Source: Escherichia phage UFV-AREG1. From it: a DNA stretch of 64,000 nt. A program made the position numbers and the translations under genes. This document shows, piece by piece, positions 1 to 64,000 of this stretch. Under the pieces are notes generated by a model. The model worked only from the letters and a program-made list of their open reading frames with translations, was not told where the DNA came from and ran no database searches. Positions within the stretch are counted from its first letter, which is position 1, and each line of letters begins with the position of its first letter. The stretch is from the sequence record KX009778; one strand, given 5' to 3'.

Positions 1-1122
1 ATCAAATACCTTAACCCAGATAACGAATTTACGTTTAAAACTGGTGCTACTTACGCTGGCGAAGCTGGATATGTAGACCGAGAACAAATCACAGAATTAA
101 CAGAAGAGTCTAAATTAACTCTCAATAAAGGCGATTTATTCAAATATAATAATATCGTTTATAAAGTATTAGAAGATACACCATTTGCTGATATTGAAGA
201 AAGCGATTTAGAATTAGCTCTTCAGATTGCAATCGTTCTTTTAAAGGTTCGTCTATTTTCTGATGCTGCAGTAACAAGCAAATTTGAAAGCTCTGATAGT
301 GAAATTGCGGATGCTAGATTCCAGATTAATAAATGGCAAACCGCAGTTAAATCTCGTAAACTTAAAACTGGTATCACAGTTGAATTAGCACAAGATTTAG
401 AAGCAAATGGATTCGATGCTCCTAATTTCTTAGAAGATTTGCTTGCAACTGAAATGGCAGATGAAATCAATAAAGATATTCTGCAGTCTTTGATTACAGT
501 GTCAAAACGCTATAAAGTTACAGGAATTACTGACACTGGATTCATTGATTTGAGTTATGCATCTGCACCTGAAGCTGGTCGTTCATTATACCGAATGGTA
601 TGTGAAATGGTTTCACATATCCAAAAAGAATCAACTTACACAGCAACGTTCTGTGTTGCTTCAGCTCGTGCCGCCGCGATTCTTGCTGCATCAGGTTGGT
701 TAAAACATAAACCAGAAGATGACAAATATCTTTCACAAAATGCCTATGGATTCTTAGCTAATGGTTTACCGCTTTATTGCGATACTAACAGCCCATTAGA
801 TTATGTAATCGTTGGTGTAGTAGAAAATATTGGCGAAAAAGAAATTGTTGGGTCAATTTTCTATGCTCCGTATACAGAAGGTCTCGACTTAGATGACCCT
901 GAACATGTAGGTGCATTTAAAGTTGTAGTTGATCCAGAAAGTTTGCAGCCATCTATCGGTTTATTGGTTAGATATGCTTTATCTGCAAATCCTTACACTG
1001 TAGCAAAAGATGAAAAAGAAGCAAGAATAATTGATGGTGGAGACATGGATAAAATGGCGGGTCGTTCAGATTTGTCTGTTTTATTAGGTGTTAAGCTACC
1101 AAAAATTATTGTTGATGAATAA
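1..1122 (+). CDS. 24: Head vertex protein gp24, 5'-truncated at window edge (gp23 paralogue)
   Basis: Open frame from nt 1 to stop at 1120-1122 (374 codons in window); sits directly upstream of rnlB as in T4; capsid-protein-like sequence. Confidence 0.75.
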   Translation: MKYLNPDNEFTFKTGATYAGEAGYVDREQITELTEESKLTLNKGDLFKYNNIVYKVLEDTPFADIEESDLELALQIAIVLLKVRLFSDAAVTSKFESSDSEIADARFQINKWQTAVKSRKLKTGITVELAQDLEANGFDAPNFLEDLLATEMADEINKDILQSLITVSKRYKVTGITDTGFIDLSYASAPEAGRSLYRMVCEMVSHIQKESTYTATFCVASARAAAILAASGWLKHKPEDDKYLSQNAYGFLANGLPLYCDTNSPLDYVIVGVVENIGEKEIVGSIFYAPYTEGLDLDDPEHVGAFKVVVDPESLQPSIGLLVRYALSANPYTVAKDEKEARIIDGGDMDKMAGRSDLSVLLGVKLPKIIVDE

Positions 1123-1125
1123 AAC

Positions 1126-1150
1126 AAAGGGACCTTTCGGTCCCTTTTTA
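1126..1150. terminator. Bidirectional rho-independent terminator between convergent gene 24 and rnlB
   Basis: Hairpin aaagggacc-tttc-ggtcccttt flanked by A-run and T-run. Confidence 0.6.
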
Positions 1151-1151
1151 T

Positions 1152-2156
1152 TTAACTTACCAATTCAATCCAAGCCGGACGAAGTACATCTTGTACCATT
1201 TTAACTAATTCCTTTTTAATCAAAGAAGGATTATCCGCTTGAGTTAGAGTAATACCTTCACGAGAAGTTTCTTCCAAAATATCTTGAACAGTTAGTCCCA
1301 TCACCTTTCCAAAATCTTTTGGACCAATTTCACCAATTTTAGAAATAACGTTATTTACTCGGTTCAGTGTAACGTAGCAAGCTAAAATTCCCAGCAATTT
1401 ATTATCAGCTTCTGACAGCTCAACTTTAGCTTTAATAGGCTTATCAGACTTTTTCTTTTCGCTAAATTTAGAGTTCTTGCATTTGATGGCTACACGATTG
1501 CCATTAGGCATCCAAGAAGGATAACAAGGTTTCAATACATATCCTTCAGCGGTAAATACTTCGCCTTTGGCTTCGGCATTCCAAACGCATTTATTTGCAT
1601 CAACTAATCCAGCATGGTCTACTGTAAAATTATAATCTTGGACAACAGAATCTAAATCATTTGGCAATTTAATAAGCTCTTCAAATTTACCGCGGCCTAA
1701 AAGTGGAGCCATTTTAAATTTAAATGTATTACAGAATGATTCCATCATATAATCATCGACATAAGTCACATCACCACTTTCTGTAGTGACAATAATGTCA
1801 AATACATAAAAATCTTTATCACCATAATCAACATTCTTCTGAATGCCAGGTCCAGCGAATTCACCAAAGACTTGATAAGATACAACTGCTGAAGTTTCCA
1901 TAATATCTTGTACTGCTTTAATGGAATCAGCGTAATTCTTCAAAATAATTTCATACCCAAAGAAATCTTCAGCAGGAAGAATAGGACCAGTACGTTTAGC
2001 GCAAGTTACTTTATCACGCTCAATAATCAACGAGAAATTTGTGCCATGAATCTTTTCACGAGCTACCCACTCCCCACCAGTCAATCCCAAGCTATAAAGT
2101 TTTTCAATAAATTTAGAGTTGTAATGATTTTCAAGACTGCTATACTTTTTAAACAT
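1152..2156 (-). CDS. rnlB: RNA ligase 2 (Rnl2)
   Basis: 334 aa; nucleotidyltransferase motif I KIHGTN; matches T4 Rnl2 length and sequence. Confidence 0.95.
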
Positions 2157-2165
2157 AATTAATCC

Positions 2166-2444
2166 TCAAAATGTAATTTCTAACCAATCACCATCACGCT
2201 GATCACTATTAACTTTAAAGCTAAATCCTTCTTTTCTCAGCCAATCACCAATTTCTTCAGTAATCAATTTATCACGAGCAATGCAATAATAACTAAAATG
2301 TGTTTTACCTTGTTCAGCTGCTTTATTAGCAAGTTCTGAAAAATCTTTAATAAAGCACTCTAGCTTAAACTGTTTACTTTTTAATGCTTTTTCGCGCAAT
2401 TGATTAGCAAAAGATTCATTTTCATAAAGATCATACTGTTCCAT
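2166..2444 (-). CDS. Hypothetical protein, 24.2-like
   Basis: 92-aa ORF in operon with rnlB; position syntenic with T4 24.2. Confidence 0.5.
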   Translation of the reverse strand: MEQYDLYENESFANQLREKALKSKQFKLECFIKDFSELANKAAEQGKTHFSYYCIARDKLITEEIGDWLRKEGFSFKVNSDQRDGDWLEITF

Positions 2445-2646
2445 TTTTCACCTTTTTATTGATATGTCTTTTTCTATAGACAACTTTTTCTCGAGTTTCA
2501 AATTTATTCTTAGCAGTCATAGCTCGAGCCCATAATACAGCCACTTCTTTTGCCTGTAAGTTTAATTCACGAGCAATTTCAATGAATGACTTTCCAGACT
2601 CATGAAGAGTAAACACCACAACCTCAGTTCTCATAATCAATCTCAT
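2431..2646 (-). CDS. Hypothetical protein, 24.3-like
   Basis: 71-aa ORF overlapping downstream gene start; syntenic with T4 24.3. Confidence 0.5.
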   Translation of the reverse strand: MRLIMRTEVVVFTLHESGKSFIEIARELNLQAKEVAVLWARAMTAKNKFETREKVVYRKRHINKKVKNGTV

Positions 2647-2699
2647 GTTATCGAGTTGGTGCCATTATATACATCATTTTCTGATTGTGTTTTGTGTGC

Positions 2700-2730
2700 T
2701 TTCAAAATGAAGAAAGGGGCCGAAGCCCCT
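2700..2730 (-). terminator. Rho-independent terminator downstream of hoc
   Basis: Hairpin aggggc-cgaa-gcccct followed by T-rich run on minus strand. Confidence 0.5.
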
Positions 2731-2735
2731 TACGA

Positions 2736-3866
2736 TTATGGATAGGTATAGATGATACCAGTTTCTAAAGCAGTTTTATGAATGATGTATCCATTACGTG
2801 ATTCTTGAACATCAACTTCTGGATAGTCTTTCATCATCTTCTGAAGAGTATAACGATGCAAGTAGTATTTACTATCTGGATCGTCAGTTTTCCAATCTTT
2901 ACCTTCTTCGGTCATTTTTTGGATTTCATCCATAACCCACCAACCGCACCAGATGTAAGCTGAAGTACGATGTGGAAGAGGATGAACATAAGGTAATTCA
3001 CCTTCTGGTTCTGGAGCAACTTTATCAGTTACCTGAACTTGACCTTCTGCTGTAATAGTTTTGCTATCATAATCAGTAGCAGTAACAGTTGCAGTAACTT
3101 CAATAGTTTGACTTCCAATAGATGAGGTATCAACGGTATATACATTAGTTGACCCTTCTACAGGAGAAGAATCTTTCTTCCATGAATATTCAATTTGCGC
3201 TTCTTCTGGAGCATCCGTAACATTAGCCGTAAATGTAGCCGAAGCATCTTGCTGAACGTTAATAGAAGGAGGAGTCAATGTAATCTGTGGATTCATTGTC
3301 TTCTTATTAACAGTCAGTGATACTTCATTAGAAGTAACTTCTTTTGCATCATAATCTGTTGCCGTCACTTGGGCTACACATTTAATTCTTTTTACTCCAC
3401 TTGTAGTTGGAGTATAGCTAAATGTAGCGTTAGTTGCTTCGCTCACAGGAGAATCATCTACATGCCACTGATACGTAGCAGATGCGCCTGATGGTTGAGA
3501 AGCTAAAGCAGCAGTAAATTCAACAGCTGTTCCGATTACTCCAGCAGCAGGGCTATCAGGAGTTACAGCCAATGTAGTTGTCTGAGTTTTATTTTGAACT
3601 GTGATAGTAGTTGACGCTTGAGCTGTTTCAGCTTCAGTATCAGGAACTGGATTTGTTGCAACTACCTTAATAGTCTTTTGACCGGCAGGTCCTTTTAACA
3701 CATAATCAAAAGTTGCCTCTGATCCTTCCTGAGGAACATCATCTACAGTCCAAGCATATGTAATAGGTCCATCTCCAGTTTGACCACTGGGCGTAGCAGT
3801 AAACTGCTGAGTCTGATCTATAACTCCAGTAGGTGTTTTAGGAGTTATATCAACTGTAAAAGCCAT
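2736..3866 (-). CDS. hoc: Highly immunogenic outer capsid protein Hoc
   Basis: 376 aa; tandem Ig-like domain repeats rich in T, S and V; T4 Hoc length. Confidence 0.9.
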   Translation of the reverse strand: MAFTVDITPKTPTGVIDQTQQFTATPSGQTGDGPITYAWTVDDVPQEGSEATFDYVLKGPAGQKTIKVVATNPVPDTEAETAQASTTITVQNKTQTTTLAVTPDSPAAGVIGTAVEFTAALASQPSGASATYQWHVDDSPVSEATNATFSYTPTTSGVKRIKCVAQVTATDYDAKEVTSNEVSLTVNKKTMNPQITLTPPSINVQQDASATFTANVTDAPEEAQIEYSWKKDSSPVEGSTNVYTVDTSSIGSQTIEVTATVTATDYDSKTITAEGQVQVTDKVAPEPEGELPYVHPLPHRTSAYIWCGWWVMDEIQKMTEEGKDWKTDDPDSKYYLHRYTLQKMMKDYPEVDVQESRNGYIIHKTALETGIIYTYP

Positions 3867-3875
3867 AAGTTATCC

Positions 3876-4556
3876 TTATTTTAATGTTACGAAAGAAGAA
3901 TTGCGTGTTTCACGAATTAAAACTGATCCGTCACGGTTAATGTAATAAATTAAGCTAAATAAAGTTTGGTGTGCTGACGCGTGTTCAAAACTAGTTGGGT
4001 GAGATTTCCAATCCGGAGTTTCAGCAATCCATTGATAAATCCACCAAGGAACAGTACAGAATCCTGGATTTTTTCCAATCAGCTGAAGATTCGGACTAAA
4101 GTTTTCCGGAAGAGTAAATACAGACGGCTTTTCAGATTCAATAATCTCAGCTACGGCCTGCTCGAATTTTTCTTCAACAAAAGGAGTATCTTCAATCAAA
4201 ACATCGGTATTTTCGGGAATTTTATCCGTTTCGACTACTTCAATTTTAATGTCAGATTTAACCGGAGAATCAATCAGAAGTGCTGCTTCTGGATTGACTT
4301 CTTCATCGTCATATTTTAATCCCTCTGCGGCATCAGCAGCATTGATTAAGTCTTTAATAGATAACCCATCAGTCTCTGGCATAGGTTCACTAGCGAGCTT
4401 CTGGAGGGCTTCTTCAATATCAATAACGATATTATCAAAAGATTTATTCTTTTTGACCTTTATACCAAACTGTTCAGCATATTCAGCTAATTTAGCTTTA
4501 GCTTCTTTATTATCATCAAGAGCCTTCAGCTCTGCAATATAATCTTTATCTATCAT
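3876..4556 (-). CDS. inh: Inhibitor of prohead protease Inh
   Basis: 226 aa acidic protein; position after hoc as in T4. Confidence 0.7.
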   Translation of the reverse strand: MIDKDYIAELKALDDNKEAKAKLAEYAEQFGIKVKKNKSFDNIVIDIEEALQKLASEPMPETDGLSIKDLINAADAAEGLKYDDEEVNPEAALLIDSPVKSDIKIEVVETDKIPENTDVLIEDTPFVEEKFEQAVAEIIESEKPSVFTLPENFSPNLQLIGKNPGFCTVPWWIYQWIAETPDWKSHPTSFEHASAHQTLFSLIYYINRDGSVLIRETRNSSFVTLK

Positions 4557-4569
4557 AATATTTCCTCAG

Positions 4570-4577
4570 TATAAATA
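4570..4577 (+). promoter_or_regulatory. T4 late promoter TATAAATA upstream of uvsW
   Basis: Exact TATAAATA about 30 nt upstream of uvsW ATG. Confidence 0.5.
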
Positions 4578-4606
4578 TAGATATATTTATTACATGGTAT
4601 TTAGAC

Positions 4607-6118
4607 ATGACTGACATTAAAGTACATTTTTATGATTTTAGTCACGTGAGAATTGATTGTGAAGAAAGTACATTTCATGAACTCCGTGATTTCTTTAGCT
4701 TTGAAGCTGATGGGTATCGTTTTAATCCTCGCTTCAGATATGGCAACTGGGATGGGCGAATCCGTCTTTTAGATTATAATCGACTTCTTCCATTCGGCTT
4801 AGTCGGGCAAATTAAAAAGTTCTGTGATAACTTTGGCTATAAAGCCTGGATTGACCCGCAGATTAACGAAAAAGAAGAATTATCAAGAAAAGATTTTGAT
4901 GAATGGCTTTCTAAATTAGAAATCTATTCAGGAAATAAAAGAATTGAACCGCATTGGTATCAAAAAGATGCAGTGTTCGAAGGATTAGTTAATCGTCGTA
5001 GAATTCTTAATCTTCCAACATCCGCAGGTAAATCCTTAATTCAAGCTTTGCTTGCACGTTATTATTTGGAAAATTATGAAGGTAAAATTCTTATCATTGT
5101 TCCAACAACTGCTTTGACAACTCAGATGGCTGATGACTTTGTTGACTATCGTTTATTCAGTCATGCAATGATAAAGAAAATCGGTGGTGGAGCATCAAAA
5201 GATGATAAATATAAAAATGATGCACCAGTCGTTGTTGGTACATGGCAAACTGTAGTAAAACAACCAAAAGAATGGTTTTCCCAATTTGGTATGATGATGA
5301 ATGATGAATGCCATCTTGCTACAGGAAAAAGTATTTCATCTATCATATCAGGTTTAAATAACTGCATGTTCAAATTTGGTCTATCGGGTTCATTACGTGA
5401 TGGCAAAGCTAATATCATGCAGTATGTTGGAATGTTTGGTGAAATATTTAAGCCAGTAACGACTTCTAAATTAATGGAAGATGGACAAGTAACTGAGTTA
5501 AAAATTAATAGTATTTTTCTTCGTTATCCTGATGAGTTCACTACTAAATTAAAGGGAAAAACTTACCAAGAAGAAATAAAAATTATTACTGGGCTCAGTA
5601 AAAGAAATAAATGGATCGCTAAATTAGCTATTAAACTTGCGCAAAAAGATGAAAACGCTTTTGTCATGTTTAAGCATGTATCACATGGTAAAGCTATTTT
5701 CGATTTAATTAAAAATGAATACGATAAAGTTTATTACGTATCAGGGGAAGTTGATACCGAAACCCGTAATGTAATGAAAACATTAGCTGAAAACGGTAAA
5801 GGAATAATTATAGTAGCTAGTTATGGTGTATTTTCTACTGGTATTTCAGTTAAAAATCTGCATCACGTTGTTTTAGCGCACGGTGTTAAATCTAAAATTA
5901 TTGTATTGCAAACAATAGGTCGTGTATTACGTAAGCATGGTTCTAAGACAATAGCAACAGTCTGGGACCTCATAGATGACGCGGGCGTGGTTTCTAAATC
6001 AAAAACATCTTCTAAAAAATACTCGCATTTAAACTATCTTTTAAAACATGGACTTGATCGTATTCAGCGTTATGCTGATGAAAAGTTTAATTATGTGATG
6101 AAAGAGGTTAAACTTTGA
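4607..6118 (+). CDS. uvsW: UvsW SF2 DNA helicase
   Basis: 503 aa; Walker A TSAGKS and DECH box NDECH; T4 UvsW length. Confidence 0.95.
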   Translation: MTDIKVHFYDFSHVRIDCEESTFHELRDFFSFEADGYRFNPRFRYGNWDGRIRLLDYNRLLPFGLVGQIKKFCDNFGYKAWIDPQINEKEELSRKDFDEWLSKLEIYSGNKRIEPHWYQKDAVFEGLVNRRRILNLPTSAGKSLIQALLARYYLENYEGKILIIVPTTALTTQMADDFVDYRLFSHAMIKKIGGGASKDDKYKNDAPVVVGTWQTVVKQPKEWFSQFGMMMNDECHLATGKSISSIISGLNNCMFKFGLSGSLRDGKANIMQYVGMFGEIFKPVTTSKLMEDGQVTELKINSIFLRYPDEFTTKLKGKTYQEEIKIITGLSKRNKWIAKLAIKLAQKDENAFVMFKHVSHGKAIFDLIKNEYDKVYYVSGEVDTETRNVMKTLAENGKGIIIVASYGVFSTGISVKNLHHVVLAHGVKSKIIVLQTIGRVLRKHGSKTIATVWDLIDDAGVVSKSKTSSKKYSHLNYLLKHGLDRIQRYADEKFNYVMKEVKL

Positions 6119-6807
6119 ATTATAAATTAATATATGATAATTTAATTAATAGAGCCCAGAATCGGGCTCGCCTTAATGGATACACTGAAACTCATCATAT
6201 AATTCCTAGATGTATGGGTGGTACAGATGATAGGTGTAATTTAGTAGAACTAACAGCTGAAGAACATTTTATAGCCCATAAACTTTTAGCTAAAATTCAT
6301 CCAAATCATTACGGTATAATTAAAGCCGTTATATGTATGGGAATGAACTCAAAGACTCATGAAAGACACGTTAATAAATCTTACGCATGGGAACGTCGTA
6401 AAATGGCAGAACTTCAATCCGGTGAAGGTAATCCATTTTACGGAAAACACCATACGGAAGAACATAAACAATATATGTCAAAACTCATGAAAAGTCGTCC
6501 AATTACATGGGGAAATAAAATTAGTAAAACTAAAAGAATGAACCCAACAAAATGGACCGAAGAAGCTAAAAGATTACATTCAATCAATCAATCGGGTAAA
6601 AATAATGGCATGTATGGAAGGAAACATTCCGCTAAATCTATTCAGAAAATTAAAGATAACATGCCAGATAATTCAGGAGCTAATAACCCAGCTGCTAAAC
6701 CTATAGAAGTAAATGGTGTTAAATATAAATGTATGAAAGACGCTTCTAAAGCTGCTGGATTATCAATGTACAAACTAAGAATACTCAGAAAAACAGTTAA
6801 TTTATAA
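6115..6807 (+). CDS. HNH homing endonuclease (Mob-like) with NUMOD-type C-terminal DNA-binding motifs
   Basis: 230 aa; HNH motif HHIIPRCMGG...NLVELTAEEHFIAH; repeated G(K/R)xHSxE motifs; TTG start overlapping uvsW stop (TTGA) with RBS aagagg. Confidence 0.85.
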   Translation: MNYKLIYDNLINRAQNRARLNGYTETHHIIPRCMGGTDDRCNLVELTAEEHFIAHKLLAKIHPNHYGIIKAVICMGMNSKTHERHVNKSYAWERRKMAELQSGEGNPFYGKHHTEEHKQYMSKLMKSRPITWGNKISKTKRMNPTKWTEEAKRLHSINQSGKNNGMYGRKHSAKSIQKIKDNMPDNSGANNPAAKPIEVNGVKYKCMKDASKAAGLSMYKLRILRKTVNL

Positions 6808-6819
6808 GGGCTTCGGCCC
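6808..6819 (+). terminator. Stem-loop immediately 3' of the HNH ORF
   Basis: gggc-ttcg-gccc hairpin between HNH stop and uvsW.1 RBS; weak T tract. Confidence 0.35.
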
Positions 6820-6832
6820 TTTGGAGAAAAAG

Positions 6833-7063
6833 ATGTTACTAGAATTTAAACAATTTCTTTATGAAGCTTCTATTGATGAATTTATGGGTAAAATTGCCTC
6901 TTGCCAAACGATAGAAGGTTTAGAAGAACTTGAAGCTTATTATAAGAAAAGAGTTAAAGAAACTGAATTAAAAGATACTGATGACATCTCAGTCAGAGAT
7001 GCTTTGGCAGGAAAAAGAGCTGAATTAGAAGATTCAGACGATGAAGTAGAAGAAAGCTTTTAA
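6833..7063 (+). CDS. uvsW.1: UvsW.1 small acidic protein
   Basis: 76 aa from ATG at 6833 (ORF track begins at upstream TTG 6821); syntenic with T4 uvsW.1. Confidence 0.7.
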   Translation: MLLEFKQFLYEASIDEFMGKIASCQTIEGLEELEAYYKKRVKETELKDTDDISVRDALAGKRAELEDSDDEVEESF

Positions 7064-7118
7064 ATTAAAAAAGGCCCAACCAAAAAGGAAGGGCCAAAAC
7101 TATAGACTAAAGGTCACA

Positions 7119-7286
7119 CTATAGCAAAAGTTGTGTTTCATTTAATTGTTCTTCAGAACTTTCTGAAACTGGTAGTTCTTTAATGTAATTATAGCAAGGC
7201 CCAGGATGTACAGGACCTTTGTCTGTTTCAACAACCAATGCAGAATCGATTGGAGTTTTACAGACAACACAAATCTTATCTGACAT
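7119..7286 (-). CDS. Small CxxC protein, uvsY.-2-like (not in ORF track, 55 aa)
   Basis: Hand-translated ORF MSDKICVVCKTPIDS...; strong RBS gaggag 6 nt upstream of ATG; stop TAG at 7119. Confidence 0.55.
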   Translation of the reverse strand: MSDKICVVCKTPIDSALVVETDKGPVHPGPCYNYIKELPVSESSEEQLNETQLLL

Positions 7287-7314
7287 GATTGTCTCCTCTA
7301 AATTATATATCTAT

Positions 7315-7539
7315 TTATATAACTCTCATATGCATATCAATACCCATATCTTTAGAATAAAAATATTCATCAAGATATCCGGCAAATTTTCCTTTAATAT
7401 AAAGTACATCTTCACCGCATGGGTGGTCGGCCAGGATACGAATATCCTGACGCTTGAGATTATACTTTTTCATTAAGAATTGAATTTCCGTTTCGAATTC
7501 TTCTTCATAATTAAAAGCATCATCAATGCTATATTTCAT
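7315..7539 (-). CDS. Hypothetical protein, uvsY.-1-like
   Basis: 74-aa ORF immediately downstream of uvsY with start/stop overlap. Confidence 0.6.
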   Translation of the reverse strand: MKYSIDDAFNYEEEFETEIQFLMKKYNLKRQDIRILADHPCGEDVLYIKGKFAGYLDEYFYSKDMGIDMHMRVI

Positions 7540-7952
7540 TATTTTCCAGCCTCAAATGCTCGCATGTCTTGAATATGCTTAATAGCAAATCCACGTGATT
7601 TAATAGCATCAAGAGCTCCGCTACAGAAATCCAATAAAATTCCCCAATATTGTAATGAAGTATCAACTTTTAAAACATCCTTATCAGCTGATAGAACTGT
7701 CTTCATTTCTGATTTCTCATAACGATCCATACTAAATTCATCACCATCTCCTCGTCCCGAGTAGTAGTCTAATTTAGCTTTAAGAGCAACTTTTTTCTGT
7801 GCTTCAATTCTAAGCATTTCCTTTTTAATACTTGAATGCTTATTAAGCCATTTACTATATAACATCACATTATTAGCTGCTTCATATTGCAATTTAGTCG
7901 AATCTATAAACACATCTTTCTTCAATTCTTCTTGAAGATCTTCTAATCTCAT
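7539..7952 (-). CDS. uvsY: UvsY recombination mediator
   Basis: 137 aa; matches T4 UvsY length and N-terminus MRLEDLQEELKKD. Confidence 0.92.
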   Translation of the reverse strand: MRLEDLQEELKKDVFIDSTKLQYEAANNVMLYSKWLNKHSSIKKEMLRIEAQKKVALKAKLDYYSGRGDGDEFSMDRYEKSEMKTVLSADKDVLKVDTSLQYWGILLDFCSGALDAIKSRGFAIKHIQDMRAFEAGK

Positions 7953-8018
7953 ATTGTTCTCTATTCAATTGTTATTGGATGGACTTAGATTCATTATACC
8001 ACGTTTATACGTGAAGCA

Positions 8019-8417
8019 TTATACTCTATTACTGGAAGCCAGTTGCAGTTTTATCTGCTCAATATCATCAGGGTTATCGATGACCGAAAAGCGTATTTCT
8101 ACTATCAGAGTATAATCATCATAAACTGGTATTACATTAACTGCTAATTTATCAATACGTGGCTCGTAGTTTCTTACTGCGCTTTCAATGTTACGCTCAA
8201 CGGTATCAGCAGTAAGAGGAGTCATATTCTCAAAAAGTTGATCAGATAAATCGCATCCAAATTCTGGGTCAAATGGCCTTGACCCTTTCCTGGTTGTAAT
8301 AATTCCCAAAAGGCTATTTTTAATTGACCTTAATCCAAGGGATCTAGAAACATCTTTATCCCAATCCATTTTCATTTCTGGGTCAATGTCAGAATAAAGC
8401 TTATTAATATTTGCCAT
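8019..8417 (-). CDS. 25: Baseplate wedge protein gp25
   Basis: 132 aa; T4 gp25 length and synteny. Confidence 0.9.
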   Translation of the reverse strand: MANINKLYSDIDPEMKMDWDKDVSRSLGLRSIKNSLLGIITTRKGSRPFDPEFGCDLSDQLFENMTPLTADTVERNIESAVRNYEPRIDKLAVNVIPVYDDYTLIVEIRFSVIDNPDDIEQIKLQLASSNRV

Positions 8418-9043
8418 TACAATAGCTCAAAGAATTCTTTGAGCCCTCTTATTACATGAGCGTGAGTTTTTCCACACTCTGGACACTTAATTGGAACAGC
8501 CAAATAAACAGTAGGCTTTAAAAGCATATCTTTTATAGCTACAATATCTGACTCTGTGATGATAGAATATAAATCTTCCAACTCTTTTTCATTCAAGTCT
8601 TCAATTGGAATGCTTTCCCCGTTAGCATGAATCGTTTCTATGCATGATACTATCATGTGGGCTATATTTTTATCATCAAAAATTTTAGGGTAATGGAACT
8701 TAATTTTGATGTCACCCAGTGTATACCAGAGGTCTTCTGGTGCATCTATTTGCGTATGTAATAGATTTATATGGGTTGGTATTTCAGTTCCACAGGTGCA
8801 CTTCCAGGAGTTTTCGTGATTAACTTCCCCAAGAGAATGTGCCCATAAATGAATCAACAAGAGTTCTGATTCTTGGCGGTTTAAATCTTTTGCATTTGTA
8901 CAGTCTTTGATTAGCTTTTTAACAATCTCTTCTACTGAACCATTCTTTTTAGCAGTAATAAGTTCTAGATATTCTTTAAGAGTAAATGCGCGACAGTTGA
9001 TTATTTTAGAACCAACTCTCACATCAAATTTGTATTCATACAT
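8417..9043 (-). CDS. 26: Baseplate hub protein gp26
   Basis: 208 aa; Cys/His-rich; synteny with 25 and 51. Confidence 0.85.
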
Positions 9044-9064
9044 ATTTAGCTCCTTTATTTATCA

Positions 9065-9076
9065 TATTTATAAATA
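9065..9076. promoter_or_regulatory. Overlapping divergent late promoters for genes 26 (-) and 51 (+)
   Basis: TATAAATA readable on both strands in tatttataaata; about 20 nt from each start codon. Confidence 0.5.
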
Positions 9077-9093
9077 GAATAAAAGGAGCATCT

Positions 9094-9846
9094 ATGGCAA
9101 ACATTATTCGTTGTAAATTACCAGATGGTGTTCATCGTTTTAAACCATTTACGGTAGAAGATTATCGAGATTTTTTGTTAGTTCGAAACGATATAGAACA
9201 TCGGTCACCACAAGAACAAAAAGAAGTAATTGCTGATTTAATTGCTGATTATTTTGGAGACTATCCAAAGACTTGGCAACCATTTATATTTTTGCAGGTA
9301 TTTGTAGGTTCAATAGGTAAAACTAAAGTACCAGTCACATTCATATGTCCAAAATGTAAAAAAGAAAAGACAGTTCCATTTGAAATATATCAAAAAGAAT
9401 TAAAGGAACCTATTTTTGATGTAGCTAATGTTAAAATTAAATTAAATTTTCCTTCTGAGTTTTATGAAAATAAAGCAAAGATGATTACTGAAAATATTCA
9501 TTCTGTTCAAGTAGATGAAATGTGGTATGATTGGAAGGAAATTAGTGAATCAAGTCAAATAGAACTTGTTGACGCCATCGAGATAGAAACATTAGAAAAA
9601 ATTCTCGATGCAATGAATCCTATTAATTTAACATTGCACATGTCGTGTTGTGATAAGTACATTAAAAAATACACTGATATAGTAGATGTGTTTAAGCTAT
9701 TAGTTAATCCAGATGAGATATTTACTTTTTATCAAATTAATCACACACTTGTAAAAAGTAATTATAGCTTAAATTCAATAATGAAAATGATTCCTGCCGA
9801 GCGCGGATTCGTATTAAAACTGATTGAGAAGGATAAACATCAATGA
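9094..9846 (+). CDS. 51: Baseplate hub assembly protein gp51
   Basis: 250 aa; synteny. Confidence 0.85.
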
Positions 9847-11015
9847 GTATGTTACAACGTCCTGGATATCCAAATCTCAGCGTTAAATTATTTGAGAGTT
9901 ATGACGCTTGGAGTAATAATAGATTTGTTGAATTAGCTGCTACTATTACCACATTAACTATGCGTGACTCTCTTTATGGTCGAAATGAAGGAATGCTACA
10001 ATTTTATGATTCTAAAAACATTCATACAAAAATGGATGGAAATGAAATAATTCAGATTTCTGTAGCTAATGCAAACGATATTAATAATGTTAAAACACGA
10101 ATTTATGGATGCAAGCATTTTTCCGTGTCAGTAGATTCAAAAGGCGATAACATCATTGCTATTGAATTAGGAACTATTCATTCTATAGAAAATCTTAAAT
10201 TTGGTAGACCATTTTTCCCTGATGCCGGTGAATCTATAAAGGAAATGCTTGGCGTCATTTATCAAGACCGTACATTATTAACGCCAGCGATAAATGCTAT
10301 TAATGCTTATGTTCCTGATATTCCATGGACTAGCACATTTGAAAACTATTTGTCATATGTAAGAGAAGTTGCTCTAGCGGTAGGAAGCGATAAGTTCGTA
10401 TTTGTATGGCAAGACATCATGGGAGTTAACATGATGGACTATGATATGATGATAAATCAAGAACCATATCCAATGATTGTAGGTGAGCCAACTTTAATAG
10501 GTCAATTTGTCCAAGAATTGAAATATCCATTAGCATATGATTTTGTTTGGTTGACTAAATCAAATCCGCATAAACGTGATCCAATGAAAAATGCTACTAT
10601 CTATGCTCATTCATTTTTAGATTCTTCATTACCAATGATTACTACAGGAAAGGGTGAAAACTCTATTGTAGTGTCAAGGTCAGGTGCTTATTCTGAAATG
10701 ACTTATAGAAATGGATATGAAGAAGCTATTCGTCTTCAGACTATGGCGCAGTATGATGGTTACGCTAAATGTTCTACTGTCGGTAATTTTAACTTGACTC
10801 CTGGCGTTAAAATTATTTTTAATGATAGTAAAAACCAATTTAAAACAGAATTTTACGTTGATGAAGTTATTCACGAATTATCAAATAATAATTCCGTAAC
10901 TCATCTTTATATGTTCACTAATGCAACGAAACTGGAAACAATCGACCCAGTTAAGGTTAAAAATGAATTTAAAACTGATACTACCACTGAAGAAAGTAGT
11001 TCTTCCGATAAGTAA
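9843..11015 (+). CDS. 27: Baseplate hub protein gp27
   Basis: 390 aa; ATGA overlap with gene 51 stop. Confidence 0.9.
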
Positions 11016-11496
11016 TAAAGAAGTTTCTATTCCTAAGATGGGTCTTAAACATTATAACATTTTAAAAGATGTTAAAGGTCCTGATGAAAATTTAAAGCTT
11101 CTTATTGATTCTATTTGTCCAAATTTATCACCGGCAGAAGTTGATTTCGTTTCTATTCATTTATTGGAATTTAATGGAAAGATTAAATCTCGTAAAGAAA
11201 TAGATGGTTATACTTATGATATTAATGACGTTTATGTATGTCAAAGATTGGAATTTCAATACCAAGGAAATACATTTTATTTTAGACCTCCTGGAAAATT
11301 TGAACAATTTTTAACTGTAAGCGATATGTTATCCAAATGCTTGCTTAAGGTCAATGATGAAGTTAAAGAAATTAATTTTCTTGAGATGCCAGCATTTGTT
11401 TTAAAATGGGCAAATGATATTTCTACAACTTTAGCAATTCCTGGCCCTAATGGTCCAATAACCGGAATTGGCAATATTATTGGATTATTTGAATGA
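10963..11496 (+). CDS. 28: Baseplate hub distal subunit gp28
   Basis: 177 aa from internal Met of the 191-aa ORF; overlaps end of gene 27. Confidence 0.75.
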
Positions 11497-13265
11497 AAAA
11501 GCCACAAGAAATGCAAACGATGCGTAGAAAAGTTATTTCAGATAATAAACCAACACAGGAAGCGGCTAAATCCGCTTCTAATACTTTATCTGGTCTTAAT
11601 GACATTTCTACAAAATTAGATGATGCTCAAGCTGCCTCTGAATTAATAGCTCAGACTGTTGAAGAAAAATCAAATGAAATAGTTGGAGCAATTGATAACG
11701 TTGAAAGCGCAGTAAGTGATACTACTGCCGGTTCTGAGTTAATTGCTGAAACTGTTGAAATTGGAAACAATATTAATAAAGAAATCGGTGAATCGCTCGG
11801 AAGCAAATTAGATAAATTAACAAGTTTACTGGAACAAAAAATTCAGACAGCTGGAATTCAGCAAACTGGAACGAGTTTAGCAGTAGTCGAAAATGCTATT
11901 CCTGTTAAAGTCGTCGAGGATGATACGGCTGAATCTGTGGGTCCTTTATTACCGGCTCCTGAAGCAGTTAATAATGATCCTGATGCTGATTTTTTCCCTA
12001 CTCCTCAGCCAATTGAACCAAAACAAGAGTCTCCAGAAGAGAAGCAAAAAAGAGACGCATTTAACTTAAAATTATCTCAAGCTTTAGATAAATTAACAAA
12101 GACAGTTGATTTCGGATTTAAGAAATCTATTTCAATTACTGATAAAATATCTAGCATGCTATTTAAGTATACCGTCAGTGCTGCTATTGAAGCTGCTAAA
12201 ATGGTTGCATTGATAATGGCTGTTGTTATTGGAATAGACCTGCTGATGGTTCATTTTAAATACTGGTCAGATAAATTTTCAAAAGCCTGGGATTTATTTA
12301 GCACTGATTTTAAAACTTTCTCAAGCGAAACAGGAACTTGGGGCCCTTTATTACAAAGCATCTTTGAATCTATTGATGAAATTAAAAAGTTCTGGGAAGC
12401 TGGAGATTGGGGCGGATTAACAGTAGCTATTGTTGAAGGGCTTGGAAGTGTTCTTTATAATTTAGGAGAGCTTATTCAATTAGGTATGGCTAAATTATCT
12501 GCTGCAATTCTTCGAGTCATTCCTGGCATGAAGGATACTGCTGATGAAGTAGAAGGAAGAGCATTAGAAAATTTCCAAAATTCTACTGGAGCATCTCTTA
12601 ATAAAGAAGACCAAGAAAAAGTAGCAAATTATCAAGATAAACGAATGAATGACGATCTTGGCCCAATAGCAAAAGGATTAGACAAAATTGCGAACTGGAA
12701 AACTCGTGCATCTAACTGGATTCGTGGTGTAGATAATAAAGAAGCATTGACTACTGACGAAGAACGTGCAGCAGAAGAAGAAAAATTAAAACAACTTTCA
12801 CCGGAAGAAAGAAAAAATGCTTTAATGAAAGCTAATGAAGCTCGTGCTGCGATGATTCGTTTTGAAAAATACGCTGATTCAGCTGATATGAGCAAAGACT
12901 CGACAGTTAAATCAATTGAAGCTGCTCATGAAGACCTTAAAAAACGAATGAATGATCCGGATTTAAATAATTCACCAGCGGTTAAAAAAGAACTTGCTTC
13001 TAGATTTGCTAAAATTGATGCCACTTATCAAGAGCTCAAGAAAAATCAACCTGAAGCAAAACCTGAAACTTCTGCTAAATCACCAGAAGCAAAACAGGTC
13101 CAGGTGATTGAAAAGAACAAAGCACAACAAGCTCCTGTTCAACAAGCATCTCCTTCAATCAATAATACTAATAATGTTATTAAGAAAAATACTGTCGTTC
13201 ATAATATGACACCTGTCACAAGCACAACTGCTCCTGGTGTATTTGGTGCGACGGGAGTTAATTAA
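11493..13265 (+). CDS. 29: Baseplate hub / tail length determinator gp29
   Basis: 590 aa; coiled-coil-rich; T4 gp29 length. Confidence 0.9.
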   Translation: MKKPQEMQTMRRKVISDNKPTQEAAKSASNTLSGLNDISTKLDDAQAASELIAQTVEEKSNEIVGAIDNVESAVSDTTAGSELIAETVEIGNNINKEIGESLGSKLDKLTSLLEQKIQTAGIQQTGTSLAVVENAIPVKVVEDDTAESVGPLLPAPEAVNNDPDADFFPTPQPIEPKQESPEEKQKRDAFNLKLSQALDKLTKTVDFGFKKSISITDKISSMLFKYTVSAAIEAAKMVALIMAVVIGIDLLMVHFKYWSDKFSKAWDLFSTDFKTFSSETGTWGPLLQSIFESIDEIKKFWEAGDWGGLTVAIVEGLGSVLYNLGELIQLGMAKLSAAILRVIPGMKDTADEVEGRALENFQNSTGASLNKEDQEKVANYQDKRMNDDLGPIAKGLDKIANWKTRASNWIRGVDNKEALTTDEERAAEEEKLKQLSPEERKNALMKANEARAAMIRFEKYADSADMSKDSTVKSIEAAHEDLKKRMNDPDLNNSPAVKKELASRFAKIDATYQELKKNQPEAKPETSAKSPEAKQVQVIEKNKAQQAPVQQASPSINNTNNVIKKNTVVHNMTPVTSTTAPGVFGATGVN

Positions 13266-13273
13266 GGAATAAT

Positions 13274-14368
13274 ATGGCAATTGTTAAAGAAATAACTGCT
13301 GATTTAATTAAAAAGTCCGGTGAAACAATTTCAGCCGGACAGAGTACTAAATCAGAAGTAGGAACTAAAACATACACAGCCCAGTTTCCAACTGGGCGTG
13401 CTAGTGGTAATGACACTACAGGGGACTTCCAGGTAACAGATCTATATAAGAATGGATTATTATTTACTGCATACAATATGTCATCTAGGGATTCTGGAAG
13501 TCTTAGAACGATGAGATCTAACTACTCTTCTTCATCTTCGAGTATTTTACGTACAGCCAGAAACACTATCAGTAATACAGTATCAAAACTATCAAATGGA
13601 CTAATATCAGATAATAATTCAGGAACAATAAGTAAAGTTCCTGTTGCAAATATTCTTTTACCTAGATCTAAATCTGACGTCGATACGTCATCACATAGAT
13701 TTAATGATGTTCAAGATAGTCTTATTACAAAAGGCGGAGGAACTGCTACGGGCGTATTAAGTAATATGGCTTCAACTGCAGTATTTGGAGCGTTGGAAAG
13801 TATAACACAAGGTATAATGGCTGATAATAATGAACAGATTTATACGACAGCCAGAAGCATGTACGGCGGTGCTGAAAATAGAACTAAAGTGTTCACCTGG
13901 GATTTGACTCCGCGCTCAACAGAAGATTTAATGGCTATTATTAATATCTATCAGTATTTTAACTATTTTTCTTACGGTGAAACTGGTAAATCTCAATATG
14001 CTGCTGAAATAAAAGGATATCTAGATGAGTGGTACCGTTCTACTTTTATTGAGCCGTTAACTCCAGAAGATGCAGTTAAAAATAAGACGTTATTTGAGAA
14101 AATGACATCGAGTTTAACTAACGTTCTTGTAGTTTCAAACCCGACAATTTGGATGGTGAAAAACTTTGGTGCAACATCTAAGTTTGATGGAAAAACGGAA
14201 ATATTCGGTCCATGTCAAATCCAGAGTATCAGATTTGATAAAACACCTAATGGTAACTTTAACGGATTAGCTATTGCTCCAAATCTCCCTAGTACATTTA
14301 CTCTCGAGATTACTATGAGAGAAATTATCACGTTAAACCGTGCTTCTTTATATGCGGGGACTTTTTAA
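13274..14368 (+). CDS. 48: Baseplate tail-tube cap gp48
   Basis: 364 aa; synteny. Confidence 0.88.
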   Translation: MAIVKEITADLIKKSGETISAGQSTKSEVGTKTYTAQFPTGRASGNDTTGDFQVTDLYKNGLLFTAYNMSSRDSGSLRTMRSNYSSSSSSILRTARNTISNTVSKLSNGLISDNNSGTISKVPVANILLPRSKSDVDTSSHRFNDVQDSLITKGGGTATGVLSNMASTAVFGALESITQGIMADNNEQIYTTARSMYGGAENRTKVFTWDLTPRSTEDLMAIINIYQYFNYFSYGETGKSQYAAEIKGYLDEWYRSTFIEPLTPEDAVKNKTLFEKMTSSLTNVLVVSNPTIWMVKNFGATSKFDGKTEIFGPCQIQSIRFDKTPNGNFNGLAIAPNLPSTFTLEITMREIITLNRASLYAGTF

Positions 14369-15333
14369 TGTATTCTTTAGAGGAATTTAATAATCAAGCA
14401 ATAAACGCAGATTTCCAACGTAATAATATGTTTAGCTGCGTTTTTGCAACAACTCCATCAACTAAAAGCTCTTCGTTGATAAGTTCAATTAGCAACTTTT
14501 CTTATAATAACTTGGGCCTAAATTCAGATTGGTTAGGATTAACTCAAGGTGATATTAATCAGGGAATTACCACGCTAATTACAGCTGGCACACAAAAACT
14601 GATAAGAAAATCGGGAGTCAGTAAATATCTTATTGGTGCCATGAGTCAACGTACAGTTCAAAGTTTATTAGGTTCATTTACAGTTGGTACATATTTAATT
14701 GACTTCTTTAACATGGCATATAACGCATCTGGATTGATGATATATTCTGTAAAAATGCCAGAGAATAGATTATCCTATGAAACTGACTGGAACTATAATT
14801 CTCCTAATATTCGTATAACTGGGAGAGAATTAGACCCTTTGGTTATTTCATTTAGAATGGATTCAGAAGCATGTAATTATCGTGCAATGCAAGACTGGGT
14901 TAACGCTGTTCAAGACCCAGTAACTGGACTGCGTGCTTTGCCACAAGATGTCGAGGCAGACATTCAGGTTAATCTTCATGCTCGTAATGGATTACCTCAT
15001 ACTGCTGTGATGTTCACTGGATGCATTCCAGTGTCAGTGAGCGCTCCTGAGTTATCATACGATGGAGATAACCAAATAACTACATTTGATGTTACTTTTG
15101 CATATAGAGTCATGCAGGCTGGAGCGGTTGATAGACAAGCTGCTCTTGAATGGCTTGAATCTGCTACTATAAACGGTATTCAAAGCGTTCTCGGAAATAG
15201 TGGAGGTGTTACTGGACTATCTAATTCGCTTTCACGACTTAGTAGATTAGGAGGAACTGCAGGAAGCATTTCAAACATTAATACTATGACAGGAATTGTC
15301 AATTCGCAAAGTAAAATATTAGGAGCAATATAA
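14368..15333 (+). CDS. 54: Baseplate tail-tube initiator gp54
   Basis: 321 aa; synteny. Confidence 0.88.
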   Translation: MYSLEEFNNQAINADFQRNNMFSCVFATTPSTKSSSLISSISNFSYNNLGLNSDWLGLTQGDINQGITTLITAGTQKLIRKSGVSKYLIGAMSQRTVQSLLGSFTVGTYLIDFFNMAYNASGLMIYSVKMPENRLSYETDWNYNSPNIRITGRELDPLVISFRMDSEACNYRAMQDWVNAVQDPVTGLRALPQDVEADIQVNLHARNGLPHTAVMFTGCIPVSVSAPELSYDGDNQITTFDVTFAYRVMQAGAVDRQAALEWLESATINGIQSVLGNSGGVTGLSNSLSRLSRLGGTAGSISNINTMTGIVNSQSKILGAI

Positions 15334-15337
15334 CAAT

Positions 15338-15368
15338 GGGGACCGAAAGGTCCCCATATTTTTATTTA
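15338..15368. terminator. Bidirectional terminator after gene 54
   Basis: Hairpin ggggacc-gaaa-ggtcccc followed by T-run; A-rich on the other side. Confidence 0.6.
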
Positions 15369-15652
15369 CGGAATGAAATAAAAGCAGCAACTGAAGCAAC
15401 AGAGGTTTCTTCAATATAAACCTCAATTTTTACCGGAGCTTCTGACTCAAATTTACCTGTTACTACACCTTGGAAAATACTTTCAGTCTGTTCTGGCTTT
15501 GAAAAATTTTCAGAAGGAAAAATTCCAAACTTTTTATCGGTTCCGAAAATTTTAATAAATTCATCATAAACTGCTTCATTGAAAGCGTTATCAGCGGGAA
15601 TAACGCCTTCAACGACGAGTTCTTGACCTAAAAAGCGCAAAGAAGATTTCAT
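15362..15652 (-). CDS. Hypothetical protein, alt.-3-like
   Basis: 96-aa ORF with own early promoter. Confidence 0.55.
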   Translation of the reverse strand: MKSSLRFLGQELVVEGVIPADNAFNEAVYDEFIKIFGTDKKFGIFPSENFSKPEQTESIFQGVVTGKFESEAPVKIEVYIEETSVASVAAFISFRK

Positions 15653-15683
15653 TTTGTGTTCCTCATGTTATGTCAGTAAAACT

Positions 15684-15713
15684 ACTATAACACAATACGA
15701 GGGACTTGTAAAC
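15684..15713 (-). promoter_or_regulatory. Early sigma70-type promoter (GTTTACA-17-TATAGT)
   Basis: Minus-strand GTTTACA, 17-bp spacer, TATAGT upstream of ORF 15362..15652. Confidence 0.5.
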
Positions 15714-17770
15714 TACATTTTGAACTTTTTAGACATTCTGTTGATGTTAACCAAAGAAGCTAAGATTTGAGAAACTTCGCTTTCCTCTTCTTTTGATTCT
15801 TCTACAAGGAATTGATTAAATCCAGCCATTGGACGAACTTCACCAGTTTCCATCAGATGGTCGCCATCATATACTGATTCTTCTAATTGTTCAGAAGGAG
15901 GAACGATTGTACCTTCGATTAGATACTTATTATAAGCAGTTTCTTTCATCATGTACGTACTTACTTTATTAATCTTCAGTAAAATTCCACGTGGTAGAAT
16001 AACTTCAGCTTCTGATGGAAATCCTGATAAATGACCCGGAACGATAACTTTAACTCGTTCAGCTCCTTTAATTACCATACCTACATTAGTTTCAGCGTCT
16101 TCATTCGCATATGTAGAATGACTACCCATATGCATTAAATCTTCAGCATCAACTGAACCTTCTCCTTCACCAGAAAATACTGCTCCGGAATCATCTAAGG
16201 CCATATAATTTTTACCATATTCACCGAAGATATTTGGCTTGAGTGAAGTAGATACAAAGTTCTTGAAATAGAACATTTTATTTTCTATATTATGACGCAA
16301 AGTTTTAAAGGTAACTTCTTGCCCACGATAAAGAGTAGTTCCTGGAGGAAGAACTGAACCTTTAGAAAATGCAGAATCCAGCGTCTCAATATGTTTAATA
16401 GCTCGTTCCATATATTCTTCACGGGTAGAATCAGGTTTACCTAAAAGGAATGAGTTCATTTCAACATATGAATCTGCACAATAATCTTCAATTACATCAG
16501 ATTCAGCCTGAGTTAATCCTTTTGGAGTTACTTCAGTGCTTGCATATTCATATGCCTGAGCAGCAGATTCATCAATTAATTTATAAATTCCATTCATTAC
16601 AAATTGAATAATAGCTGTCTTTTCATCTGGTGTAGCTTTAGAACCTTTAACTAAATCATTGATAATTTTCTTAATAACATCAAAACTATTAGAAATATTA
16701 ATGTCAGCAAGATCGCTTAAAATTTTATCAGTTTTATAATCAAAGAATTCTTTATTCTTTAAATATTCTTGAGAACCTTGATATGTTATATCGCTCTGCA
16801 GCTTGATAGATGGATCGCGTAAACGTGCATGGGCCAATGCAATATGATTTCGGAAGCTTTCTAGTTCATAATCGCTAGATTTAAAACGAGAAGCACTTCT
16901 CATACCACCGATAGCTCCTTTGCTAAAGTTTGAACCAATCTGAATAACGCCAGAGTTCATTGATCCTTCTGCTTTATATACCGGAACTTTAGATTCAAAC
17001 TCTTGATATTTCTTAGCAGCGAAGCTATCACCCTGGAGTGAAGCGTCAACAGTAGAATATTGAGCTTGGGCTGCTAATCGACGACTGATTTTAGTTTTCT
17101 GAATAACAGCTTGATCCGTGCGCTTATCATTTTCTAAAGCAATAGAAGCAGCAACAGCAACAGCTTTAGGAACAGCATTACCTGTTTTAACGTCTACATA
17201 AACATCACCAACCTTTGATTCAACTTTTGTGAATAACTCGGTTGAAATAGGAGGTACACCTGGAATGTCTTCTAATTTGGCATTTTTACGGTAAACCATA
17301 ATATATGCGTACTTTTTATCATAATCCCAGATTTCCTTTAAAAGAACATATCGACCTGCTCCTTTAGTACGTACTAAACGGTCAGCAATAACTTGCATTT
17401 GCCGAGCAGCGCCATTTGTTTTACTTTTTAGTACGCGGAATAGGCATGCATCAATTTTATACTGTTTCATTGTTTGAAGAGCAGTATCAAAAACAGCATT
17501 AATGACGCCAATTGGATTTCCACCCAAGTTTTTAAGCTTAACTAATGATAGTTTCTCATTAACACCTATCATTACGATATGCATCATTTTGTCGCCTGGC
17601 TTAACGTTTTTATTCGTATCACCGCCAGAGGTGTATGTACAAAATCTAAATCCAGGAAGCACGCTTTCTTCACCTGCTTGAATAGCAAAAATTTGAGGTA
17701 TTTTATGCTTAGGATTTAAGTTAACAACCGGCGCCGAAGCGCCGTCAAATAATTCTGTAATAAGTTCCAT
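15713..17770 (-). CDS. Alt-family mono-ADP-ribosyltransferase paralogue (685 aa)
   Basis: N-terminus MELITELFD... homologous to adjacent alt; ART motifs YRGQ (Arg), FVSTSL (STS), EAEVILPRG (ExE). Confidence 0.85.
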   Translation of the reverse strand: MELITELFDGASAPVVNLNPKHKIPQIFAIQAGEESVLPGFRFCTYTSGGDTNKNVKPGDKMMHIVMIGVNEKLSLVKLKNLGGNPIGVINAVFDTALQTMKQYKIDACLFRVLKSKTNGAARQMQVIADRLVRTKGAGRYVLLKEIWDYDKKYAYIMVYRKNAKLEDIPGVPPISTELFTKVESKVGDVYVDVKTGNAVPKAVAVAASIALENDKRTDQAVIQKTKISRRLAAQAQYSTVDASLQGDSFAAKKYQEFESKVPVYKAEGSMNSGVIQIGSNFSKGAIGGMRSASRFKSSDYELESFRNHIALAHARLRDPSIKLQSDITYQGSQEYLKNKEFFDYKTDKILSDLADINISNSFDVIKKIINDLVKGSKATPDEKTAIIQFVMNGIYKLIDESAAQAYEYASTEVTPKGLTQAESDVIEDYCADSYVEMNSFLLGKPDSTREEYMERAIKHIETLDSAFSKGSVLPPGTTLYRGQEVTFKTLRHNIENKMFYFKNFVSTSLKPNIFGEYGKNYMALDDSGAVFSGEGEGSVDAEDLMHMGSHSTYANEDAETNVGMVIKGAERVKVIVPGHLSGFPSEAEVILPRGILLKINKVSTYMMKETAYNKYLIEGTIVPPSEQLEESVYDGDHLMETGEVRPMAGFNQFLVEESKEEESEVSQILASLVNINRMSKKFKM

Positions 17771-17773
17771 GAT

Positions 17774-19867
17774 TTATCCTTGAACGAACTTGTAAGGCAT
17801 GTTTGTAATATCTATGCAAGACGCAATAATTCCAAGAGATGATTCTACTTTCTGTTTAATATTTGATGAAACAAATGATGCAAAGTCAACTCTGTCTTCT
17901 ATTTCAATATCACCTGTCATTGCAACCAATTCACCAGTTTCCATTAAATGGTCTCCATCATAGATTACCGATTCGGTGAGCTCTTCCGTGGTCATAACTT
18001 CAGCTTGAATGAGTTTTGTATTATTAGATGTTGTTCCGTCATTATTAGAAGCATCGATTATTTTATTAACTTTGACCATCAATCCACGCGGTAGAATAAC
18101 TTCAGCTTCTGTTGCTATTCCGAGACTTCCTGGATATACAACATTAACTTTATGAGCTCCATCAATTGCCCATCCTATTTGAACTTTAACATATTCAGGA
18201 TTTTCTTTATACGCTCTTATTTCGTTTGGATTAATAGTTATTCCTTCTTCATTTTTATCAACTGTTAATTCATTGCGAGCTCCTGGTTCTAAAAGACCAA
18301 TACCAGCATGTGTGATTCCAAAACGTCCAAAAATGATAGGAGTTAAAGAAGTAGATACAAAATTTCTGAAGTAGAACACTTTATTTTTAACTAACGCTTC
18401 ATATATAGGAGCAGTCATACTTTGAGCACGATAAACTGTAATGCCTTCTGGTATACGGTCACCATTTTCAAAAGCTGAATCTAAGTTATTTATAGCAGAT
18501 TCAATTTCTTTTTCACTCATTACATCATATCGTTCTGGATTGTAACGACCTAAAAGAAGATTATTGATGTCAGTATATCCTGAACCGCAATATTCTCTAA
18601 TGCCACGCTTTTGTGATGGAGTATATTTAGAACCATCGCGGGCAATAGTAATATCAATCATTGGACCAGCACCAATTCCAGAAAAACTGTAAATCATTCG
18701 TTTGAGGAATTTAGTTTTTGCTGCGTTCCAGGAATTTTTAGTTATTTCTTCCCAGACTTCATCTGGTTGTCCTTTACGATTTTTATTATGATTAGCAAGC
18801 CATTTATCTTTATAATCTTCAAAGAATTGATTTACAGCTGCTGCGTATTTCTCTAAACATTTTATTGAAGTAGTTGGTTCATTTTTAATTGCATTAAAAA
18901 TTACTTCTTTAATTTTTTCTGAAACTTCACCGACTTGACTCATTGGAAAGAATTTATAATCATAGTGAAGTTCATCTGCCGTTCCTTCAGCAATAATTTT
19001 TGCTGCCTTTGTTTTAGAAGCTAATGAATTAATTCCAATTTTCATTTCTTCTGCTTCGGGAATTAAAGGTGCAGTAGCTGGTTTATTAAAATTAGCTGCT
19101 GTAGATTCATACTTCTGGAATAATTCACTTTCAAATCTAGAAGATTCCAATGACTGACTTTGTGCAATTGCTCTACGGGAAATTTTAACTTTAACGATTA
19201 CAGCTTGGTCAGAACGTTTATCATTTTCTTGCGCAATAGATGCTGCAATTGCTTCATTTTTAGTTACTTGAGCTCCAGTATCTTTATTGATATAAACATC
19301 ACCGACCTTCGATTCAACTTTAGTAAAGAGTTCAGTGCTAATTTCTGGAACTCCTGGAATGTCTTCTAGTGATACATTTTTGCGATGTATAAGAATATAT
19401 GCATACTTTTTATCATAATCCCAGAGTTCCTTAAGAAGGACGTATCTGCCACCTGAACGACTACGGATAAGTCTATCAGCAATAACTTGAATTTGTCGAG
19501 CTTGGCCAGCAGTTTTAGACTTAAGAATACGAAGCATACAAGCATCAATTTTATACTGACGCATTGTTTGCATTGCAACAGTAAAAACTGAATTGATATA
19601 ATTAATTGGGCTTGGCCCAAGACCTTTCAATTTAGCAATTGAACCTTTAGCAGTTAATGTAAAAGGAACAATATGCATCATTTTATCGCCCATCTTTAAA
19701 TCACGATTAGTATCACCTCCAGATGTATAGGTACATAAACGAAAGCCTGGTTGTTCAATTGCGTCATCGACATGAACTGAAAAAATTTGTGGTATCTTCT
19801 TCTTTGGATTTAAGTTTGTAATCGGAAGAGTAGTATCTTCGTCAAATAATTCTGTAATAAGTTCCAT
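17774..19867 (-). CDS. alt: Alt ADP-ribosyltransferase (packaged, injected ART; 697 aa)
   Basis: ART motifs YRAQ, FVSTSL, EAEVILPRG; adjacent to gene 30 as in T4; late promoter upstream. Confidence 0.85.
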   Translation of the reverse strand: MELITELFDEDTTLPITNLNPKKKIPQIFSVHVDDAIEQPGFRLCTYTSGGDTNRDLKMGDKMMHIVPFTLTAKGSIAKLKGLGPSPINYINSVFTVAMQTMRQYKIDACMLRILKSKTAGQARQIQVIADRLIRSRSGGRYVLLKELWDYDKKYAYILIHRKNVSLEDIPGVPEISTELFTKVESKVGDVYINKDTGAQVTKNEAIAASIAQENDKRSDQAVIVKVKISRRAIAQSQSLESSRFESELFQKYESTAANFNKPATAPLIPEAEEMKIGINSLASKTKAAKIIAEGTADELHYDYKFFPMSQVGEVSEKIKEVIFNAIKNEPTTSIKCLEKYAAAVNQFFEDYKDKWLANHNKNRKGQPDEVWEEITKNSWNAAKTKFLKRMIYSFSGIGAGPMIDITIARDGSKYTPSQKRGIREYCGSGYTDINNLLLGRYNPERYDVMSEKEIESAINNLDSAFENGDRIPEGITVYRAQSMTAPIYEALVKNKVFYFRNFVSTSLTPIIFGRFGITHAGIGLLEPGARNELTVDKNEEGITINPNEIRAYKENPEYVKVQIGWAIDGAHKVNVVYPGSLGIATEAEVILPRGLMVKVNKIIDASNNDGTTSNNTKLIQAEVMTTEELTESVIYDGDHLMETGELVAMTGDIEIEDRVDFASFVSSNIKQKVESSLGIIASCIDITNMPYKFVQG

Positions 19868-19890
19868 GTTATCCTCTCTAGTGTTTATTC

Positions 19891-19898
19891 TATTTATA
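19891..19898 (-). promoter_or_regulatory. Late promoter TATAAATA upstream of alt
   Basis: Minus-strand TATAAATA about 23 nt before alt ATG; RBS gagagg. Confidence 0.5.
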
Positions 19899-19903
19899 AA
19901 ATT

Positions 19904-19921
19904 AAAGGCCCGAAGGCCTTT
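19904..19921 (-). terminator. Hairpin terminator downstream of the 61-aa ORF
   Basis: aaaggcc-cgaa-ggccttt. Confidence 0.45.
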
Positions 19922-19923
19922 AA

Positions 19924-20109
19924 TTAATAGAGAGCTAAAAGAGTACGATATACTTCAAACTTTGGACCTTTTTCATATGGATCAAATCTTTCCGTGAATT
20001 CATCATATGCTAGTTTATCTGGGAATTCAAGAATAACCTGCGATACCGCAGTGGAAACATCTCCACCTTCTTTTTGAGCCACGACAATTGTTTCTAAGTA
20101 AGCTTTCAT
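19924..20109 (-). CDS. Hypothetical small protein
   Basis: 61-aa ORF; start overlaps gene 30 stop (ATGA coupling). Confidence 0.5.
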   Translation of the reverse strand: MKAYLETIVVAQKEGGDVSTAVSQVILEFPDKLAYDEFTERFDPYEKGPKFEVYRTLLALY

Positions 20110-21569
20110 AAACCAGTTACCTCATGAAAATCGCCAAATACATCTTCGAACGTATTAGCTTTAGTTTTATCTTCACGTAAACGAATTGCAATTGGAAGAA
20201 ATAGCTTAACGTAATCAGTACGTCCATCTAATTTTACCCAGCCGTTGCATTCGCACTCTAGAATTTTTCCAATATAATAATTTTGGTTTTCCATAATGCG
20301 AGTACGATCAAGTTCATGCGATTTTATACCGGCTTTATCTTTTAAGCCTGAACCAGCATTTACTTTAATTTTTCCACACTCTGATTCAAGAATGAAACCA
20401 CCTGCTTTAGTAGGGTCTTTACGGTGAGGATAAATTCCTACAATTTTTAAATCAACATCAATTACTTCTTTAAATTTATAAAGATTTTTTGAACGAGCAT
20501 TTTCCCATAATCCATCGATATTTTTGAGAATAATACCTTCAAGACCTTGGTCAATATACTTTTTGTAAATAACCTTAGCTTCATCTAGGTTATTTACTAC
20601 TTGGTTTTCAATTAAAATTACTTTATCATAGCCTGATGTCATTTGTTCTAGTTTAGAAAAACGTACATCATATTTTAAACGAAATGCTGGAAGACCATAT
20701 ATTTCTACTAATGGAACATAGTCCCAGACCTGAAACTTCATGCATTGTGCTTCTTTTTCAGAAATGGTTCCCTTTAAAGATTTATTAGCGATTCCATTAG
20801 AAGTAGTACGTGATTCAGCTACTTCGGCGAATTCTTTAGCTTTACTAATTTCAGGATAAGCATCAAAAAGAAAATCTAGGCCTTCTGGCTCCTTTTTAAC
20901 TTGCTCATGGTATACCAATTCGCCATCAATTAACACACCTTCTGGATGAATCTGGCGAGCTTCTGCAGTCATTTTGATTAACTCTTCTTTGAGAAGGTCT
21001 AATCCTAGATATTCATTACCAGCTCGTGATAAAAGACGAACATCATCTAATTCATCACCTCTGACTTCGGCAAAGCACCGAGCTCCATCAGCTTTTAATT
21101 GGGCAAAGGCTGGAAATTTGATATTCTTATTAATGCCTTTTTCATCATAAGAACTTGCCAGCATTTGAGGTTGTTCAGGAATTAAACCTGGCCAAACTTT
21201 GTTTGCAATAGATACTGATGCACCGCATTCAAGGTCTCGCATCATCACCCGACGCAAAACTTCAACATCATCTTTTTTACCGTCAGCAATATATCCAGTC
21301 AATTCCTCAATTGCCGCATTTCCAGTCAATTTCCGAGTAGCTAATGTGAATTCAATGAAGTCAAGCATATCGGTAAGAGTCAACATTCCAAAACTCTGGG
21401 TAGCAATACCAGGTTTAGGCCATTTCTTGATATAATACTGTAACCCACGAGAATAAGTTAGACGATATACTCGTTTAAGCAATTCATTATCTTTATTCTT
21501 TTCAAGAATTGCTTGCTTCTGCTTAGTTGAACCAATAGATGCTATTTCATTCAGAATTTTAAGAATCAT
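20106..21569 (-). CDS. 30: ATP-dependent DNA ligase gp30
   Basis: 487 aa; adenylation motif I KADGAR. Confidence 0.95.
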   Translation of the reverse strand: MILKILNEIASIGSTKQKQAILEKNKDNELLKRVYRLTYSRGLQYYIKKWPKPGIATQSFGMLTLTDMLDFIEFTLATRKLTGNAAIEELTGYIADGKKDDVEVLRRVMMRDLECGASVSIANKVWPGLIPEQPQMLASSYDEKGINKNIKFPAFAQLKADGARCFAEVRGDELDDVRLLSRAGNEYLGLDLLKEELIKMTAEARQIHPEGVLIDGELVYHEQVKKEPEGLDFLFDAYPEISKAKEFAEVAESRTTSNGIANKSLKGTISEKEAQCMKFQVWDYVPLVEIYGLPAFRLKYDVRFSKLEQMTSGYDKVILIENQVVNNLDEAKVIYKKYIDQGLEGIILKNIDGLWENARSKNLYKFKEVIDVDLKIVGIYPHRKDPTKAGGFILESECGKIKVNAGSGLKDKAGIKSHELDRTRIMENQNYYIGKILECECNGWVKLDGRTDYVKLFLPIAIRLREDKTKANTFEDVFGDFHEVTGL

Positions 21570-21835
21570 TGTTCATCCTTTAGAGTTTGGTTTACAGCTC
21601 TATTATAAATCAATTCATCATTAAGCTCAGTCAAAGACCTGTGGTACGTGGTTCTAACTTTATTTCCTTGCATCCAGTGCTTGACGTAAATGAAACCTTG
21701 CTCTACACATTTTTTAAAAATTCGTTCGTCTTTTTGAGCTCGGAATTCTGGATTGCATCTAAAAAATTGATTTACGTGACCGTAATCACGTGTAGTATTA
21801 CCTTCATTTTCATAAATAGTGTGAACGACAAACAT
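21566..21835 (-). CDS. Hypothetical protein, 30.1-like
   Basis: 89-aa ORF coupled to gene 30. Confidence 0.6.
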   Translation of the reverse strand: MFVVHTIYENEGNTTRDYGHVNQFFRCNPEFRAQKDERIFKKCVEQGFIYVKHWMQGNKVRTTYHRSLTELNDELIYNRAVNQTLKDEQ

Positions 21836-22671
21836 TAGAATGCTCCTTGGAAAATATTATCACCACTAGTAGGTCTATTATACAAATACTCTATGCCACC
21901 GGGTTTAATATAGTTCCATGTCTGAAACGGATGTGTATAATATGGATGATATGGATTATAAGGATTAAATCCAGGAGTTCTCCAGGTAGTATTCCAACGA
22001 AAAGAATCGTTTTTAATCATCTTTTCAATTACATCTTTTATAGCTTTTTCACTATCAAAACTTTCTTTATTTTCCTTCGATGGAAAAAGCTTATTCTCTA
22101 CATCATTCCATGTATAAACTCGCTGTGCAGTTTTTGGAATACTATCACGCTCCCCTCGAGCCATCCAATAAACAGGAACATTTAATATTTCACTCGCGTG
22201 ATCGCAGTGGTGAGCGAGATCGTCAATATAACAAATTACGTTATATTTCTCTTTTGCCTTTTTGAACAACTCTTCTTTTGAAGAATCATGACCACACATC
22301 AATACTTCTGAAAAGGCACCAGGAAAAAGAGCATTCAAATTAAATTGACGATTCAGCAGAGCGTCAATAGAATCACCCAATGCTGTAACAGCTACAAAAT
22401 TATAATCTTCTTTTAATTTGTTAATTACGCACAGAGCATCTTTATATGGAGACAAGTAACGAATAAAATCTGAACGATTGTATTTTTCAATTAACTTGAC
22501 GCCAAGTTCTTCATCACAATTAAAGAGTTTACCTGGAGAAATAAATTTCTCATCTTGGATCATTTTTAAAATATGTTCCAACGGAAGATTATATTTCTGA
22601 GCAAAATAAGGAAGACCTGATTGCCAGCTTAAACATACTCCATCAATATCAGTTAAAATAGTAGGCTTCAT
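21835..22671 (-). CDS. HAD-superfamily phosphatase-like protein, 30.2-like
   Basis: 278 aa; N-terminal DxDG motif LTDIDGV. Confidence 0.6.
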   Translation of the reverse strand: MKPTILTDIDGVCLSWQSGLPYFAQKYNLPLEHILKMIQDEKFISPGKLFNCDEELGVKLIEKYNRSDFIRYLSPYKDALCVINKLKEDYNFVAVTALGDSIDALLNRQFNLNALFPGAFSEVLMCGHDSSKEELFKKAKEKYNVICYIDDLAHHCDHASEILNVPVYWMARGERDSIPKTAQRVYTWNDVENKLFPSKENKESFDSEKAIKDVIEKMIKNDSFRWNTTWRTPGFNPYNPYHPYYTHPFQTWNYIKPGGIEYLYNRPTSGDNIFQGAF

Positions 22672-23132
22672 AAAGAGTCTCTTAATAAGTTTAACACATC
22701 AATAAATTCAGCTTCGGTTAGTATTGTATCATCTTTTGTTAGACCACTAGCCATGCTGTGCTTCAAAATTTTTCCTTTAGAGGCTTGTAAGGCATCACGA
22801 AACCCCTTGTTTTGGATCGCGGCTTCAAAATATGCATTTGTGTATAATTCTTTCCACGCCGGGGAGTATCTTGAAAACGGAACTCCAAGCCAAAAGAGGG
22901 TCCCACGGTCCTGAGCTCTAGCATAAGACCTTCCAGCTTGTTGGGCGGCAAGCCCGGATAACCCAAATATACGACGTTGTTGTTCAACATTTTTCACCTT
23001 ACACCCTTGGAGGAATCCTTCAAGACCTCCAAATTGAATACCATCCATAACGAAAGGCCATTGGGCGAAATTACTTAATGCACATGATGGCCATCTAAAA
23101 TTACTTCTAATCTCTAACTCAGACATTTTCAA
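22668..23132 (-). CDS. NADAR (YbiA-like) domain protein, 30.3-like
   Basis: 154 aa; conserved SNF element (CALSNFAQWPF) and overall YbiA-like composition. Confidence 0.6.
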   Translation of the reverse strand: MKMSELEIRSNFRWPSCALSNFAQWPFVMDGIQFGGLEGFLQGCKVKNVEQQRRIFGLSGLAAQQAGRSYARAQDRGTLFWLGVPFSRYSPAWKELYTNAYFEAAIQNKGFRDALQASKGKILKHSMASGLTKDDTILTEAEFIDVLNLLRDSL

Positions 23133-23325
23133 TGCTTATAATTTCAACATCAGCCCAATGACCATAGCAAGGAAGACGAAATTCAACTGGCCAGTTAGGG
23201 TCCTTTTCTAATATAATAGACTCAACTTGTGGTTCTTCATGTTCATCAGTATATGGATTTTTATATGTTACTTTATATGTGACCTTAATGTACTGAATTC
23301 CAAAAATCTTATTAATTATATTCAT
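23119..23325 (-). CDS. Hypothetical protein
   Basis: 68-aa ORF in 30.x operon. Confidence 0.45.
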   Translation of the reverse strand: MNIINKIFGIQYIKVTYKVTYKNPYTDEHEEPQVESIILEKDPNWPVEFRLPCYGHWADVEIISIENV

Positions 23326-23519
23326 ACTAATTCCTTTAATCCGTAGATAGGAGATAATTCATCACCCATACGAAGGTCTTCATTTCCATCTACCCAGGAA
23401 ACAATATAAGCCTCTTTTATTTGAATACCACTCCATTTAAATGGAGGTAGAACCTTAGAAATTAATCCAGGTATACCAACTCCCTTTAATTCAACAGTTT
23501 GACCTAAAAAGAATTTCAT
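23322..23519 (-). CDS. Hypothetical protein
   Basis: 65-aa ORF in 30.x operon. Confidence 0.45.
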   Translation of the reverse strand: MKFFLGQTVELKGVGIPGLISKVLPPFKWSGIQIKEAYIVSWVDGNEDLRMGDELSPIYGLKELV

Positions 23520-23806
23520 TAGAACCTCATCTGAAAACCATGCGATTTAACATTACCACCACCAATGTCAGAAATATTAATTTCACGCGCAATTGAAGGG
23601 TCAATGTCAATTTCGCGATTGAGTTTAGTGATAGCTAAAGTATCACGCCCATTTACTGTACGGAATTCTAAAGGACAAACCACATCAACGTAATTTTTAA
23701 TCGATTCACTAGTAGGCTGCAAATGAGCAGGAAGGTCTTTAGGCGCCTTTGAGAAAACAACTTCACAGAAATTTTTGCGGGTATCAAAATAAGTAGTCAT
23801 AAACAT
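23519..23806 (-). CDS. Hypothetical protein
   Basis: 95-aa ORF in 30.x operon. Confidence 0.5.
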   Translation of the reverse strand: MFMTTYFDTRKNFCEVVFSKAPKDLPAHLQPTSESIKNYVDVVCPLEFRTVNGRDTLAITKLNREIDIDPSIAREINISDIGGGNVKSHGFQMRF

Positions 23807-23847
23807 AATATTTTCCTCAGTAAGGGGCCGAAGCCCCTCATTTTATT

Positions 23848-24213
23848 TTAAATATCAAATTCGTTAAGAACTACATCAAAGATTGCTTCAAGATGCTCAG
23901 GTTTAGCTCTGTTACTCAGAATATGACGAATCCAAGTTTTAACTAGAAGCTTGCGATTAGCACCATTCCAGCAAGGATGAGTCCCTAAATCGCGTTGACG
24001 GAAATCATCATCTAATGCGATTTTGAAGTTGGAACCTTCCATCGTGATGGAAACTGTAATACCATTTTCAAATCGCATATAAACGTAGTTAGGAGTCATA
24101 TACTGTTCAATTTCGCATACTGATCCATTTTGATGTTTCCAAAGGCAGATGGTATCAATAGAACCTGCAATACCATTAGAAACATATTTACGTTCAAAGT
24201 TGATGTAGTTCAT
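23848..24213 (-). CDS. Hypothetical protein
   Basis: 121-aa ORF. Confidence 0.5.
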   Translation of the reverse strand: MNYINFERKYVSNGIAGSIDTICLWKHQNGSVCEIEQYMTPNYVYMRFENGITVSITMEGSNFKIALDDDFRQRDLGTHPCWNGANRKLLVKTWIRHILSNRAKPEHLEAIFDVVLNEFDI

Positions 24214-24281
24214 TTTTATTCTCCGAGATGTTTAATTGCGGTACAGGTATATAATATCATATCCTGTACCAAAGTAAACAA

Positions 24282-24614
24282 TTATTTTACTACTTTCCAA
24301 TGCTTCATGTCAAGTTTACCAACTTTTTTCATCTTCTCAATTAAGCGTTCGGCACGTTGGCGAGCTGTAACATAATGCCATTCGCCTAATTCATTTTGTT
24401 CAATTTTTCCAACGATTACTGTATTCAATTCATAAATCCAACCAGTAAAGAAATTATGAACTTGAATTGTAAAGGTGAAATCTGTTCCCATACCTTCTGT
24501 TGTTTCTACTTCAATAATATCACCTTCAACTGCCATTAAGAACCACATAGTTTCATCATATTTACCATTGAAGCATTTAGTTTTAACTGTAGCGTTCAGA
24601 TTAATCGTTTTCAT
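24282..24614 (-). CDS. Hypothetical protein, 30.8-like
   Basis: 110-aa ORF with early promoter and RBS aaggag. Confidence 0.55.
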   Translation of the reverse strand: MKTINLNATVKTKCFNGKYDETMWFLMAVEGDIIEVETTEGMGTDFTFTIQVHNFFTGWIYELNTVIVGKIEQNELGEWHYVTARQRAERLIEKMKKVGKLDMKHWKVVK

Positions 24615-24641
24615 TTTATTCTCCTTTGTTTGTGTAAGATA

Positions 24642-24671
24642 ATACTATCACAAAGGAACTATACTGTAAAC
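24642..24671 (-). promoter_or_regulatory. Early promoter (GTTTACA-17-TAGTAT)
   Basis: Minus-strand -35/-10 with 17-bp spacer upstream of ORF 24282..24614. Confidence 0.5.
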
Positions 24672-24690
24672 AACTTTATGCAATCTTTGG

Positions 24691-24720
24691 AAAATAAAAA
24701 AGGACTCCCGAAGGAGTCCT
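24691..24720 (-). terminator. Rho-independent terminator after 30.9-like ORF
   Basis: Hairpin ggactcc-cgaa-ggagtcc followed by T-run on minus strand. Confidence 0.6.
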
Positions 24721-24724
24721 CAAC

Positions 24725-24943
24725 TTATGCTTTCTGCTTACCAAAACGAGAAGCATCATCTCGAAGAACCGCACGTGCTCGGCGCATGATCTTCTCAACA
24801 GTTTGATTGATACGAGAGTTCGACCCACGCTTGTAGCCAGCGCGTTTAGAATCACCAACTTTCTTTTCAACTGCTTTCTTTGCTTTAACTTGTTTTGCCA
24901 TTATAAATTCTCTTTTAAATGAAAATGCAGGACTTATTGGCAT
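24725..24943 (-). CDS. Small basic protein, 30.9-like
   Basis: 72 aa, Lys/Arg-rich. Confidence 0.55.
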   Translation of the reverse strand: MPISPAFSFKREFIMAKQVKAKKAVEKKVGDSKRAGYKRGSNSRINQTVEKIMRRARAVLRDDASRFGKQKA

Positions 24944-25146
24944 TGCCTGCGCAAGCCCTCAAGGGGAACATAGGTTTTTGGGTATTTAACGACCAGGATA
25001 ACCATAAACCCGTCATCATTCACATTCAAGAGGTACACCATAAAACTGCCGGGGTCTTAAAACTATAATGATTCGCAAATCATTAATCAGACAGTTCGAT
25101 GGCTCCTCGATTTTAGCTCACACTAAGGCAGTGAATCTCCAATAAA

Positions 25147-25395
25147 TTACTTCAATGTTACCACAAAGTGACGAACTGCTTTTCGTGCAGCAGAAGCCAG
25201 AGGCTTAGCATACTTAAGTTCATCTTTTTCCTGAAGCTCAGCGGCTAATGCAGTTTGAGCAGGATTCAGATGTTTGAAATAACGCAAGATTTCAAGAGCT
25301 TCGGCTTCAACATCAATAGATGCGCCATAGTTTTCGTGACCATTATTCCATGCGTTTCGTTGCAGTTCAAGAGCGTGTTGTAATTGTTTAATCAT
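25147..25395 (-). CDS. rIII: Lysis inhibition accessory protein rIII
   Basis: 82 aa; T4 RIII length; synteny before gene 31. Confidence 0.85.
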   Translation of the reverse strand: MIKQLQHALELQRNAWNNGHENYGASIDVEAEALEILRYFKHLNPAQTALAAELQEKDELKYAKPLASAARKAVRHFVVTLK

Positions 25396-25542
25396 TTAAA
25401 AATTCTCGTTAGAGATTAAAACCCGGTAGTCACGTTCTTCTGAATTTCATCTTCTTTCGACAGATCTCTCAGTTGTAGACTACCACATAGAATTGTTCGG
25501 TTAACTTATTATTCCGACACCCAATTCATATTATTATTTATA

Positions 25543-25878
25543 TCACTTATAAAGACACGGAATAGCTTTATAGTGACAGGTAACAAATTTTTGTTTAATT
25601 TCCTTTGGCTGCTTAAGACCCAGAGCTACAAAAGGATGCGGAACGTTTCGAATTTGACCAACTGGAAGAGAAGTCAAATCACCAACTTCGCAGAAACCTT
25701 CAGGAACATCAGGACCAACAGAGTGAACTACACACAGTTCAGGAACTTCACCTTGGACACGTTTACCAATAATAAGTCCTGATTCTGTAACTTCTTCATC
25801 ACCGGCTTGCGCAGGTTCAGAAACTAAAATAACATATTCACCGACAGCACGAATTGGTAGCTGTTGTACTTCAGACAT
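25543..25878 (-). CDS. 31: Co-chaperonin gp31 (GroES analogue)
   Basis: 111 aa; T4 gp31 length and sequence. Confidence 0.9.
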
Positions 25879-25934
25879 CGTTTTTCCTTTTTGTTAACAG
25901 ATGAATTAATAATAACAAATAATTCTTAAAGCAT

Positions 25935-26243
25935 TTATTTACCAATAAATTGAAGCAAATGCTCAACTTTCATACCATTAACGGAAATCAATTTGTCAAT
26001 AGAAAAACCTCGCCATGCACCAAGCTCAACATCAAATACTGGAATCATGTCAGTAGATTCTTTCCGAGTAGATTCAGTCAATTTACCAGTTTGCATGGTT
26101 GGCATAAAGTCTGCATCACGAGTACCTTTCATAGTACGAATAGTACCATCAGACTTTTCAAAAACTACGTTTGAAATACCCATGGACAATTTAGTTTTCA
26201 AAATTTCACGAATTGCTACTTTCTGTTCAGTTGTCAGTTTCAT
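25935..26243 (-). CDS. Hypothetical protein, 31.1-like
   Basis: 102-aa ORF. Confidence 0.55.
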   Translation of the reverse strand: MKLTTEQKVAIREILKTKLSMGISNVVFEKSDGTIRTMKGTRDADFMPTMQTGKLTESTRKESTDMIPVFDVELGAWRGFSIDKLISVNGMKVEHLLQFIGK

Positions 26244-26480
26244 TTATTTACCTATTACAGTTTTAATATGAGTTGTTCCACGTTCTTTAAGAGTGGAAAG
26301 CAACTTTTGGCATTTTTCTAAATCAGATTTCCAACTATACGGCCTATCAATACAAACCCATTCTGACTTATAGTACTGTTTCCATTTAGAGAAAAAATAT
26401 TTCTTATACTCTACAGCAAATGAAATGTTCTCGTTAGAATAAGAACTAATTGCTGTGAGCTGTACCAAACGAAATTTCAT
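26244..26480 (-). CDS. Hypothetical protein, 31.2-like
   Basis: 78-aa ORF. Confidence 0.5.
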   Translation of the reverse strand: MKFRLVQLTAISSYSNENISFAVEYKKYFFSKWKQYYKSEWVCIDRPYSWKSDLEKCQKLLSTLKERGTTHIKTVIGK

Positions 26481-27061
26481 TATTCACCACAGAATTCGTT
26501 GATATTTTCCCAATTTAACTTATTCAAGTTTTTCTTAGGAACATTAAACACTTCAATACCCGCATTTCGCAGAATATCATCCCAGCCAGGTTTATTTTTA
26601 TCGTATGTTTCGCAATAAACCAACTTTTTAATTCCAGATTGAGCTATCGCTTTTGCACAATCTGGGCAAGGAGAAAGTGTTACATACATAGTAGCGCCTT
26701 CAATAGAAGAACCATTTCGCGCAGCAAACAAAATTGCATTTAGTTCAGCATGAATTTCATTTTTAGATGACCATTTCGAGTGGGCGCTGCGGTGTTCTTT
26801 CGCCAAGACAAAACGATCAGTTGAACCAAATGATACACATTCAGGCTTATGGCCTTGGATGATAGTATGTTTAGGTTTATTCAGCAACCAACCTTGCTCA
26901 GCGGCATAATCACAACAGTTCACACCACCAGCAGGTGAACCGTTATATCCGGTAGAAATAATACGTCCATTCTTTTCAATTACTGCTCCTACCTTCCAGG
27001 AGCAACATTTTGATTCTTGTGATACTAAATATGCAATTTGAAGTACTGTACTCGCTTTCAT
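26480..27061 (-). CDS. cd: dCMP deaminase
   Basis: 193 aa; zinc-binding HAE (HAELNAI) and PCxxC (PCPDCAKAI) motifs. Confidence 0.92.
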   Translation of the reverse strand: MKASTVLQIAYLVSQESKCCSWKVGAVIEKNGRIISTGYNGSPAGGVNCCDYAAEQGWLLNKPKHTIIQGHKPECVSFGSTDRFVLAKEHRSAHSKWSSKNEIHAELNAILFAARNGSSIEGATMYVTLSPCPDCAKAIAQSGIKKLVYCETYDKNKPGWDDILRNAGIEVFNVPKKNLNKLNWENINEFCGE

Positions 27062-27396
27062 TTCATAATCACCAGATAAGCAGATTTAGCAGTTTCAACA
27101 CGATAAATTTCGTGACGAAGTTTAGTTATACTTTTAATAACAGAACTAATTATATTCTGCCCATCTTTAAAGCGGTTTTTCTTATCAATAAAAATTGCAC
27201 CAGCCATCTTTTTGTGAAGCTCAACCGGGTACTTCGTCACAATAATAGCATCATACACAGAAGGATGAATACTATTCACTAGAGTATCGTTCATTAAAGT
27301 TATTCTAATGAACTGTGCTGTTTCAGAATCAAGCGCTCTATGATCGCCAGTATCATTTTCAAGACAATTATCAATTATATCAGTTAAATTCATCAT
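27058..27396 (-). CDS. Hypothetical protein, cd.1-like
   Basis: 112-aa ORF coupled to cd. Confidence 0.5.
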   Translation of the reverse strand: MMNLTDIIDNCLENDTGDHRALDSETAQFIRITLMNDTLVNSIHPSVYDAIIVTKYPVELHKKMAGAIFIDKKNRFKDGQNIISSVIKSITKLRHEIYRVETAKSAYLVIMK

Positions 27397-27632
27397 AGTA
27401 CGCCATACACCCTTTGTGCTTCAACTAATCCATCAAAATCCAGTTTAAGATGCGATATTTGGTCACCATCACCTGGATTCACAATTACTAATACTGAACG
27501 AGGAGTTTCGGTAATAACACGAACCGATGTTTCAGGAAATCGTTCAGAAACCTTATTTACCAATTCCTGAGCAAATAGTTTAACTTTTTCTTGGAATTCT
27601 TTAACAGTAATTGGTTTTTCACTTAGCAGCAT
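27393..27632 (-). CDS. Hypothetical protein
   Basis: 79-aa ORF. Confidence 0.5.
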   Translation of the reverse strand: MLLSEKPITVKEFQEKVKLFAQELVNKVSERFPETSVRVITETPRSVLVIVNPGDGDQISHLKLDFDGLVEAQRVYGVL

Positions 27633-27693
27633 TTTGTTTTCCTCATTTGTTTGGTAGAGCTATAATATCACAACTCTACCGTAAAGTAAACTA

Positions 27694-27975
27694 TTAAATT
27701 GCTTTGAATTCTGCTGTCTGCGATTCAAAACGAATATCGCCTTTGATGACTAGCTCAGCATCAAGACCAAATACGACAATGATATGCGCGGAACCCGGAT
27801 ACAGCGTAATTGCAATAGAATCCACCTGGTCTGGAAGCAAAGTATTCAATACATGAGTCACTTGAGCATGAATTCGAAGCTCGGCTGCGTTATCAAGCTT
27901 TTCAAACATATTATTAGCGATAATTTGACTAAACACTACTTCTACGATTTTAGAATAAGTCGGAAACATATTCAC
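27694..27975 (-). CDS. Hypothetical protein
   Basis: 93-aa ORF. Confidence 0.5.
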   Translation of the reverse strand: MNMFPTYSKIVEVVFSQIIANNMFEKLDNAAELRIHAQVTHVLNTLLPDQVDSIAITLYPGSAHIIVVFGLDAELVIKGDIRFESQTAEFKAI

Positions 27976-28164
27976 CTCACATAATTTTCTTCAAGCCAAT
28001 TAATAACATCCAACGCATTATCAAAAGTTGAACCATCTACTATTTCTTCTGTTTCATAATCAAGAATATCTAAGTCTACTCTTCCATCAACAATAGGCCA
28101 TAAACAAAATAGATATTTCTTTTCTTTTTCAATTTTATCACAAAGTTGATAAATCTTTTCTATG

Positions 28165-28172
<8 letters not shown>
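27972..28172 (-). CDS. Hypothetical protein
   Basis: 66-aa ORF. Confidence 0.45.
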
Positions 28173-29587
<1,415 letters not shown>

Positions 29588-29821
29588 TTATTTTTTCTCA
29601 ACCAATGATTGAATATAATCATGCAGGTCTTTAGATGCTTTACCCCATTTATTTTGATATTCATTTTTAAGATTAGCCCGAGATTGAGCTAATAAAACAT
29701 CATTAGTTGGAGGTAAAGATTCTAATCGTTGAATCTGGCGACCATAAATCATTGCAGCCATCTCGGATTCATAAATCAATCCTTTGAGATGTTCAAATTG
29801 ATGCCAAGAAATCATTTGCAT
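29588..29821 (-). CDS. Hypothetical protein
   Basis: 77-aa ORF. Confidence 0.45.
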   Translation of the reverse strand: MQMISWHQFEHLKGLIYESEMAAMIYGRQIQRLESLPPTNDVLLAQSRANLKNEYQNKWGKASKDLHDYIQSLVEKK

Positions 29822-30111
29822 TTATCCTCTTTTAACTCTTGACGATAATAACATATCATAGTTTTCTGGTCATGTACATATCGTTTTACATCATTAAGCC
29901 AAATACGAAATTCCTGGGAATCTTCAAATGGCATACCAACCCAAGCTTTACCATCAATAACTTTAACTTGCCAAGATAGTTTAGCTTGGTCATATGACTT
30001 TATTTGTACAGGCCAATTAGGATGAACTGTTTCTTTCTTTACTTCTAGAGGCTTTGTAGAACAACCAACTAGAAGACCAATAGATAATATTACTGCGGAT
30101 AGTTTAATCAT
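29812..30111 (-). CDS. Outer-membrane spanin lipoprotein (o-spanin, pseT.2-like)
   Basis: 99 aa; signal peptide with lipobox LLVGC; start overlaps i-spanin stop. Confidence 0.7.
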   Translation of the reverse strand: MIKLSAVILSIGLLVGCSTKPLEVKKETVHPNWPVQIKSYDQAKLSWQVKVIDGKAWVGMPFEDSQEFRIWLNDVKRYVHDQKTMICYYRQELKEDKCK

Positions 30112-30461
30112 TTAGAAAGATCCTGGATGTCTTCTGCGAACTTGCTAAAGGAACTGTTGATTTGTTTTTCAACCAATCCTGGCTTACTAGCCACCACATC
30201 CGCCTTCTTTGCGTCTTTGCGCAGCTTTTCATTTTCACGCTCAATAGCAGCAATTGCCTCACGATTTTTATTATTCATTGCATCAATATAATTATATTGA
30301 TTTTTTAAATCATTTAATGCTAAAGCGTTTTCATTGGCCGTTTTTGTAATTTCTACAACAGACGTCTCTAATCTTTCAATTTTATTTTTTAAAATTAAAG
30401 AAGTTCCGCCTAATGCAATTACAATTAATAGCAAACCTGCTGTCGTATTACTTAATTGCAT
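30108..30461 (-). CDS. Inner-membrane spanin (i-spanin, pseT.3-like)
   Basis: 117 aa; N-terminal TM helix then coiled-coil. Confidence 0.7.
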   Translation of the reverse strand: MQLSNTTAGLLLIVIALGGTSLILKNKIERLETSVVEITKTANENALALNDLKNQYNYIDAMNNKNREAIAAIERENEKLRKDAKKADVVASKPGLVEKQINSSFSKFAEDIQDLSK

Positions 30462-30955
30462 AAAGTTTTAATAACCTCTATAATATCGTCTTGAGAAAGA
30501 CCGTTAATTAAAATATGATGTTCAGCTGGAGATTTAGAAATTTTAAAGCATGCCGCAACATCTTCTGCCATATCTGATGCACTACGATTTGGATTACTAA
30601 TTCCAAGACGATGTTTTCCTGTCAAAGGATTAACGATGATATAGCATTTGCAGCTATTGATATGAACATTAGGCTGAGTCTGATTAATGAATACTTCACA
30701 ATCATACTTAGCGAGTTGATTTTCTAAAAAGACTTTCATCTCCTCAACCGCATCAGGAAGCATATCACGGGCTTGCTCAAGACGACGATTTCGATATTCT
30801 TTAACGGTCGTTTTCCGCTTGACTTGCTTAGCTAAATCTTTCTTAAGATCGGTGATATATCCAACTCGACGATTTCCTTTGAATACAGAAATCCCATCTG
30901 TAGTATCACCGTATGCTTCAACGACCATTTCAGTAGTAATAAGCTGCAAATCCAT
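30452..30955 (-). CDS. alc: Alc, inhibitor of host transcription on dC-DNA
   Basis: 167 aa from MDLQLITTEM; T4 Alc length. Confidence 0.85.
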   Translation of the reverse strand: MDLQLITTEMVVEAYGDTTDGISVFKGNRRVGYITDLKKDLAKQVKRKTTVKEYRNRRLEQARDMLPDAVEEMKVFLENQLAKYDCEVFINQTQPNVHINSCKCYIIVNPLTGKHRLGISNPNRSASDMAEDVAACFKISKSPAEHHILINGLSQDDIIEVIKTLCN

Positions 30956-30986
30956 CATAAAGTCCTCATGTTATGTCAGTAAGTCT

Positions 30987-31016
30987 ACTGTAACACAACA
31001 CGAGAGACTTGTAAAC
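30987..31016 (-). promoter_or_regulatory. Early promoter upstream of alc (GTTTACA-17-TACAGT)
   Basis: Minus-strand -35/-10 with 17-bp spacer. Confidence 0.5.
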
Positions 31017-31019
31017 AGC

Positions 31020-32607
<1,588 letters not shown>

Positions 32608-32634
32608 AATAAAATGGGCCTTGCGGCCCACTCC

Positions 32635-33813
32635 TTAAAAATATTTTTTAAAACTCATCATAACTTTATCATCAACATCATTATCAATCTGTGCAACAAG
32701 GTAAGATGACAGTTCTACTTCTTGCGGCGCGGATTGAACATTATCAGAATTAAGATATTCACGAATCCAAGGATATGGGTGTTTAACCGGAGCATCGGTA
32801 ATTGGGCATGGAAGACCACACTGTTTCATACGAGATACAGTTAAGTAATCAATAAAGCTCCACATGCTATTTGTATTTAATCCAGGAACATCGCCATCTT
32901 TAAATAAATGAACTGCCCAATCTTTTTCTTGGCGGTTAACTTCCATGAAAATATCAACTGCTTCTTGTTCACACTCTTGAGCAATTTTAACCCATTCATC
33001 GCCGTCAGTGCCAAGTTGAAGTTGACGAATAATATATTGGGTGCCTTTAAGGTGAAGCTGCTCATCACGTGCAATGAACTTCATAATCTTGGCATTACCT
33101 TCCATAATTTCCATGTTCTTATGGAAGTTAAAGGTACATGCGAAAGATACATAAAAACGAATAGCTTCCAATGCGTTGATTACATGCAAACAGAGGTAAA
33201 GAGATTTCATTAGCTCACGCTTCCAATATGTCTCATGCTCAATAGCATCTTCAATAACGTCTTCGTCTGCATTAATTTCTTTTTGGTATTCGATATCAGC
33301 TTTAGCGTTTTCCCAATAACGAGTTTTAATCAGAACATCATCATAATAACGTCCAATTGATTCAGCACGTTTCATAATAGCTTCATCTAATACAATCTCA
33401 TCAAACACCTTCGATGGATCAGTATAAAGATTTCGCATGATATGTGTATATGAACGGCTGTGAATAGTTTCACTAAAAGTCCACGTAGCAACCCATGTAT
33501 CAAGGCTTGGGTCTGAAATTAATGACATAAGTACAGCAGATGGCGCGCGACCCTGAATGCTATCCAAAAGTGATTGATACTTCAGGTTATTAGTAAAAAT
33601 ATTCTGCTGATACTGAGGAAGTTTATTAAATTGCGCAGCATCCATCATCAAGTTTACTTCTTCAGGACGCCAGAAAAATGATAATTGCTTTTCAGTCAAA
33701 TCTTCAAAAACTTTATGGCGTTGAATATCATAACGCGCAATACCAAGACCTGAACCGAAGAACATAGGTTCTTTTAAAACATCAACTGGATTTGTATTAA
33801 AAACTGTGCTCAT
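32635..33813 (-). CDS. nrdB: Ribonucleotide reductase small subunit NrdB, uninterrupted
   Basis: 392-aa continuous ORF with di-iron ferritin-like composition; no intron gap. Confidence 0.92.
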   Translation of the reverse strand: MSTVFNTNPVDVLKEPMFFGSGLGIARYDIQRHKVFEDLTEKQLSFFWRPEEVNLMMDAAQFNKLPQYQQNIFTNNLKYQSLLDSIQGRAPSAVLMSLISDPSLDTWVATWTFSETIHSRSYTHIMRNLYTDPSKVFDEIVLDEAIMKRAESIGRYYDDVLIKTRYWENAKADIEYQKEINADEDVIEDAIEHETYWKRELMKSLYLCLHVINALEAIRFYVSFACTFNFHKNMEIMEGNAKIMKFIARDEQLHLKGTQYIIRQLQLGTDGDEWVKIAQECEQEAVDIFMEVNRQEKDWAVHLFKDGDVPGLNTNSMWSFIDYLTVSRMKQCGLPCPITDAPVKHPYPWIREYLNSDNVQSAPQEVELSSYLVAQIDNDVDDKVMMSFKKYF

Positions 33814-33864
33814 AAATTTTCCACTTAGTTAATAGATAGTGACTCGTCCATGAGTCAAATTATA

Positions 33865-34854
33865 TCATAATTTACAGGATGAACAATCTTCAGCTTTTGG
33901 AGTTTCTATTTCATAATCATCAGTACCAGAACCATCGCGGGTATTATGATAATAGAAATTTTTTCCACCAAAATACCAAAAATACAAAAGGTCATCAATC
34001 ATTATTGACATTGGAACCTTTCCTTTTGGAAAAATCTGCGGGTCATAGTATGTATTCGCCGAAGCTGATTGACATACCCATTTCAGCATAATAGCTACCT
34101 GCGTGAGATAAGGTTTATTACCTTTCTTAGCTAATTTCCATGTATAATCATAGAGGTCTATGTTATGCTCAATATTGGGCACGACTTGATTAAAGGAGCC
34201 CTCTTTTGATTCTTTAACAGAGACTGGTCCACGTGGAGGCTCGATACCGTTTGTACTGTTAGAAACTTGGGAAGATGACTCACATGGCATAAGTGCTGAT
34301 AATGTGCTATTACGGATGCCAAAGAGCTTAAGGTCTTCCCGCAGCGACGACCAGTCACAAACGTATTTTGGAGCTGCGATTTGGTCAATCTTTTTATTGT
34401 ACCAGTCGATAGGTAATTCGCCTCGAGACCAACGAGTGTCTGAATAATATTCGCAAGGTCCTTTTTCTTTGGCGAGCTTAATGGATGCTTTAATGAGTCC
34501 ATACTGTAATCTCTCAAATAGTTCATGTGTTAAATCGTTAGCATCTTCATAAGAAGCAAAGTTACTTGCCAGCCAAGCTGCATAGTTGGTAACACCTACA
34601 CCGAGGTTACGACGCTTTTTAGCTTTTTCTGCTTCAGGAACTGGATATCCTTGGTAATCCAACAGATTATCAAGAGCACGAACTTGAACTTCTGCCAATT
34701 CATTAATTTTATCTTGGTCTTGCCAGTCAAAATTATCCAGTACGAATGCAGAGAGAGTACAAAGGCCCACTTCACCTTTGTTTTCAATAACTTGTATTGT
34801 TGTATACTCATCATCTTCGTAAAATTCATCTACAAATTCATAATCAATATTCAT
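33865..34854 (-). CDS. nrdA: Ribonucleotide reductase large subunit, C-terminal fragment (nrdA-b)
   Basis: 329 aa; NrdA C-terminus incl. CTLSAF (E. coli C462 region) and C-terminal CxxxxC tail (EDCSSCKL); own ATG overlapping HNH stop. Confidence 0.85.
   Translation of the reverse strand: MNIDYEFVDEFYEDDEYTTIQVIENKGEVGLCTLSAFVLDNFDWQDQDKINELAEVQVRALDNLLDYQGYPVPEAEKAKKRRNLGVGVTNYAAWLASNFASYEDANDLTHELFERLQYGLIKASIKLAKEKGPCEYYSDTRWSRGELPIDWYNKKIDQIAAPKYVCDWSSLREDLKLFGIRNSTLSALMPCESSSQVSNSTNGIEPPRGPVSVKESKEGSFNQVVPNIEHNIDLYDYTWKLAKKGNKPYLTQVAIMLKWVCQSASANTYYDPQIFPKGKVPMSIMIDDLLYFWYFGGKNFYYHNTRDGSGTDDYEIETPKAEDCSSCKL
34649..34761. repeat. Direct repeat A, copy 1 (113 bp, inside nrdA-b)
   Basis: Identical to 35776..35888; encodes GLCTLSAFVLDNFDWQDQDKINELAEVQVRALDNLLDYQG. 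Confidence 0.85.
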
Positions 34855-35687
34855 TTAATTCTTCTACCTTTTTTCGAGATATTCCTAGAGCTTTAGATGC
34901 TCGATGTATTGATTGATATTCTATACCGTTTATTTTTACAGCAATTAAGTTATGGGGTTTTAATCCCTTTGGATGAGGTTTACTGACGTATTCTTGATTA
35001 TCGTTTTCAGAGATGTTATCAAGCTTTCGACACTTAAAGCCTTTATGTTGAGACCTTTTGCCTTTGCATACGGCCGACATTGCCGAAGCATTGAGTGAAT
35101 GTAGTTCGCAAAATTCTCTTAGGCCTTTATGGATTTCTTCATGACCGTCCGGGAAAGTAAATACCCAAGTTGTTTGAAGTTTTTCTCTATGCTCGTCAGT
35201 TACCGGAATACCTTTGTTCCAAGCTGGTTTGCCTTTATTATTTTCAGATACAGAAATAGCCAATTTTCTTCTAAGCCACCCATGGCGTTTATTGGTGTTC
35301 TTTCGTTCAATATTATCTTCAGAATAAACACACATCATATTAGCGGCAAATACCAATTTATGATTATCTGGATATATCTTTACTAATAATTGATGAGCTA
35401 TGTAATGCTCTTCGGGTGTCAAATCTACCAGGTTTTCCTTTGTATCAGAACCACCAATACACAGAGGTATAATATGGTGTGATTCGGTATAGCAATCTAA
35501 TTTTCTGTTCTTAGCTTTAGAAATAAGGTTATTGTAAATTTTAGAATAATCCATAACTTTTCCTCTTGTTATGGATTATTTATTAACGGACTGTGTACTT
35601 TATTTGCTTTGAATTATACCGCCAGGATTAGCTTCATAAAACTTAGCTACATCCGACTTCTTAATTTTGATTAAACGGGTTTGTTGG
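34762..35687 (-). mobile_element. HNH homing-endonuclease insertion cassette splitting nrdA
   Basis: About 0.9 kb between duplicated nrdA segments, containing the HNH ORF plus a new N-terminal extension for nrdA-b. Confidence 0.7.
34844..35554 (-). CDS. HNH homing endonuclease (Mob-like) inserted in nrdA
   Basis: 236 aa; HNH motif HHIIPLCIGG...NLVDLTPEEHYIAH; C-terminal NUMOD-like GISRKKV; paralogue of ORF 6115..6807. Confidence 0.85.
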   Translation of the reverse strand: MDYSKIYNNLISKAKNRKLDCYTESHHIIPLCIGGSDTKENLVDLTPEEHYIAHQLLVKIYPDNHKLVFAANMMCVYSEDNIERKNTNKRHGWLRRKLAISVSENNKGKPAWNKGIPVTDEHREKLQTTWVFTFPDGHEEIHKGLREFCELHSLNASAMSAVCKGKRSQHKGFKCRKLDNISENDNQEYVSKPHPKGLKPHNLIAVKINGIEYQSIHRASKALGISRKKVEELNEY

Positions 35688-35774
35688 CTATTCACATCAT
35701 TTGTTGGAATAGCAATTTCACAGCACAAGTTACTCTGACGAATAGGTGCCTTTTCACGAATAAACGGAGTATAG
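35688..35774. repeat. Direct repeat B, copy 1 (87 bp)
   Basis: Identical to 35911..35997; encodes YTPFIREKAPIRQSNLCCEIAIPTNDVNS. Confidence 0.85.
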
Positions 35775-37256
35775 ACCTTGGTAATCCAACAGATTATCAA
35801 GAGCACGAACTTGAACTTCTGCCAATTCATTAATTTTATCTTGGTCTTGCCAGTCAAAATTATCCAGTACGAATGCAGAGAGAGTACACAATCCAATTTC
35901 AGCATCAGGACTATTCACATCATTTGTTGGAATAGCAATTTCACAGCACAAGTTACTCTGACGAATAGGTGCCTTTTCACGAATAAACGGAGTATAGTTA
36001 TTCGTATTATCAATGAACTGCACATAAATCCTTGCTGTTCCTGAGCGTTCAGTCATGAGCAATTCAAATAGTTCACGGGCTTTAATACGCTTTTTACGAA
36101 TATTAGGGTCTTTTTCTGCTGCTTCGTATAATTCACGGAAACGGTCTTGGTCTTTAAAATAAGAATAATAAAGCTCGCCACCCATTTCATGTGGACTGAA
36201 CAAAGTAATATAATCGTTCTTTCCGAATCGTTCCATCATCAAATCATTCAGTTGAACACCATAATCCATATGACGAATGCGGTTTTCTTCTACGCCTTTG
36301 TTATTTTTCAAAACGAGAAGATTTTCAACTTCCAAATGCCAAATAGGATAATAAGCAGTAGCAGCGCCGCCACGAATTCCACCCTGTGAACATGATTTAA
36401 CTGCAGTCTGAAAATGTTTCCAAAAAGGAATAACACCAGTATGACGTACTTCACCCATGCCAATTTTAGAACCTTCAGCACGAATCATACCAACATTAAT
36501 ACCAATTCCAGCGCGTTTAGAGATATATTCAACAATTGAAGCGGAAGCCTTATTGATAGACTTCAATGAATCTCCTGCCTCAATAACGACGCATGAACTA
36601 AACTGCCGAGTTGGAGTACGACAGCCAGCCATAATAGGAGTTGGTAATGAAATCTGTCGAGTAGATACCGCTTCATAAAAACGAATAACGTGTTTTAATC
36701 TATCAACAGGTTCATCTTGATGCAATGCCATTCCAATAGTCATAAATGCAAACTGTGGAGTTTCATAAATTTGACCAGTGGTTTTATCTTTAACGAGATA
36801 TTTTTCTTTTAATTGCATCGCCCCGGAATAAGTAAATTCCATATCCCGCTCGTGCTTAATTTTTGATTCTAAAAATGTAATTTCTTCTGCTGAATATTTT
36901 GACAGCAGTTCAGGGTCATATTTACCTTCATTTACACAGTAAGAAATATGGTCAATAAATGAACGTGGTTCATATTGTCCGTAAACATGCTTACGAAGAG
37001 CAAACATTAAACAGCGTGCAGCTACATATTGATAATCAGGTTCTTCAACCGAAATAGAATTCGCAGCGGCCTTAATGACAATAGTCTGAATATCATCAGT
37101 GGTCATTCCATCACGGAGATATGATTTAATATTTTCATATAATTCATAAGGATCTACAGATGTTCCTTCAGCTGCCCAAGATAAAACTTTAATAATTTTT
37201 TGTGGGTCAAAGCTCTGAGAAACACCACTACTTTTGATAACATTAATTAATTGCAT
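35754..37256 (-). CDS. nrdA: Ribonucleotide reductase large subunit, N-terminal fragment (nrdA-a)
   Basis: 500 aa; N-terminal ATP-cone and catalytic core incl. NLCCEIAIP (E. coli N437/C439/E441 equivalent); ends 6 codons after repeat A. Confidence 0.85.
   Translation of the reverse strand: MQLINVIKSSGVSQSFDPQKIIKVLSWAAEGTSVDPYELYENIKSYLRDGMTTDDIQTIVIKAAANSISVEEPDYQYVAARCLMFALRKHVYGQYEPRSFIDHISYCVNEGKYDPELLSKYSAEEITFLESKIKHERDMEFTYSGAMQLKEKYLVKDKTTGQIYETPQFAFMTIGMALHQDEPVDRLKHVIRFYEAVSTRQISLPTPIMAGCRTPTRQFSSCVVIEAGDSLKSINKASASIVEYISKRAGIGINVGMIRAEGSKIGMGEVRHTGVIPFWKHFQTAVKSCSQGGIRGGAATAYYPIWHLEVENLLVLKNNKGVEENRIRHMDYGVQLNDLMMERFGKNDYITLFSPHEMGGELYYSYFKDQDRFRELYEAAEKDPNIRKKRIKARELFELLMTERSGTARIYVQFIDNTNNYTPFIREKAPIRQSNLCCEIAIPTNDVNSPDAEIGLCTLSAFVLDNFDWQDQDKINELAEVQVRALDNLLDYQGLYSVYS
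35776..35888. repeat. Direct repeat A, copy 2 (113 bp, inside nrdA-a)
   Basis: Identical to 34649..34761. Confidence 0.85.
35911..35997. repeat. Direct repeat B, copy 2 (87 bp, inside nrdA-a)
   Basis: Identical to 35688..35774. Confidence 0.85.
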
Positions 37257-37573
37257 AAGTCCTCAACTTGAAAATCGTCTTTAAACAATCGGTTAACTAT
37301 ATGAGCTATTATATCACCATGACACGGCTTTGGTTTACATGTGCATCCTAGCCTCATTCCACGTAAAGGCTCTAAATGTGCTTTAGTTATTTCTCCGGAT
37401 TTAATTCGACGTATAAAATCTTTTTTGAATAATTCAATGGCAGCCTCCCGGCTGCCAGCATCTTTACCGACGTAATTTCCCCAAAATGTACCACGGTGAA
37501 TATTAACATCAAAGTCGGATTTATATTTATTCACTACCTGGCATAGACGGCCCGCGCGGTGATAATTCGTCAT
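37247..37573 (-). CDS. Hypothetical Cys-rich protein, nrdA.1-like
   Basis: 108-aa ORF; [12 protein letters not shown] motif. Confidence 0.55.
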
Positions 37574-37790
37574 ATTGTTTTTCCGTTAATACAGTAATAT
37601 CATAGTAACAATCTGAAGAAGTTTTAACTGTGGAAATTTTATTATCAAAATACTCACGAGTCATTTTATGAGTATAATATTTTTTACCATAAATGATAAT
37701 AGGCTGTTCTGGTCCTGGAACTTCTAACTCGCTTGGGTTAGGAAGTGTAAAAAGAACAACGCCAGAAGTATCTTTAAATCGTAAAATCAT
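37527..37790 (-). CDS. Hypothetical protein, nrdA.2-like
   Basis: 87-aa ORF; start overlaps td stop. Confidence 0.45.
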
Positions 37791-38647
37791 ATTGCCATTT
37801 TCCCTTTAATTGCCGGATGCGATTCATAATTTTCAAGGATAAAATCTTTCGGTTTCATGTATTCAGTTAACCAGTAAAGCTGTGTTTCGGTGTCACAATT
37901 TTCAAACTCTATAGGCCAATCAATTTTAAGTTCGCACAGTTCTTTAGGCTCACGACGTAAAATTTCTTTACATTGTTCTACGTGATTCATATAGATATGA
38001 GTATTACCACCAGAAAATATCAAATCTCCTGGGATAAGATTACACATCTTAGCCATAATATGCGTCAAGGCAGCGTACGAGGCAATGTTGAATGGCAAGC
38101 CCAAGAAAACATCTACACTTCTTTGGTACCACTGTAAATCAAGATAACCATTACGCACATTAAACTGATAGAACATATGACAGGGTGGTAATGCCATTTG
38201 ATTGATTTCAGCTGGATTCCATGCTGAAACGATTTGACGTCGATCAGTTGGTAATTTTTTAATACGATCAATAGTTTCAACTAATTGATCCACACCACCG
38301 AAATCACGCCATTGTTTACCATATATAGGACCCAGTTCACCACTATGATATCCTAGGTCTTTAGCTTGGTTTTCATAATTGTCATCCCAGATAGTTTTAC
38401 CTTGAATAAGACTACCGTGAGTAAGAAGACGTAAATCATTAACATTGGTAGAACCGGAAATAAACCATAAAAGCTCAGCAATGCATGCATTCCAGGCGAG
38501 CTTCTTAGTTGTTACTGCAGGAAAACCTTTACTTAAATCCCAGCGTAATTTAGTACCGAACAAAGCAATTGTTCCTGTGCCCGTTCGGTCATCGGTTTCA
38601 TAGCCATTTTCAAAAATGTCTTTAATTAAATCTTGGTATTGTTTCAT
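37787..38647 (-). CDS. td: Thymidylate synthase, intron-less
   Basis: 286-aa continuous ORF; active-site [10 protein letters not shown]; full T4 TS length without the intron. Confidence 0.95.
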
Positions 38648-38692
38648 TTAGTACCTTATATAAATTATAATACATTTTATGAAGCTAAATAA

Positions 38693-39040
38693 TCAATACG
38701 GTTTAGCATCAAATTTTCTCTCAATTTCAGGCGTGAAATATAATTCTTTACCGCGTTTGGAAAAGCGACCAATAATATGATAATTATTCTCATCAAACGT
38801 GATATTACCAATATCCATAGCTTTCAACCAAATATCGATATTTCTATCCAACTTTATGTCAAAATTCCAATACGGAGAACTATTACCGAAAATACTGCAA
38901 GCGGATTCAGTAAAACAACTACTATAAATCTTATCTTTAGGAACTACTAATTGATAGACACCTTTAATAAACTGAGGACCCTGCCATTTTGGTTGTTTCG
39001 TGTCTTTTTCTAATAGAATAGGGTAATAATTAAAATTCAT
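38693..39040 (-). CDS. Hypothetical protein inserted between frd and td
   Basis: 115-aa ORF with no recognisable motif; in T4 frd and td overlap with no gene between them. Confidence 0.55.
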   Translation of the reverse strand: MNFNYYPILLEKDTKQPKWQGPQFIKGVYQLVVPKDKIYSSCFTESACSIFGNSSPYWNFDIKLDRNIDIWLKAMDIGNITFDENNYHIIGRFSKRGKELYFTPEIERKFDAKPY

Positions 39041-39059
39041 ATTTCCGCCACGCGTTATT

Positions 39060-39886
<827 letters not shown>

Positions 39887-39896
39887 ATTATTTTCC

Positions 39897-40139
39897 TTAA
39901 ACAGACTTTTTCACATTTTTCCAATCAGCTTTAAACTGCTCGACGTCAGAATGGTAAATCCAAAATCCTGCGCTTTCTCCATCTTCATAAAGAGGACATC
40001 CATCGCATTCATCTTCCCATCCCATATCACGTAAAAGATGTTCAGCTTTTTCAACAAGTTCAGAATCTTTACCGATGATATTAAAATACCATTTACCTTT
40101 AACTTGTGAATCTTTGATGCTCTGGCGTTGTAATCTCAT
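39897..40139 (-). CDS. Hypothetical protein, frd.2-like
   Basis: 80-aa ORF. Confidence 0.5.
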   Translation of the reverse strand: MRLQRQSIKDSQVKGKWYFNIIGKDSELVEKAEHLLRDMGWEDECDGCPLYEDGESAGFWIYHSDVEQFKADWKNVKKSV

Positions 40140-40193
40140 TTTATTCTCCTTAGTTGATAGGGTAATAGTATCACACTACTACCCTGATGTAAA

Positions 40194-40559
40194 CTACTTT
40201 TTGAAAGTTTTTCGCAAAAGTTCAATAATTTCATCTACATTGTTTTCGTCAACAATGCAGTGAATTTTCGTTACGCCGGAAACCTTGTCTTCGACTTCAT
40301 CTTCTTCAGAAGTAGGTTCTTTATACTCACGAAAACAATGAAATTCGTCTTCACAAACGTTAAAGTAAAAATGCTTTCCATTTGCGCATTCAATGTGTTT
40401 TATTACTCTAAATCCATCAGCAGAGAAAGCTTCTTTAACTTCAAACCATCCGCCATTTTCTTGAATAATTTTAACTATTGCTGAATTAGAACGTGGGCGA
40501 TAATTAATAAATGTATCAATAAGTCTTGGAACAAGTTCATACTTTTTACCGATATACAT
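40194..40559 (-). CDS. Hypothetical protein, frd.3-like
   Basis: 121-aa ORF; RBS gaggaaaag. Confidence 0.5.
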   Translation of the reverse strand: MYIGKKYELVPRLIDTFINYRPRSNSAIVKIIQENGGWFEVKEAFSADGFRVIKHIECANGKHFYFNVCEDEFHCFREYKEPTSEEDEVEDKVSGVTKIHCIVDENNVDEIIELLRKTFKK

Positions 40560-40603
40560 TTTCTTTTCCTCATTTTAATAGGGGCTTGATAGCCCCTTAA
40601 TAA

Positions 40604-40831
40604 TTACTGTTCAATAAATCCTGTGTAAAATTCTACATCTTCAGCATCCATACCGTCACAGTATTCATTAACCATAAACTGTTTAAGACGATCTAAAGGA
40701 CCTTCAATAACAACTGAAACATTACAATTAGGATCATTTAGTGCGCTTATGATACTAAGTTCAGGATAACGATTACGAATAATTTCTTCAATATATTCAA
40801 AATCAACAACATCAATATCAATTTTAGCCAT
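40604..40831 (-). CDS. Hypothetical acidic protein
   Basis: 75-aa ORF downstream of a conserved early promoter. Confidence 0.5.
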
Positions 40832-40874
40832 ATTATTTTCCTCTTTAATTATCAGCAGTATTGCCGATAGTTGT

Positions 40875-40904
40875 ATAGTACCACATTATGCTTTGGTTGT
40901 AAAC
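40875..40904 (-). promoter_or_regulatory. Conserved early promoter module (GTTTACA-17-TACTAT)
   Basis: One of four near-identical ~70-bp elements (also near 58130, 61426, 62150). Confidence 0.5.
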
Positions 40905-40921
40905 AGTTTTGTGAAAAATTT

Positions 40922-40953
40922 TTAAAATAAAAAAGGGGACCCTAGAGGTCCCC
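40922..40953 (-). terminator. Rho-independent terminator downstream of gene 32
   Basis: Hairpin ggggacc-ctaga-ggtcccc followed by T-run on minus strand. Confidence 0.65.
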
Positions 40954-40975
40954 AATTAATTAGTAATATAATCTA

Positions 40976-41881
40976 TTAAAGGTCATTCAAAAGGTCATCC
41001 AGGTCCGTGTCATCAGCACTAGATGAACTGCCAGAGCTTGAGCTCATAAAATCATCTTCAGTTTTTGTTTTGAAGTCATCAACATTGAATGCATCCAAAT
41101 CATCAGCAACTTTATCAGCTTTCTTAGCGGCAGTTGCAGCGGCACCGCCCATCACAGCAGTTCCCATAACTTGACCGAATTTAGTATTCAGTTCTTCAAA
41201 CGATTTGAATTTATCTTTAGAAGTCATTTCAGAAAGGTCAACCATTTGTTCGAACAGTTCTTTCTGGAAAGATTCATCGTCAATGTTTGGAATCGCAGAT
41301 TGATTCAGGAATTTAGATTCGTCGTAGTTACTAAATCCAGAAACTTGTTTAACTTTTAGTACAAAGTTAGCACCTTCCCACGGACAAGTTACATCAACCG
41401 GAGTTTCACCCATTTCAACATCAACCGCAATCATTGCATTGATTTTATCCCAGATTTTCTTACCGAAACGGTATTTAAATACTTTACCTTCGTTTTCTGG
41501 AGCAGCCGGGTCTTTTACTACAAGAATGTTAGCCCAGTAAGAAGTTTTGCGTTTAACAAGACTGTACTCTTTATTGTCAGTGTTGTACAAATCATTTTTA
41601 CTGATGTACTGACATACTGGGCAAGAATCGTAATCACCGTGGGTAGATGAACATGTTTCAATATACCATTTACCATTTTTCTTGAAACCGTGATTTACAA
41701 GAATTGCGAATGGTGCTTGTTCATCATTTTTAGACGGAAGAAAACGAATTACTGCTTGACCGTTACCCGCATTATCGAGTTTCAGTTTCCACTCGCCTTT
41801 ATCTTCAGAAGAAAAACCTTTATTGCCATTCAGTTTAGCCATTTGTGCAGCAAGTTCAGCAGTAGATTTACGTTTAAACAT
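40976..41881 (-). CDS. 32: Single-stranded DNA-binding protein gp32
   Basis: 301 aa; zinc-binding [10 protein letters not shown]; acidic C-terminal tail. Confidence 0.95.
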
Positions 41882-41930
41882 TTTATTTCCTTTTTAATTT
41901 AATTAACAGTTGGTGCTATGACACTTTACC

Positions 41931-42560
41931 TCATAGCTGGCATAATTTGCAATACTCTGGGTCTTCGAGAGGTATCCAACCTGAGTTGAAATACTTTACC
42001 ATCGATTTAGCAGTTGTATCAGTTATATTTATATTACCTTTAACTCTTCGCCATCCAGGAGTTTTACCGTACAGATTAGAGGATAATAACACATAATTCT
42101 CGTAAGCAATATGAGATAATTTCCAAGACTCTATATTAGCTCGTGATGTTTTCCAAGGTCTAAAATCATCACGGTTCATATAATTAGCCAATCTCATATG
42201 CTCTCTAACTTCCGGGTCTTTGGCTGGATGAGTTTCACCACTCACACCAAATCCACCACCAGCATATACCAGATTAAAATAGTCTGGATTATCTCTGGCA
42301 TTTACTTCAAGTTGGTATTTTCGTTCTGCTTCAATAACATCCAAGTCATCATCAATTTGAATTATTTTAACGCTCGGTTTTTGAAGCATTACCGCATTCA
42401 AAAATCTTTTTTGTTTACATGAGCTCCAGTATTCCTTTCCGGAAGAGTCATATATTATTCCGTTCTCAAATGAGCAATTTAATTTACTACCGATATAGTA
42501 GTATGGCGGAGTCTTATTTTTGACACGGTCTTCAAATGTAAACCAATATACTATATTCAT
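41931..42560 (-). CDS. GIY-YIG homing endonuclease, Seg-like (segG position)
   Basis: 209 aa; N-terminal IVYWFTF...YYYIGSK GIY-YIG motif; located between 32 and 59. Confidence 0.65.
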   Translation of the reverse strand: MNIVYWFTFEDRVKNKTPPYYYIGSKLNCSFENGIIYDSSGKEYWSSCKQKRFLNAVMLQKPSVKIIQIDDDLDVIEAERKYQLEVNARDNPDYFNLVYAGGGFGVSGETHPAKDPEVREHMRLANYMNRDDFRPWKTSRANIESWKLSHIAYENYVLLSSNLYGKTPGWRRVKGNINITDTTAKSMVKYFNSGWIPLEDPEYCKLCQL

Positions 42561-42561
42561 A

Positions 42562-43215
42562 TTAATACTTGCAAGATTTCACAGTTTCAATAAAAACTTT
42601 TTTAGCTTCCTGTGAATCAATATTTAAAATTTTTCTATAAGCCTTTAACTTTATAGAATAATTATTCCAGACTAAATTATCAGTCTGTTCATCATGTTTA
42701 TCAATTATATTTAAAAACGAATCAAGCAAGATAAACGTCTCAAACGAAATTATGTTCGATTGCAGAAGTTTAAAAATATAACTTGATTGAACTTTTGGAT
42801 TATATTCAAAAATTTCTTTAAAAGCAGAAACTTCAACTTTTTTACTAAAATAATAAATGTTGCGAATATCTTCTTCAAACTTAAATTTAATTTGCTTTAA
42901 GCGTCCGATATATTCACGATAAAACACAAGTGCATCAGCGTCAGAGATGTCACCAATCCAAGCATCCTGGTTAGCAACCAGATTGCTTATAAAGATTAAA
43001 GCAAGTTCCTTTAATTTATATTTTTCTGATAACTTCTGGAAAAAATACTTATCCCTTCGCTTTTGATAAGCGGCATCAGACACCCGCATGCACCAATTGT
43101 ACTTAATAACATCATATTTTCCATTCATATGTTGTTTTATCATTAAGTATAATTTATAAACTGATTTACCATCAATATATCTTTCACCACCAGCAGGCAT
43201 GCGGAGTTTAATCAT
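42562..43215 (-). CDS. 59: Helicase loader gp59
   Basis: 217 aa; T4 gp59 length and sequence. Confidence 0.9.
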   Translation of the reverse strand: MIKLRMPAGGERYIDGKSVYKLYLMIKQHMNGKYDVIKYNWCMRVSDAAYQKRRDKYFFQKLSEKYKLKELALIFISNLVANQDAWIGDISDADALVFYREYIGRLKQIKFKFEEDIRNIYYFSKKVEVSAFKEIFEYNPKVQSSYIFKLLQSNIISFETFILLDSFLNIIDKHDEQTDNLVWNNYSIKLKAYRKILNIDSQEAKKVFIETVKSCKY

Positions 43216-43550
43216 AGTAGAAAATCTAATGTATTAGTTTTTTCACAACGAACAACAGAAGGACGTAAAAGATTTTCGTCAATAGCTTCTGACTGAATTT
43301 TTTCAATTATACCCGAAGGAATAAATTTAGCAAATTGAGTTTCAGGAATAGAATTTTCTTCCAAGAATGCTGTTGTAGCTTCAAGATAACTCATTCCAAA
43401 CTCTTCTACCATTTTTTCAATAATAAATCCATTTTCTTGACGATCAAGAAGCTTTGCTATTTCATCCTTTTCTTTCTTAATTGAAAGTTCTTTTTCTGAA
43501 AGACCGGTCTCATCGACCGGACGAATATCATTTAGAGAAAACTGTGTCAT
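43212..43550 (-). CDS. 33: Late transcription co-activator gp33
   Basis: 112 aa from MTQFSL. Confidence 0.85.
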   Translation of the reverse strand: MTQFSLNDIRPVDETGLSEKELSIKKEKDEIAKLLDRQENGFIIEKMVEEFGMSYLEATTAFLEENSIPETQFAKFIPSGIIEKIQSEAIDENLLRPSVVRCEKTNTLDFLL

Positions 43551-43797
43551 AAAGTTCAACTACCTCTTCAGTTTCAGCTTCAAACACATCACGATTATCT
43601 TTATGATACAAAGCTAATAGACGATTAAACATCTTACCATCAACACCAAGTTCATCTTTGGCACGAATTCGAATATCTTTAATCAGTTCATTATAACCGG
43701 AAATTTTCAGTTTATGATCAGATGCTTCTTTAATAAATTTAGCCAAGTCTTCGCCATGGATAGCTTCATCAAATTCAACCACTTCTTTTTTAGCCAT
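43528..43797 (-). CDS. dsbA: Double-stranded DNA-binding protein DsbA
   Basis: 89 aa; synteny. Confidence 0.8.
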   Translation of the reverse strand: MAKKEVVEFDEAIHGEDLAKFIKEASDHKLKISGYNELIKDIRIRAKDELGVDGKMFNRLLALYHKDNRDVFEAETEEVVELYDTVFSK

Positions 43798-43805
43798 TAT
43801 TCACC

Positions 43806-44723
43806 TCAAAATTCATTAATGCTATTAGTTAATTTAGAAAGACCCGCTTTTACAAAATATGAATAAATTTTGCCACGCGGTGGTAATTTATATGAATTAT
43901 AGTAATTCACAATGTTTGAAGCAATATTATCAGGAATATAATCAAAATCAATTAGAACTAAATTTTCTTTATAACGATTATATTCAGATTCTGTGAGAAG
44001 CACCTTAGCTTGCTCACGGTCATTAGCAATAGCTTCAACGATTGAAGTTTTCATTGAAGGAGTTCGTTCACCTTCAACTCTGGTAAACCAAAAGTCAGAT
44101 CGTACTTTAACTGAAGCAACGTTATCCTTTTTGTCACCTTTAAGGATTTTAGTCATACAGTCAATTTCAGCAGAACCGCTTTTAATTTTAACCCATTTCT
44201 TATGCATCGGTGACCATTGCTTAACATTTGGATATTTGTGAAGCTGTGTAAAGTCACCATCCGATGAAATGATTAAAATCTTATGTCCTTCTAAAGAGAA
44301 CTTTTTAACAAGAACAGCAATGTGGTCATCCGCTTCATACTTATCAATATCCATAACAATGTATGGCATATAAGCTTTCAATTCATCTATAACTTTATGG
44401 CTGGATTCAAAATAACCTTCCCAGTCCCAAGTAGATTCTTCTCGTGCTTTTCCGCGGTTTTTCTTATAATAATACGCGAAATCACGACGCCAGTATCCAG
44501 ATTTCGCATTATCGATACACAGTACAATTTTAGTGTATCCAAGAGCTTTTGCTTTTTTGACATTAAACTTAATTGAGTTCAATATCAAATGACGAACCAT
44601 TGATAAATTAATTTTTTCTTTATCTGGGAAGTTTACCAAAGCAGTTGAAAGCGCAATTTGACTAAAGTCAATTAAGCAAATTCCTTCTTTGTAATCTTCA
44701 TCCAGCATCATTTCTAAATCCAT
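43806..44723 (-). CDS. rnh: RNase H (5'-3' exonuclease, FEN family)
   Basis: 305 aa from MDLEMMLDEDY. Confidence 0.9.
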   Translation of the reverse strand: MDLEMMLDEDYKEGICLIDFSQIALSTALVNFPDKEKINLSMVRHLILNSIKFNVKKAKALGYTKIVLCIDNAKSGYWRRDFAYYYKKNRGKAREESTWDWEGYFESSHKVIDELKAYMPYIVMDIDKYEADDHIAVLVKKFSLEGHKILIISSDGDFTQLHKYPNVKQWSPMHKKWVKIKSGSAEIDCMTKILKGDKKDNVASVKVRSDFWFTRVEGERTPSMKTSIVEAIANDREQAKVLLTESEYNRYKENLVLIDFDYIPDNIASNIVNYYNSYKLPPRGKIYSYFVKAGLSKLTNSINEF

Positions 44724-44785
44724 ATGAACCTCGTTCAATTAGTGAGATTTCTATTATATACCATCCAAATCTTAAAGTAAACAAG

Positions 44786-44793
44786 TATAAATA
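44786..44793 (+). promoter_or_regulatory. Late promoter TATAAATA for gene 34
   Basis: TATAAATA about 33 nt upstream of ATG; RBS aggag. Confidence 0.5.
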
Positions 44794-44826
44794 CTTATTA
44801 TTGAAAACACAATAGGAGCCGGGAGA

Positions 44827-47800
44827 ATGGCCGAGATTAAAAGAAAGTTCAGAGCAGAAGATGGTCTGGACGCAGGTGGTGATAAAATAATCAACGTAGC
44901 TTTAGCTGATCGTACCGTAGGAACTGACGGCGTTAACGTTGATTACTTAATTCAAGAAAACACAGTTCAACAATATGATCCAACTCGTGGATATTTAAAA
45001 GATTTTGTAATCATTTATGATAACCGCTTTTGGGCTGCTATAAATGATATTCCAAAACCAGCAGGAGCTTTTAATAGCGGACGCTGGAGAGCATTACGTA
45101 CCAATGCTAACTGGATTACGGTTTCATCTGGTTCATACCAATTAAAATCTGGTGAAGCTATTTCGGTTAACACCGCAGCTGGTAATGATATTACATTTAC
45201 TTTACCATCTACCCCAATTGATGGTGATACTATCGTTCTCCAAGATATTGGAGGAAAACCTGGAGTTAACCAAGTTTTAATTGTAGCTCCGGTGCAAAGT
45301 ATTGTAAACTTCAGAGGTCAACAAGTACGTTCAGTACTAATGACTCATCCAAAGTCACAGCTAGTTTTAATTTTTAGTAATCGTCTGTGGCAAATGTATG
45401 TAGCTGATTATAGTAGAGAAGCTGTAGTTGTAACACCGGCAAGTCTTTATCAGGCGCAATCTAACGATTTTATCGTGCGTAGATTTACTTCTGCTGCACC
45501 AATAAATATTAAACTTCCAAGATTTGCTAATCATGGCGATATTATTAATTTCGTCGATTTAGATAAACTAAATCCACTTTATCATACAATTGTTACTACA
45601 TACGATGAAACTACTTCAATACAAGAAGATGGAACTCATTCTATTGAAGGACGTACATCGATTGACGGTTTCTTGATGTATGATGATAATGAAAAATTGT
45701 GGAGATTGTTTGACGGGGATAGTAAAGCACGTTTACGTATTATAACAACTAATTCTAATATTCGTCCAAACGAAGAAGTCATGGTATTTGGTGCGAATAA
45801 CGGAACAACTCAAACAATTGAGCTTCAGCTTCCAACTAATATTTCTGTTGGTGATACTGTTAAAATTTCCATGAATTACATGAGAAAAGGACAAACAGTT
45901 AAAATCAAAGCTGCCGGTGAAGATAAAATTGCTTCTTCAGTTCAATTGCTGCAATTCCCAAAACGTTCAGAATATCCGCCTGAAACTAAATGGGTTACAG
46001 TTCAAGAATTAGTTTTTAACGGTGAAACTAATTATGTTCCAGTTTTACAGCTTGCTTATATAGAAGATTCTGATGGAAAATATTGGGTTGTACAGCAAAA
46101 CGTTCCAACTGTAGAAAGAGTTGATTCTTTAAATGATTCTACTAGAGCAAGATTAGGCGTAATTGCTTTAGCTACGCAAGCTCAAGCTAATGCCGATTTA
46201 GAAAATTCTCCACAGAAAGAATTAGCAATTACACCAGAAACATTAGCTAACCGTACTGCTACAGAAACTCGTAGAGGTATCGCAAGAATAGCAACCACTG
46301 CCCAAGTGAACCAGGATACTACATTCTCTTTTGCTGATGATATTATCGTCACTCCTAAAAAGCTGAATGAAAGAACTGCCACAGAAACCCGTAGAGGTGT
46401 TGCTGAAATTGCTACACAGCAAGAAACTAATGCAGGTACTGATGATACTACAATCATCACTCCTAAAAAGCTTCAAGCTCGACAAGGTTCTGAATCATTA
46501 TCTGGTATTGTAACCTTTGTATCTACCGCAGGAGCTACTCCAGCTTCTAGTCGTGAATTAAATGGTACAAATGTTTACAATAAAAACACTAATAATTTAG
46601 TTGTTTCGCCTAAAGCTTTGGATCAGTATAAAGCTACTCCAACGCAACAAGGTGCAGTAATTTTAGCAGTTGAAAGTGAAGTAATTGCTGGACAAAGTCA
46701 AGAAGGATGGGCAAATGCGGTTGTAACGCCAGAAACGTTACATAAAAAGACATCAACTGATGCAAGAATTGGTTTAATTGAAATTGCTACGCAAAGTGAA
46801 GTTAATACAGGAACTGATTATACTCGTGCAGTCACTCCTAAAACTTTAAATGACCGTAAAGCAACTGAAGGTTTAAGTGGTATAGCTGAAATTGCTACAC
46901 AAGTTGAATTCGACGCAGGCGTCGACGATACTCGTATCTCTACACCATTAAAAATTAAAACCAGATTTAATAGTACTGATCGTACTTCTGTTGTTGCTCT
47001 ATCTGGATTAGTTGAATCAGGAACTCTCTGGGACCATTATACCCTTAATATTCTTGAAGCAAATGAGACACAACGTGGTACACTTCGTGTAGCTACACAA
47101 GTTGAAGCTGCTGCAGGAACATTGGATAATGTTCTAATAACTCCTAAAAAGCTTTTAGGTACTAAATCTACCGAATCGCAAGAAGGCGTTATTAAAGTTG
47201 CAACTCAGGCTGAAACTGTAGCTGGAACGTCAGCAAATACTGCTGTATCTCCAAAAAATTTAAAATGGGTTGTACAGAGTGAACCTACTTGGGCAGCTAC
47301 TACTTTGGTAAGAGGTTTTGTTAAAACTTCATCTGGTTCAATTACATTCGTTGGTAATGATATAGTTGGTTCAACACAGTCATTAGAATTATATGAGAAA
47401 AATAGCTATGCAGTATCGCCATATGAATTAAACCGCGTATTAGCAAATTATTTGCCGTTAAAAGCAAAAGCTGCAGATAGTAATTTATTAGATGGTCTAG
47501 ATTCATCTCAGTTCATTCGTAGGGATATTGCACAGACAGTTAATGGTTCACTAACCTTAACTCAACAAACGAATCTGAGTGCCCCTCTTGTATCATCTAG
47601 TACTGCTACGTTTGGTGGATCAGTTTCAGCAAATAGTACACTAACCATTTCTAATACTGATGGAACAGCAACTCGTCTGATTTTTGAGAAAGGACCTCAA
47701 ACTGGAACGAACCCGGCTCAAACGATGACAGTCAGCGTGTGGGGGAATCAATTTAGTGGGGAATCAAACACAACACGTTCTACCGTATTTGAAGTTAGTG

Positions 47801-48699
47801 ATGAAACATCTTATCACTTTTATTCTCAACGCGATAAAGATGGTAATATAGCATTTAGCATTAATGGTACTGTAATGCCAATAAATGTGAATGCTTTAGG
47901 TTCTTTGAATGCGAATGGCATTGCAACATTCGGTAGTTCAGTTACTGCTAATGGCGAATTTATCAGTAAATCATCGAATGCTTTCAGAGCAATAAATGGT
48001 AATTATGGATTCTTTATTCGTAACGCTGGTAATGACACCTATTTTATGCTCACTGCAGCCGGTGATCAGAGCGGTGGATTTAATGGATTACGTCCATTAT
48101 CAATTAATAATCAATCTGGTCAAGTAACGATTGGTGAAAGCTTAATCATTGCCAAAGGTGCTACTATAAGTTCAGGTGGTTTAACTGTTAACTCGAGAAT
48201 TCGTTCTCAGGGTACTAAAACCTCTGATTTATATACCCGTGCGCCAACATCTGATACTGTAGGATTCTGGTCAATCGATATTAATGATTCAGCCACTTAT
48301 AACCAGTTCCCGGGTTATTTTGAAATGGTTGAAAAAACTAATGAAGTGACTGGACTTCCATACTTAGAACGTGGCGAAGAGGTTAAATCTCCTGGTACAT
48401 TGACTCAGTTTGGTAACACACTCGATTCGCTTTACCAAGATTGGATTACTTATCCAACGACCCCAGAAGCGCGCACCACTCGCTGGACGCGTACATGGCA
48501 GAAAACCAAAAACTCTTGGTCAAGTTTTGTTCAGGTATTTGATGGGGGTAACCCTCCTCAGCCATCTGATATCGGTGCTTTACCATCTGATAATGCTACA
48601 ATGGGGAATCTTACTATTCGTGATTTCTTACGAATTGGTAATGTTCGCATTATTCCTGACCCAGTGAATAAATCTGTTAAATTTGAATGGATTGAATAA
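44827..48699 (+). CDS. 34: Long tail fibre proximal subunit gp34
   Basis: 1290 aa; internal repeated IATQ/TPKKL motifs. Confidence 0.92.
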   Translation: MAEIKRKFRAEDGLDAGGDKIINVALADRTVGTDGVNVDYLIQENTVQQYDPTRGYLKDFVIIYDNRFWAAINDIPKPAGAFNSGRWRALRTNANWITVSSGSYQLKSGEAISVNTAAGNDITFTLPSTPIDGDTIVLQDIGGKPGVNQVLIVAPVQSIVNFRGQQVRSVLMTHPKSQLVLIFSNRLWQMYVADYSREAVVVTPASLYQAQSNDFIVRRFTSAAPINIKLPRFANHGDIINFVDLDKLNPLYHTIVTTYDETTSIQEDGTHSIEGRTSIDGFLMYDDNEKLWRLFDGDSKARLRIITTNSNIRPNEEVMVFGANNGTTQTIELQLPTNISVGDTVKISMNYMRKGQTVKIKAAGEDKIASSVQLLQFPKRSEYPPETKWVTVQELVFNGETNYVPVLQLAYIEDSDGKYWVVQQNVPTVERVDSLNDSTRARLGVIALATQAQANADLENSPQKELAITPETLANRTATETRRGIARIATTAQVNQDTTFSFADDIIVTPKKLNERTATETRRGVAEIATQQETNAGTDDTTIITPKKLQARQGSESLSGIVTFVSTAGATPASSRELNGTNVYNKNTNNLVVSPKALDQYKATPTQQGAVILAVESEVIAGQSQEGWANAVVTPETLHKKTSTDARIGLIEIATQSEVNTGTDYTRAVTPKTLNDRKATEGLSGIAEIATQVEFDAGVDDTRISTPLKIKTRFNSTDRTSVVALSGLVESGTLWDHYTLNILEANETQRGTLRVATQVEAAAGTLDNVLITPKKLLGTKSTESQEGVIKVATQAETVAGTSANTAVSPKNLKWVVQSEPTWAATTLVRGFVKTSSGSITFVGNDIVGSTQSLELYEKNSYAVSPYELNRVLANYLPLKAKAADSNLLDGLDSSQFIRRDIAQTVNGSLTLTQQTNLSAPLVSSSTATFGGSVSANSTLTISNTDGTATRLIFEKGPQTGTNPAQTMTVSVWGNQFSGESNTTRSTVFEVSDETSYHFYSQRDKDGNIAFSINGTVMPINVNALGSLNANGIATFGSSVTANGEFISKSSNAFRAINGNYGFFIRNAGNDTYFMLTAAGDQSGGFNGLRPLSINNQSGQVTIGESLIIAKGATISSGGLTVNSRIRSQGTKTSDLYTRAPTSDTVGFWSIDINDSATYNQFPGYFEMVEKTNEVTGLPYLERGEEVKSPGTLTQFGNTLDSLYQDWITYPTTPEARTTRWTRTWQKTKNSWSSFVQVFDGGNPPQPSDIGALPSDNATMGNLTIRDFLRIGNVRIIPDPVNKSVKFEWIE

Positions 48700-48707
48700 G
48701 AGGTATT

Positions 48708-49826
48708 ATGGAAAAATTTATGGCAGAGTTTGGACAAGGATATGTCCAAACGCCATTTTTATCGGAAAGCAATTCAGTAAGATATAAAATAAGTATAGCG
48801 GGTTCTTGCCCGCTTTCTACTGCAGAAGGACCATACGTTAAATTTCAGGATAATCCTGTCGGAAGTCAAACATTTAGCGCAGGACTTCATTTAAGAGTTT
48901 TTGACCCTTCTACAGGAGCATTAGTTGATAGTAAGTCATATGCTTTTTCGACTTCAAATGATACTACATCAGCTGCTTTTGTTAGTTTCATGAATTCTTT
49001 GACGAATAATAGACTTGTTGCTATATTAACTAACGGAAAAGTTAATTTTCCTCCTGAAGTAGTATCTTGGATAAGAACCGCAGGAACGTCTGCTTTTCCA
49101 TCTGATTCTGTATTGTCAAGATTCGACGTATCATATGCTGCTTTTTACACTTCTTCTAAAAGAGCTATTGCATTAGAGCATGTTAAACTAAGTAATAGAA
49201 AAAGCACAGATGACTATCAAACTATTTTAGATGTTGTATTTGATAGTTTAGAAGACGTTGGAGCTACAGGATTTCCTAAAAGAACATACGAAAGCGTTGA
49301 GCAATTTATGTCAGCGGTTGGTGGAACTAATAACGAAATTGCACGTTTACCAACTTCATCCGCGATAAGTAAACTCTCTGATTATAATTTAATTCCTGGC
49401 GATGTTCTTTATCTTAAAGCACAGCTATATGCTGATGCCGATTTACTTGCGCTTGGAACTACAAATATATCTATCCGTTTTTATGATGAATCGAATGGAT
49501 ATATTTCTTCAACACATGCTGAGTTTACTGGACAAGCTGGGTCATGGGAATTAAAGGAAGATTATGTAGTTATTCCAGAAAATGCAGTAGGATTTACGAT
49601 ATACGCACAAAGAACTGCACAAGCTGGTCAAGGTGGCATGAGAAATTTAAGCTTTTCTGAAGTGTCAAGAAATGGAGGTATTTCGAAACCTGCTGAATTT
49701 GGTATCAACGGCATTCGTGTTAATTATATCTGTGAATCTGCTTCACCTCCGGATATAATGGTACTTCCTACGCAAGCATCGTCTAAAGCTGGTAAAGTAT
49801 TTGGGCAAGAATTTAGAGAAGTATAA
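48708..49826 (+). CDS. 35: Long tail fibre hinge gp35
   Basis: 372 aa. Confidence 0.88.
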   Translation: MEKFMAEFGQGYVQTPFLSESNSVRYKISIAGSCPLSTAEGPYVKFQDNPVGSQTFSAGLHLRVFDPSTGALVDSKSYAFSTSNDTTSAAFVSFMNSLTNNRLVAILTNGKVNFPPEVVSWIRTAGTSAFPSDSVLSRFDVSYAAFYTSSKRAIALEHVKLSNRKSTDDYQTILDVVFDSLEDVGATGFPKRTYESVEQFMSAVGGTNNEIARLPTSSAISKLSDYNLIPGDVLYLKAQLYADADLLALGTTNISIRFYDESNGYISSTHAEFTGQAGSWELKEDYVVIPENAVGFTIYAQRTAQAGQGGMRNLSFSEVSRNGGISKPAEFGINGIRVNYICESASPPDIMVLPTQASSKAGKVFGQEFREV

Positions 49827-49831
49827 ATTGA

Positions 49832-49857
49832 GGGAGCCTTCGGGTTCCCTTTTTCTT
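49832..49857 (+). terminator. Rho-independent terminator after gene 35
   Basis: Hairpin gggagcc-ttcg-ggttccc followed by T-run. Confidence 0.6.
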
Positions 49858-49865
49858 TATAAATA
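49858..49865 (+). promoter_or_regulatory. Late promoter TATAAATA for gene 36
   Basis: TATAAATA 24 nt upstream of ATG. Confidence 0.5.
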
Positions 49866-49888
49866 CTATTAAAATAAAGGGGCATACA

Positions 49889-50545
49889 ATGGCTGATTTA
49901 AAAGTAGGTTCAACAACTGGAGGCTCTGTCATTTGGCATCAAGGAAATTTTCCATTGAATCCAGCCGGTGACGATGTACTCTATAAATCATTTAAAATAT
50001 ATTCAGAATACAATAAGCCACAGGCAACTGATAACGATTTCGTTTCTAAAGCTAATGGCGGTACGTATTTAAATAAAGTAATTTTTAATAAAGGAATGAC
50101 TGTTCCTGGTGCAGGGTCAGGTGACAATGGTATTTTTGCTGGTCCTGGTGATAATGCCACGTATGATACTACAAATATGGATATCGTTTCGTGGTATGGT
50201 ATTGGTTTTAAATCATCACAAGGAACAGCAGGTAGAACTGTAGTAATTAACACGCGAAATGGAGATATTAGCTCAAAGGGCGTAATTGAAGCATCACAAA
50301 TACGCGCAACTTCATTATCACCAGTAAATAATTATGACCTTACACGGAAAGATTATGTTGATGGAGCAATAAATATTGTTACAGCAAACGCAAACTCTAG
50401 AGTATTACGCTCTGGAGACACTATGACAGGAAATTTGACTGCGCCAAACCTTTTTTCACAGAATCCTGCATCTCAACCCTCACATGTTCCACGATTTGAT
50501 CAAATTGTTATTAAGGATTCTGTTCAAGATTTCGGCTATTATTAA
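49889..50545 (+). CDS. 36: Long tail fibre distal connector gp36
   Basis: 218 aa. Confidence 0.85.
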   Translation: MADLKVGSTTGGSVIWHQGNFPLNPAGDDVLYKSFKIYSEYNKPQATDNDFVSKANGGTYLNKVIFNKGMTVPGAGSGDNGIFAGPGDNATYDTTNMDIVSWYGIGFKSSQGTAGRTVVINTRNGDISSKGVIEASQIRATSLSPVNNYDLTRKDYVDGAINIVTANANSRVLRSGDTMTGNLTAPNLFSQNPASQPSHVPRFDQIVIKDSVQDFGYY

Positions 50546-50553
50546 GAGGACTT

Positions 50554-54673
<4,120 letters not shown>

Positions 54674-54703
54674 TTTGAATAAATATCCTTAAAAGGAGGG
54701 TCT

Positions 54704-55360
54704 ATGGCAGCACCTAGAATATCATTTTCGCCCTCTGATATTCTGTTGGGTGTTCTAGATCGCTTGTTCAAAGATAACGCTACCGGGAAGGTTCTTGCTT
54801 CCCGAGTAGCTGTCGTAATTCTTTTGTTTATAATGGCGATTGTTTGGTATAGGGGAGATAGTTTCTTTGAGTACTATAAGCAATCAAAGTATGAAACATA
54901 CCGTGAAATTATTGAAAAGGAAAGAAATGCACGCTTTGAATCTGTCGCCCTGGAACAACTCCAGATAGTTCATATATCATCTGAGGCAGACTTTAGTGCG
55001 GTGTATTCTTTCCGCCCTAAAAACTTAAACTATTTTGTTGATATTATAGCATATGAAGGAAAATTACCTTCAACAATAAGCGAAAAATCACTTGGAGGAT
55101 ATCCTGTTGATAAAACTATGGATGAATATACAGTTCATTTAAATGGACGTCATTATTATTCCGATTCAAAATTTGCTTTTTTACCAACTAAAAAGCCTAC
55201 TCCCGAAATAAATTACATGTACAGTTGTCCATATTTCAATTTGGATAACATCTATGCTGGAACAATAACCATGTACTGGTATAGAAATGATCATATAAGT
55301 AATGACCGCCTTGAATCAATATGTTCTCAGGCGGCCAGAATATTAGGAAGGGCTAAATAA
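54704..55360 (+). CDS. t: Holin / lysis-inhibition sensor T
   Basis: 218 aa; single N-terminal TM helix; T4 T length. Confidence 0.92.
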   Translation: MAAPRISFSPSDILLGVLDRLFKDNATGKVLASRVAVVILLFIMAIVWYRGDSFFEYYKQSKYETYREIIEKERNARFESVALEQLQIVHISSEADFSAVYSFRPKNLNYFVDIIAYEGKLPSTISEKSLGGYPVDKTMDEYTVHLNGRHYYSDSKFAFLPTKKPTPEINYMYSCPYFNLDNIYAGTITMYWYRNDHISNDRLESICSQAARILGRAK

Positions 55361-55633
55361 TTATTTGTTCGTATACATCTCTAGATATCGATATACACTC
55401 TCAAAACCCTCGTTGAATTCGTCGATGAGGGTTTTCTTATCTTCTTGGGTTAATTCAGAAACAATTTTACGGAATGAATTCTGATTTAATTTTCTACCTT
55501 CATGCGTTACTCCAATCTCATTCAGAAATGCAATAAAATTAGCACGATTTTCAACAATATCTTCTCTGGAAAATTTAATCAAAATAGACGCAACAGTAAT
55601 AATTTCACGAACTGTATCAATGTTTTTATTCAT
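55361..55633 (-). CDS. asiA: Anti-sigma70 factor AsiA
   Basis: 90 aa; T4 AsiA sequence. Confidence 0.92.
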   Translation of the reverse strand: MNKNIDTVREIITVASILIKFSREDIVENRANFIAFLNEIGVTHEGRKLNQNSFRKIVSELTQEDKKTLIDEFNEGFESVYRYLEMYTNK

Positions 55634-55794
55634 TAACTATACCACTCAATTAGTTGACTTTATTATAATATCATCAGACGCTTGATTTGTAAACTGATCT
55701 GTGTTGTTTTCTTCAAAAATTTTTTCTACGAATTCCTTGAACGACTCACGTTCCTGAGCTACATTATGCTCGATTACCATTTCAAGATTATGAC

Positions 55795-56073
55795 TCATTC
55801 GAAATAATCTTCAATTTCGTAATCATGGACATAAATCATTATAGTTTTTAATACATCATCAATACTTTTTCCTGGAGCTGGAATTATGTAAAAATATCCC
55901 GCCTTTGAGTTATCTTTATAAGTTCCAACCAAGAAATCATTATTCTCGAGATGTAATTCTTCAACTAATTCATTGACAATTGAGTGGTATAAATTTGGTA
56001 GAAACTTGTATAGCTTTTCTAGAATATCAATTTTGATTGTATATTGAACCACAGATTGAGAATCAATAATCAT
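55795..56073 (-). CDS. arn: Arn, anti-restriction nuclease protein
   Basis: 92 aa; synteny. Confidence 0.8.
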   Translation of the reverse strand: MIIDSQSVVQYTIKIDILEKLYKFLPNLYHSIVNELVEELHLENNDFLVGTYKDNSKAGYFYIIPAPGKSIDDVLKTIMIYVHDYEIEDYFE

Positions 56074-56156
56074 AGACCTTCCCCTTATGTTTCTGTTTAC
56101 GATTAGAATCTTTAAACGCTTTCTTCTTATCTTTATGAACAGAAGCTTTATTAAAA

Positions 56157-56375
56157 TTATGTTTTGCGACTAAATTGTTCATAGTGCTGAATTACCTCTC
56201 TTAAACATTTGCATGTGAATGAGAACTTTTTAGCTACACCACACTCAAATATATGTTCTCTTAAATCACGTGTATCGGTATATCCCATCTCAACAATAAA
56301 ATGCCTTATTAGATTTTTATCTTTATCATTGAGAGAATTAAAATAATCAGATTTTGAATTAATTTCCCTAGCCAA
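56157..56375 (-). CDS. Hypothetical protein, arn.x-like
   Basis: 72-aa ORF. Confidence 0.45.
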   Translation of the reverse strand: MAREINSKSDYFNSLNDKDKNLIRHFIVEMGYTDTRDLREHIFECGVAKKFSFTCKCLREVIQHYEQFSRKT

Positions 56376-56655
56376 ATTGAATCACCTTCAGTTGACGTTT
56401 TAATTCTTTTATCATTTCTTCGTTCATCGCAATATAAAGATCGCGTAAAGCAGGTTTTAGCATTCCATTTACTGGAGAACTAAATGGACATACATAATCT
56501 TTTCCTACAAGCTTTTTGGTAAATTCCATATCACAAAATTTAAATGCCGGCTCATTCGCATAAATTCCCCAATTAGTTGACATCATTTTATTGGCATATT
56601 CCAGTGCCTGAATTTGATTCATAATTCCATCAATTTGAAACTTTTTAATATTCAT
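56368..56655 (-). CDS. Hypothetical protein
   Basis: 95-aa ORF. Confidence 0.45.
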   Translation of the reverse strand: MNIKKFQIDGIMNQIQALEYANKMMSTNWGIYANEPAFKFCDMEFTKKLVGKDYVCPFSSPVNGMLKPALRDLYIAMNEEMIKELKRQLKVIQFG

Positions 56656-57116
56656 TAGTAAAGGTCCTCAGAGTAAAGTTCTTTTTCACTACCACCACGT
56701 TCAATACGTACTTGTCCAGCGTAAGTTGCAATAATCATTGCTTCTTCGCGTGTCCAATAATTACTGTATTGGTCAATAAACCCTTGGTCATCATCACAAA
56801 CTTGTTGAGTAACTAATTGAGGTTTAACTACATCTAAAACTTCTGCCATATCTTTAGAATAATGACGAGCACCTGGAATAACGAGAGTTCGTCCATCTTT
56901 TAATTTAAAACGGTTGGCTGCACAGACAATTCGTCGTTGATACTTTTGGTTTTCATCCCAATACGCAGTCTGCCAACAGATTTCAGGAACTTCTGCAAGA
57001 ATATCTTCTTCTGTGCATTTATAACCGTGTGCTTTAAATTTTTGAACAAGACTTTCTGGAGTCTCACGAGATAAAGGAACATTCAGCATTTTTAAACGAT
57101 TAATAAATGGGTTCAT
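56655..57116 (-). CDS. Hypothetical protein
   Basis: 153-aa ORF. Confidence 0.5.
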
Positions 57117-57442
57117 TTAAACCATCCTTTAATACGTTGCCACAAAGTTTTCTGTTGAGCTTTGTTAACACCAATTGAACGAATAACCGGTTGAGATTCC
57201 TGGAATTCTTTATAATCAGCAAGGTAAATTTCGTAAGCTGCATCCGTAAATGAACTTATCGCTGCCATAAAATTATTGCGAATACCTACTGGAGCATCTT
57301 TACTTTCACGAATAATCATGTATTTACCAGTCTTAATCTTTACGATAGTTCCAAGATAAGCTCCATGATACCAGATATCCCAACCTTCTTGTGTAGGTTC
57401 TGCACAACGACGAAGTTCATTAACAATTTCTAACTTGTTCAT
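57113..57442 (-). CDS. Hypothetical protein, motA.1-like
   Basis: 109-aa ORF. Confidence 0.5.
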
Positions 57443-57452
57443 TATTTATTCC

Positions 57453-58088
57453 TCACAGTTCAGATGCTACAGTGATTACAGCTTCAATGTTTTCTTCCGA
57501 GCGTTTAATGTCAAGATACACATTACCGTTTTTAGCGATTTTACATGACATTCCGATATCAGTAAATTTCTGAATATGATGTTCCATCATTTTGTATCCA
57601 AAAATTCGCATGTTTCCATTGTTGTTAATTTCAAAATTGCGAATTCCATGAGTACGTTTTTCTAAAATGGCAAGATAATTACTACGATAAGTTTCAACCT
57701 TTTTAAGAACAAATCCATTTTCATCTAGCAGTTTTAACATGAGGTCTTTATCTTCTTCCATATCAGAAGTAATCTCACGAGCTTTACGAGTAGCACGTTT
57801 TTTCAGCAGTTCCGGAGCATTTTCCTGTGCATATAAAGTTGCTGCATTTGAAATAATATCCTGAGCTTCACCAGTAATGATTAATCCATCACCAGATTTC
57901 TCCACCAGGCCTTTTTTAATCAATACCCCAATATTACTATTAACTACTGCGTTACCTAAATCTGGATGCACCTCACGAACTTCTGCAGCTGTAATGAAAT
58001 CTTTCTTAGCAATAGTAATTAAAATCGCAGCAGTTTTTTCATTCAGAACATCGTTAGAAGCTTTGATGATGTAAGTTACTTTAGACAT
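57453..58088 (-). CDS. motA: Middle transcription activator MotA
   Basis: 211 aa; T4 MotA sequence. Confidence 0.92.
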   Translation of the reverse strand: MSKVTYIIKASNDVLNEKTAAILITIAKKDFITAAEVREVHPDLGNAVVNSNIGVLIKKGLVEKSGDGLIITGEAQDIISNAATLYAQENAPELLKKRATRKAREITSDMEEDKDLMLKLLDENGFVLKKVETYRSNYLAILEKRTHGIRNFEINNNGNMRIFGYKMMEHHIQKFTDIGMSCKIAKNGNVYLDIKRSEENIEAVITVASEL

Positions 58089-58129
58089 TTTCTAATCTCC
58101 GTAATTCTGTATCAGTAGTTGATAGTTGT

Positions 58130-58159
58130 ATAGTACCACAGTATGCTTTGGTTGTAAAC
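58130..58159 (-). promoter_or_regulatory. Conserved early promoter module upstream of motA
   Basis: GTTTACA-17-TACTAT on minus strand; near-identical to elements at 40875, 61426, 62150. Confidence 0.55.
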
Positions 58160-58180
58160 CGTTTTGTGAAAAAATTTTTG

Positions 58181-58208
58181 AAATAAAAAAGGGGAGCCGA
58201 AGCTCCCC
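58181..58208 (-). terminator. Rho-independent terminator upstream of motA promoter
   Basis: Hairpin ggggagc-cgaa-gctcccc followed by T-run on minus strand. Confidence 0.6.
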
Positions 58209-58210
58209 AA

Positions 58211-58355
58211 AAATTACTGTTCAAACGCGATAACTATCGTGATAACACGCTGAATACCAAAAGCAAGAAGACCTCCTGCTACGGCTGGAACAACACCTAC
58301 CCCCGCTAGTAAAATGCCGCCAGATACTAATGCCGCGCTTGTAATACCTATGAAT
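58211..58355 (-). CDS. Small hydrophobic membrane protein (52.1-like, 48 aa, not in ORF track)
   Basis: Hand-translated ORF MSPFIGITSAALVSGGILLAGVGVVPAV...; start overlaps gene 52 stop. Confidence 0.4.
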
Positions 58356-58359
58356 GGAC

Positions 58360-59688
58360 TCATTTGATTTCCTCTAAATCTTTGGTGTATTCTGTAACTA
58401 CATCAGTAGTTTTCCAATATTCGTTTTCTTCTTTCTTAGCTTTAGCTTCTTCAGCAAGTTTCTTCGCTTCATCGGAAGTCATATGAAAAATATTCATTCC
58501 AACCAGTTTATCAACATAAGAAGAATATATATCAATTTTAGAAAGTTCTTCTGTCAGTTCTTTGCGAGTTTTACCCTGTACAACAATTTCACCTGAAATT
58601 ACTTTCTTAATGAAATGTGCCTTGGCAAAAGCTAAACGAAAAGCTGACTCAGTTTCTTTGATTTTGTTATCAATTCGTTTTTGAACATAAGTTTTACGAA
58701 CTTCAACAAAGTCTTTAATTAAATCAACTACGTTATCGTAAACTTGTAGCTTTCCTTTCTCATTAATAACCGTAATATTCTGAGAACGACGCTCAATCAA
58801 CCCGAAGTCTTTCATAATTTTTGCATGGCGTTCTTCTTCATTATCGCTCAAAGAATATTCTTTACGGAATTTAACTTTAAAGCCAAAACCATGCTCACCA
58901 CAAGCATCATCCCATGTAATGAAGCCTTTATCTTCAAGTGGGTCTAAGATTTTACTCACATAAGTTTCACGATCATACTTATACGGAATCTCAGTGATAT
59001 GCATTTGAGTTCGTGAAGTAAACTTATATGTTCCACGAATTTCATATTGTCCATCAATTTCAACGACTTCACCACGAAATTCTGGGAATTCTACCTTCGG
59101 TTTAGTTACTTTCTTTCCTTGAAGAGCTTGTAGTACAGCTTTCTTGACAGAACAAACACTATGAGGAAGAATGTAAGTTGCATAACCAGTTGCAATACCG
59201 GAAACACCATTAAGAAGAACAGTAGGAATAATAGGCAAATAGAAAGCAGGAGGAATGTGTTCTTTATCTTGATGTACCGGAGCATATTCAGTATCTTTAT
59301 ATACGTTATAGAAATTTTTACTTACACGAGCAAAAATATAACGACTTGCCGCTGCTTTTTGGACGGTACGAGAACCAAAGTTTCCTTGACCATCTAACAG
59401 AGGAAAATTATTATTCCAAGTGTTAGCCATCAAAGCCCCCGCATCTTGTGCAGAGTTTTCACCATGATGATATCCAAGGTCAGCTACACCACCTGCAATA
59501 GAAGCGAGTTTGTGAAACTTATCTTTATTTCCTCGCGCCAAATCAAGAGCTCGAGCAATAACAAATCGTTGAACTGGCTTAAATCCATCAATCATATTTG
59601 GAATAGCACGATTTTCAACCGTGTACATAGCATAAGCCAATGCTTCATTATCAATGATACTTTTTAAATCGCGATTATTCAGTTGCAT
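58360..59688 (-). CDS. 52: DNA topoisomerase II medium subunit gp52
   Basis: 442 aa; GyrA-like breakage-reunion region. Confidence 0.92.
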   Translation of the reverse strand: MQLNNRDLKSIIDNEALAYAMYTVENRAIPNMIDGFKPVQRFVIARALDLARGNKDKFHKLASIAGGVADLGYHHGENSAQDAGALMANTWNNNFPLLDGQGNFGSRTVQKAAASRYIFARVSKNFYNVYKDTEYAPVHQDKEHIPPAFYLPIIPTVLLNGVSGIATGYATYILPHSVCSVKKAVLQALQGKKVTKPKVEFPEFRGEVVEIDGQYEIRGTYKFTSRTQMHITEIPYKYDRETYVSKILDPLEDKGFITWDDACGEHGFGFKVKFRKEYSLSDNEEERHAKIMKDFGLIERRSQNITVINEKGKLQVYDNVVDLIKDFVEVRKTYVQKRIDNKIKETESAFRLAFAKAHFIKKVISGEIVVQGKTRKELTEELSKIDIYSSYVDKLVGMNIFHMTSDEAKKLAEEAKAKKEENEYWKTTDVVTEYTKDLEEIK

Positions 59689-60231
59689 AAATTTACCATA
59701 CTAGTGAATGTAGTGCCATAATAACATCAGAAATGAAAAGCACGACTTGAATTAATCCGAACATTACTCCATAATATAGTGCTACCAATAAAGTAGCAAG
59801 GGCTAATGAATAGCCCAAGATTTTCTTAATCATTTTTATTTAATAGCCAAAACAATGATAAAACTGCTAATACGCCTTGAGCGGTTGCTTGTAAAAATAC
59901 TGAAGTTTCTCCAGTTATTACTGTTCCGATGCATAAAACAGACCAACAGAAAAAGGCTACACCATAAACAAATTTCATATTTTCCTCACTGGCGTCCGAA
60001 GACGCCTTTAGTTTTAAGATTATTACGATAGAACTGCATTACATGTTCGTTATGGAAATTACTCATACACACCACACATTTTGCATAAACGTTCAAAACA
60101 GATAAATCCGCCACCTACACACATCACGACAGCCACATTATCATTAAGAGGTAGACCTAAAGCCGTAAAGATTCCAGTCAATGTGAATAAGGCTAAAACT
60201 AATAGGTAACCCATTACAAATAGAGCTTTCA

Positions 60232-60687
60232 TTAGTATGCCTGCAAAACAAATTTAAAGTTATCAGCCAACATACGGTTCATTTCTTCAAGTGTTTGATA
60301 CTCAGAATGATGATTACGAGTAAACGCCAAAGCTAACTGACCTTTTCCAAATCCCGTCGTAAGAGGTTTCATCTTAGAAGCAGGTAAATAAAATACCGTG
60401 TATGGAACATTGTTATTTGCAATAGTACACGCAAGCTGAGACCGACGCTGACGAATATGACTTAGAACTGCACTGAATCCTTGCTTAGAACGCTGATTAC
60501 CTACATAAAATCGTGCAGATACACACGGACTATCAAATGGACCACCAAATTTGCTTACTAAAAAGTAAAATCCAGGTTTAGATAAAATATCTTTATGCGG
60601 AGTTCCAAAAACCCATTCACCGCCCTTGATTGTACCAATAACAGTAGCACCTGCATTATTCAGATCAGTAACAGTCATGTATTTCAT
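60232..60687 (-). CDS. ndd: Nucleoid disruption protein Ndd
   Basis: 151 aa from MKYMTVTDL. Confidence 0.85.
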
Positions 60688-60747
60688 ATTAATTTCCTCT
60701 AAATTATTTTCTACTCCAAGGCCGCATGAATACACACGGCCGATAAA

Positions 60748-60963
60748 TTAATCGTCGCAGTCGACGCTCAATTCCCAGAACTCTTCTACAGTATAAGTTT
60801 CAGTATCATTTTCAATACAGAAACGTTCATTACTGTTATTTGCTAAAGTAGCGTTAACTGTCATTTTCTCGCTAGTGCTCTTAAGAGGTGAAATACGAAT
60901 TAACTGATCACCACTATCTAAGCAAAAAATTTCACCAACTTTTACATCTTTAAAGATTTTCAT
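60748..60963 (-). CDS. Hypothetical protein, ndd.x-like
   Basis: 71-aa ORF. Confidence 0.45.
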   Translation of the reverse strand: MKIFKDVKVGEIFCLDSGDQLIRISPLKSTSEKMTVNATLANNSNERFCIENDTETYTVEEFWELSVDCDD

Positions 60964-61078
60964 AATTCACCTCAAGGAGTATAAAATCCGAATGCAGTTG
61001 TTGACCATCCCATCCAATATGGAAAATTTGCACCAATGTAAAACATAAGAATATAAAACCAAATGTTTAGTAAATTCA

Positions 61079-61297
61079 TCATTTTACACCATTCCAAATT
61101 GTTTCAACCACAGATTTTAAGCCATTTTGGTGAATATCCATTCCGACAACTGCCATCAAATAGATTCCAACTACAACTGAACCTAAGGCAAAAATCAGCA
61201 TGAAAATGAATAAAGCTGGAAAAATATTATCGAAAAACCATTCAATAAATGTAAAAGCACTGCGTTTACGCTTCATATTTTCCTCACATAAATCCAA
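61079..61297 (-). CDS. Small membrane protein
   Basis: 72-aa ORF with two predicted TM segments. Confidence 0.45.
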   Translation of the reverse strand: MDLCEENMKRKRSAFTFIEWFFDNIFPALFIFMLIFALGSVVVGIYLMAVVGMDIHQNGLKSVVETIWNGVK

Positions 61298-61397
61298 AGT
61301 AAGCGTTTAATACATCAATCATTAAAACGATTGGGAATATACTCAAAACTACTAGTATTATAACTACATTCCATATAGCTTTAACAATCTTTTTCAT
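61284..61397 (-). CDS. Small membrane protein (37 aa from internal Met)
   Basis: ORF-track ORF 61284..61493 runs through the promoter; real start likely MKKIVKAIW. Confidence 0.4.
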   Translation of the reverse strand: MKKIVKAIWNVVIILVVLSIFPIVLMIDVLNAYFGFM

Positions 61398-61425
61398 TTT
61401 CTGTTCCTCCGTAGTTGATAGTTGT

Positions 61426-61455
61426 ATAGTACCACAGAGGAACAGTCTTGTAAAC
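61426..61455 (-). promoter_or_regulatory. Conserved early promoter module
   Basis: GTTTACA-17-TACTAT; 9-bp inverted repeat ctgttcctc/gaggaacag flanks the -10. Confidence 0.45.
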
Positions 61456-61639
61456 AACTTTTTAAAAATATTCGTAATAAATGTGAATACCAACTACTAC
61501 CGCTGAAACTTGTGCAACCCACCACGCACAAGCAATAAGTACAGAATTCAAAATTTTCATAATAACCTCATCACAAAAGTAAATGCTAAACAAATCAATG
61601 GAATACTAATTAACCAAACGAAACACCACCATAATGAAC

Positions 61640-61912
61640 TCATAGTTCAATCTCAGCGATTTTCATTTCATTACTATTAATAGCCGCTTTAAGACTATCT
61701 GAAAGAATTACATTCCAGTGGTCATTCATATGACCATTAACTAAACGTGTAATTTCTTCGGGAGTTGAAAAATAAGGCGTATCAGACTCCCAGTGCGATA
61801 ACCCTAAGCGAGTATAAATCATACCTTCATCATCGCTAGAATATTCAACTGACACAAACTCATCAGTTATTTTATGTTTAGCGTAATAAAATTTAAATTT
61901 CATTTTACTCAA
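61640..61912 (-). CDS. Hypothetical protein
   Basis: 90-aa ORF. Confidence 0.5.
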   Translation of the reverse strand: MSKMKFKFYYAKHKITDEFVSVEYSSDDEGMIYTRLGLSHWESDTPYFSTPEEITRLVNGHMNDHWNVILSDSLKAAINSNEMKIAEIEL

Positions 61913-62115
61913 TAATCCGCTAAAAGATCGACGATTGCATCACGAAGACACTTATTCGCAATACGCTTAAGAGCAATTTCAGTTTCTGGAGCATTTTGAA
62001 TAATCATTGAATTCAATTCAGCCTCAGCAAACTGAAGTTCTTTAACTAATTCAGCTTTATATTTTCCTTGCCCTTTCTTAGCTTTTGCTCGTTTTAATTC
62101 AGCTGTAGTAAACAT
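61909..62115 (-). CDS. Hypothetical protein (68 aa from internal Met)
   Basis: ORF-track ORF extends upstream through the promoter; real start likely MFTTAELKRAK. Confidence 0.45.
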   Translation of the reverse strand: MFTTAELKRAKAKKGQGKYKAELVKELQFAEAELNSMIIQNAPETEIALKRIANKCLRDAIVDLLADY

Positions 62116-62149
62116 TTTATTCTCCAAATCCGTATCAGTTGATAGTTGT

Positions 62150-62179
62150 ATAGTACCACAGTCCTTGTGGTATGTAAAC
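62150..62179 (-). promoter_or_regulatory. Conserved early promoter module
   Basis: GTTTACA-17-TACTAT. Confidence 0.45.
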
Positions 62180-62195
62180 CGTTTTGTGAAAATTT

Positions 62196-62753
62196 TTAAA
62201 TGGAAAGATACCATCCGTTGTAGTTGCTTTTTCTTACAACTTTACGAAGGTCTTCTTTATCACCGATGAACTTCGGAGTGTACTGGATGACACCTGGATG
62301 AATTTCTTTAGTGTTGAATATAATTATACAGTCAGCGACCTGATGATTCAGAATGGGCCCTAGATTTATTCCAGAACCGTATGGATACTCTCCGCTGCAT
62401 CCGGTTGTTACCGAAATCCAGCGTGAGTCAGTTTGGTGTGTTTTGACTTCTACACGAAGCCCGCAATATCTTGGATGCGCCAATACATCCCATGCGTATG
62501 TATACGGGTCATTAACATCCTCTTGGCCTTTGTTAACATACCCGCTCAGCCAATCTGCTACAAAAAACTCTGCATACACAGCGATACGGCATCTTTCGAT
62601 GACTTCTGCTTTATCCTGATTAGGATTTTGTTTTAAAGAGTATCTTGCTGTATCAGCAATTTTGACCTTCATTTCACTAGTCAAGTCATTGTTCGATAGG
62701 GTAAATGTCGGAATCTGAAATAGTCTCTGTAAACCCGGATTCGTTTTCTGCAT
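62196..62753 (-). CDS. denB: Endonuclease IV
   Basis: 185 aa; synteny between ndd cluster and rIIB. Confidence 0.8.
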   Translation of the reverse strand: MQKTNPGLQRLFQIPTFTLSNNDLTSEMKVKIADTARYSLKQNPNQDKAEVIERCRIAVYAEFFVADWLSGYVNKGQEDVNDPYTYAWDVLAHPRYCGLRVEVKTHQTDSRWISVTTGCSGEYPYGSGINLGPILNHQVADCIIIFNTKEIHPGVIQYTPKFIGDKEDLRKVVRKSNYNGWYLSI

Positions 62754-62810
62754 TGAACTTTCCTTTTACGTCGGAATCACTGATATTCATACAATAAATC
62801 ATAGTTTCCC

Positions 62811-62834
62811 TTAAAACAAAAGGGCCGAAGCCCT
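62811..62834 (-). terminator. Rho-independent terminator
   Basis: Hairpin agggc-cgaa-gccct followed by T-run on minus strand. Confidence 0.5.
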
Positions 62835-62839
62835 TTACT

Positions 62840-63034
62840 TTATTTGAATTGTGCAATTCTTTTCTCTAAACAATCTGCGTAAGATTTCATTGAGATAAAC
62901 TGCGAAAGCAACAGTTCTTGCTCAACTGCATTAACCGTTGAAAACTTTTCACTTTCTAAAAATTTGCTCAGTGCATTAATTTTGAGCATTAATTGATCGT
63001 ATTCTTCTTTTACTCGTGCTTGATAACCTAACAT
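62840..63034 (-). CDS. Hypothetical protein, denB.1-like
   Basis: 64-aa ORF. Confidence 0.45.
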   Translation of the reverse strand: MLGYQARVKEEYDQLMLKINALSKFLESEKFSTVNAVEQELLLSQFISMKSYADCLEKRIAQFK

Positions 63035-63061
63035 AATTTTCCTTAGTTAAGGGCCGAAGCC

Positions 63062-64000
63062 TTATTTAAATTGTTCAGTAACGTCTTCAACTACTTCGTA
63101 TTGGCAGGTACGCATTTTAGCGTCGTTGTAATCAATCGGAATTGATACTACATCACGTGGATGTACTTTAACTTTTACAACTCGGCTGGTTGAACTACCA
63201 AAGTGACGAATATAAGATTTAGAACACACATGCAGACCACGAGAACAAGTTTGTGTATCATCATCATTCACACGAGTACGCGGCATTTTAACTACTTTAC
63301 CAGGACTGTTATCAAAGGTATTTGAGTGACAGTCAAAGTAATTACTACGAACTACTTTCCAAGCATAGAAGTAACCATCTTCTGTAATTTCAATATCGTT
63401 TGCTACCAAGAAATCAAAGAGTCGAGATACCGCTTTTTGGCTTGGGTTTTCCAACAGATTTTCCAAGAACGGAAAATAAAATTCAAAGTTTTCACCTTTT
63501 TCCATCGAGTCAAGAATACGATCAACCAGACCAGACCGTAATTCGATATTTTGATAGAACAAGCTTCCGCCTTCAATTCGAACATCGCCGGAAATATATT
63601 TTTCAACAGCGCGTCGAACATTAATTTTTTGTGCCGCTTCTTCCAATTTATCCGCAACAAGCAGATTAAGAATTTCCTGGAAGTTTGAATGAGTATTAGG
63701 TGTTGCGTTATAAGTTACACCGTCAACAGTAATTGAAATGAATTTTTTAGATGCATTCCAAATAATATCAGATTTAGCAACTGGAGCAATAACTGCATCG
63801 CTATTAACTTTAACTGTAATGTCACCGCTAATGGTAACTTTGGAGCGCTCAGCTTCTTCAGCATTTTTCAAAACACGACGGATTGTGTCCACCGATACAC
63901 CTTGCCAATCAGCCAATTCCTGCTGGGTATAATTACCGCTTGAATACAGTTTAACAATTTCAGCTTGTTCGTTTTTGGTCAGGCATTTAATATTGTACAT
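63062..64000 (-). CDS. rIIB: rIIB protein (complete; start codon at window edge)
   Basis: 312 aa; N-terminus MYNIKCLTKNEQ. Confidence 0.9.
   Translation of the reverse strand: MYNIKCLTKNEQAEIVKLYSSGNYTQQELADWQGVSVDTIRRVLKNAEEAERSKVTISGDITVKVNSDAVIAPVAKSDIIWNASKKFISITVDGVTYNATPNTHSNFQEILNLLVADKLEEAAQKINVRRAVEKYISGDVRIEGGSLFYQNIELRSGLVDRILDSMEKGENFEFYFPFLENLLENPSQKAVSRLFDFLVANDIEITEDGYFYAWKVVRSNYFDCHSNTFDNSPGKVVKMPRTRVNDDDTQTCSRGLHVCSKSYIRHFGSSTSRVVKVKVHPRDVVSIPIDYNDAKMRTCQYEVVEDVTEQFK

Follow-up and report, generated by a model that had tools for sequence, protein, structure and literature searches.

The ORF that follows the uvsW helicase gene of Escherichia phage UFV-AREG1 (sequence record KX009778) is, with good probability, a Mob-family homing-endonuclease cassette that sits at the uvsW junction, is expressed with uvsW, and homes into HNH-less uvsW alleles with co-conversion of flanking sequence; the nuclease activity is predicted by analogy. 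The ORF encodes 230 aa and occupies positions 6115-6807 (+) of the window, the 64,000-nucleotide stretch of DNA that was analysed. Two signs mark it as a mobile element: the site is polymorphic among close relatives, and polymorphism in the flank is linked to it. The gene is an ordinary element, behaving as a textbook free-standing homing endonuclease, and is already known, with labelled database entries for dozens of genomes, that of the classical phage T6 among them.

The original prediction of a 230-aa HNH ORF at these positions, with a TTG start codon over the uvsW stop codon and a ribosome-binding site inside the end of uvsW, is borne out: the TTG lies at 6115-6117, the uvsW stop TGA at 6116-6118, and a Shine-Dalgarno sequence, AAGAGG, at 6102-6107, 7 nt before the start. 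Homology backs the choice of TTG; in orthologues the start codon, whether ATG, GTG or TTG, stands at the same 'MNY' position. The HNH catalytic core, residues 23-55 (YTETHHIIPRCMGGTDDRCNLVELTAEEHFIAH; 6181-6279, +), contains HHIIP..GG....N.V.L...EH...H, in which the conserved histidine (general base), the asparagine and the histidine/metal ligands stand at canonical spacing. Across 56 homologues H28, N42, H51, and H55 never vary, and a group II intron maturase has an HNH to which the segment aligns position by position. The Pfam HNH model PF01844 scores 16.0 bits (E 0.014) against the ORF, below its gathering score of 21.4 bits. An AF2 model (pLDDT 87) places strands at residues 25-28 and 43-46 ahead of a helix at 48-61; Foldseek matches of this model to HNH structures have E values of 0.19 or higher.

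The repeated NUMOD-like motifs that had been noticed in the translation correspond to a Pfam NUMOD3 match in two parts (E 7e-14), the first at residues 94-122 (6394-6480, +) and the second at about residues 160-183 (about 6592-6663, +). The C-terminal region, residues 157-216 (6583-6762, +), resembles the DNA-binding domain of I-TevI (PDB 1i3j) both by phmmer (E 0.006) and by Foldseek, for which 1i3j is the best match of the ORF model (probability 1.00, E 0.05); the Pfam I-TevI DNA-binding match is weak. In PHROGs the ORF falls into phrog_655, 'homing endonuclease' (E 1e-59). By these comparisons it is a real, intact HNH/NUMOD3 gene of the T4 Mob type, with a predicted endonuclease role.

The uvsW gene (4607-6118, +) encodes a helicase of 503 aa (UvsW_N, ResIII/DEAD, Helicase_C), and its core has 96% nucleotide identity to T2. 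Relative to T2 and T4, the insertion consists of a cassette of about 689 bp within the last 15 nt or so of uvsW. At its left end the cassette brings in a stop codon and a recoded uvsW tail, ATGAAAGAGGTTAAACTTTGA (6098-6118, +; MKEVKL-stop), which carries the AAGAGG and the TTGA start/stop overlap and doubles as the Shine-Dalgarno region of the endonuclease gene. The right boundary is the native uvsW tail, AAAACAGTTAATTTATAA (6790-6807, +; KTVNL-stop), which is identical to that of T2, T4T, and resequenced T4 and now closes the HNH ORF as its final five codons and stop; termination of this ORF is thus provided by the native tail, its stop codon, and the downstream UUCG hairpin. That hairpin, a GGGC-UUCG-GCCC tetraloop (6808-6819, +), is native to the uvsW/uvsW.1 spacer of T2 and T4. 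Comparison of the junction with T2 and T4 corrects the description of the endonuclease as fused onto uvsW: the two are separate ORFs with a 4-nt overlap and a duplicated, recoded uvsW tail. The HNH ORF is free-standing, lying as its own ORF between two others with flanks contiguous with T2/T4 sequence, and an Rfam scan of 4400-7400 gave no family, group I introns included, at E<=1. Downstream, uvsW.1 (6833-7063, +; 76 aa, Shine-Dalgarno GGAG at 6823-6826) matches its T4 counterpart at 99% identity, and the aligned sequences contain no HNH-linked polymorphism within it. The cassette is tidily designed, bringing a replacement tail for its host gene and borrowing the host's native one, and UvsW and UvsW.1 are therefore essentially unchanged.

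The T4 reference record (NC_000866.4) presents a different picture, a single uvsW of 587 aa that aligns over both the uvsW and the uvsW.1 ORFs of the window, and the annotation of phage PST reads uvsW-A / mobD / uvsW-B; these records could suggest a gene in pieces, in which the endonuclease broke a once-continuous 587-aa uvsW into uvsW-A and uvsW-B, with fractured-gene parallels in Aeh1 nrdA and T4 genes 39/60. Such a history is scarcely credible. Resequenced T4 (MT984581), T4T, T2, and HNH-less metagenomic relatives read ...AATTTATAAGGGCTTCGGCCC... across the junction, giving two ORFs 25 nt apart, and the T4 RefSeq sequence departs from the resequenced genomes within the 5' arm of the GC hairpin at 6808-6819 and immediately ahead of it. 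Published statements have it that resequencing bore out two ORFs and that the single-gene record is probably an error (PMC1524935; PMC6486255). No fusion of UvsW to UvsW.1 occurs among 74 close homologues found by a word-indexed search, all of 52-96 aa, nor does a helicase fusion appear among the 36 matches of a full HMM search of 1.84 billion representative proteins. The 587-aa RefSeq uvsW is thus a sequencing error, and no gene was split by the HNH element; the split-gene candidate, first suggested by that record, is ruled out by resequenced T4, T4T, T2, and the literature. Aeh1 nrdA and T4 39/60 do resemble the present locus in having a Mob-type endonuclease between two ORFs for parts of one enzyme complex (PMC2988022), but there the split was made by mobE and mobA, whereas uvsW and uvsW.1 are separate even in endonuclease-free phages, and the insertion is therefore not the cause of their separation. 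The 587-aa record and the 'uvsW-A/uvsW-B' annotations serve as a warning, since they spread a sequencing error.

Within the window the junction HNH has a paralogue, a Mob-type HNH ORF of 236 aa that interrupts nrdA (34844-35554, -). The proposed paralogy stands, with 34.7% identity over the full length (E 8e-37) in pairwise alignment; a special kinship with the nrdA copy does not, the closest T4 relative being instead MobE (41% over 181 aa). BLASTP against MobA-E gives E values of 1e-19 to 6e-33, and MobD matches the junction HNH at 59% identity over the N-terminal 75 aa only. Orthology to T4 mobD or mobE, as the name in the PST record would have it, was considered and rejected: the matches are partial (75 aa for MobD, 181 aa for MobE), and the genomic positions differ, with T4 mobD adjoining nrdC.11, T4 mobE lying between nrdA and nrdB, and neither at uvsW. 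The junction HNH is thus assigned by sequence to the T4 Mob family (MobA-E), within which it forms a separate lineage specific to the uvsW|uvsW.1 junction.

MobE provides the closest experimental model. The mobE gene is promoterless and transcribed together with its upstream gene, it contains an internal terminator hairpin 27 nt after its AUG, and its product makes a strand-specific nick in T2 nrdB (Wilson and Edgell, 2009; PMC2790892). The junction HNH shares with it the N-terminal HNH module, the lack of a promoter, a place directly against the upstream gene and in the same orientation, a GC-rich hairpin some 30 nt after the start of the ORF, and a neighbouring gene with a diverged tract linked to endonuclease presence. 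It differs in its locus and presumed target (uvsW, as opposed to nrdB for MobE), in a C-terminal half that is unalignable past the NUMOD3 repeats, and in a hairpin with no evident poly(U) tract; nicking and mobility are experimental for MobE and predicted here.

The hairpin in question, GAGCCC-AGAAUC-GGGCUC (6152-6169, +), begins 37 nt into the HNH ORF and has a folding energy of -12 kcal/mol (z -3.5), with none of 200 shuffled sequences folding as well. In all eight junction-HNH ORFs compared, and in T4 mobE and mobA as well, such a hairpin ranks first among local folds of 30 nt; the position is conserved while the stem sequences differ. By placement it corresponds to the internal terminator hairpin of mobE, but a terminator role is uncertain because a clear U tract is missing. 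A fold at 6090-6135 that might hide the Shine-Dalgarno sequence and start codon is not significant (z -1.55). Sigma-70 promoter-like sites are no commoner than in shuffled sequence. The T4 late-promoter consensus TATAAATA occurs around the uvsW-HNH locus solely upstream of uvsW, in the inh-uvsW spacer (4570-4577, +); the motif is not enriched across the window, so that its position upstream of uvsW alone is used as evidence. The HNH gene has no promoter of its own and would probably share the uvsW transcript made from the late promoter at 4570. Its translation would probably be weak and coupled to that of uvsW (TTG start, 4-nt overlap), and the mobE-like hairpin would probably lower expression further.

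One sign of homing lies in uvsW itself, whose last 130 nt or so is about 70% identical to T2/T4, against 96% for the core. This diverged tract, from about nt 1385 to 1512 of the gene (5991-6118, +), has 39 nucleotide differences from T2/T4 within the last 130 nt, where the core has 1-6 per 60 nt, and only 0-2 differences from the HNH-bearing phages T6, PST, and F26; downstream of the HNH ORF the alignment contains no HNH-linked differences. A 140-nt allele of the tract is found at >=95% identity in exactly 47 records, with all others at <=90%; this number equals that of cassette carriers as a match of counts, with a record-by-record check covering six aligned sequences. By nucleotide comparison the tract is as diverged as sequences of different genera. 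A search for its donor found none, the nearest match being Dhakavirus PSD2002 at 73%. The tract was probably imported together with the cassette and probably protects the carrier from its own enzyme, although the diverged flank could instead be pure hitch-hiking from the donor. By analogy with MobE, the target in a mixed infection would be the uvsW allele of a partner phage that lacks the HNH gene, nicked or cut by the protein probably within nt ~1385-1500 of uvsW. Repair by recombination would then carry over both the cassette and the ~130 nt of uvsW next to it.

The same ORF occupies the same slot, at 96-99.9% nucleotide identity, in 47 phage records of about 900 related ones in GenBank/RefSeq, so that occupancy of the site is about 5% and patchy; these population figures are from phage collections, since an IMG/VR scan gave only nine loci. 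As originally stated, T4 has no ORF between uvsW and uvsW.1, and the same is true of T2, but close relatives do carry this ORF at the locus, a finding named beforehand as one that would refute the observation, among them T6, Yersinia phage PST, and Escherichia phages ACG-C40, HY03, F26, and G8. Carriers share the TTGA overlap with uvsW, the flanks, and the linked uvsW 3' tract, and their annotations of the ORF read 'homing endonuclease', 'mobD/MobE' or 'NUMOD3 motif protein'. Beyond these, orthologues at 54-70% amino acid identity lie in the identical slot in seven of seven cases from other genera (Dhakavirus, one Morganella Gualtarvirus, and five metagenomic T4-like contigs).

This distribution bears on whether the gene is an inactive relic that once homed and is now catalytically dead or immobile, kept by its linkage to uvsW. 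Fixation at one site that is about 5% occupied would fit such a relic, as would the shortening of some copies, at least two of which appear degenerate (146 aa in UFV-AREG1, 689 nt in BF15), and T4 itself has defunct endonucleases, such as I-TevIII. A relic is nonetheless unlikely: copies within Tequatrovirus are under purifying selection (dN/dS 0.03-0.08, with dS up to 0.18), the catalytic residues are invariant in homologues, the ORF is intact in all six translated copies, almost all 47 records align across the full 693 nt, and several genera hold intact orthologues. The cassette also stands on both segE+ and segE- backgrounds, which argues for continuing exchange. Strong purifying selection and a slot conserved across genera would suit a co-opted nuclease that mainly serves the phage, with self-spread secondary, for instance by shutting out or destroying related phages in the same cell, or by promoting recombination or amplification around the recombination genes uvsW-uvsY; work on T6 showed that its homing endonuclease SegB promotes amplification of anti-defence loci (PMC13096335). 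Co-option is very unlikely here, as nothing at the uvsW junction points to a cargo or anti-defence gene, and the patchy 5% distribution with a linked conversion tract is what a selfish element predicts. Homing remains the preferred reading. An improbable extension of it holds that the junction endonucleases are an old one-site lineage that repeatedly re-invades uvsW|uvsW.1 across the Straboviridae; in its boldest form, the universal separation of the helicase from UvsW.1, its small acidic partner, would be the scar of an ancient invasion, and the hairpin within the ORF, which mobE and mobA have too, would control expression throughout the family.

The opposite end of uvsW has an endonuclease site of its own. 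SegE is a GIY-YIG free-standing endonuclease encoded between inh and uvsW in T4 and targeting uvsW (review table, PMC2988022). T4 and T6 have the 618-bp segE there; T2 and F26 do not. In the window, inh (3876-4556, -) ends at 4556 and uvsW starts at 4607, leaving a 50-bp spacer (4557-4606) as an empty segE site, just as the absence of segE and a gap of about 50 bp had been described. The first 120 nt of uvsW (4607-4726, +) form a 'segE-less' allele, identical to T2 and 31-32 nt different from the segE-bearing T4, T6, and PST. SegE thus differs from the HNH element in family, in the end of uvsW that it flanks, and in its absence from the window, but resembles it in that a uvsW tract of about 120 nt co-varies with segE as the 3' tract does with the HNH gene. 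T6, PST, and ACG-C40 carry segE and otherwise show no difference of substance from the window; F26, SYGD1, and RPN226 are segE-less as it is. The endonuclease complement does differ from that of T4, as proposed, in lacking segE and having the junction HNH. All four segE/HNH combinations exist (T2 -/-, T4 +/-, the window -/+, T6 +/+), and the absence of segE is therefore an ordinary presence/absence polymorphism.

The junction HNH matters little for discovery and has modest specialist value. That value lies in the presence of an independent endonuclease cassette at either end of uvsW, segE on the 5' side and HNH on the 3' side, each with a sharply bounded linked tract; with four states in nature, the locus offers a clean natural system for co-conversion and self-immunity. 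A literature search around uvsW, uvsW.1, T6, mobE, and ACG-C40 homing endonucleases found no description of the junction HNH gene. The paper on UFV-AREG1 lists UvsW helicase as CDS 184 and 186 and passes over the interval between them.

The window is a Tequatrovirus (T4-like) segment in which the gene order hoc, inh, uvsW, ORF X, uvsW.1, uvsY.-2, uvsY.-1, uvsY, 25, 26 is syntenic with T4, T6 and PST. ORF X (6115-6807, + strand) encodes 230 aa; as the original prediction described, its TTG start overlaps the uvsW stop codon (CTT-TGA / TTG-A) and a ribosome-binding site, AAGAGG, lies 7 nt upstream within the final uvsW codons. The TTG is supported as the start because orthologues share this 'MNY' start position, using ATG, GTG or TTG. 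The predicted homing endonuclease identity holds: ORF X belongs to phrog_655 'homing endonuclease' (PHROGs, E 1e-59) and has NUMOD3 in two stretches (Pfam, E 7e-14), with a sub-threshold HNH match (16 bits vs 21.4) and a weak I-TevI DNA-binding match. The other HNH protein of the window (34844-35554, - strand), proposed as a paralogue, is also in phrog_655 and aligns with ORF X at 34.7% identity over the full length of both proteins. Among T4 Mob proteins, the free-standing HNH endonucleases MobA-E, the best match is MobE (41% over 181 aa); MobD aligns only across its N-terminal 75 aa, with 59% identity. ORF X is orthologous to no T4 Mob gene, so the PST gene name 'mobD' is a loose one.

ORF X is an ordinary free-standing homing endonuclease that has been annotated already. 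Full-length copies of the 693-nt ORF, 96-99.9% identical, are found in 47 phage records, including T6, PST, ACG-C40 (99.9%), HY03, PYPS2T, F26 and G8; it adjoins uvsW in all of them and is usually labelled 'homing endonuclease'. The claim that it is of special interest at this locus therefore fails by the original prediction's own refutation criterion, since close relatives such as T6 have the same ORF at the same junction. Full-length orthologues outside these records have 54-70% aa identity, and all seven that could be located (in Dhakavirus PSD2002, Morganella phage Rgz1 (Gualtarvirus), MT446411 and four metagenomic T4-like contigs) occupy the same slot, starting 4 nt before the uvsW stop with uvsW.1 directly 3'.

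The T4 RefSeq record is misleading on whether the endonuclease splits a continuous uvsW. NC_000866.4 annotates a single 587-aa uvsW covering both window ORFs, and the PST record uses the names uvsW-A / mobD / uvsW-B, both of which suggest a split gene; this is ruled out by resequenced T4 (MT984581), T4T and T2, which share the reading ...GTTAATTTATAAGGGCTTCGGCCC... and have a uvsW of 502-503 aa ending MKTVNL*, a 25-nt spacer containing a GGGC-UUCG-GCCC hairpin, and a separate uvsW.1 of 76 aa. As predicted, T4 has no endonuclease at this junction. The T4 RefSeq deviates solely within and immediately ahead of the hairpin's 5' arm (4170-4200 of the T4 locus, corresponding to window 6795-6820), with AATTTA-ATAAGCTTCGGCCC where resequenced T4, T4T and T2 have AATTTATAAGGGCTTCGGCCC; AF158101 shares the deviation, which produces the spurious 587-aa uvsW. 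Two ORFs were confirmed by resequencing (Nolan et al. 2006; PMC1524935), and a later genome note attributed the single-gene record to a probable sequencing error (PMC6486255). Neither 74 close homologues nor the matches in 1.84 billion representative proteins included a UvsW-UvsW.1 fusion; with uvsW and uvsW.1 separate in T2/T4, the endonuclease therefore lies between two natively separate genes. The spurious reference is still in use and has been carried over into the 'uvsW-A/uvsW-B' names and into annotations that label uvsW.1 'DNA helicase'. The UvsW.1 domain (PF11637) is also N-terminal in unannotated proteins of ~260-300 aa (P0213-P0228), one with a weak cytidylyltransferase-like match; among the proteins of the 1.84-billion-representative search it was not found fused to the UvsW helicase. 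An inverted repeat, GGCCC...GGGCC, with A/T runs on either side lies between uvsW.1 and uvsY.-2 (7064-7118), which converge, at the place where Nolan et al. 2006 (PMC1524935) described a conserved bidirectional terminator.

Relative to T2/T4 the net insert is ~689 bp. At its left junction uvsW ends ATGAAA-GAGGTTAAACTT-TGA (MKEVKL*), in place of the native ATGAAA-ACAGTTAATTTA-TAA (MKTVNL*); the new tail is a recoded copy of the native one, and it is this recoding that creates the Shine-Dalgarno sequence of ORF X. The native tail AAAACAGTTAATTTATAA (6790-6807) now supplies the final five codons and stop of ORF X, beyond which the spacer hairpin and uvsW.1 are unchanged. The same design is seen in two further lineages: in PSD2002 uvsW ends KEVQI* and the HNH ORF KQVDL*, the latter being the uvsW tail of an HNH-less relative, and in MT446411 a perfect 19-nt repeat gives both ORFs the ending IKQVEI*.

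The cassette is polymorphic and linked to a divergent uvsW tract. Six genomes cover all four segE/HNH states: T2 (-/-), T4T (+/-), the window and F26 (-/+), and T6 and PST (+/+). The last part of uvsW (nt ~1385-1512, 39 differences) co-varies with the HNH only; many of the changes are silent, third-position ones, and identity to T2 is ~70%, a between-genera level, vs 96% for the uvsW core. The first part (nt 1-120, 31-32 differences) co-varies perfectly with segE only, and in the window (4607-4726) is the T2-type, segE-less allele; segE is absent here, as predicted, with a 50-bp inh-uvsW gap where a 618-bp segE occupies the T4 site. The ~1250 nt between the two tracts (0-9 differences per 60 nt, typically 1-4) and uvsW.1, which has no HNH-linked change, co-vary with neither. 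A search with the 140-nt tract returned exactly 47 records at >=95% identity, all others being <=90%. Co-variation and matching counts indicate that the cassette moves together with ~130 nt of foreign uvsW, as has been described for mobE/nrdB and seg genes (PMC2988022; PMC2790892).

ORF X is maintained by purifying selection: dN/dS is 0.03-0.08 among six Tequatrovirus copies (dS up to 0.18), and 56 homologues all retain H28, N42, H51 and H55. In the AlphaFold model (pLDDT 87) two strands and a helix form the N-terminal module, the NUMOD3 repeats are helical, and the C-terminal part comprises a strand-hairpin and helices. A few copies appear decayed (UFV-AREG1, 146 aa; BF15, 689 nt).

The sole late-promoter consensus in the vicinity, TATAAATA (4570-4577), is 5' of uvsW, and ORF X has a weak TTG start that is coupled to termination of uvsW. 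ORF X also contains, 37 nt in, a GC-rich hairpin (6152-6169; -12 kcal/mol, z -3.5). In 8/8 independent ORFs of the junction-HNH group (including loci L019, L021, L023 and L028-L031), as in T4 mobE and mobA, such a hairpin gives the most stable local fold of 30 nt, always at nt ~33-60 of the Mob-type ORF, with differing stem sequences; it is absent from mobB, mobC, mobD and the window's nrdA HNH. The peptide encoded there differs between ORFs in ways that preserve the stem. A stem-loop in mobE, 27 nt past the AUG, acts as a weak intrinsic terminator (PMC2790892). The ORF X hairpin is its equivalent but lacks a clear U tract 3', so its role here is inferred and may be that of a terminator, translational brake or stability element. 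The sequence comparisons show the family of ORF X, the structure of the cassette, its polymorphism, the linked tract and purifying selection. By analogy with MobE, ORF X would be co-transcribed with uvsW and translated by coupling at a low level; its product would nick or cut the uvsW 3' region of a co-infecting HNH-less phage, repair would then copy the cassette and linked tract, and tract substitutions would protect the carrier. That the junction ORFs form a clade dedicated to one site in several genera, and that the tail is duplicated, the tract sharply bounded and the hairpin conserved, are tidy details but expected for this class of element.

The paralogous Mob-type HNH lies inside a split nrdA (33865-37256, - strand), an arrangement also found in 33 other phage records (among them REP2, HY01 and PEC04). 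Compared with REP2, the window has an extra ~223-nt duplication, notably at 35688-36006: a 96-nt segment occurs at both 35688-35783 and 35911-36006, and one of 126 nt at both 34649-34774 and 35776-35901. NrdA-A consequently continues through uninterrupted sequence of the T4 type (PDAEIGLCTLS...DYQG), terminates in LYSVYS* and lacks the REP2 C-terminal extension QQTRLIKIKK...IIQSK; the duplication may reflect an intermediate of recombination with an intact nrdA allele, or else a chimeric assembly.

Follow-up and report, generated by a model that had tools for sequence, protein, structure and literature searches.

A tandem pair of Alt-type ADP-ribosyltransferase genes in Escherichia phage UFV-AREG1 and the deletion of its second member in T4

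The Alt protein of phage T4 is an injected ADP-ribosyltransferase (ART), packaged in the head and entering the host with the DNA (PMC9697503 and PMC9026906 for its presence in the virion). Whether related phages could deliver one such enzyme or two is the question raised by the locus described here. In the window (the whole 64,000-nucleotide stretch of Escherichia phage UFV-AREG1, record KX009778, that was analyzed), two adjacent genes encoded full-length Alt-type proteins, and this tandem pair is real and probably functional. We consider it likely that the two genes form a late operon of paralogous T4 Alt-type mono-ADP-ribosyltransferases that would be packaged, trimmed by the prohead protease gp21, injected and active on arginines.

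Gene organization and expression signals

The window belonged to a Tequatrovirus, displayed 99% identity to the UFV05/06 phages and shared the gene order of T4 (ligase gp30 - alt.1 - alt - ... - alt.-3 - gene 54). As the earlier note had described, the ORF list contained two adjacent minus-strand genes of 697 and 685 aa, named here Alt (17774..19867) and Alt2 (15713..17770; alt.-2 in RB51), which were separated by 3 nt and both started with MELITELFD. The family phrog_802 ('Alt-like RNA polymerase ADP-ribosyltransferase') aligned end to end with each of them (E = 6.5e-272 for Alt and 5.7e-256 for Alt2).

The late promoter expected ahead of the pair was represented by the motif TATAAATA, identical to the T4 late consensus, at 19891..19898 on the minus strand, 23 nt ahead of the Alt start codon (ATG). 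This motif was placed just past a hairpin identified by direct reading right after the alt.1 stop codon (19902..19923, minus strand; TTAAAGGCC-TTCG-GGCCTTTAA, then a T-run), and T4 alt was preceded by a matching hairpin and TATAAATA at the equivalent place. The octamer matched 10 times in the window for 9.8 matches expected, i.e., without enrichment, so that the promoter assignment draws only on position and conservation. The hairpin, which was absent from the list of the terminator consensus scan, was terminator-like and separates the upstream early/middle unit from the alt late unit. Taken with the ligase-alt-gene 54 context, motif and hairpin are consistent with late expression, as known for T4 alt (PMC9697503), whose product amounts to about 40 copies per virion (PMC9697503, PMC9026906).

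Between the Alt stop codon (TAA, 17774-17776) and the Alt2 ATG (17768-17770), the terminator scan found no terminator-like element, and direct reading displayed a Shine-Dalgarno-like AGGA for Alt2 within the final Alt codons (17777..17780, minus strand). Both genes would be transcribed late from TATAAATA upstream of alt, Alt2 having no promoter of its own and being translated from a start 3 nt past the alt stop, behind AGGA. The downstream neighbour of Alt2, a homologue of alt.-3 (DUF5498, 96 aa; 15362..15652, minus strand), had its own early-type promoter-like match (TTTACA-17-TATAGT, 15712-15684, minus strand). A bidirectional terminator-like hairpin detected by the terminator scan in the gap between alt.-3 and gene 54 (15336..15357) is where the alt late transcript probably ends.

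Domain architecture, catalytic residues and putative cleavage sites

Alt and Alt2 both encompassed an N-terminal module, a helical middle region, an ART domain and a C-terminal tail. The N-terminal modules spanned aa 1-238 in each protein (19154..19867 for Alt, with the 6-residue propeptide MELITE, and 17057..17770 for Alt2, minus strand), and the Pfam PF03496 domains covered aa 378-627 of Alt (17987..18736, minus strand) and aa 416-620 of Alt2 (15911..16525, minus strand). PF03496 (ADPrib_exo_Tox) scored 125.1 bits for Alt and 73.6 bits for Alt2, both above the gathering cut-off of 23.4. According to precomputed Pfam hits of family members, PF26846 (Tevenvirinae_ADPRT) accompanied PF03496 in the 98%-identical cluster representative (P0001) and in all listed full-length relatives, and three shorter family entries (P0009, P0010 and similar) had PF03496 only. 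An HMM of the N-terminal module returned only 74 representatives, and those scanned (about 560-790 aa) all displayed this module followed by an ART domain.

The R-S-E triad reported in the earlier note was recovered in the two proteins, with the order R, S-T-S, E-x-E. Alt harbored YRAQ / FVSTSL / EAEVILPRG (catalytic R480, S505-T-S507 and E587-A-E589) and Alt2 harbored YRGQ / FVSTSL / EAEVILPRG (R482, S507-T-S509 and E587-A-E589). The presence of ExE rather than QxE is consistent with arginine specificity. In an alignment of 17 diverse family members, R482, S507, S509, E587 and E589 (Alt2 numbering) were invariant; mutation of a glutamate of the ExE region in T4 Alt, reported as E577A, abolished activity (PMC11404850). 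The AlphaFold model, built for Alt2 only, had a mean pLDDT of 71 (moderate confidence at full length), and its ART domain matched arginine-specific R-S-E toxins in Foldseek, first Vis (4xzj, E = 1.9e-9), followed by Certhrax, CDTa, C3, VIP2 and iota, with a probability of 1.00 and target-normalised TM-scores up to 0.71, pointing to a predicted ART fold.

In T4, Alt loses 6 residues through a cut at ITE-6 and a further 63 through one at LTE-619 (PMC5694885). Putative gp21 motifs were found at ITE-6 and LTE-632 in Alt, and at ITE-6 and LEE-631 in Alt2. The predicted C-terminal propeptides, delimited by homology to the 63 residues of T4 Alt for Alt (aa 633-697, 17777..17971, minus strand) and by alignment for Alt2 (aa 632-685 past LEE-631, 15716..15877, minus strand), both contained YDGDHLMETGE. 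Across the 17 aligned members, the glutamate before the cut was invariant and the serine after it nearly so, followed by a strongly conserved YDGDxLxETGE (in Alt2, E631, Y634, D635, G636, D637, E641, G643 and E644 were invariant, and S632 nearly). The motif L/I-x-E, a short one, also turns up elsewhere in both proteins, so that its conservation is by itself no proof of cleavage. The suggestion that the shared N-terminal module is the processing region needs refining, as T4 Alt is cut near its C-terminus as well as at ITE-6.

Divergence of the two copies and loss of Alt2 in T4

Alt and Alt2 were 42% identical overall (BLASTP, E = 3e-161), with identity unevenly distributed along the proteins. 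The two-thirds identity estimated earlier over the first ~240 residues was measured at 67.9% over aa 1-238, and the C-terminal halves, described there as strongly diverged, were 23-36% identical beyond this segment (23% for aa 239-415 and 35.7% for the ART domain at aa 416-630), with 42% in the tail. The copies had the N-terminal module and both terminal propeptides in common, and differed in their helical middle part and in ART-domain loops. The loop ahead of ExE and the long insert that follows STS were unlike in sequence and length.

Among Alt2 orthologues, dN/dS ranged from 0.025 to 0.075 at dS of 0.16-0.31 over residues 240-685, the non-shared and catalytic part, which indicates strong purifying selection on Alt2. 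Synonymous sites of Alt and Alt2 were saturated even when only the N-terminal modules were compared (dS 1.5, omega 0.18), which rules out recent gene conversion as the source of their similarity; judged from these substitution patterns, the similarity is maintained by selection on the protein. Tandem pairs were also found in a metagenomic relative and in Salmonella phage KM16, at 54-66% identity to the N-terminal modules of the window. The saturated dS between paralogues and the divergent KM16 pair argue for an old duplication. In the Tequatrovirus-like genomes compared, the ART domain of Alt was closest to those of T4 Alt and of the first copy of L008 (60-64%), and that of Alt2 to the second copy of L008 (74%); the second copy of KM16 was nearest to Alt2 (48%). 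The single Alt gene of ECML-134 was a hybrid joining the N-terminal part of Alt to the C-terminal part of Alt2, which shows that the catalytic half of Alt2 works behind the Alt module in a viable isolate and that the pair as such is dispensable.

Where the window carries Alt2, T4 has the short ORFs alt.-1 (NP_049810) and alt.-2 (NP_049809), and the reading of Alt2 as an intact paralogue at their position was borne out. When aligned, both ORFs matched Alt2 and not alt, with 96% DNA identity to the first 348 nt of Alt2, and their families phrog_23015 and phrog_15247 matched Alt2 with E = 2e-40 and E = 3e-38, respectively. This match overruled the 'duplication of first part of alt' given for alt.-1/alt.-2 in the T4 record. 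Relative to Alt2, the T4 sequence had a -1 frameshift, at an A5 run (17607..17611, minus strand; A4 in T4) where the remnant is divided into alt.-1 and alt.-2. It had also lost 1,699 bp lying between two 9-bp direct repeats CTAAAAAGT, with the upstream copy (17423..17431, minus strand) at the left edge of the deletion and the downstream copy (15724..15732, minus strand) at its right edge. T4 consequently lacks the middle and ART domains of Alt2. These alignments show alt.-1/alt.-2 to be what remains of a full-length paralogue, the second copy that T4 lost. The gene called alt.-2 in RB51 (ACP31114) is, unlike its T4 namesake, an intact 685-aa orthologue of Alt2.

The arrangement was not special to this genome. 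Alt2-specific DNA was present at at least 90% identity in 400 phage records, T2 and RB51 included, and the T4-type deletion was common to 91 records, T4 among them. Of the sequenced Tequatrovirus records, about four out of five, T2 being one, encode Alt2. The two-gene arrangement is the majority state of Tequatrovirus and is already known, being annotated in hundreds of GenBank/RefSeq records, frequently as "Alt-like RNA polymerase ADP-ribosyltransferase (x2)"; the gene content of the pair is therefore nothing new. The paralogy of Alt and Alt2 was noted in print in 2006 (PMC1524935) and 2026 (PMC13600099), and the literature searched yielded neither functional nor proteomic work on the second copy.

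Possible roles of Alt2 and comparison with known systems

In the scheme that we favor, Alt and Alt2 would both enter the prohead core, and gp21 would trim them after ITE-6 and after an LxE about 55-65 residues from the C-terminus. Retained in the DNA-filled head, they would pass into the next host cell together with the DNA and use NAD+ to ADP-ribosylate arginines of host proteins through the R / S-T-S / E-x-E site. Most likely, the host proteins modified by one enzyme would differ from those modified by the other, or coincide with them only in part. That the two genes are redundant, retained for dosage and acting on the same targets, e.g., Arg265 of RNA polymerase alpha, appears unlikely. An arginine-type ExE site and the expression and packaging signals are indeed common to both, and either Alt2 (T4-type deletion) or the catalytic half of Alt (hybrids) can be lost, but only 23% identity is left in the middle region and 36% in the ART domain, the ExE-side loop and the post-STS insert differ, each copy is under its own purifying selection, and ART domains group by gene position across the Tequatrovirus-like genomes compared. 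The saturated synonymous sites further suggest that the two have been kept apart for long.

It is very unlikely that Alt2 is a structural paralogue, packaged in the head core without useful enzymatic activity: the active-site residues are invariant across the family, dN/dS stays low over its catalytic part, its predicted fold resembles that of active toxins and the sole Alt gene of ECML-134 has the Alt2 catalytic half, even though a core-protein role has been attributed to Alt besides its enzymatic one (PMC11404850), Alt2 is dispensable in 91 records and its Pfam ART score is below that of Alt. We find it scarcely credible that an enzymatically active Alt2 is not injected and acts late in the producing cell, in the way that ModA and ModB of T4, which are not packaged, act inside infected cells, since it retains the MELITE propeptide, the whole N-terminal module, the LxE|S site near the C-terminus and the conserved propeptide behind it, and would be co-transcribed with alt from the late promoter, adjoining baseplate genes. 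In T4 Alt, it is these parts of the protein that have been associated with incorporation into the prohead and with processing by gp21 (PMC5694885).

Returning to two injected enzymes with distinct targets, a more tentative possibility, which we consider less likely than not, is that Alt2 is a second effector acting not on RNA polymerase but on targets of its own (e.g., a defence or toxin-antitoxin component), and that the N-terminal module is both a packaging/ejection handle and a site of recombination for cassette swap or collapse. MazF is a target of Alt. If such an effector exists, decades of T4 work would have missed it because the model phage carries the Alt2 deletion. Since Alt2 is found in most relatives but not in T4, conclusions drawn from T4 on 'the' injected ART may not carry over to them. 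T2 or RB51 would be ready-made systems for asking which proteins the second enzyme modifies, and clean natural genotypes to compare are available in the deletion mapped in T4 and in naturally occurring Alt-N::Alt2-C hybrids.

Among the closest known systems is T4 Alt (gpAlt, NP_049811), an NAD+--arginine ADP-ribosyltransferase and internal head protein, with genomic position, late promoter and hairpin as in the window. Alt and Alt2 matched its R/STS/ExE residues and its two gp21 cleavage motifs, and its N-terminal module was 99.6% identical to that of Alt and 68% to that of Alt2. Past this module, Alt2 shared only 10-39% identity with T4 Alt, whereas Alt shared 33% over aa 239-415, 65% in the ART domain and 95% in the tail; the central allele of Alt is unlike that of T4, with saturated synonymous sites and nearly identical flanks. 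ModA and ModB are small early proteins of about 200 aa, without N-terminal module or propeptides. These R-S-E ARTs of T4 belong to the same broad Alt/VIP2 clade and are not injected from the head (PMC5512222). The C3, VIP2, iota, CDTa, Vis and Certhrax toxins share the catalytic fold, the motif set and PF03496 with the phage enzymes (Foldseek E = 1.9e-9 to 1e-5), but at a sequence identity of only 13-20%, and have translocation or binding components in place of the Tevenvirinae-specific N-terminal module, the helical middle region and the propeptides that the protease would remove.

Tandem Alt paralogues and their active sites

The two adjacent minus-strand genes encoded full-length proteins beginning with MELITELFD: Alt, of 697 aa (17774..19867), and its paralogue Alt2, of 685 aa (15713..17770), 3 nt from Alt. 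The ORF list confirmed both as described in the earlier note, and the two-thirds identity over some 240 residues claimed there was accurate, with 67.9% measured over residues 1-238 (hereafter the N-module). Alt and Alt2 could be aligned along their whole length, at 42% identity (E = 3e-161), and identity outside the N-module was 23% over residues 239-415, 35.7% over the ADP-ribosyltransferase (ART) domain (Pfam PF03496, ADPrib_exo_Tox) and 42% over the C-terminal tail.

Both proteins surpassed the Pfam gathering score for ADPrib_exo_Tox, and the full length of each matched PHROG 802 ("Alt-like RNA polymerase ADP-ribosyltransferase"). All quoted R-S-E motifs were found in the sequences, placing the catalytic residues at R480, S505-T-S507 and E587-A-E589 in Alt and at R482, S507-T-S509 and E587-A-E589 in Alt2. 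Aligning 17 diverse members of the family showed no variation at the catalytic Arg, the two serines or the two ExE glutamates. The structure predicted for Alt2 by AlphaFold (mean pLDDT 71) resembled arginine-specific R-S-E toxins; Vis toxin was the best match (E = 1.9e-9), and Certhrax, CDTa, C3, VIP2 and iota toxin came next. Searching PDB chains by sequence with Alt2 gave no match at E <= 0.01, so that the model had no solved Alt structure as an anchor. In T4 Alt, a catalytic-glutamate mutant named E577A is inactive (PMC11404850). The ExE glutamates in the RefSeq translation of T4 Alt (T4 locus, L001 5455-7503) were E574 and E576, and the reported E577A is probably the equivalent of a T4 ExE glutamate with numbering off by one.

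The window segment was T4-like (Tequatrovirus), and 4.9 kb around the pair was 99.1% identical to Escherichia phages vB_EcoM-UFV05/06/09-11, with matches in 541 phage records overall. Gene order at the locus was the same as in T4: DNA ligase gp30 and a 61-aa alt.1 homologue lay 5' of Alt, and a 96-aa alt.-3 homologue (DUF5498) lay 3' of Alt2, followed by the opposite-strand baseplate/tail genes 54, 48 and 29. The alt.1 homologue (19924-20109, minus strand) overlapped the ligase stop codon by 4 nt and matched Pfam PF24647 'Phage_blade' (E = 6.8e-28).

Putative late expression and gp21 processing signals

In T4, alt belongs to the late genes (PMC9697503). In the window, a minus-strand hairpin with a 9-bp stem and a T-run (19923-19902) directly followed the alt.1 stop codon, and the late-promoter octamer TATAAATA (19898-19891, minus strand) and a GAGAGGA ribosome-binding site stood between this hairpin and the Alt ATG. 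The late-promoter motif claimed ahead of the pair was present, and the same hairpin and octamer precede T4 alt. Motif counts failed as support, with 10 octamer matches in the window for 9.8 expected, so that the promoter call leans on position and conservation. The Alt coding region contained another TATAAATA octamer (18487-18494, minus strand), which may be a chance match, given that the count equals expectation.

No terminator-like element was found between Alt and Alt2, and an AGGA element sat within the last codons of Alt, ahead of Alt2. Co-transcription of the two genes would be the simplest reading, with translational coupling possible. An early-type promoter-like site (TTTACA-17-TATAGT, with TG) was located right at the Alt2 stop codon, ahead of alt.-3 (15362-15712 for the 96-aa DUF5498 homologue and its promoter-like site); this position suggests two possible modes of alt.-3 expression, early and through late read-through. 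A bidirectional hairpin (15336-15357) would close the unit.

About 40 copies of T4 Alt reside in the prohead core and are ejected with the DNA (PMC9026906). According to mass spectrometry, the prohead protease gp21 cuts T4 Alt at ITE-6, which removes six residues, and at LTE-619, which removes 63 (PMC5694885). The gp21 motifs were kept in both proteins, as ITE-6 and LTE-632 in Alt and as ITE-6 and LEE-631 in Alt2. In the family alignment, the Glu before the C-terminal cut was invariant and the Ser after it nearly so, and the predicted removed C-terminal part contained a strongly conserved YDGDxLxETGE. The processing region, which the earlier note placed in the N-terminal module, would thus comprise both ends of the protein.

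An HMM profile search with the N-module against 1.84 billion representatives retrieved only 74 proteins, mostly of 600-712 aa. For the ART domain, six of the 10 atypical or distant ones scanned scored above the Pfam cut-off, and a truncated protein gave a match below it. Four distant proteins (P0182, P0184, P0187 and P0188) had no Pfam match; ART-like motifs were seen by eye in P0182 and in P0187 (1142 aa), and in the latter some 600 additional residues came after the ART-like stretch. P0184 (541 aa) may carry a cargo other than ART, because an R-S-E motif was not obvious on inspection. As displayed by the small number of proteins retrieved and the share of scanned ones with an ART domain, the module was tied to ART cargo, and its use as a general delivery handle for varied cargo was not supported.

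Selection, recombination and the probable role of Alt2

Alt2 is under strong purifying selection: in the part not shared with Alt, its orthologues displayed dN/dS of 0.025-0.075 at dS of 0.16-0.31. Between Alt and Alt2, synonymous sites were saturated throughout, including in the N-module (dS 1.54, omega 0.18), and the longest exact DNA word in common was 28 nt. Recent gene conversion was therefore rejected as the cause of N-module similarity, which is instead maintained by selection at the protein level.

Compared to T4 Alt, the window's Alt was 99.6% identical in the N-module and 95% in the tail. The centre (window 17987-19150) was only 33% identical over residues 239-415 and 65% over the ART domain, with saturated dS. 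Alt is thus a mosaic, in which recombination has placed another catalytic allele within conserved flanks. The allele of the window was the commoner one (337 records, T2 among them).

In several relatives, alt.1 and alt.-3 flanked one gene only, composed of the 5' part of Alt and the remainder of Alt2. Such hybrids were found in the complete isolate genome of ECML-134 (JX128259.1, L005 1742-3802; crossover at nt 465-475, right after a 22-nt identity), in a Logan contig (L003 5001-7055; nt 546-558) and in an ENA k99 contig (L004 4001-6061; nt 150-159). With one complete isolate genome, one k=99 assembly and three distinct crossover points, assembly artefacts are unlikely. The differing crossover points indicate unequal recombination, and the hybrids are best explained by unequal crossovers between the two N-modules. 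These genes indicate that, in viable phages, the catalytic half of Alt2 can function when preceded by the N-module of Alt.

The best-supported explanation is that the locus is a late operon encoding two arginine-specific mono-ADP-ribosyltransferases that would be packaged, processed by gp21 and co-injected. Alt and Alt2 have in common the parts predicted to serve incorporation and processing; their divergence lies in the helical middle region and the ART loops, which likely decide substrate choice. It is less likely that Alt2 is an inactive structural paralogue, a late enzyme that is not injected or a redundant dosage copy, as its active site is invariant, selection acts on its catalytic half, the propeptides are retained and the divergence between copies has long been maintained. 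No study reporting virion proteomics, biochemical or functional work on the second copy was found in the literature searched.

Distribution of the pair and the T4 deletion

Matches covering all of the Alt2-specific two-thirds of the gene (15713-17050) at 93-98% identity occurred in 400 phage records, including RB51, where the Alt2 orthologue is annotated "alt.-2", and the classical phage T2. The T4-type deletion of 1,699 bp occurred in 91 of the 501 matching phage records, so that T4 was not its sole carrier. Given these frequencies, the intact pair is the majority state in the genus and T4 a derived minority.

Among more distant Tevenvirinae, tandem pairs were also present in Salmonella phage KM16 (MW325771.1, L006 2872-7124; 697 and 707 aa) and in a metagenomic relative that had diverged further (L008 2242-6423), in the same ligase, alt.1, DUF5498 and gene 54 context as in the window. 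The ART domain of the second KM16 copy shared 48% identity with that of Alt2 but 38% with that of Alt, which suggests that the duplication is older than the divergence of the window phage, KM16 and relatives.

The refutation named in the earlier note, that alt.-1 and alt.-2 have no relationship to Alt, did not apply: both of these short T4 ORFs aligned with Alt2 rather than Alt. T4 DNA was 96% identical to window 17799-17423, with the A5 run at 17611-17607 one A shorter in T4, which splits the reading frame, and then resumed at window 15732. In the window, both deletion edges carried the 9-bp repeat CTAAAAAGT (17431-17423 and 15732-15724), and T4 lacked the 1,699 bp separating its two copies. 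From this alignment, alt.-1 and alt.-2 are the product of a microhomology-flanked deletion in a formerly full-length gene of the Alt2 type.

The tandem pair is a correct finding, but it was known before and is nothing unusual in the genus, and many records already carry the annotation "Alt-like RNA polymerase ADP-ribosyltransferase (x2)". The present analysis adds the genotype frequencies, both gp21 sites kept in Alt2, the strength of selection on Alt2, the natural Alt/Alt2 hybrids and the exact T4 deletion, where the T4 record, by contrast, describes "a duplication of the first part of alt".

Follow-up and report, generated by a model that had tools for sequence, protein, structure and literature searches.

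The gene found at positions 22668 to 23126 on the minus strand of the 64,000-nucleotide stretch of Escherichia phage UFV-AREG1 (KX009778; the window) is, from its sequence, orthologous to T4 gene 30.3, the phage itself being T4-like (Tequatrovirus). Its product is best explained as AdfN (gp30.3), a stand-alone NADAR-fold ADP-ribosylglycohydrolase that belongs to the pre-replicative 30.8-to-30 cluster and counters DarTG1, a reading to which a probability of about 93% can be given. The function of AdfN is already known, since it was published and named for the 99%-identical protein of phage T4.

An earlier note on this DNA had described a 154-aa open reading frame at 22668-23132. This frame is indeed present and uninterrupted on the minus strand, both in the list of open reading frames and in the sequence as read, with 154 amino acids counted from a TTG. 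An ATG is located at 23126..23124, two codons inside the maximal frame, in overlap with the stop of gene 30.4, which lies upstream (ATGTCTGA). The T4 annotation of gene 30.3 gives 459 nt and 152 aa, and the published residue numbers E36 and K43 fit the 152-aa form of gp30.3. On the basis of this overlap, annotation and numbering, the true coding sequence is therefore probably 22668..23126, with its start at the ATG at 23126 and the TTG at 23132 lying 6 nt too far upstream. The reading frames at this locus are the following:

22668..23126, minus strand: coding sequence of adfN (T4 gene 30.3 orthologue), 152 aa plus stop, putative NADAR-superfamily DNA ADP-ribosylglycohydrolase of the phage gp30.3 subfamily.
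23127..23132, minus strand: TTG AAA, the two extra codons of the maximal frame (sequence read, T4 annotation, published numbering), probably untranslated in view of the annotated start, the ATG at 23126.
22763..22990, minus strand: 30.3', an internal +1-frame ORF of 75 aa inside adfN, open here as in T4.

The match to the Pfam family PF08010, the identity with T4 gp30.3 and a bias towards synonymous changes (9 of the 11 nucleotide differences between adfN and T4 30.3) confirm that the adfN frame is real and not due to chance. The 30.3' frame was considered as the source of a second product and rejected: all five of the nucleotide differences between the window and T4 that fall within this frame are silent in 30.3 and non-synonymous in 30.3'. 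No similar sequence was found in this frame in one 58%-identical homologue, and nothing points to selection acting on 30.3' at the protein level. The G+C content of adfN (22668..23126) reaches 41%, versus 35.6% across the whole window, and is thus mildly atypical; this composition would fit the published idea of an acquisition from a bacterial DarG1-type antitoxin.

The protein encoded in the window is identical to T4 gp30.3 at 150 of 152 residues (99%), the two substitutions being V120I and I125M. It matches Pfam PF08010 (Phage_30_3) with E=5.3e-70 and 234.1 bits for a cut-off of 36, over profile positions 1-138 of 138, and PHROG 652 with E=2e-51. The DNA around adfN (21500..23600) shares ~98% identity with the genomes of many Tequatrovirus members, phages of Escherichia, Shigella and Yersinia, and a 100%-identical protein is encoded by Escherichia phage UoN_LDJ77_1. 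A database search retrieved gp30.3 homologues in 1509 phage records, with Klebsiella phage Roth16 (PQ657790.1) and PV287714.1 as examples. Among the matches listed (40 of 1509), nearly all homologues are labelled 'hypothetical protein' and one record carries the label 'anti-CBASS protein acb1'; no NCBIfam model matches gp30.3. Among these listed matches and in NCBIfam, database annotation therefore trails the published function of the family.

More distant relatives can also be observed. A 38%-identical gp30.3-family NADAR is encoded at 6001..6468 of locus L002, on a jumbo-phage-like ENA contig of 308 kb (NODE_6); loci L003-L005 are related to it, the longest contig in this cluster measuring 424 kb. 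Within 5 kb of the L002 gene are found a NUDIX hydrolase and a Thg1-like 3'-5' nucleotidyltransferase, most of the neighbours having no Pfam hit. The presence of this gene in a jumbo-phage-like contig indicates that the family reaches beyond the classical T4-like genomes.

The earlier note had assigned the protein to the NADAR/YbiA group. No direct match to the Pfam NADAR family (PF08719) was obtained with the window protein at E<=1, and membership of the NADAR superfamily therefore rests on fold and profile evidence. The profile of the gp30.3 family matches E. coli YbiA (PDB 2b3w) over the SNF...E...Q segment, with E=0.005. One 38%-identical homologue, P0083, carries hits to PF08010 and PF08719 together, and several gp30.3 homologues are labelled YbiA/DUF1768 at JGI. 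The structure prediction, which the note had named as able to refute its assignment, returned a NADAR fold. The AlphaFold2 model of the window protein, computed with the homologue alignment as input, has a mean pLDDT of 93.4 and a pTM of 0.88. A Foldseek search of the full PDB with this model ranked 2b3w (YbiA) first, 8bau (P. nicotianae NADAR with ADP-ribose) second and 8bat (G. lovleyi NADAR) third, the best match after these three having E > 1. A confident model together with three NADAR structures at the top of the Foldseek ranking confirms the NADAR fold of the protein as predicted by modelling.

The residues expected in an active NADAR enzyme were located by using an alignment of 66 homologues, down to ~35% identity, and the 152-aa numbering. 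The corresponding elements of the gene are:

23067..23075, minus strand: codons of S18-N19-F20, the 'SNF' element of the N-terminal NADAR motif (ALSNFA), invariant, codons read in the sequence.
23019..23021, minus strand: codon of E36, putative catalytic or ADP-ribose-contacting glutamate, invariant, with data on the T4 E36A mutant.
22998..23000, minus strand: codon of K43, putative ADP-ribose-contacting lysine, at least 90% conserved, with data on the T4 K43A mutant.
22758..22760, minus strand: codon of H123, the last-strand histidine, invariant, predicted strand E120-122/HS.
22671..22715, minus strand: C-terminal helix, residues 138-152, helix H138-151 in the model, sequence identical to T4.

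In this alignment, P13, A16-L17-S18-N19-F20, E36-G37-F38, Q40, H123 and T134/L136/T137 do not vary, and at least 90% of the 66 homologues keep K43. The SNF element that had drawn attention to this frame is thus S18-N19-F20, and its counterpart in the alignment with E. coli YbiA (2b3w) is FSNFA. The glutamate and the lysine of the N-terminal E-G-F-x-Q-x-x-K motif, which contact ADP-ribose, are present as E36 and K43, and their equivalence to residues of PnNADAR has been stated (PMC11825919). A histidine in the last strand marks the phage gp30.3 subfamily, this position being occupied by Glu in the YbiA family and by Asp in the BC4488 family (PMC11125620, PMC11825919); the window protein carries this subfamily-defining histidine as H123.

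This position bears directly on the proposal that AdfN is a housekeeping N-glycosidase of YbiA type, with riboflavin-pathway intermediates as substrates. Even if E. coli YbiA is the match obtained at the sequence level in the PDB, the last-strand Glu of its family is replaced by an invariant His, the gp30.3 cluster is phylogenetically closest to the DarG1-type NADARs, and the phenotype is specific to defence. The probability left to a housekeeping role is next to negligible.

The two substitutions that separate the window protein from T4 gp30.3, V120I and I125M, are conservative and close to the catalytic His, and I125M shifts the protein towards the family consensus HSMG in the 66-homologue alignment. 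By analogy, we infer that the allele of this phage would behave like T4 AdfN. The C-terminal helix is intact, and gene position 411 carries no frameshift. It is there that RB69 has a T insertion, which truncates the helix and leaves this phage sensitive to DarTG1 (PMC11825919); the RB69-like truncated AdfN has reduced activity and is impaired in vivo (PMC11825919).

The biology of AdfN was worked out on T4 gene 30.3 from 2023 to 2025. Proteins of the gp30.3 type were described as a phage NADAR group, and the purified T4 protein was shown to hydrolyse guanosine-ADP-ribose and not thymidine-ADP-ribose (PMC11125620, Toxins 2024). In the same study, T4 gp30.3 failed to protect uninfected E. coli against DarT1. 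By recombination with RB69, Johannesman et al. (Nat Commun 2025, PMC11825919) traced the resistance of T2 and T4 against DarTG1 to the 3' portion of gene 30.3, and they renamed this gene adfN, for anti-DarT factor NADAR. Mutants of T4 and T2 deleted for adfN form no plaques on DarTG1 hosts, and RB69 is rescued by ectopic adfN (PMC11825919). T4 AdfN does not bind DarT1; the purified enzyme strips ADP-ribose from DarT1-modified DNA and the E36A variant does not, while in vivo E36A weakens the rescue and K43A rescues only partially (PMC11825919). In an independent transposon-sequencing screen, insertions in 30.3/adfN were lost specifically on DarTG1, and adfN is dispensable on K-12 (preprint 10.1101/2025.11.20.689424). 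The literature thus presents AdfN(T4) as necessary and sufficient against DarTG1 in T-even infection and inactive against DarTG2. The suggestion that the product hydrolyses ADP-ribose and counters DNA ADP-ribosylating toxins is therefore supported by experiments on a 99%-identical protein; what had been offered as an inference is in fact an established role with a gene name of its own.

On the basis of these data, the following sequence of events can be proposed for the phage studied here. During infection of a DarTG1 cell, the DarT1 toxin would ADP-ribosylate guanines in single-stranded phage DNA, and replication would be blocked. AdfN would hydrolyse the guanine-ADP-ribose linkage by means of E36, K43 and the subfamily-specific H123, unmodified DNA would be restored, and replication could proceed. 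AdfN would neither bind DarT1 nor take off the thymine-linked ADP-ribose made by DarT2.

The range of action of the T4 enzyme calls for a qualification. AdfN(T4) rescues non-T-even phages weakly according to the literature, and its full activity is limited to T-even infections, for which a T-even factor was postulated (PMC11825919). With no rescue of uninfected cells and a weak one in other phages, the picture of an enzyme sufficient by itself is incomplete. The same poor antitoxin performance outside T-even infection could suggest that AdfN acts mainly on soluble ADP-ribose derivatives, for example host immune signals or RNA-repair by-products, the action against DarT1 being a side activity. 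The vicinity of NUDIX and Thg1 genes near the distant homologue in the jumbo-phage-like contig points in this direction as well. The loss of adfN, however, causes a complete and specific loss of plaquing on DarTG1, purified AdfN acts directly on modified DNA, and no soluble substrate has been demonstrated, which makes this explanation very improbable.

A two-component anti-DarT module, in which the T-even factor needed by AdfN(T4) would be encoded in the same gene string (gp30.2, directly downstream, or one of the small upstream proteins gp30.4-gp30.6), appears improbable too. Pairing between gp30.3 and gp30.2 holds within T4-like synteny. The gp30.2 neighbour is not kept beside the one 38%-identical homologue of the 308-kb jumbo-phage-like contig, the downstream gene there being unrelated (BLASTP E=11). 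A pairing that goes with T4-like synteny provides no evidence of functional coupling, and the text of the transposon screen names only 30.3 as lost on DarTG1 (10.1101/2025.11.20.689424).

The reading of the gene as adfN, encoding a DNA ADP-ribosylglycohydrolase, can also be examined in its genomic context. The gene order is the same as in T4: alt, alt.1, 30 (DNA ligase), 30.1, 30.2, 30.3, 30.4 ... 30.9, rIII, 31, 31.1, 31.2, cd. The features surrounding adfN are:

15713..17770, minus strand: Alt-type ADP-ribosyltransferase, downstream copy, 685 aa (PF03496).
17774..19867, minus strand: Alt-type ADP-ribosyltransferase, upstream copy, 697 aa (PF03496).
20106..21569, minus strand: DNA ligase, gene 30 (PF01068).
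20106..23806, minus strand: translationally coupled string 30.6-30.5-30.4-30.3-30.2-30.1-30, neighbours overlapping by 1 to 8 nt, in the T4 order.
21835..22671, minus strand: gene 30.2, predicted HAD-fold 5'(3')-deoxyribonucleotidase-like protein (motifs, profile, AlphaFold2, Foldseek).
23823..23838: G+C-rich hairpin with a UUCG-type tetraloop, GGGGCTTCGGCCCC, between 30.7 and 30.6, without a T-run.
24251..24278, minus strand: early-promoter-like site TTTACT-16-TATTAT, TG-extended, upstream of 30.7 (consensus scan, pattern match only).
24642..24670, minus strand: early-promoter-like site GTTTACA-17-TAGTAT, TG-extended, upstream of 30.8 (consensus scan, pattern match only).
24700..24721, minus strand: G+C-rich hairpin with a UUCG-type tetraloop, GAGGACTCCTTCGGGAGTCCTT, followed by a T-run, after 30.9 (terminator-like).

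The operon with DNA ligase announced by the earlier note is recovered here. Indeed, the genes from 30.6 to alt.1 overlap or abut, with computed gaps of -1 to -8 nt, which fits a single transcription unit including the ligase gene. The site at 24251..24278 is, by pattern match, the nearest candidate promoter for the string containing adfN. The terminator-like hairpin at 24721..24700 just precedes the early-promoter-like site at 24642..24670, and the two UUCG-type hairpins, which flank the 30.8/30.7 genes, may represent a transcript boundary or stabilising elements. It can be inferred from these promoter-like patterns and from one published contextual statement, the early co-expression of T4-like NADARs with ADP-ribosyltransferases (ARTs) noted in 2022, that adfN would be expressed early, before or during replication.

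The neighbour described as a HAD-type phosphatase corresponds to gp30.2. Pfam itself gives no HAD hit for this protein, NCBIfam returns only a sub-threshold thiamine-diphosphokinase match, and a single-sequence search of the PDB produces matches at E=1 only; an alignment profile and an AlphaFold2 model are thus needed to recognise the HAD fold. The protein carries the four HAD motifs (D8-x-D10-G11, T96, K132 and D150-D151), which in the family alignment are invariant with the exception of T96, present in at least 90% of the sequences. The family profile matches the mouse 5'(3')-deoxyribonucleotidase (2jao) with E=0.0097. The core of the AlphaFold2 model has a pLDDT above 90, and a Foldseek search with this model retrieves HAD hydrolases and deoxyribonucleotidases with E ~1e-7. 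A HAD fold close to the 5'(3')-deoxyribonucleotidases can therefore be predicted for gp30.2. Pro, Tyr, Asn and Trp abound in the ~55-70 C-terminal residues of this protein (RWNTTWRTPGFNPYNPYHPYYTHPFQTWNYIKPGG...); residues 225-278 (about 21835..21999) are predicted to be disordered in the AlphaFold2 model, and in many homologues of 196-220 aa this tail varies or is missing.

The nearness of ADP-ribosyltransferases is a further point raised before, and two Alt-type genes are effectively present. The products of these tandem full-length genes share 42% identity. The orthologue of T4 alt is the upstream copy (17774..19867), with an identity of only 70%, in the midst of flanking DNA that matches other Tequatroviruses at ~98%. 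In the downstream copy, the initial 116 residues show 95-98% identity with T4 alt.-1 and alt.-2. Full-length and with a start matching these two genes, the downstream copy shows that the phage keeps intact a paralogue surviving in T4 only as two fragments.

Alt and Mod enzymes modify arginines of proteins, and ModB attaches RNA chains. With two Alt-type genes ~3 kb from adfN and a reported co-expression of T4-like NADARs with ARTs, AdfN might be seen as a self-regulating eraser of the ADP-ribose marks deposited by the phage itself (two Alt paralogues, ModA/ModB). Every NADAR tested so far is nevertheless specific for guanine-ADP-ribose, which differs from those Alt/Mod targets, and the lack of adfN is tolerated on K-12. 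In addition, no ART is found within 6 kb of the distant gp30.3 homologue in the jumbo-phage-like contig, and the proximity between adfN and the Alt genes is accounted for by the conserved T4 gene order. There is therefore no evidence that AdfN acts on Alt products: the neighbourhood stands as described, the functional link to the adjacent Alt genes was rejected as unsupported, and a self-eraser must be regarded as extremely improbable.

This gene illustrates how a lytic phage can carry an orphan enzyme of bacterial antitoxin type which erases the DNA modification made by a defence system. With AdfN retained as the identity of its product, the practical value of the present analysis lies in annotation: the name adfN can confidently be given to the window gene, and resistance to DarTG1 is predicted for the phage.

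The closest known counterpart is AdfN of T4. The gene has the same length, the same position between 30.4 and 30.2 and the same overlapping 30.3' frame, and the catalytic residues and the C-terminal helix are common to both proteins. The window protein differs by V120I and I125M, and it is surrounded by the genome of a different Tequatrovirus, in which the Alt orthologue is only 70% identical to that of T4 and the second Alt paralogue is intact.

The DarG1 antitoxins of the DarTG1 systems (BC4488 family), for instance the Geobacter lovleyi NADAR (PDB 8bat), possess an N-terminal extension which is absent in AdfN (152 aa), and an Asp in the last strand where AdfN has a His. AdfN works like DarG1; in contrast to it, however, AdfN is an orphan counter-defence gene of phage with no adjacent DarT, none being present among the ORFs examined on either side of adfN (15713..27061), and the T4 protein cannot replace DarG1 in uninfected cells. 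YbiA (2b3w) and the Phytophthora nicotianae NADAR (8bau) are only 18-21% identical to AdfN. The YbiA family has a Glu in place of H123 and, unlike AdfN, YbiA has a housekeeping role connected with riboflavin metabolism and is encoded in a LexA-controlled operon.

Orphan phage NADARs neutralising DarTG1, as AdfN(T4) does, are represented by AdfN(Bas32) and AdfN(Bas60), which are proteins of T5-like and Vequintavirinae phages. AdfN(Bas32) and AdfN(Bas60) belong to other NADAR clades than the T4 type and result from independent acquisitions; they are active in uninfected cells and for unrelated phages, whereas the T4-type enzyme works fully only in T-even infections. Finally, the T-even phages possess other anti-DarTG factors, AdfM (Tk.4 macrodomain) and AdfA (gp61.2). 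AdfM is a macrodomain protein countering DarTG2, for which removal of the thymidine ADP-ribose made by DarT2 is a proposal. AdfA binds DarT1 and blocks it directly, whereas AdfN erases the modification.

Follow-up and report, generated by a model that had tools for sequence, protein, structure and literature searches.

The nrdA gene in the 64,000-nt stretch of Escherichia phage UFV-AREG1 analysed here (KX009778; hereafter the window) is split by the MobE cassette known from nrdA of Aeromonas phage Aeh1, and the region around the insertion point carries a 223-nt tandem-type duplication. We consider it probable (about 0.6) that the locus represents an Aeh1-type MobE cassette in nrdA together with a recent 223-bp aberrant recombination joint, and an aberrant recombination product is ranked above the less likely assembly artefact as the origin of that joint. 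The split gene itself is nothing new; it is the known Aeh1 MobE system, which is annotated in dozens of coliphage genomes. The genes-in-pieces RNR of Aeh1, in the order nrdA-a, mobE, nrdA-b, was reportedly described by Friedrich et al. in 2007.

Anatomy of the split nrdA and its cassette

The RNR large subunit is encoded by two minus-strand ORFs with a gene for a 236-aa HNH protein between them, and the coordinates and lengths given in the preliminary description were confirmed (Table 1). The 500-aa N-fragment comprises the ATP-cone and all-alpha domains, the first barrel half and the NxCxE loop, and it also carries a copy of the C462-equivalent strand and helix, followed by a frameshift tail (LYSVYS*). 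The C-fragment, NrdA-b, supplies the remaining half of the barrel together with the YY and CSSC motifs at the C-terminus, and its protein is identical in phage REP3 and in two independent assemblies. The Pfam barrel model is covered from 1 to 268 by the N-fragment and from 219 to 523 by the C-fragment, and NF006578, the NCBIfam equivalog for class Ia NrdA, is matched at positions 4-497 and 451-759, with scores of 666.6 and 364.4 bits against a cut-off of 813. The full NrdA domain set and the equivalog coverage are thus reached only by the two ORFs taken together; both are intact, and every catalytic residue is present between them.

Table 1. Features of the split nrdA locus and its surroundings, with positions in the window
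Feature	Position	Strand	Remarks
nrdA N-terminal ORF (500 aa)	35754..37256	-	Ends ...LLDYQGLYSVYS; ORF calling, family models
Repeat A1 (87 nt)	35911..35997	-	Encodes YTPFIREKAPIRQSNLCCEIAIPTNDVNS, in frame within the N-fragment
Link, uninterrupted (22 nt)	35889..35910	-	TCCTGATGCTGAAATTGGATTG, PDAEIGL region; identical to the cassette-free RB14 allele
Repeat B1 (113 nt)	35776..35888	-	Encodes CTLSAF...LLDYQG; 100% identical to B2
Filler T, single nt at the B1/A2 joint	35775..35775	-	Templated by neither parental context
Repeat A2 (87 nt)	35688..35774	-	100% identical to A1; out of frame in the N-fragment ORF
Basic C-terminal tail (CTE) and stop codon	35600..35686	-	QQTRLIKIKKSDVAKFYEANPGGIIQSK; identical to other split alleles
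RNA hairpin (13 bp)	35545..35580	-	mobE AUG in the stem, GAGG Shine-Dalgarno in the loop
mobE, Aeh1-type (HNH homing endonuclease, 236 aa)	34844..35554	-	ORF calling, homology
Acidic N-terminal tail (NTE) of the C-fragment	34768..34854	-	MNIDYEFVDEFYEDDEYTTIQVIENKGEV; homologous to the Aeh1 NrdA-b tail
Repeat B2 (113 nt)	34649..34761	-	In-context copy within the C-fragment
nrdA-b, C-fragment (329 aa, own ATG)	33865..34854	-	ORF calling, family models
nrdB (392 aa, without intron; context only)	32635..33813	-	51 nt downstream of nrdA-b

The break point lies between NLCCEIAIP and CTLSAF, and the segment GLCTLSAF...LLDYQG is common to both fragments. Alignment to E. coli NrdA, together with the Aeh1 map and proteins, places the insertion between the N437/C439/E441 loop and the C462 strand, which bears out the earlier claim that this is the site at which MobE splits nrdA in Aeh1. 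The gap between nrdA and nrdB, previously put at about 50 bp, measures 51 nt, and no T4-type mobE was found in this gap of the window. A group I intron was rejected because no Rfam match was obtained up to E = 1 in 33500-37500, and an intein was rejected because each piece forms an ORF of its own, with separate stop and start codons.

The cassette consists of the basic tail CTE, the HNH homing-endonuclease gene and the acidic tail NTE. The HNH protein is 100% identical to the protein of phage HY01 and matches phrog_655 ('homing endonuclease') at 2.8e-60. Its match to Pfam PF01844 (E = 0.0035, 17.9 bits) lies below the 21.4 cut-off, PF22083 (I-HmuI NUMOD-like domain) is above its cut-off, and the HH...N...H residues align with those of Aeh1 and T4 MobE. 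The match to Aeh1 MobE extends over the full length, including the C-terminal DNA-binding part, with 48% identity over 229 aa (E ~3e-62). The HNH protein is thus a full-length orthologue of Aeh1 MobE, and the cassette is the same as that of Aeh1.

The flanking tails, with pI values of 10.0 (CTE) and 4.05 (NTE), are homologous to those of Aeh1 as well (LIKIKKSDVAKF versus LFKVKKSEVDKF; YEDDEYTTIQV versus YEDEEYTTVEI), and MNIDYEFVDEFYEDDEYTTIQVIENKG of the NTE is homologous to MIEHERIYEVYEDEEYTTVEIEV of Aeh1. The 29-aa NTE, taken for novel in the preliminary description, is therefore not novel. Crona et al. (2010; PMC3045599), who treat the nrdA-a/mobE/nrdA-b genes of Aeh1 as a genes-in-pieces RNR, matched the Aeh1 tails to nothing. 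The tails are clearly conserved between the Aeromonas and coliphage cassettes, and thus travel with the element as a built-in repair kit. The CTE is translated as part of NrdA-a in REP3, HY01, e11/2 and 236Ecol005PP, and it is invariant across cassette lineages that are 83 nt apart in mobE.

As in Aeh1, a gap of ~45 nt precedes mobE, mobE overlaps the start of nrdA-b (by 11 nt here), and a hairpin covers the mobE translation start. The whole 91-nt fold of the hairpin region has an energy of -18 kcal/mol (z = -3.55), and the hairpin resembles a regulatory one described for Aeh1 mobE (PMC2988022). The full-length match to Aeh1 MobE, the homologous tails and the near-equal gene spacing and overlap contradict the proposal of an independent invasion. 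Unlike the Aeh1 locus, the backbone here is that of a Tequatrovirus, with the locus in a denA-nrdB-nrdA-td block; it also differs from Aeh1 in its 223-nt duplication, which leaves a target copy without insertion upstream and removes the CTE from the reading frame.

The MobE-split nrdA cassette is present in ~33 GenBank Tequatrovirus records, out of ~505 matching records, and is already annotated there as split. These phages include HY01, PEC04, REP2/REP3, e11/2 (vB_EcoM_112), fPS-2, fPS-90, F2 and IME537, among others. The e11/2 record labels the gene 'MobE', and a 2022 preprint mentions 'Aeh1 and several others' as 'MobE_split' (bioRxiv 10.1101/2022.08.31.505936), so the novelty for coliphages that had been implied does not hold. 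The cassette DNA of these carriers is up to 99.6% identical to that of the window; compared with HY01 and REP3 the cassette shows no more than ~4 mismatches per kb, and the flanks show 2-9 per 100 nt. This patchy distribution, with an element that is far more conserved than its flanks, is, as far as sequence comparison can tell, the pattern of a mobile element, and the Aeh1-type MobE cassette, already known as a genes-in-pieces system, is at present spreading through the Tequatroviruses. An IMG/VR search for orthologous cassettes returned only paralogues of the HNH N-terminal domain.

The 223-nt duplication and its joint

On the minus strand, the order of the elements is A1, the 22-nt link, B1, a single T, A2, the cassette and B2, and the repeat unit of 223 nt is made up of the 87-nt A, the 22-nt link, the 113-nt B and one filler T. 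In split alleles, the cassette stands in place of the link, which in the window is presumably a still-intact homing target. The window is colinear with the intact-nrdA phage RB14 down to 35776 and with the split-nrdA phage REP3 from 35774 on; the duplication joins an intact-allele copy of the target region to a cassette-bearing copy. The second repeat (A1/A2) and the tandem-type duplication had been overlooked in the preliminary description.

The filler T makes the unit 223 nt rather than 222 nt long and thus causes a frameshift, and the LYSVYS* end of the N-fragment is A2 read in the shifted frame. The CTE coding sequence (35603-35686) is intact but out of frame with the 500-aa ORF, and the C-terminal stretch that replaces it has a charge of -8. 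The 38-aa segment containing CTLSAF is indeed shared by both fragments, as had been noted, but because it is a result of the 223-nt duplication it does not stand as a sign of a functional enzyme.

Compared with the window, each of the other split genomes shows 1-14 nt of difference in A and B. Since A1 equals A2 and B1 equals B2, the copies share one genetic background. Of the 71 HY01 CDS, 68 align with the window in a single reading frame over >97% of their length; the other three are a CDS truncated at the edge of the window and two that encode small hypothetical proteins. This clean alignment indicates that the joint is not part of a general indel noise, and general sequencing frameshift noise was rejected on this ground.

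Searches for the B1-T-A2 joint in the phage collection (42-nt megablast), IMG/VR and JGI metagenomes gave no match, and exact look-up of the 500-aa protein showed that it is not on record. The span is ~223 nt shorter than that of the window in each of the 27 records with a coverage of ≥80% of the 3.5-kb query. A 477-aa NrdA-a is encoded by all contigs with an identical C-fragment (REP3, ENA ERZ27280504 and Logan SRR27143241) and by all other split alleles examined, none of which has the duplication. The suggested search of T4-like genomes thus recovers the insertion (~33 records), but not the duplication. Alleles of the HY01/REP3 type, which share the HNH protein (HY01) and NrdA-b (REP3) with the window, differ from it in a NrdA-a that ends in the CTE, without the extra A1-link-B1 copy and without the B-T-A joint.

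Origin of the joint and alternative explanations

The joint most likely arose around the time of a homing event, when illegitimate recombination or template switching between isogenic genomes with and without the cassette would have fused an uninterrupted target copy (A1-link-B1) via one untemplated T to a cassette-bearing copy (A2-CTE-mobE-NTE-B2). The reading frame of the N-fragment continues across the intact junction, shifts at the joint and ends, so that the N-fragment gains a redundant C462-equivalent strand and helix and loses its basic tail. The Aeh1 fragments with NrdB provide the precedent of an active enzyme, and deletion of both tails lowers RNR activity ~2000-fold, the tails being essential (PMC3045599). 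By analogy with Aeh1, the loss of the basic tail from the N-fragment suggests that the class Ia RNR large subunit of this phage is probably inactive or badly impaired. The Aeh1 test concerned the deletion of both tails, not the loss of one tail with the gain of an overlapping segment, and overlapping protein fragments sometimes still complement each other.

An assembly or finishing artefact is a possible but clearly less probable source of the joint. A mixed stock of isogenic cassette-free and cassette-bearing phages would have produced a bubble in the assembly graph, and the contig ends of the two paths would have been concatenated with their overlap untrimmed, for example on rotating or closing a circularly permuted genome; in that case, nrdA in the actual genomes would be either split in the ordinary way or intact. 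The structure does read as the intact allele as far as the end of B and then the split allele beginning with A, no other example of the joint turned up in the collections searched, and it is biologically awkward for a target site to adjoin the gene of its own endonuclease. A1 and A2, and likewise B1 and B2, are moreover 100% identical, and such perfect identity is equally expected from a mis-joined assembly of a cassette-plus/cassette-minus stock. However, the B-to-A adjacency occurs in neither allele, so that a de Bruijn assembler needs spanning reads for the joint, and the repeats are unequal (87 and 113 nt), unlike a fixed k-mer overlap. The extra T fits neither parental context, none of 50,697 phage records has GGT as a natural form of the Gly codon that closes B, and the remaining 60 kb of the window is free of assembly noise.

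The preliminary description had favored a functional split RNR in which CTLSAF is deliberately kept in both fragments, following an independent HNH invasion of a coliphage nrdA. The intact ORFs with their joint set of catalytic residues, the C-fragment, which keeps its acidic tail and is identical to the C-fragment of ordinary split alleles, and the complementation that overlapping fragments could show in principle are consistent with such an enzyme. We regard it as very improbable, given that the other split alleles examined all lack the overlap, that the overlap deprives the N-fragment of its conserved basic tail, an essential element in Aeh1 (PMC3045599), and that it terminates by a frameshift rather than at a designed terminus; an independent invasion is opposed by the homology of cassette and tails to those of Aeh1 at the same site. 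Similarly little weight is given to the idea that the single T reflects a base-calling error or is skipped through +1 ribosomal frameshifting. Without the T, the frame is open through A2 into the CTE and its normal stop codon, and translation would give an NrdA-a of 551 aa that repeats 74 aa internally, keeps the basic tail at its end and might remain functional. But GGT-CTA is neither a homopolymer nor a known slippery site, other frameshifts are absent from the window, and a 74-aa repeat of the active-site finger loop and the next strand would probably misfold.

Under the favored recombination origin, mobE would lie 223 nt away from a target copy that MobE could apparently still cleave. Homologous exchange between A1 and A2 would yield the ordinary split allele and exchange between B1 and B2 an intact nrdA; because both are possible, the arrangement is probably recombinationally unstable. 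As a point against this origin, an active MobE should quickly convert an intact target in cis, and a stable lineage of such a structure is unexpected. That the structure is real and heritable, as a frozen by-product of intron-less homing with the cassette and the uncut target 223 bp apart, seems rather unlikely to us. If it were, it would offer a substrate for studying the gain, loss and transposition of free-standing endonuclease cassettes, a test of whether MobE-type enzymes spare cis targets, and a test of overlapping-fragment RNR function without the basic tail.

Should reads confirm the 223-bp joint, the locus would represent a rare natural product of aberrant homing or recombination that holds the invaded and the uninvaded allele in one molecule, and the phage RNR would probably be inactivated; an artefactual joint would instead call for correction of the record. 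Phages are known to tolerate the loss of their RNR, and the DRT9 defence system even selects for it; T5 and Bas37 with frameshifts in nrdA remain viable and escape DRT9 (PMC12483538).

Related elements and duplications in T4

In T4, mobE lies between nrdA and nrdB, and T4 MobE nicks nrdB in vivo (PMC2790892). The T4 gene is also a free-standing homing-endonuclease gene of the nrd operon, and its N-terminal HNH domain is related to that of the window protein (46% identity over 127 aa). In contrast, its C-terminal DNA-binding region is unrelated, and therefore its target would differ; T4 mobE also splits no gene, and its position is empty here.

In T4, the MobA element divides the topoisomerase gene into genes 39 and 60 and supplies a CTE and an NTE (bioRxiv 10.1101/2022.08.31.505936). 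Like the cassette in the window, it is a Mob-family HNH cassette that extends the two halves of an essential-pathway enzyme in this way, but the MobA element has another target gene and other tails, and the locus in the window has no translational bypass element.

Tandem duplications of T4, among them the classical rII duplications, are head-to-tail, arise by illegitimate recombination and are expected to segregate via homologous recombination. The head-to-tail repeat in the window would likewise be expected to segregate between its copies. Here, however, the copies are heteroallelic, one with the cassette and one without it, so the two possible resolutions would yield two different functional alleles.

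Repeats in the split nrdA gene

The window is a Tequatrovirus (T4-like) genome segment with the minus-strand gene order rnlA, denA, nrdB, nrdA, nrdA.1, nrdA.2, td and frd. The three open reading frames (ORFs) of the preliminary description are present at nrdA as it had placed them, but a second repeat pair had been overlooked, and the nrdA region contains two pairs, not one. The first and third ORFs encode two parts of class Ia NrdA (Pfam, NCBIfam), which overlap both in the barrel domain (positions 1-268 and 219-523; Pfam) and in the 761-position NrdA equivalog model (positions 4-497 and 451-759; NCBIfam). T4-type mobE is absent from the 51-nt nrdA-nrdB gap of the window.

Coordinates of repeats, ORFs and neighbouring features in the window
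Feature	Coordinates	Strand	Size and identity	Basis
Repeat A1	35911-35997		87 nt, 100% identical to A2	repeat search and direct reading
Repeat A2	35688-35774		87 nt, 100% identical to A1	repeat search and direct reading
Repeat B1	35776-35888		113 nt, 100% identical to B2	repeat search and direct reading
Repeat B2	34649-34761		113 nt, 100% identical to B1	repeat search and direct reading
Link between A1 and B1	35889-35910		22 nt	
nrdA N-fragment ORF	35754..37256	-	500 aa	ORF reading
HNH gene ORF	34844..35554	-	236 aa	ORF reading
nrdA C-fragment ORF (NrdA-b)	33865..34854	-	329 aa	ORF reading
ORF starting in the link	35600-35905	-	101 aa	
Second HNH gene	6115-6807	+	230 aa	
nrdB	32635-33813	-		
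Divergent patch in nrdB	33200-33299		100 nt	
td	37787-38647	-		
frd	39060-39641	-		

The minus-strand order is A1, the link (TCCTGATGCTGAAATTGGATTG), B1, one T, A2, the basic C-terminal tail of NrdA-a (CTE), the HNH gene, the acidic N-terminal tail of NrdA-b (NTE) and B2. The intact nrdA of phage RB14, which lacks the cassette (CTE, mobE and NTE), is colinear with the window down to the end of B1, and colinearity with the split nrdA of phage REP3 begins at the first base of A2. The repeat unit of 223 nt (87 + 22 + 113 + 1) is not a multiple of three, and therefore the 500-aa ORF, after reading A1, the link and B1 as normal NrdA, enters A2 in the wrong frame (GLYSVYS, then stop). When the T is removed in silico, the ORF continues in frame and yields a 551-aa protein with the usual tail at its end. 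The 101-aa ORF begins at an ATG in the link, is out of frame across B1 and then in register with A2 and the CTE; it has no evident ribosome-binding site and is a by-product of the duplication.

The resident cassette and its spread

The 236-aa protein matches the PHROG 'homing endonuclease' family 655 (2.8e-60) and contains an I-HmuI NUMOD-like domain above the Pfam cut-off, while the Pfam HNH model scores below its own cut-off. The protein shows 48% identity across its whole length (E about 3e-62) to MobE of Aeromonas phage Aeh1 (NC_005260: nrdA-A 43207-44628, mobE 42447-43160, nrdA-B 41489-42460), whereas its match to T4 MobE is limited to the N-terminal 127 residues. The tails added to the broken NrdA ends are homologous between the window phage and Aeh1, at the C terminus (QQTRLIKIKKSDVAKF... 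and KKEKMLFKVKKSEVDKF...) as at the N terminus (MNIDYEFVDEFYEDDEYTTIQVIE... and MIEHERIYEVYEDEEYTTVEIEV...), with the same charge pattern: their pI values are 10.0 (CTE) and 4.05 (NTE) in the window, and 10.4 and 3.8 in Aeh1 (Crona et al., PMC3045599). In both phages mobE follows the nrdA-a stop codon after about 45 nt and overlaps the nrdA-b start. A 13-bp hairpin with the mobE AUG in its stem recalls the ribosome-binding-site hairpin of Aeh1 mobE (PMC2988022). The full-length MobE match, the homologous tails and the shared charge pattern and layout identify this as the Aeh1-type MobE cassette at the same nrdA site. The split at the Aeh1 site, as first described, is thus supported, and the independent invasion of a coliphage nrdA proposed with it is not. 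A group I intron was rejected because no Rfam family matched in the nrdA/cassette region.

The split of nrdA is also already known: 33 of about 505 phage-collection records matching the adjoining nrdA sequence carry the cassette, annotated as two NrdA pieces and a homing endonuclease (called MobE in phage e11/2). A 2022 preprint (bioRxiv 10.1101/2022.08.31.505936) also mentions splits of this kind in 'Aeh1 and several others'. Twelve of the 33 are at least 99% identical in protein, HY01 among them at 100%. The cassette differs from those of HY01 and REP3 by at most about 4 bases per kb and the flanks by 2-9 per 100 nt, and such a conserved cassette amid divergent flanks is the signature of an element moving between backbones. 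The CTE coding sequence shows 0-1 differences between cassette lineages with 83 differing positions in mobE.

Database annotation of the split gene is inconsistent. HY01 RefSeq NC_027349 has no CDS for either nrdA fragment (33983-34972, 35718-37151), gp218 and gp220 being absent from its table, and elsewhere the fragments are labelled 'hypothetical protein' or two 'NrdA' genes. In a cassette-bearing Logan contig (SRR27143241, about 3585-3630, equivalent to the start of B2), the first ~40 nt of nrdA-b past the tail are strongly recoded (TGTACCCTTAGCGCTTTTGTGTTGGATAACTTCGATTGG), with about 12 changed bases that seem to be synonymous. The recoding may be left over from the donor's co-conversion tract or from target-site immunity; at this site the sequence is T4-like in the window, in REP3 and in an ENA metagenome contig.

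Authenticity and origin of the duplication

Every record covering most of the 3.5-kb query has a span about 223 nt shorter than the window. The identical 329-aa NrdA-b occurs in REP3, the ENA metagenome contig and the Logan contig, each time partnered by a 477-aa NrdA-a. The B1-T-A2 joint was not found in the phage collection, IMG/VR or JGI metagenomes, and the look-up returned no record of the 500-aa protein. The duplication is peculiar and possibly artefactual.

We nevertheless take the duplication to be real, with a probability of roughly 0.6. An assembler would need spanning reads to create the joint, because the B-to-A adjacency is present in neither the intact nor the split allele; this counts against an artefact, as do the unequal lengths of the repeated stretches and the T at the joint, which comes from neither parental context and from no variant found in the databases. 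In addition, 68 of 71 HY01 CDS align to the window in one frame over >97% of their length; of the remaining three, one is truncated at the window edge and two encode small hypothetical proteins, so frameshift noise is not apparent. An artefactual joint, which we hold to be less likely, would nonetheless account for the perfect identity of the A copies and of the B copies, for a structure in which the intact allele runs exactly to where B ends and the split allele takes over exactly where A begins, and for the lack of other instances; an intact target adjoining its own endonuclease gene is, moreover, biologically awkward. The window lacks two HY01 genes for hypothetical proteins (175 aa and 119 aa), at about 27630-27700 and about 39890-39900, which is ordinary presence/absence variation among T4-like phages.

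Each of the other cassette-bearing genomes shows 1-14 differences from the window across A and B, whereas the copies inside the window are identical, which suggests that both copies come from one background. For a real duplication, the simplest scenario would begin with the cassette homing into this backbone, with co-conversion limited to very short tracts. Isogenic genomes with and without the cassette would then have been joined illegitimately during one and the same infection, with a single filler base at the joint. Alternatively, the order may have been reversed, with the duplication preceding homing into one of two target copies.

Probable consequences for the reductase, and signs of neighbouring mosaicism

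The N-fragment lacks the basic tail, and its C-terminal stretch past NDVNS is acidic (charge -8) and bears the duplicated strand-and-helix segment. A functional significance of the 38-aa segment shared by both fragments, from which a functional split enzyme had been suggested, is not supported: the segment stems from the duplication, which puts the basic tail out of frame. In Aeh1, deletion of both tails lowers activity about 2000-fold and abolishes dATP-driven dimerisation (PMC3045599); by analogy, the loss of the basic tail suggests that the RNR large subunit of this phage is probably inactive or weak. Such a defect would be tolerable: frameshifts in nrdA leave T5 and Bas37 viable and let them escape DRT9 (PMC12483538).

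The link has exactly the sequence of the RB14 allele, which is free of the cassette, and on that account is expected to be a target of the resident endonuclease. If A1 recombined with A2, the ordinary split allele would be restored; if B1 recombined with B2, nrdA would become intact again. Such an arrangement is not expected to last long.

A second MobE-family HNH homing-endonuclease gene, with a TTG start, lies between uvsW and uvsW.1, where HY01 has only about 25 nt; its product matches phrog_655 (1.1e-59) and is 34% identical to the nrdA-resident enzyme. Unlike in T4, td and nrdB are intron-free in the window. The divergent patch shows 48 mismatches to HY01 (neighbouring bins, 2-15) and has the appearance of a mosaic or recombined segment within nrdB. 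The td and frd products share only about 85% protein identity with HY01, while most neighbours share 97-100%, which suggests that the genome is locally mosaic around the nrd/td block.

Follow-up and report, generated by a model that had tools for sequence, protein, structure and literature searches.

A head-to-tail duplication in the nrdA sequence of Escherichia phage UFV-AREG1, possibly an assembly join, brings together the empty and occupied states of a homing site

Results

Organization of the nrdA locus

The window, by which we mean the whole stretch of 64,000 nt from Escherichia phage UFV-AREG1 (sequence record KX009778) that was analyzed, carries on its minus strand two nrdA fragments with a free-standing HNH-family ORF between them. 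Read in the nrdA direction, the features of the locus are the following:

35754..37256, minus strand: 'NrdA-a prime' ORF, 500 aa
35911..35997, minus strand: repeat B2, 87 nt, coding for YTPFIREKAPIRQSNLCCEIAIPTNDVNS (active-site loop), continuous with upstream nrdA
35889..35910, minus strand: native linker, 22 nt, PDAEIGL codons; the unoccupied homing site
35776..35888, minus strand: repeat A2, 113 nt, coding for CTLSAF...LDYQG, including the Cys equivalent to E. coli C462
35775..35775, no strand: junction base, 'A' on the plus strand and 'T' in the nrdA direction
35688..35774, minus strand: repeat B1, the copy running into the cassette
34762..35687, minus strand: mobile cassette, 926 nt, made of the X tail with its stop, an intergenic part holding a Shine-Dalgarno sequence, then the HNH gene and the E leader
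35600..35687, minus strand: basic-tail coding sequence (X), QQTRLIKIKKSDVAKFYEANPGGIIQSK, 28 codons plus stop, pI 10.0
34844..35554, minus strand: HNH homing endonuclease, free-standing, Mob family, 236 aa, intact
34762..34854, minus strand: nrdA-b 5' leader (E), acidic tail MNIDYEFVDEFYEDDEYTTIQVIENKGEV followed by GL, pI 4.05
34649..34761, minus strand: repeat A1, the copy running on into the remainder of nrdA-b
33865..34854, minus strand: nrdA-b, 329 aa, C-terminal part of the reductase barrel

The initial annotation had described two perfectly identical repeat pairs, and self-comparison of the window returned both of them at 100% identity: A (34649-34761 and 35776-35888), of 113 nt, and B (35688-35774 and 35911-35997), of 87 nt, whose matches end exactly, with no base of extension on their outer sides. 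They are the sole exact repeats of at least 40 nt in the whole 64-kb window, where the remaining direct repeats are diverged paralogues of 66-91% identity, the lone exception being a 29-nt exact match within one such pair; since nothing comparable occurs in 64 kb, a chance origin of A and B is excluded. The order proposed for the nrdA direction (B2, 22-nt linker, A2, B1, cassette, A1) was borne out as well, with small corrections to the gaps in the cassette, which measure 133 nt instead of 134 from B1 to the HNH start codon and 82 nt instead of 89 from the HNH stop to A1, and with the addition of a single base between A2 and B1 (35775) that was absent from that parse. One nrdA segment, 222 nt long, stands twice in head-to-tail arrangement, each time in a different allelic state, as an empty-site unit formed by B2, the 22-nt native linker and A2, and an occupied-site unit formed by B1, the 926-nt cassette with its Mob-type HNH gene, and A1. 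The linker is identical to that found in most HNH-free relatives, and past A1 the downstream nrdA continues as ...ATATCCAGTT. Because of the junction base, the extra unit amounts to 223 nt and shifts the reading frame.

As a consequence of the 223-nt unit, the basic tail lies out of frame with NrdA-a prime. This ORF covers NrdA up to and including the active-site finger loop, followed by the native linker and A2, and closes with six codons derived from the junction (LYSVYS) and a stop, without the basic tail that ends the canonical NrdA-a of 477 aa. In the window, this tail can be reached solely through a spurious 101-aa ORF (35600-35905), which, as had been suggested, has B1 in the frame of NrdA, followed by 28 codons of the cassette; the proposal that these codons are the C terminus of a donor split nrdA-a is also sustained, as they match exactly the tail of the canonical protein. 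We rejected this ORF as a real gene, because it starts out of frame inside A2, and also a programmed frameshift from A2 to B1, whose product would duplicate the active-site loop. The split separates the two cysteines that correspond to C439 and C462 of E. coli, NrdA-a carrying SNLCCEI and NrdA-b carrying GLCTLSAF with Cys-32. An element-derived basic C-tail fused to NrdA-a is not found in the window, where the acidic leader of nrdA-b is present; relatives with the canonical allele, REP2 among them, have both tail fusions.

The HNH cassette

The limits of the cassette match those set independently by a comparison between Tequatrovirus and Mosigvirus. Its HNH ORF, flanked by Ribonuc_red_lgC halves, gave a Pfam I-HmuI_NUMOD-like match above threshold and a weak HNH match, matched the homing endonuclease family phrog_655 (E=3e-60), and in its N-terminal catalytic half shares 46% identity with T4 MobE over 127 aligned residues. 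At least 58 collection blocks contain this protein at 100% identity, and the cassette as a whole keeps 99.2-99.8% identity between two genera with flanks that have diverged by ~22%, for which reason it is evidently mobile. The end of the HNH gene is overlapped by 11 nt by the nrdA-b leader, which places 29 aa ahead of GLCTLSAF. The initial annotation had seen in this leader a diverged version of the native linker region, a likeness that we find in its last ~12 residues (TTIQVIENKGEV), which align weakly with the native loop PTNDVNSPDAEI; as judged from the sequence, the leader fits a diverged loop copy that the element may carry, the similarity being weak. The exact NrdA-b protein also occurs in the HNH-positive phage REP3 (OQ174502) and in two metagenome contigs, and the REP2 locus has, segment by segment, as many differences from the window as that of REP3.

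Comparison of nine HNH-positive with 16 HNH-negative sequences gave no cassette-linked variants in the flanking nrdA, and a distal cleavage site of the kind known for T4 MobE, flagged by 'immunity' variants, was rejected on this result. Self-immunity would therefore be most simply achieved by replacement of the linker, and in that case the HNH enzyme encoded in cis, given the activity and target predicted for it, would be expected to cut the empty copy.

The junction and the alleles of related phages

At 35774-35776, the last bases of A meet the first of B, a succession found in neither parent, and the plus strand reads ...GGAGTATAG-A-CCTTGGTAATCC... across the join. Base 35775 matches neither parental context, as both parents carry one and the same other base there, and the join has no microhomology, with no bases shared. 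The consensus is clean around the junction and over the rest of the window, and no further anomaly of this kind was found elsewhere in the 64 kb. The 22-mer spanning the junction was not found in viral, metagenome or genome contig collections; a query spanning the junction aligned with the phage collection, among the matches listed, solely as two permuted pieces; no exact record was found for the two proteins that the junction creates (500 aa and 101 aa); and no second genome with the same 223-bp extra copy and junction was found in the collections searched.

Removing one unit or the other leaves loci of 3169 nt and 2265 nt that are exactly collinear with known alleles, one deletion giving the split nrdA-a/HNH/nrdA-b allele and the other an intact nrdA. 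The donor allele that had been predicted, with the cassette between B and A and no extra copy, does exist, since 27 phage records span the whole query; tblastn with the nrdA-b leader found it in full in 33 phage records (coverage of at least 80% of the query), and the split allele, known from at least 33 phage records, is also present in many metagenome contigs. The extra 223 bp is missing from all 27 full-length HNH-positive phage records and from every contig among the matches listed for the identical HNH protein.

The two copies have a common 222-nt haplotype that was matched exactly in none of 514 phage records, T4 differing at 3 positions and the best matches, T2 included, at 1, and repeat A varies greatly, with 13 haplotypes among 13 genomes. 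This shared haplotype, exact in no other phage, indicates that the two alleles come from one phage lineage. As far as the very borders of the cassette, B1 and A1 keep the lineage-specific haplotype seen in B2 and A2, so that the co-conversion tract from a divergent donor, put forward in the initial annotation, is absent; the polymorphism beside the cassette, considered as a trace of such a tract, also occurs in HNH-free phages and was discarded. The exact Td protein occurs in HNH-free genomes only, and the exact NrdA-b in HNH-positive genomes only. A switch of parents at the junction, from HNH-free on the left to HNH-positive on the right, was rejected, since the table of mismatches per segment reveals ordinary mosaicism with no break there.

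Two readings can be weighed on these comparisons. That the extra B-linker-A unit is foreign, a fragment or reads of an already known phage (laboratory T4 or T2, for instance) having been inserted or co-assembled, is suggested by a 171-nt stretch over the junction whose halves are both 100% identical to T4 and T2. Even so, we consider it barely credible: the 222-nt unit is exact in 0 of the 514 records, which led us to reject contamination by T4, T2 or any other sequenced phage, and the window's own occupied copy matches it perfectly in both arms, so that an unsampled sibling phage alone would fit, a case already covered by the in-silico join discussed below. It is also very improbable that the duplication came first, with an HNH-free ancestor gaining a spontaneous 223-nt tandem duplication and the cassette later homing into the downstream copy alone. 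Although this would explain identical arms without a mixed population, it takes two rare steps, the persistence of a duplication that shifts the frame of nrdA and the conversion of just one of two identical adjacent targets, when cutting both would delete the intervening unit. Moreover, no HNH-free genome with the duplication was found; among the matches listed for the 222-nt unit, of which 487 records cover at least 80%, a single copy is carried.

Discussion

Taken by itself, the sequence would fit either an illegitimate event in vivo or a join made in silico, and several features favor the latter. Our preferred reading, to which we give a probability of about 0.5, is that heteroallelic contig ends were concatenated during assembly, and we rate it slightly above a transient product of illegitimate recombination. 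The sequenced material would have consisted mostly of HNH-positive genomes with some isogenic or nearly isogenic HNH-free ones, and the contig of a circularly permuted genome could have begun with cassette-anchored reads extending 87 nt into B and ended with reads anchored in the native linker and extending 113 nt into A. Such ends, not being identical, would have gone unrecognized as an overlap and been concatenated when the genome was rotated, base 35775 being a contig-terminal error. The true genome would then have the ordinary split allele of its relatives, and the 500-aa and 101-aa ORFs would be artefacts.

In favor of an in-silico join, the structure is unique to one record and removal of a unit exactly restores a known allele, and both copies share a haplotype despite the high polymorphism of A; perfect identity of A and B is automatic if one population was read twice. 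At 87 and 113 nt, the arms would fall below the length of a typical short read, as expected if allele-specific reads set the contig ends, and the remainder of the window is a clean consensus. In addition, the extra 'A', which matches neither parent, stands at the 3' end of the plus-strand stretch that ends in B1, and the common TruSeq adapter starts with 'A', although this argument is worth at most a factor of ~3. A real structure should also collapse quickly, as the empty copy is probably a target of the HNH enzyme, ectopic endonuclease sites in T4 genomes are efficiently cut and T4 has a single-strand annealing pathway (PMC3016281). On the other hand, de Bruijn assemblers would yield equal overlaps and not 87 and 113 nt, so that an overlap-type or greedy assembler or manual finishing is needed; no single k-mer size fits the unequal arms, which led us to reject an origin of the 223 nt in a de Bruijn bubble contig. 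The join in silico also requires a mixed sample of HNH-positive and HNH-negative genomes with identical flanks, which after plaque purification calls for carry-over or for cross-sample contamination from a sibling phage, and no similar anomaly occurs elsewhere in the window.

The main alternative, which we hold to be possible but tentative, is that the duplication is real and arose in vivo by a homology-free join between empty and newly occupied sister genomes, coexisting in a cell in which the HNH cassette was entering this phage lineage. One end lying 113 nt past the linker would have been joined to an end reaching 87 nt before the cassette, either by a template switch or by double-strand-break repair of the illegitimate kind, leaving one mismatched base where they meet. 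What results would be a heteroallelic tandem duplication, in which recombination between the B copies gives the split allele and between the A copies the intact nrdA. The junction is present in the given sequence, with a clean consensus around it, as a novel head-to-tail junction of non-adjacent sequences; it sits exactly where breaks and repair are expected, beside an evidently mobile cassette, and the flanks are isogenic, as expected from an intracellular event between sister genomes. A founder virion with the duplication would itself yield a mixed population. [quoted passage not shown]

Against an origin in vivo, the structure is a singleton among all HNH-positive genomes, no second genome having the junction, and the join lacks microhomology, unlike the reported T4 events, which used it (PMC2988022). 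The empty site is probably still an HNH target, and perfect repeats of 87 and 113 nt would lead to loss within a few growth cycles, while NrdA-a is parted from its basic tail, which would be counter-selected, as tails are essential for activity in phage Aeh1 (PMC3045599). Both arms being under ~150 nt and the filler 'A' would moreover have to be coincidences.

The two explanations differ in what they imply. An artefactual join would mean that the record gives a wrong picture of nrdA, that the LYSVYS-tailed 500-aa ORF and the 101-aa ORF are spurious, that the locus is in truth the ordinary split allele, and that the stock was heterogeneous for the homing endonuclease gene, the element having been caught invading a lineage. 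Should the genome truly hold an intact empty homing site in cis, directly upstream of the occupied one, which we regard with some doubt, it would be the captured by-product of a very recent homing event resolved by homology-free end joining, a 'before and after' pair on one molecule and a rare natural case of such repair at the site of a free-standing endonuclease in a T-even phage. The Mob-type enzyme would then tolerate or fail to cut its own cis target, for instance as a weak nickase, which would make the locus a testable case of an endonuclease living alongside its own target, and recombination between the A copies would provide a one-step precise loss of the homing endonuclease gene, regenerating intact nrdA. 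Under either explanation, the isogenic empty and occupied pair defines the mobile unit to the base, with 926 nt replacing the 22-nt linker, and this unit arrived without co-conversion of flanking markers. It brings both tail-coding segments; in the Aeh1 work such tails rescue the split reductase.

Comparison with known systems

Untrimmed terminal overlap in rotated contigs of circularly permuted phages is a common assembly artefact and, like the structure described here, produces a perfect short tandem duplication in an otherwise clean genome and in one record. Its arms do not exceed the read or k-mer, against 87 and 113 nt here; it duplicates one identical stretch, whereas the present copies differ by the 926-nt cassette, for which a heterogeneous sample is needed.

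In Aeromonas phage Aeh1, a ribonucleotide reductase of the 'genes-in-pieces' kind, with the order nrdA-a / mobE / nrdA-b, was reportedly described by Friedrich et al. in 2007. As in the window, a free-standing HNH gene splits nrdA between the equivalents of C439 and C462, and the endonuclease gene overlaps nrdA-b. In Aeh1, Cys-431 lies on NrdA-a and Cys-31 on NrdA-b, and the tails are essential for activity of the split reductase (Crona et al. 2011, PMC3045599). The NrdA-b cysteine is at position 32 here versus 31 in Aeh1, the basic C-tail of NrdA-a has a pI of 10.0 versus 10.4, and the acidic N-tail of NrdA-b a pI of 4.05 versus 3.8. The hosts differ, with coliphages of Tequatrovirus and Mosigvirus on one side and an Aeromonas phage on the other, and tblastn with the nrdA-b leader gave no Aeh1-like match among those listed, and the ten commonest organisms included no Aeromonas. 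Aeh1 lacks an empty-site copy, and in this window the basic tail is cut off from NrdA-a.

T4 MobE is likewise a free-standing HNH endonuclease of the Mob family in the nrd region (Wilson and Edgell 2009, PMC2790892). Its gene lies between nrdA and nrdB and the enzyme nicks ~120 nt inside nrdB, T4 itself being thought to be protected by local polymorphisms (PMC2790892), whereas the gene described here is inside nrdA, differs in its C-terminal DNA-binding half and has flanks without protective polymorphisms. Finally, illegitimate repair in T4 intron homing (Parker, Belisle and Belfort 1999, summarized in PMC2988022) was seen to use microhomology when homology was missing on one side, and it can duplicate a flank and leaves, like the present locus, an endonuclease-associated novel junction beside a mobile element. 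Compared with those events, both flanks are here fully homologous, and the join has one mismatched base in place of microhomology.

Organization of the nrdA locus

The window derives from a T4-like phage (Tequatrovirus), its nearest records being approximately 96% identical over 24 kb. The features of its split nrdA are listed below, where A1 and A2, and B1 and B2, are the two copies of each repeat.

nrdA: 37256 to 33865, minus strand
Repeat A: 34649-34761 and 35776-35888, 113 nt, perfect copies
Repeat B: 35688-35774 and 35911-35997, 87 nt, perfect copies
Locus in the nrdA direction, first part: upstream nrdA, B2, 22-nt linker (PDAEIGL codons), A2, one base, B1
Second part, after B1: basic tail (28 codons and stop), then a 236-aa HNH gene preceded by a Shine-Dalgarno of its own
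Third part, after the HNH gene: acidic 29-aa leader, with an 11-nt overlap with the HNH stop, then A1 and the remaining nrdA

The exact repeats that the initial annotation had placed around the HNH gene were confirmed (113 and 87 nt, both perfect), as was the order B2-linker-A2-B1-HNH-A1, but the spacers given as 134 and 89 nt measure 133 and 82 nt. Identity stops at once at the outer edges of both repeats, not one base further, and A2 and B1 are parted by a single base, 35775. A and B are the sole exact repeats of at least 40 nt within the 64-kb window; every other direct repeat belongs to diverged paralogues or to regulatory cassettes (66-91% identity), the sole exception being a 29-nt exact match within one diverged paralogue pair.

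In silico removal of 35775-35997 (223 nt) gives exact collinearity with the split allele of REP2, an HNH-positive relative (3169 nt, 64 substitutions), while removal of 34649-35775 (1127 nt) leaves an intact nrdA that is collinear with the gene of phage slur03 (2265 nt, 56 substitutions). Since either deletion yields a known allele, the locus is one 222-nt segment duplicated in tandem, with one copy empty (B2, linker, A2) and the other occupied by the cassette (B1, cassette, A1). Under either origin discussed below, the pair of copies delimits the mobile unit exactly, 22 nt being exchanged for 926 nt; this unit includes both tail-coding segments and came without co-conversion. The co-conversion tract from a divergent donor proposed earlier is not present, and no parent switch was found at the junction.

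Origin of the tandem copy

Among the collections searched, neither the additional empty-site unit nor the junction was found outside this window. The junction 22-mer had no match in viral, metagenome and genome contig collections, the top matches listed for a junction-spanning query of the phage collection were only two permuted pieces of intact nrdA, and neither of the two proteins created by the junction is on record. The duplication, seen once, is of doubtful authenticity.

Repeat A is highly polymorphic (13 haplotypes in 13 HNH-positive genomes) and B is almost as variable, and the 222-nt haplotype of the window, common variants in a unique combination, is present in both copies. None of 514 phage records matches this unit exactly, which rules out every sequenced phage, T4 and T2 included, as the source of the empty copy; the empty and occupied copies share one lineage. 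Because the linker is not regenerable from the occupied allele, an isogenic HNH-free sibling must have coexisted with the HNH-positive genome, in one cell or one sample.

We give a probability of about 50% to the junction having been made in silico, whereby contig ends carrying different alleles, empty and occupied, would have been concatenated into a tandem. Consistent with this origin, both arms are below typical short-read length, the extra base, at the 3' terminus of the plus-strand stretch, is an 'A', and the join falls exactly on the heteroallelic site of a genome whose circular permutation calls for manual linearisation. On the other hand, the sample would have to be mixed, and the contig produced either by an overlap-type assembler or with finishing by hand. 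An illegitimate join in vivo is rated somewhat lower; illegitimate repair at homing sites is documented in vivo (summarised in PMC2988022), and Mob enzymes may act as nickases at remote positions (PMC2790892). No cassette-linked variants were found in the flanking nrdA, so HNH-positive genomes are most simply protected by linker replacement, and the empty copy is therefore a probable substrate of the HNH encoded about 134 nt downstream. T4 genomes are cut efficiently at introduced endonuclease sites and have a single-strand annealing pathway (PMC3016281); a linker break between the perfect 87-nt repeats should collapse the locus to the ordinary split allele. In addition, the junction shifts the frame and thereby leaves NrdA-a without its basic tail, a loss expected, by analogy with Aeromonas phage Aeh1, to impair enzyme function. 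If real, the structure would consequently be unstable and counter-selected, yet the duplication is the consensus within an otherwise clean assembly. Other routes to the duplication are, even taken together, improbable.

The earlier interpretation holds for the structure and for the donor allele, whereas the mechanism it proposed is unproven and may not be biological at all. The predicted donor allele without the extra copy does exist, in 27 phage records that span the whole query and lack just the 223 nt.

Surroundings of nrdA and other repeats

The td gene (37787-38647) is intron-less and lies 0-2 nt from that of several HNH-free phages, against 77-162 nt differences (about 9-19%) from the td of other nrdA-HNH-positive phages, which marks a sharp mosaic boundary less than 1.5 kb from nrdA. 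The 5' third of nrdA (36500-37256) has 21-36 substitutions per 757 nt relative to each of approximately 25 relatives, exceeding neighbouring segments, and no close donor was found among them. Beside nrdB, a GIY-YIG ORF (32197-32631; longest form 144 aa from a GTG start, 136 aa in relatives) is the positional counterpart of denA (endonuclease II), not of a seg homing endonuclease. The nrdA/nrdB spacer is empty in the window; in six related loci (L006, L008, L051, L052, L054 and L055) it holds differing inserts, namely NUMOD-type endonuclease genes (213 or 243 aa) or a D12-class methyltransferase gene (263 aa), and in some relatives an HNH_3 gene additionally splits nrdB.

An intergenic module of approximately 90 nt occurs three times (40866-40955, 58121-58210 and 62141-62230; 66-83% identical), two copies ending in a G+C-rich hairpin (GGGGACCCTAGAGGTCCCC), and resembles mobile promoter/terminator cassettes known from T4-type phages. 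Two adjacent paralogous ORFs, 15713-17770 (685 aa) and 17774-19867 (697 aa), share several stretches 70-80% identical, offset throughout by about 2095 nt; they look like an old tandem gene duplication and are probably alt-like, since they adjoin the alt.1/ligase region.

The HNH cassette and its known counterparts

The underlying element is ordinary, widespread and of a known kind. Judged by its matches, the HNH protein is a Mob-family HNH endonuclease: Pfam gives I-HmuI NUMOD-like and weak HNH matches, it matches phrog_655, and its catalytic half is 46% identical to T4 MobE. At least 58 blocks of the assembly collection, from Tequatrovirus and Mosigvirus backgrounds alike, carry it with 100% identity and with constant neighbours (NrdA-a of 477 or 474 aa, NrdA-b of 329 aa), and the full nrdA-b leader is present in 33 records. 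Between genomes with about 22% flank divergence the cassette differs, with one genome excepted, by 2-8 bases in 926, and the conserved block ends at the cassette-facing edges of B and A, give or take a 14-nt invariant stretch at one end and about 3 nt at the other. In the exception, locus L015 (ENA ERZ27280504 contig k141_237434), a patch of about 130 nt in the HNH gene holds most of the 49 substitutions of a cassette that is invariant elsewhere, which suggests recombination involving a diverged HNH allele. At this same site, Yersinia phage fPS-2 has an HNH of 89% identity.

The arrangement parallels nrdA-a/mobE/nrdA-b of Aeh1. The split falls between the same two active-site cysteines (NrdA-b Cys-32 in the window, Cys-31 in Aeh1; PMC3045599), and in both the endonuclease gene overlaps nrdA-b. 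Weak alignment to the native loop is seen for the final dozen residues of the acidic leader, lending modest support to the proposal that the element carries a diverged loop copy. The tails are likewise similar in charge, with a pI of 10.0 for the NrdA-a basic tail and 4.05 for the NrdA-b acidic tail, compared with 10.4 and 3.8 in Aeh1, where enzyme activity requires the tails (PMC3045599).
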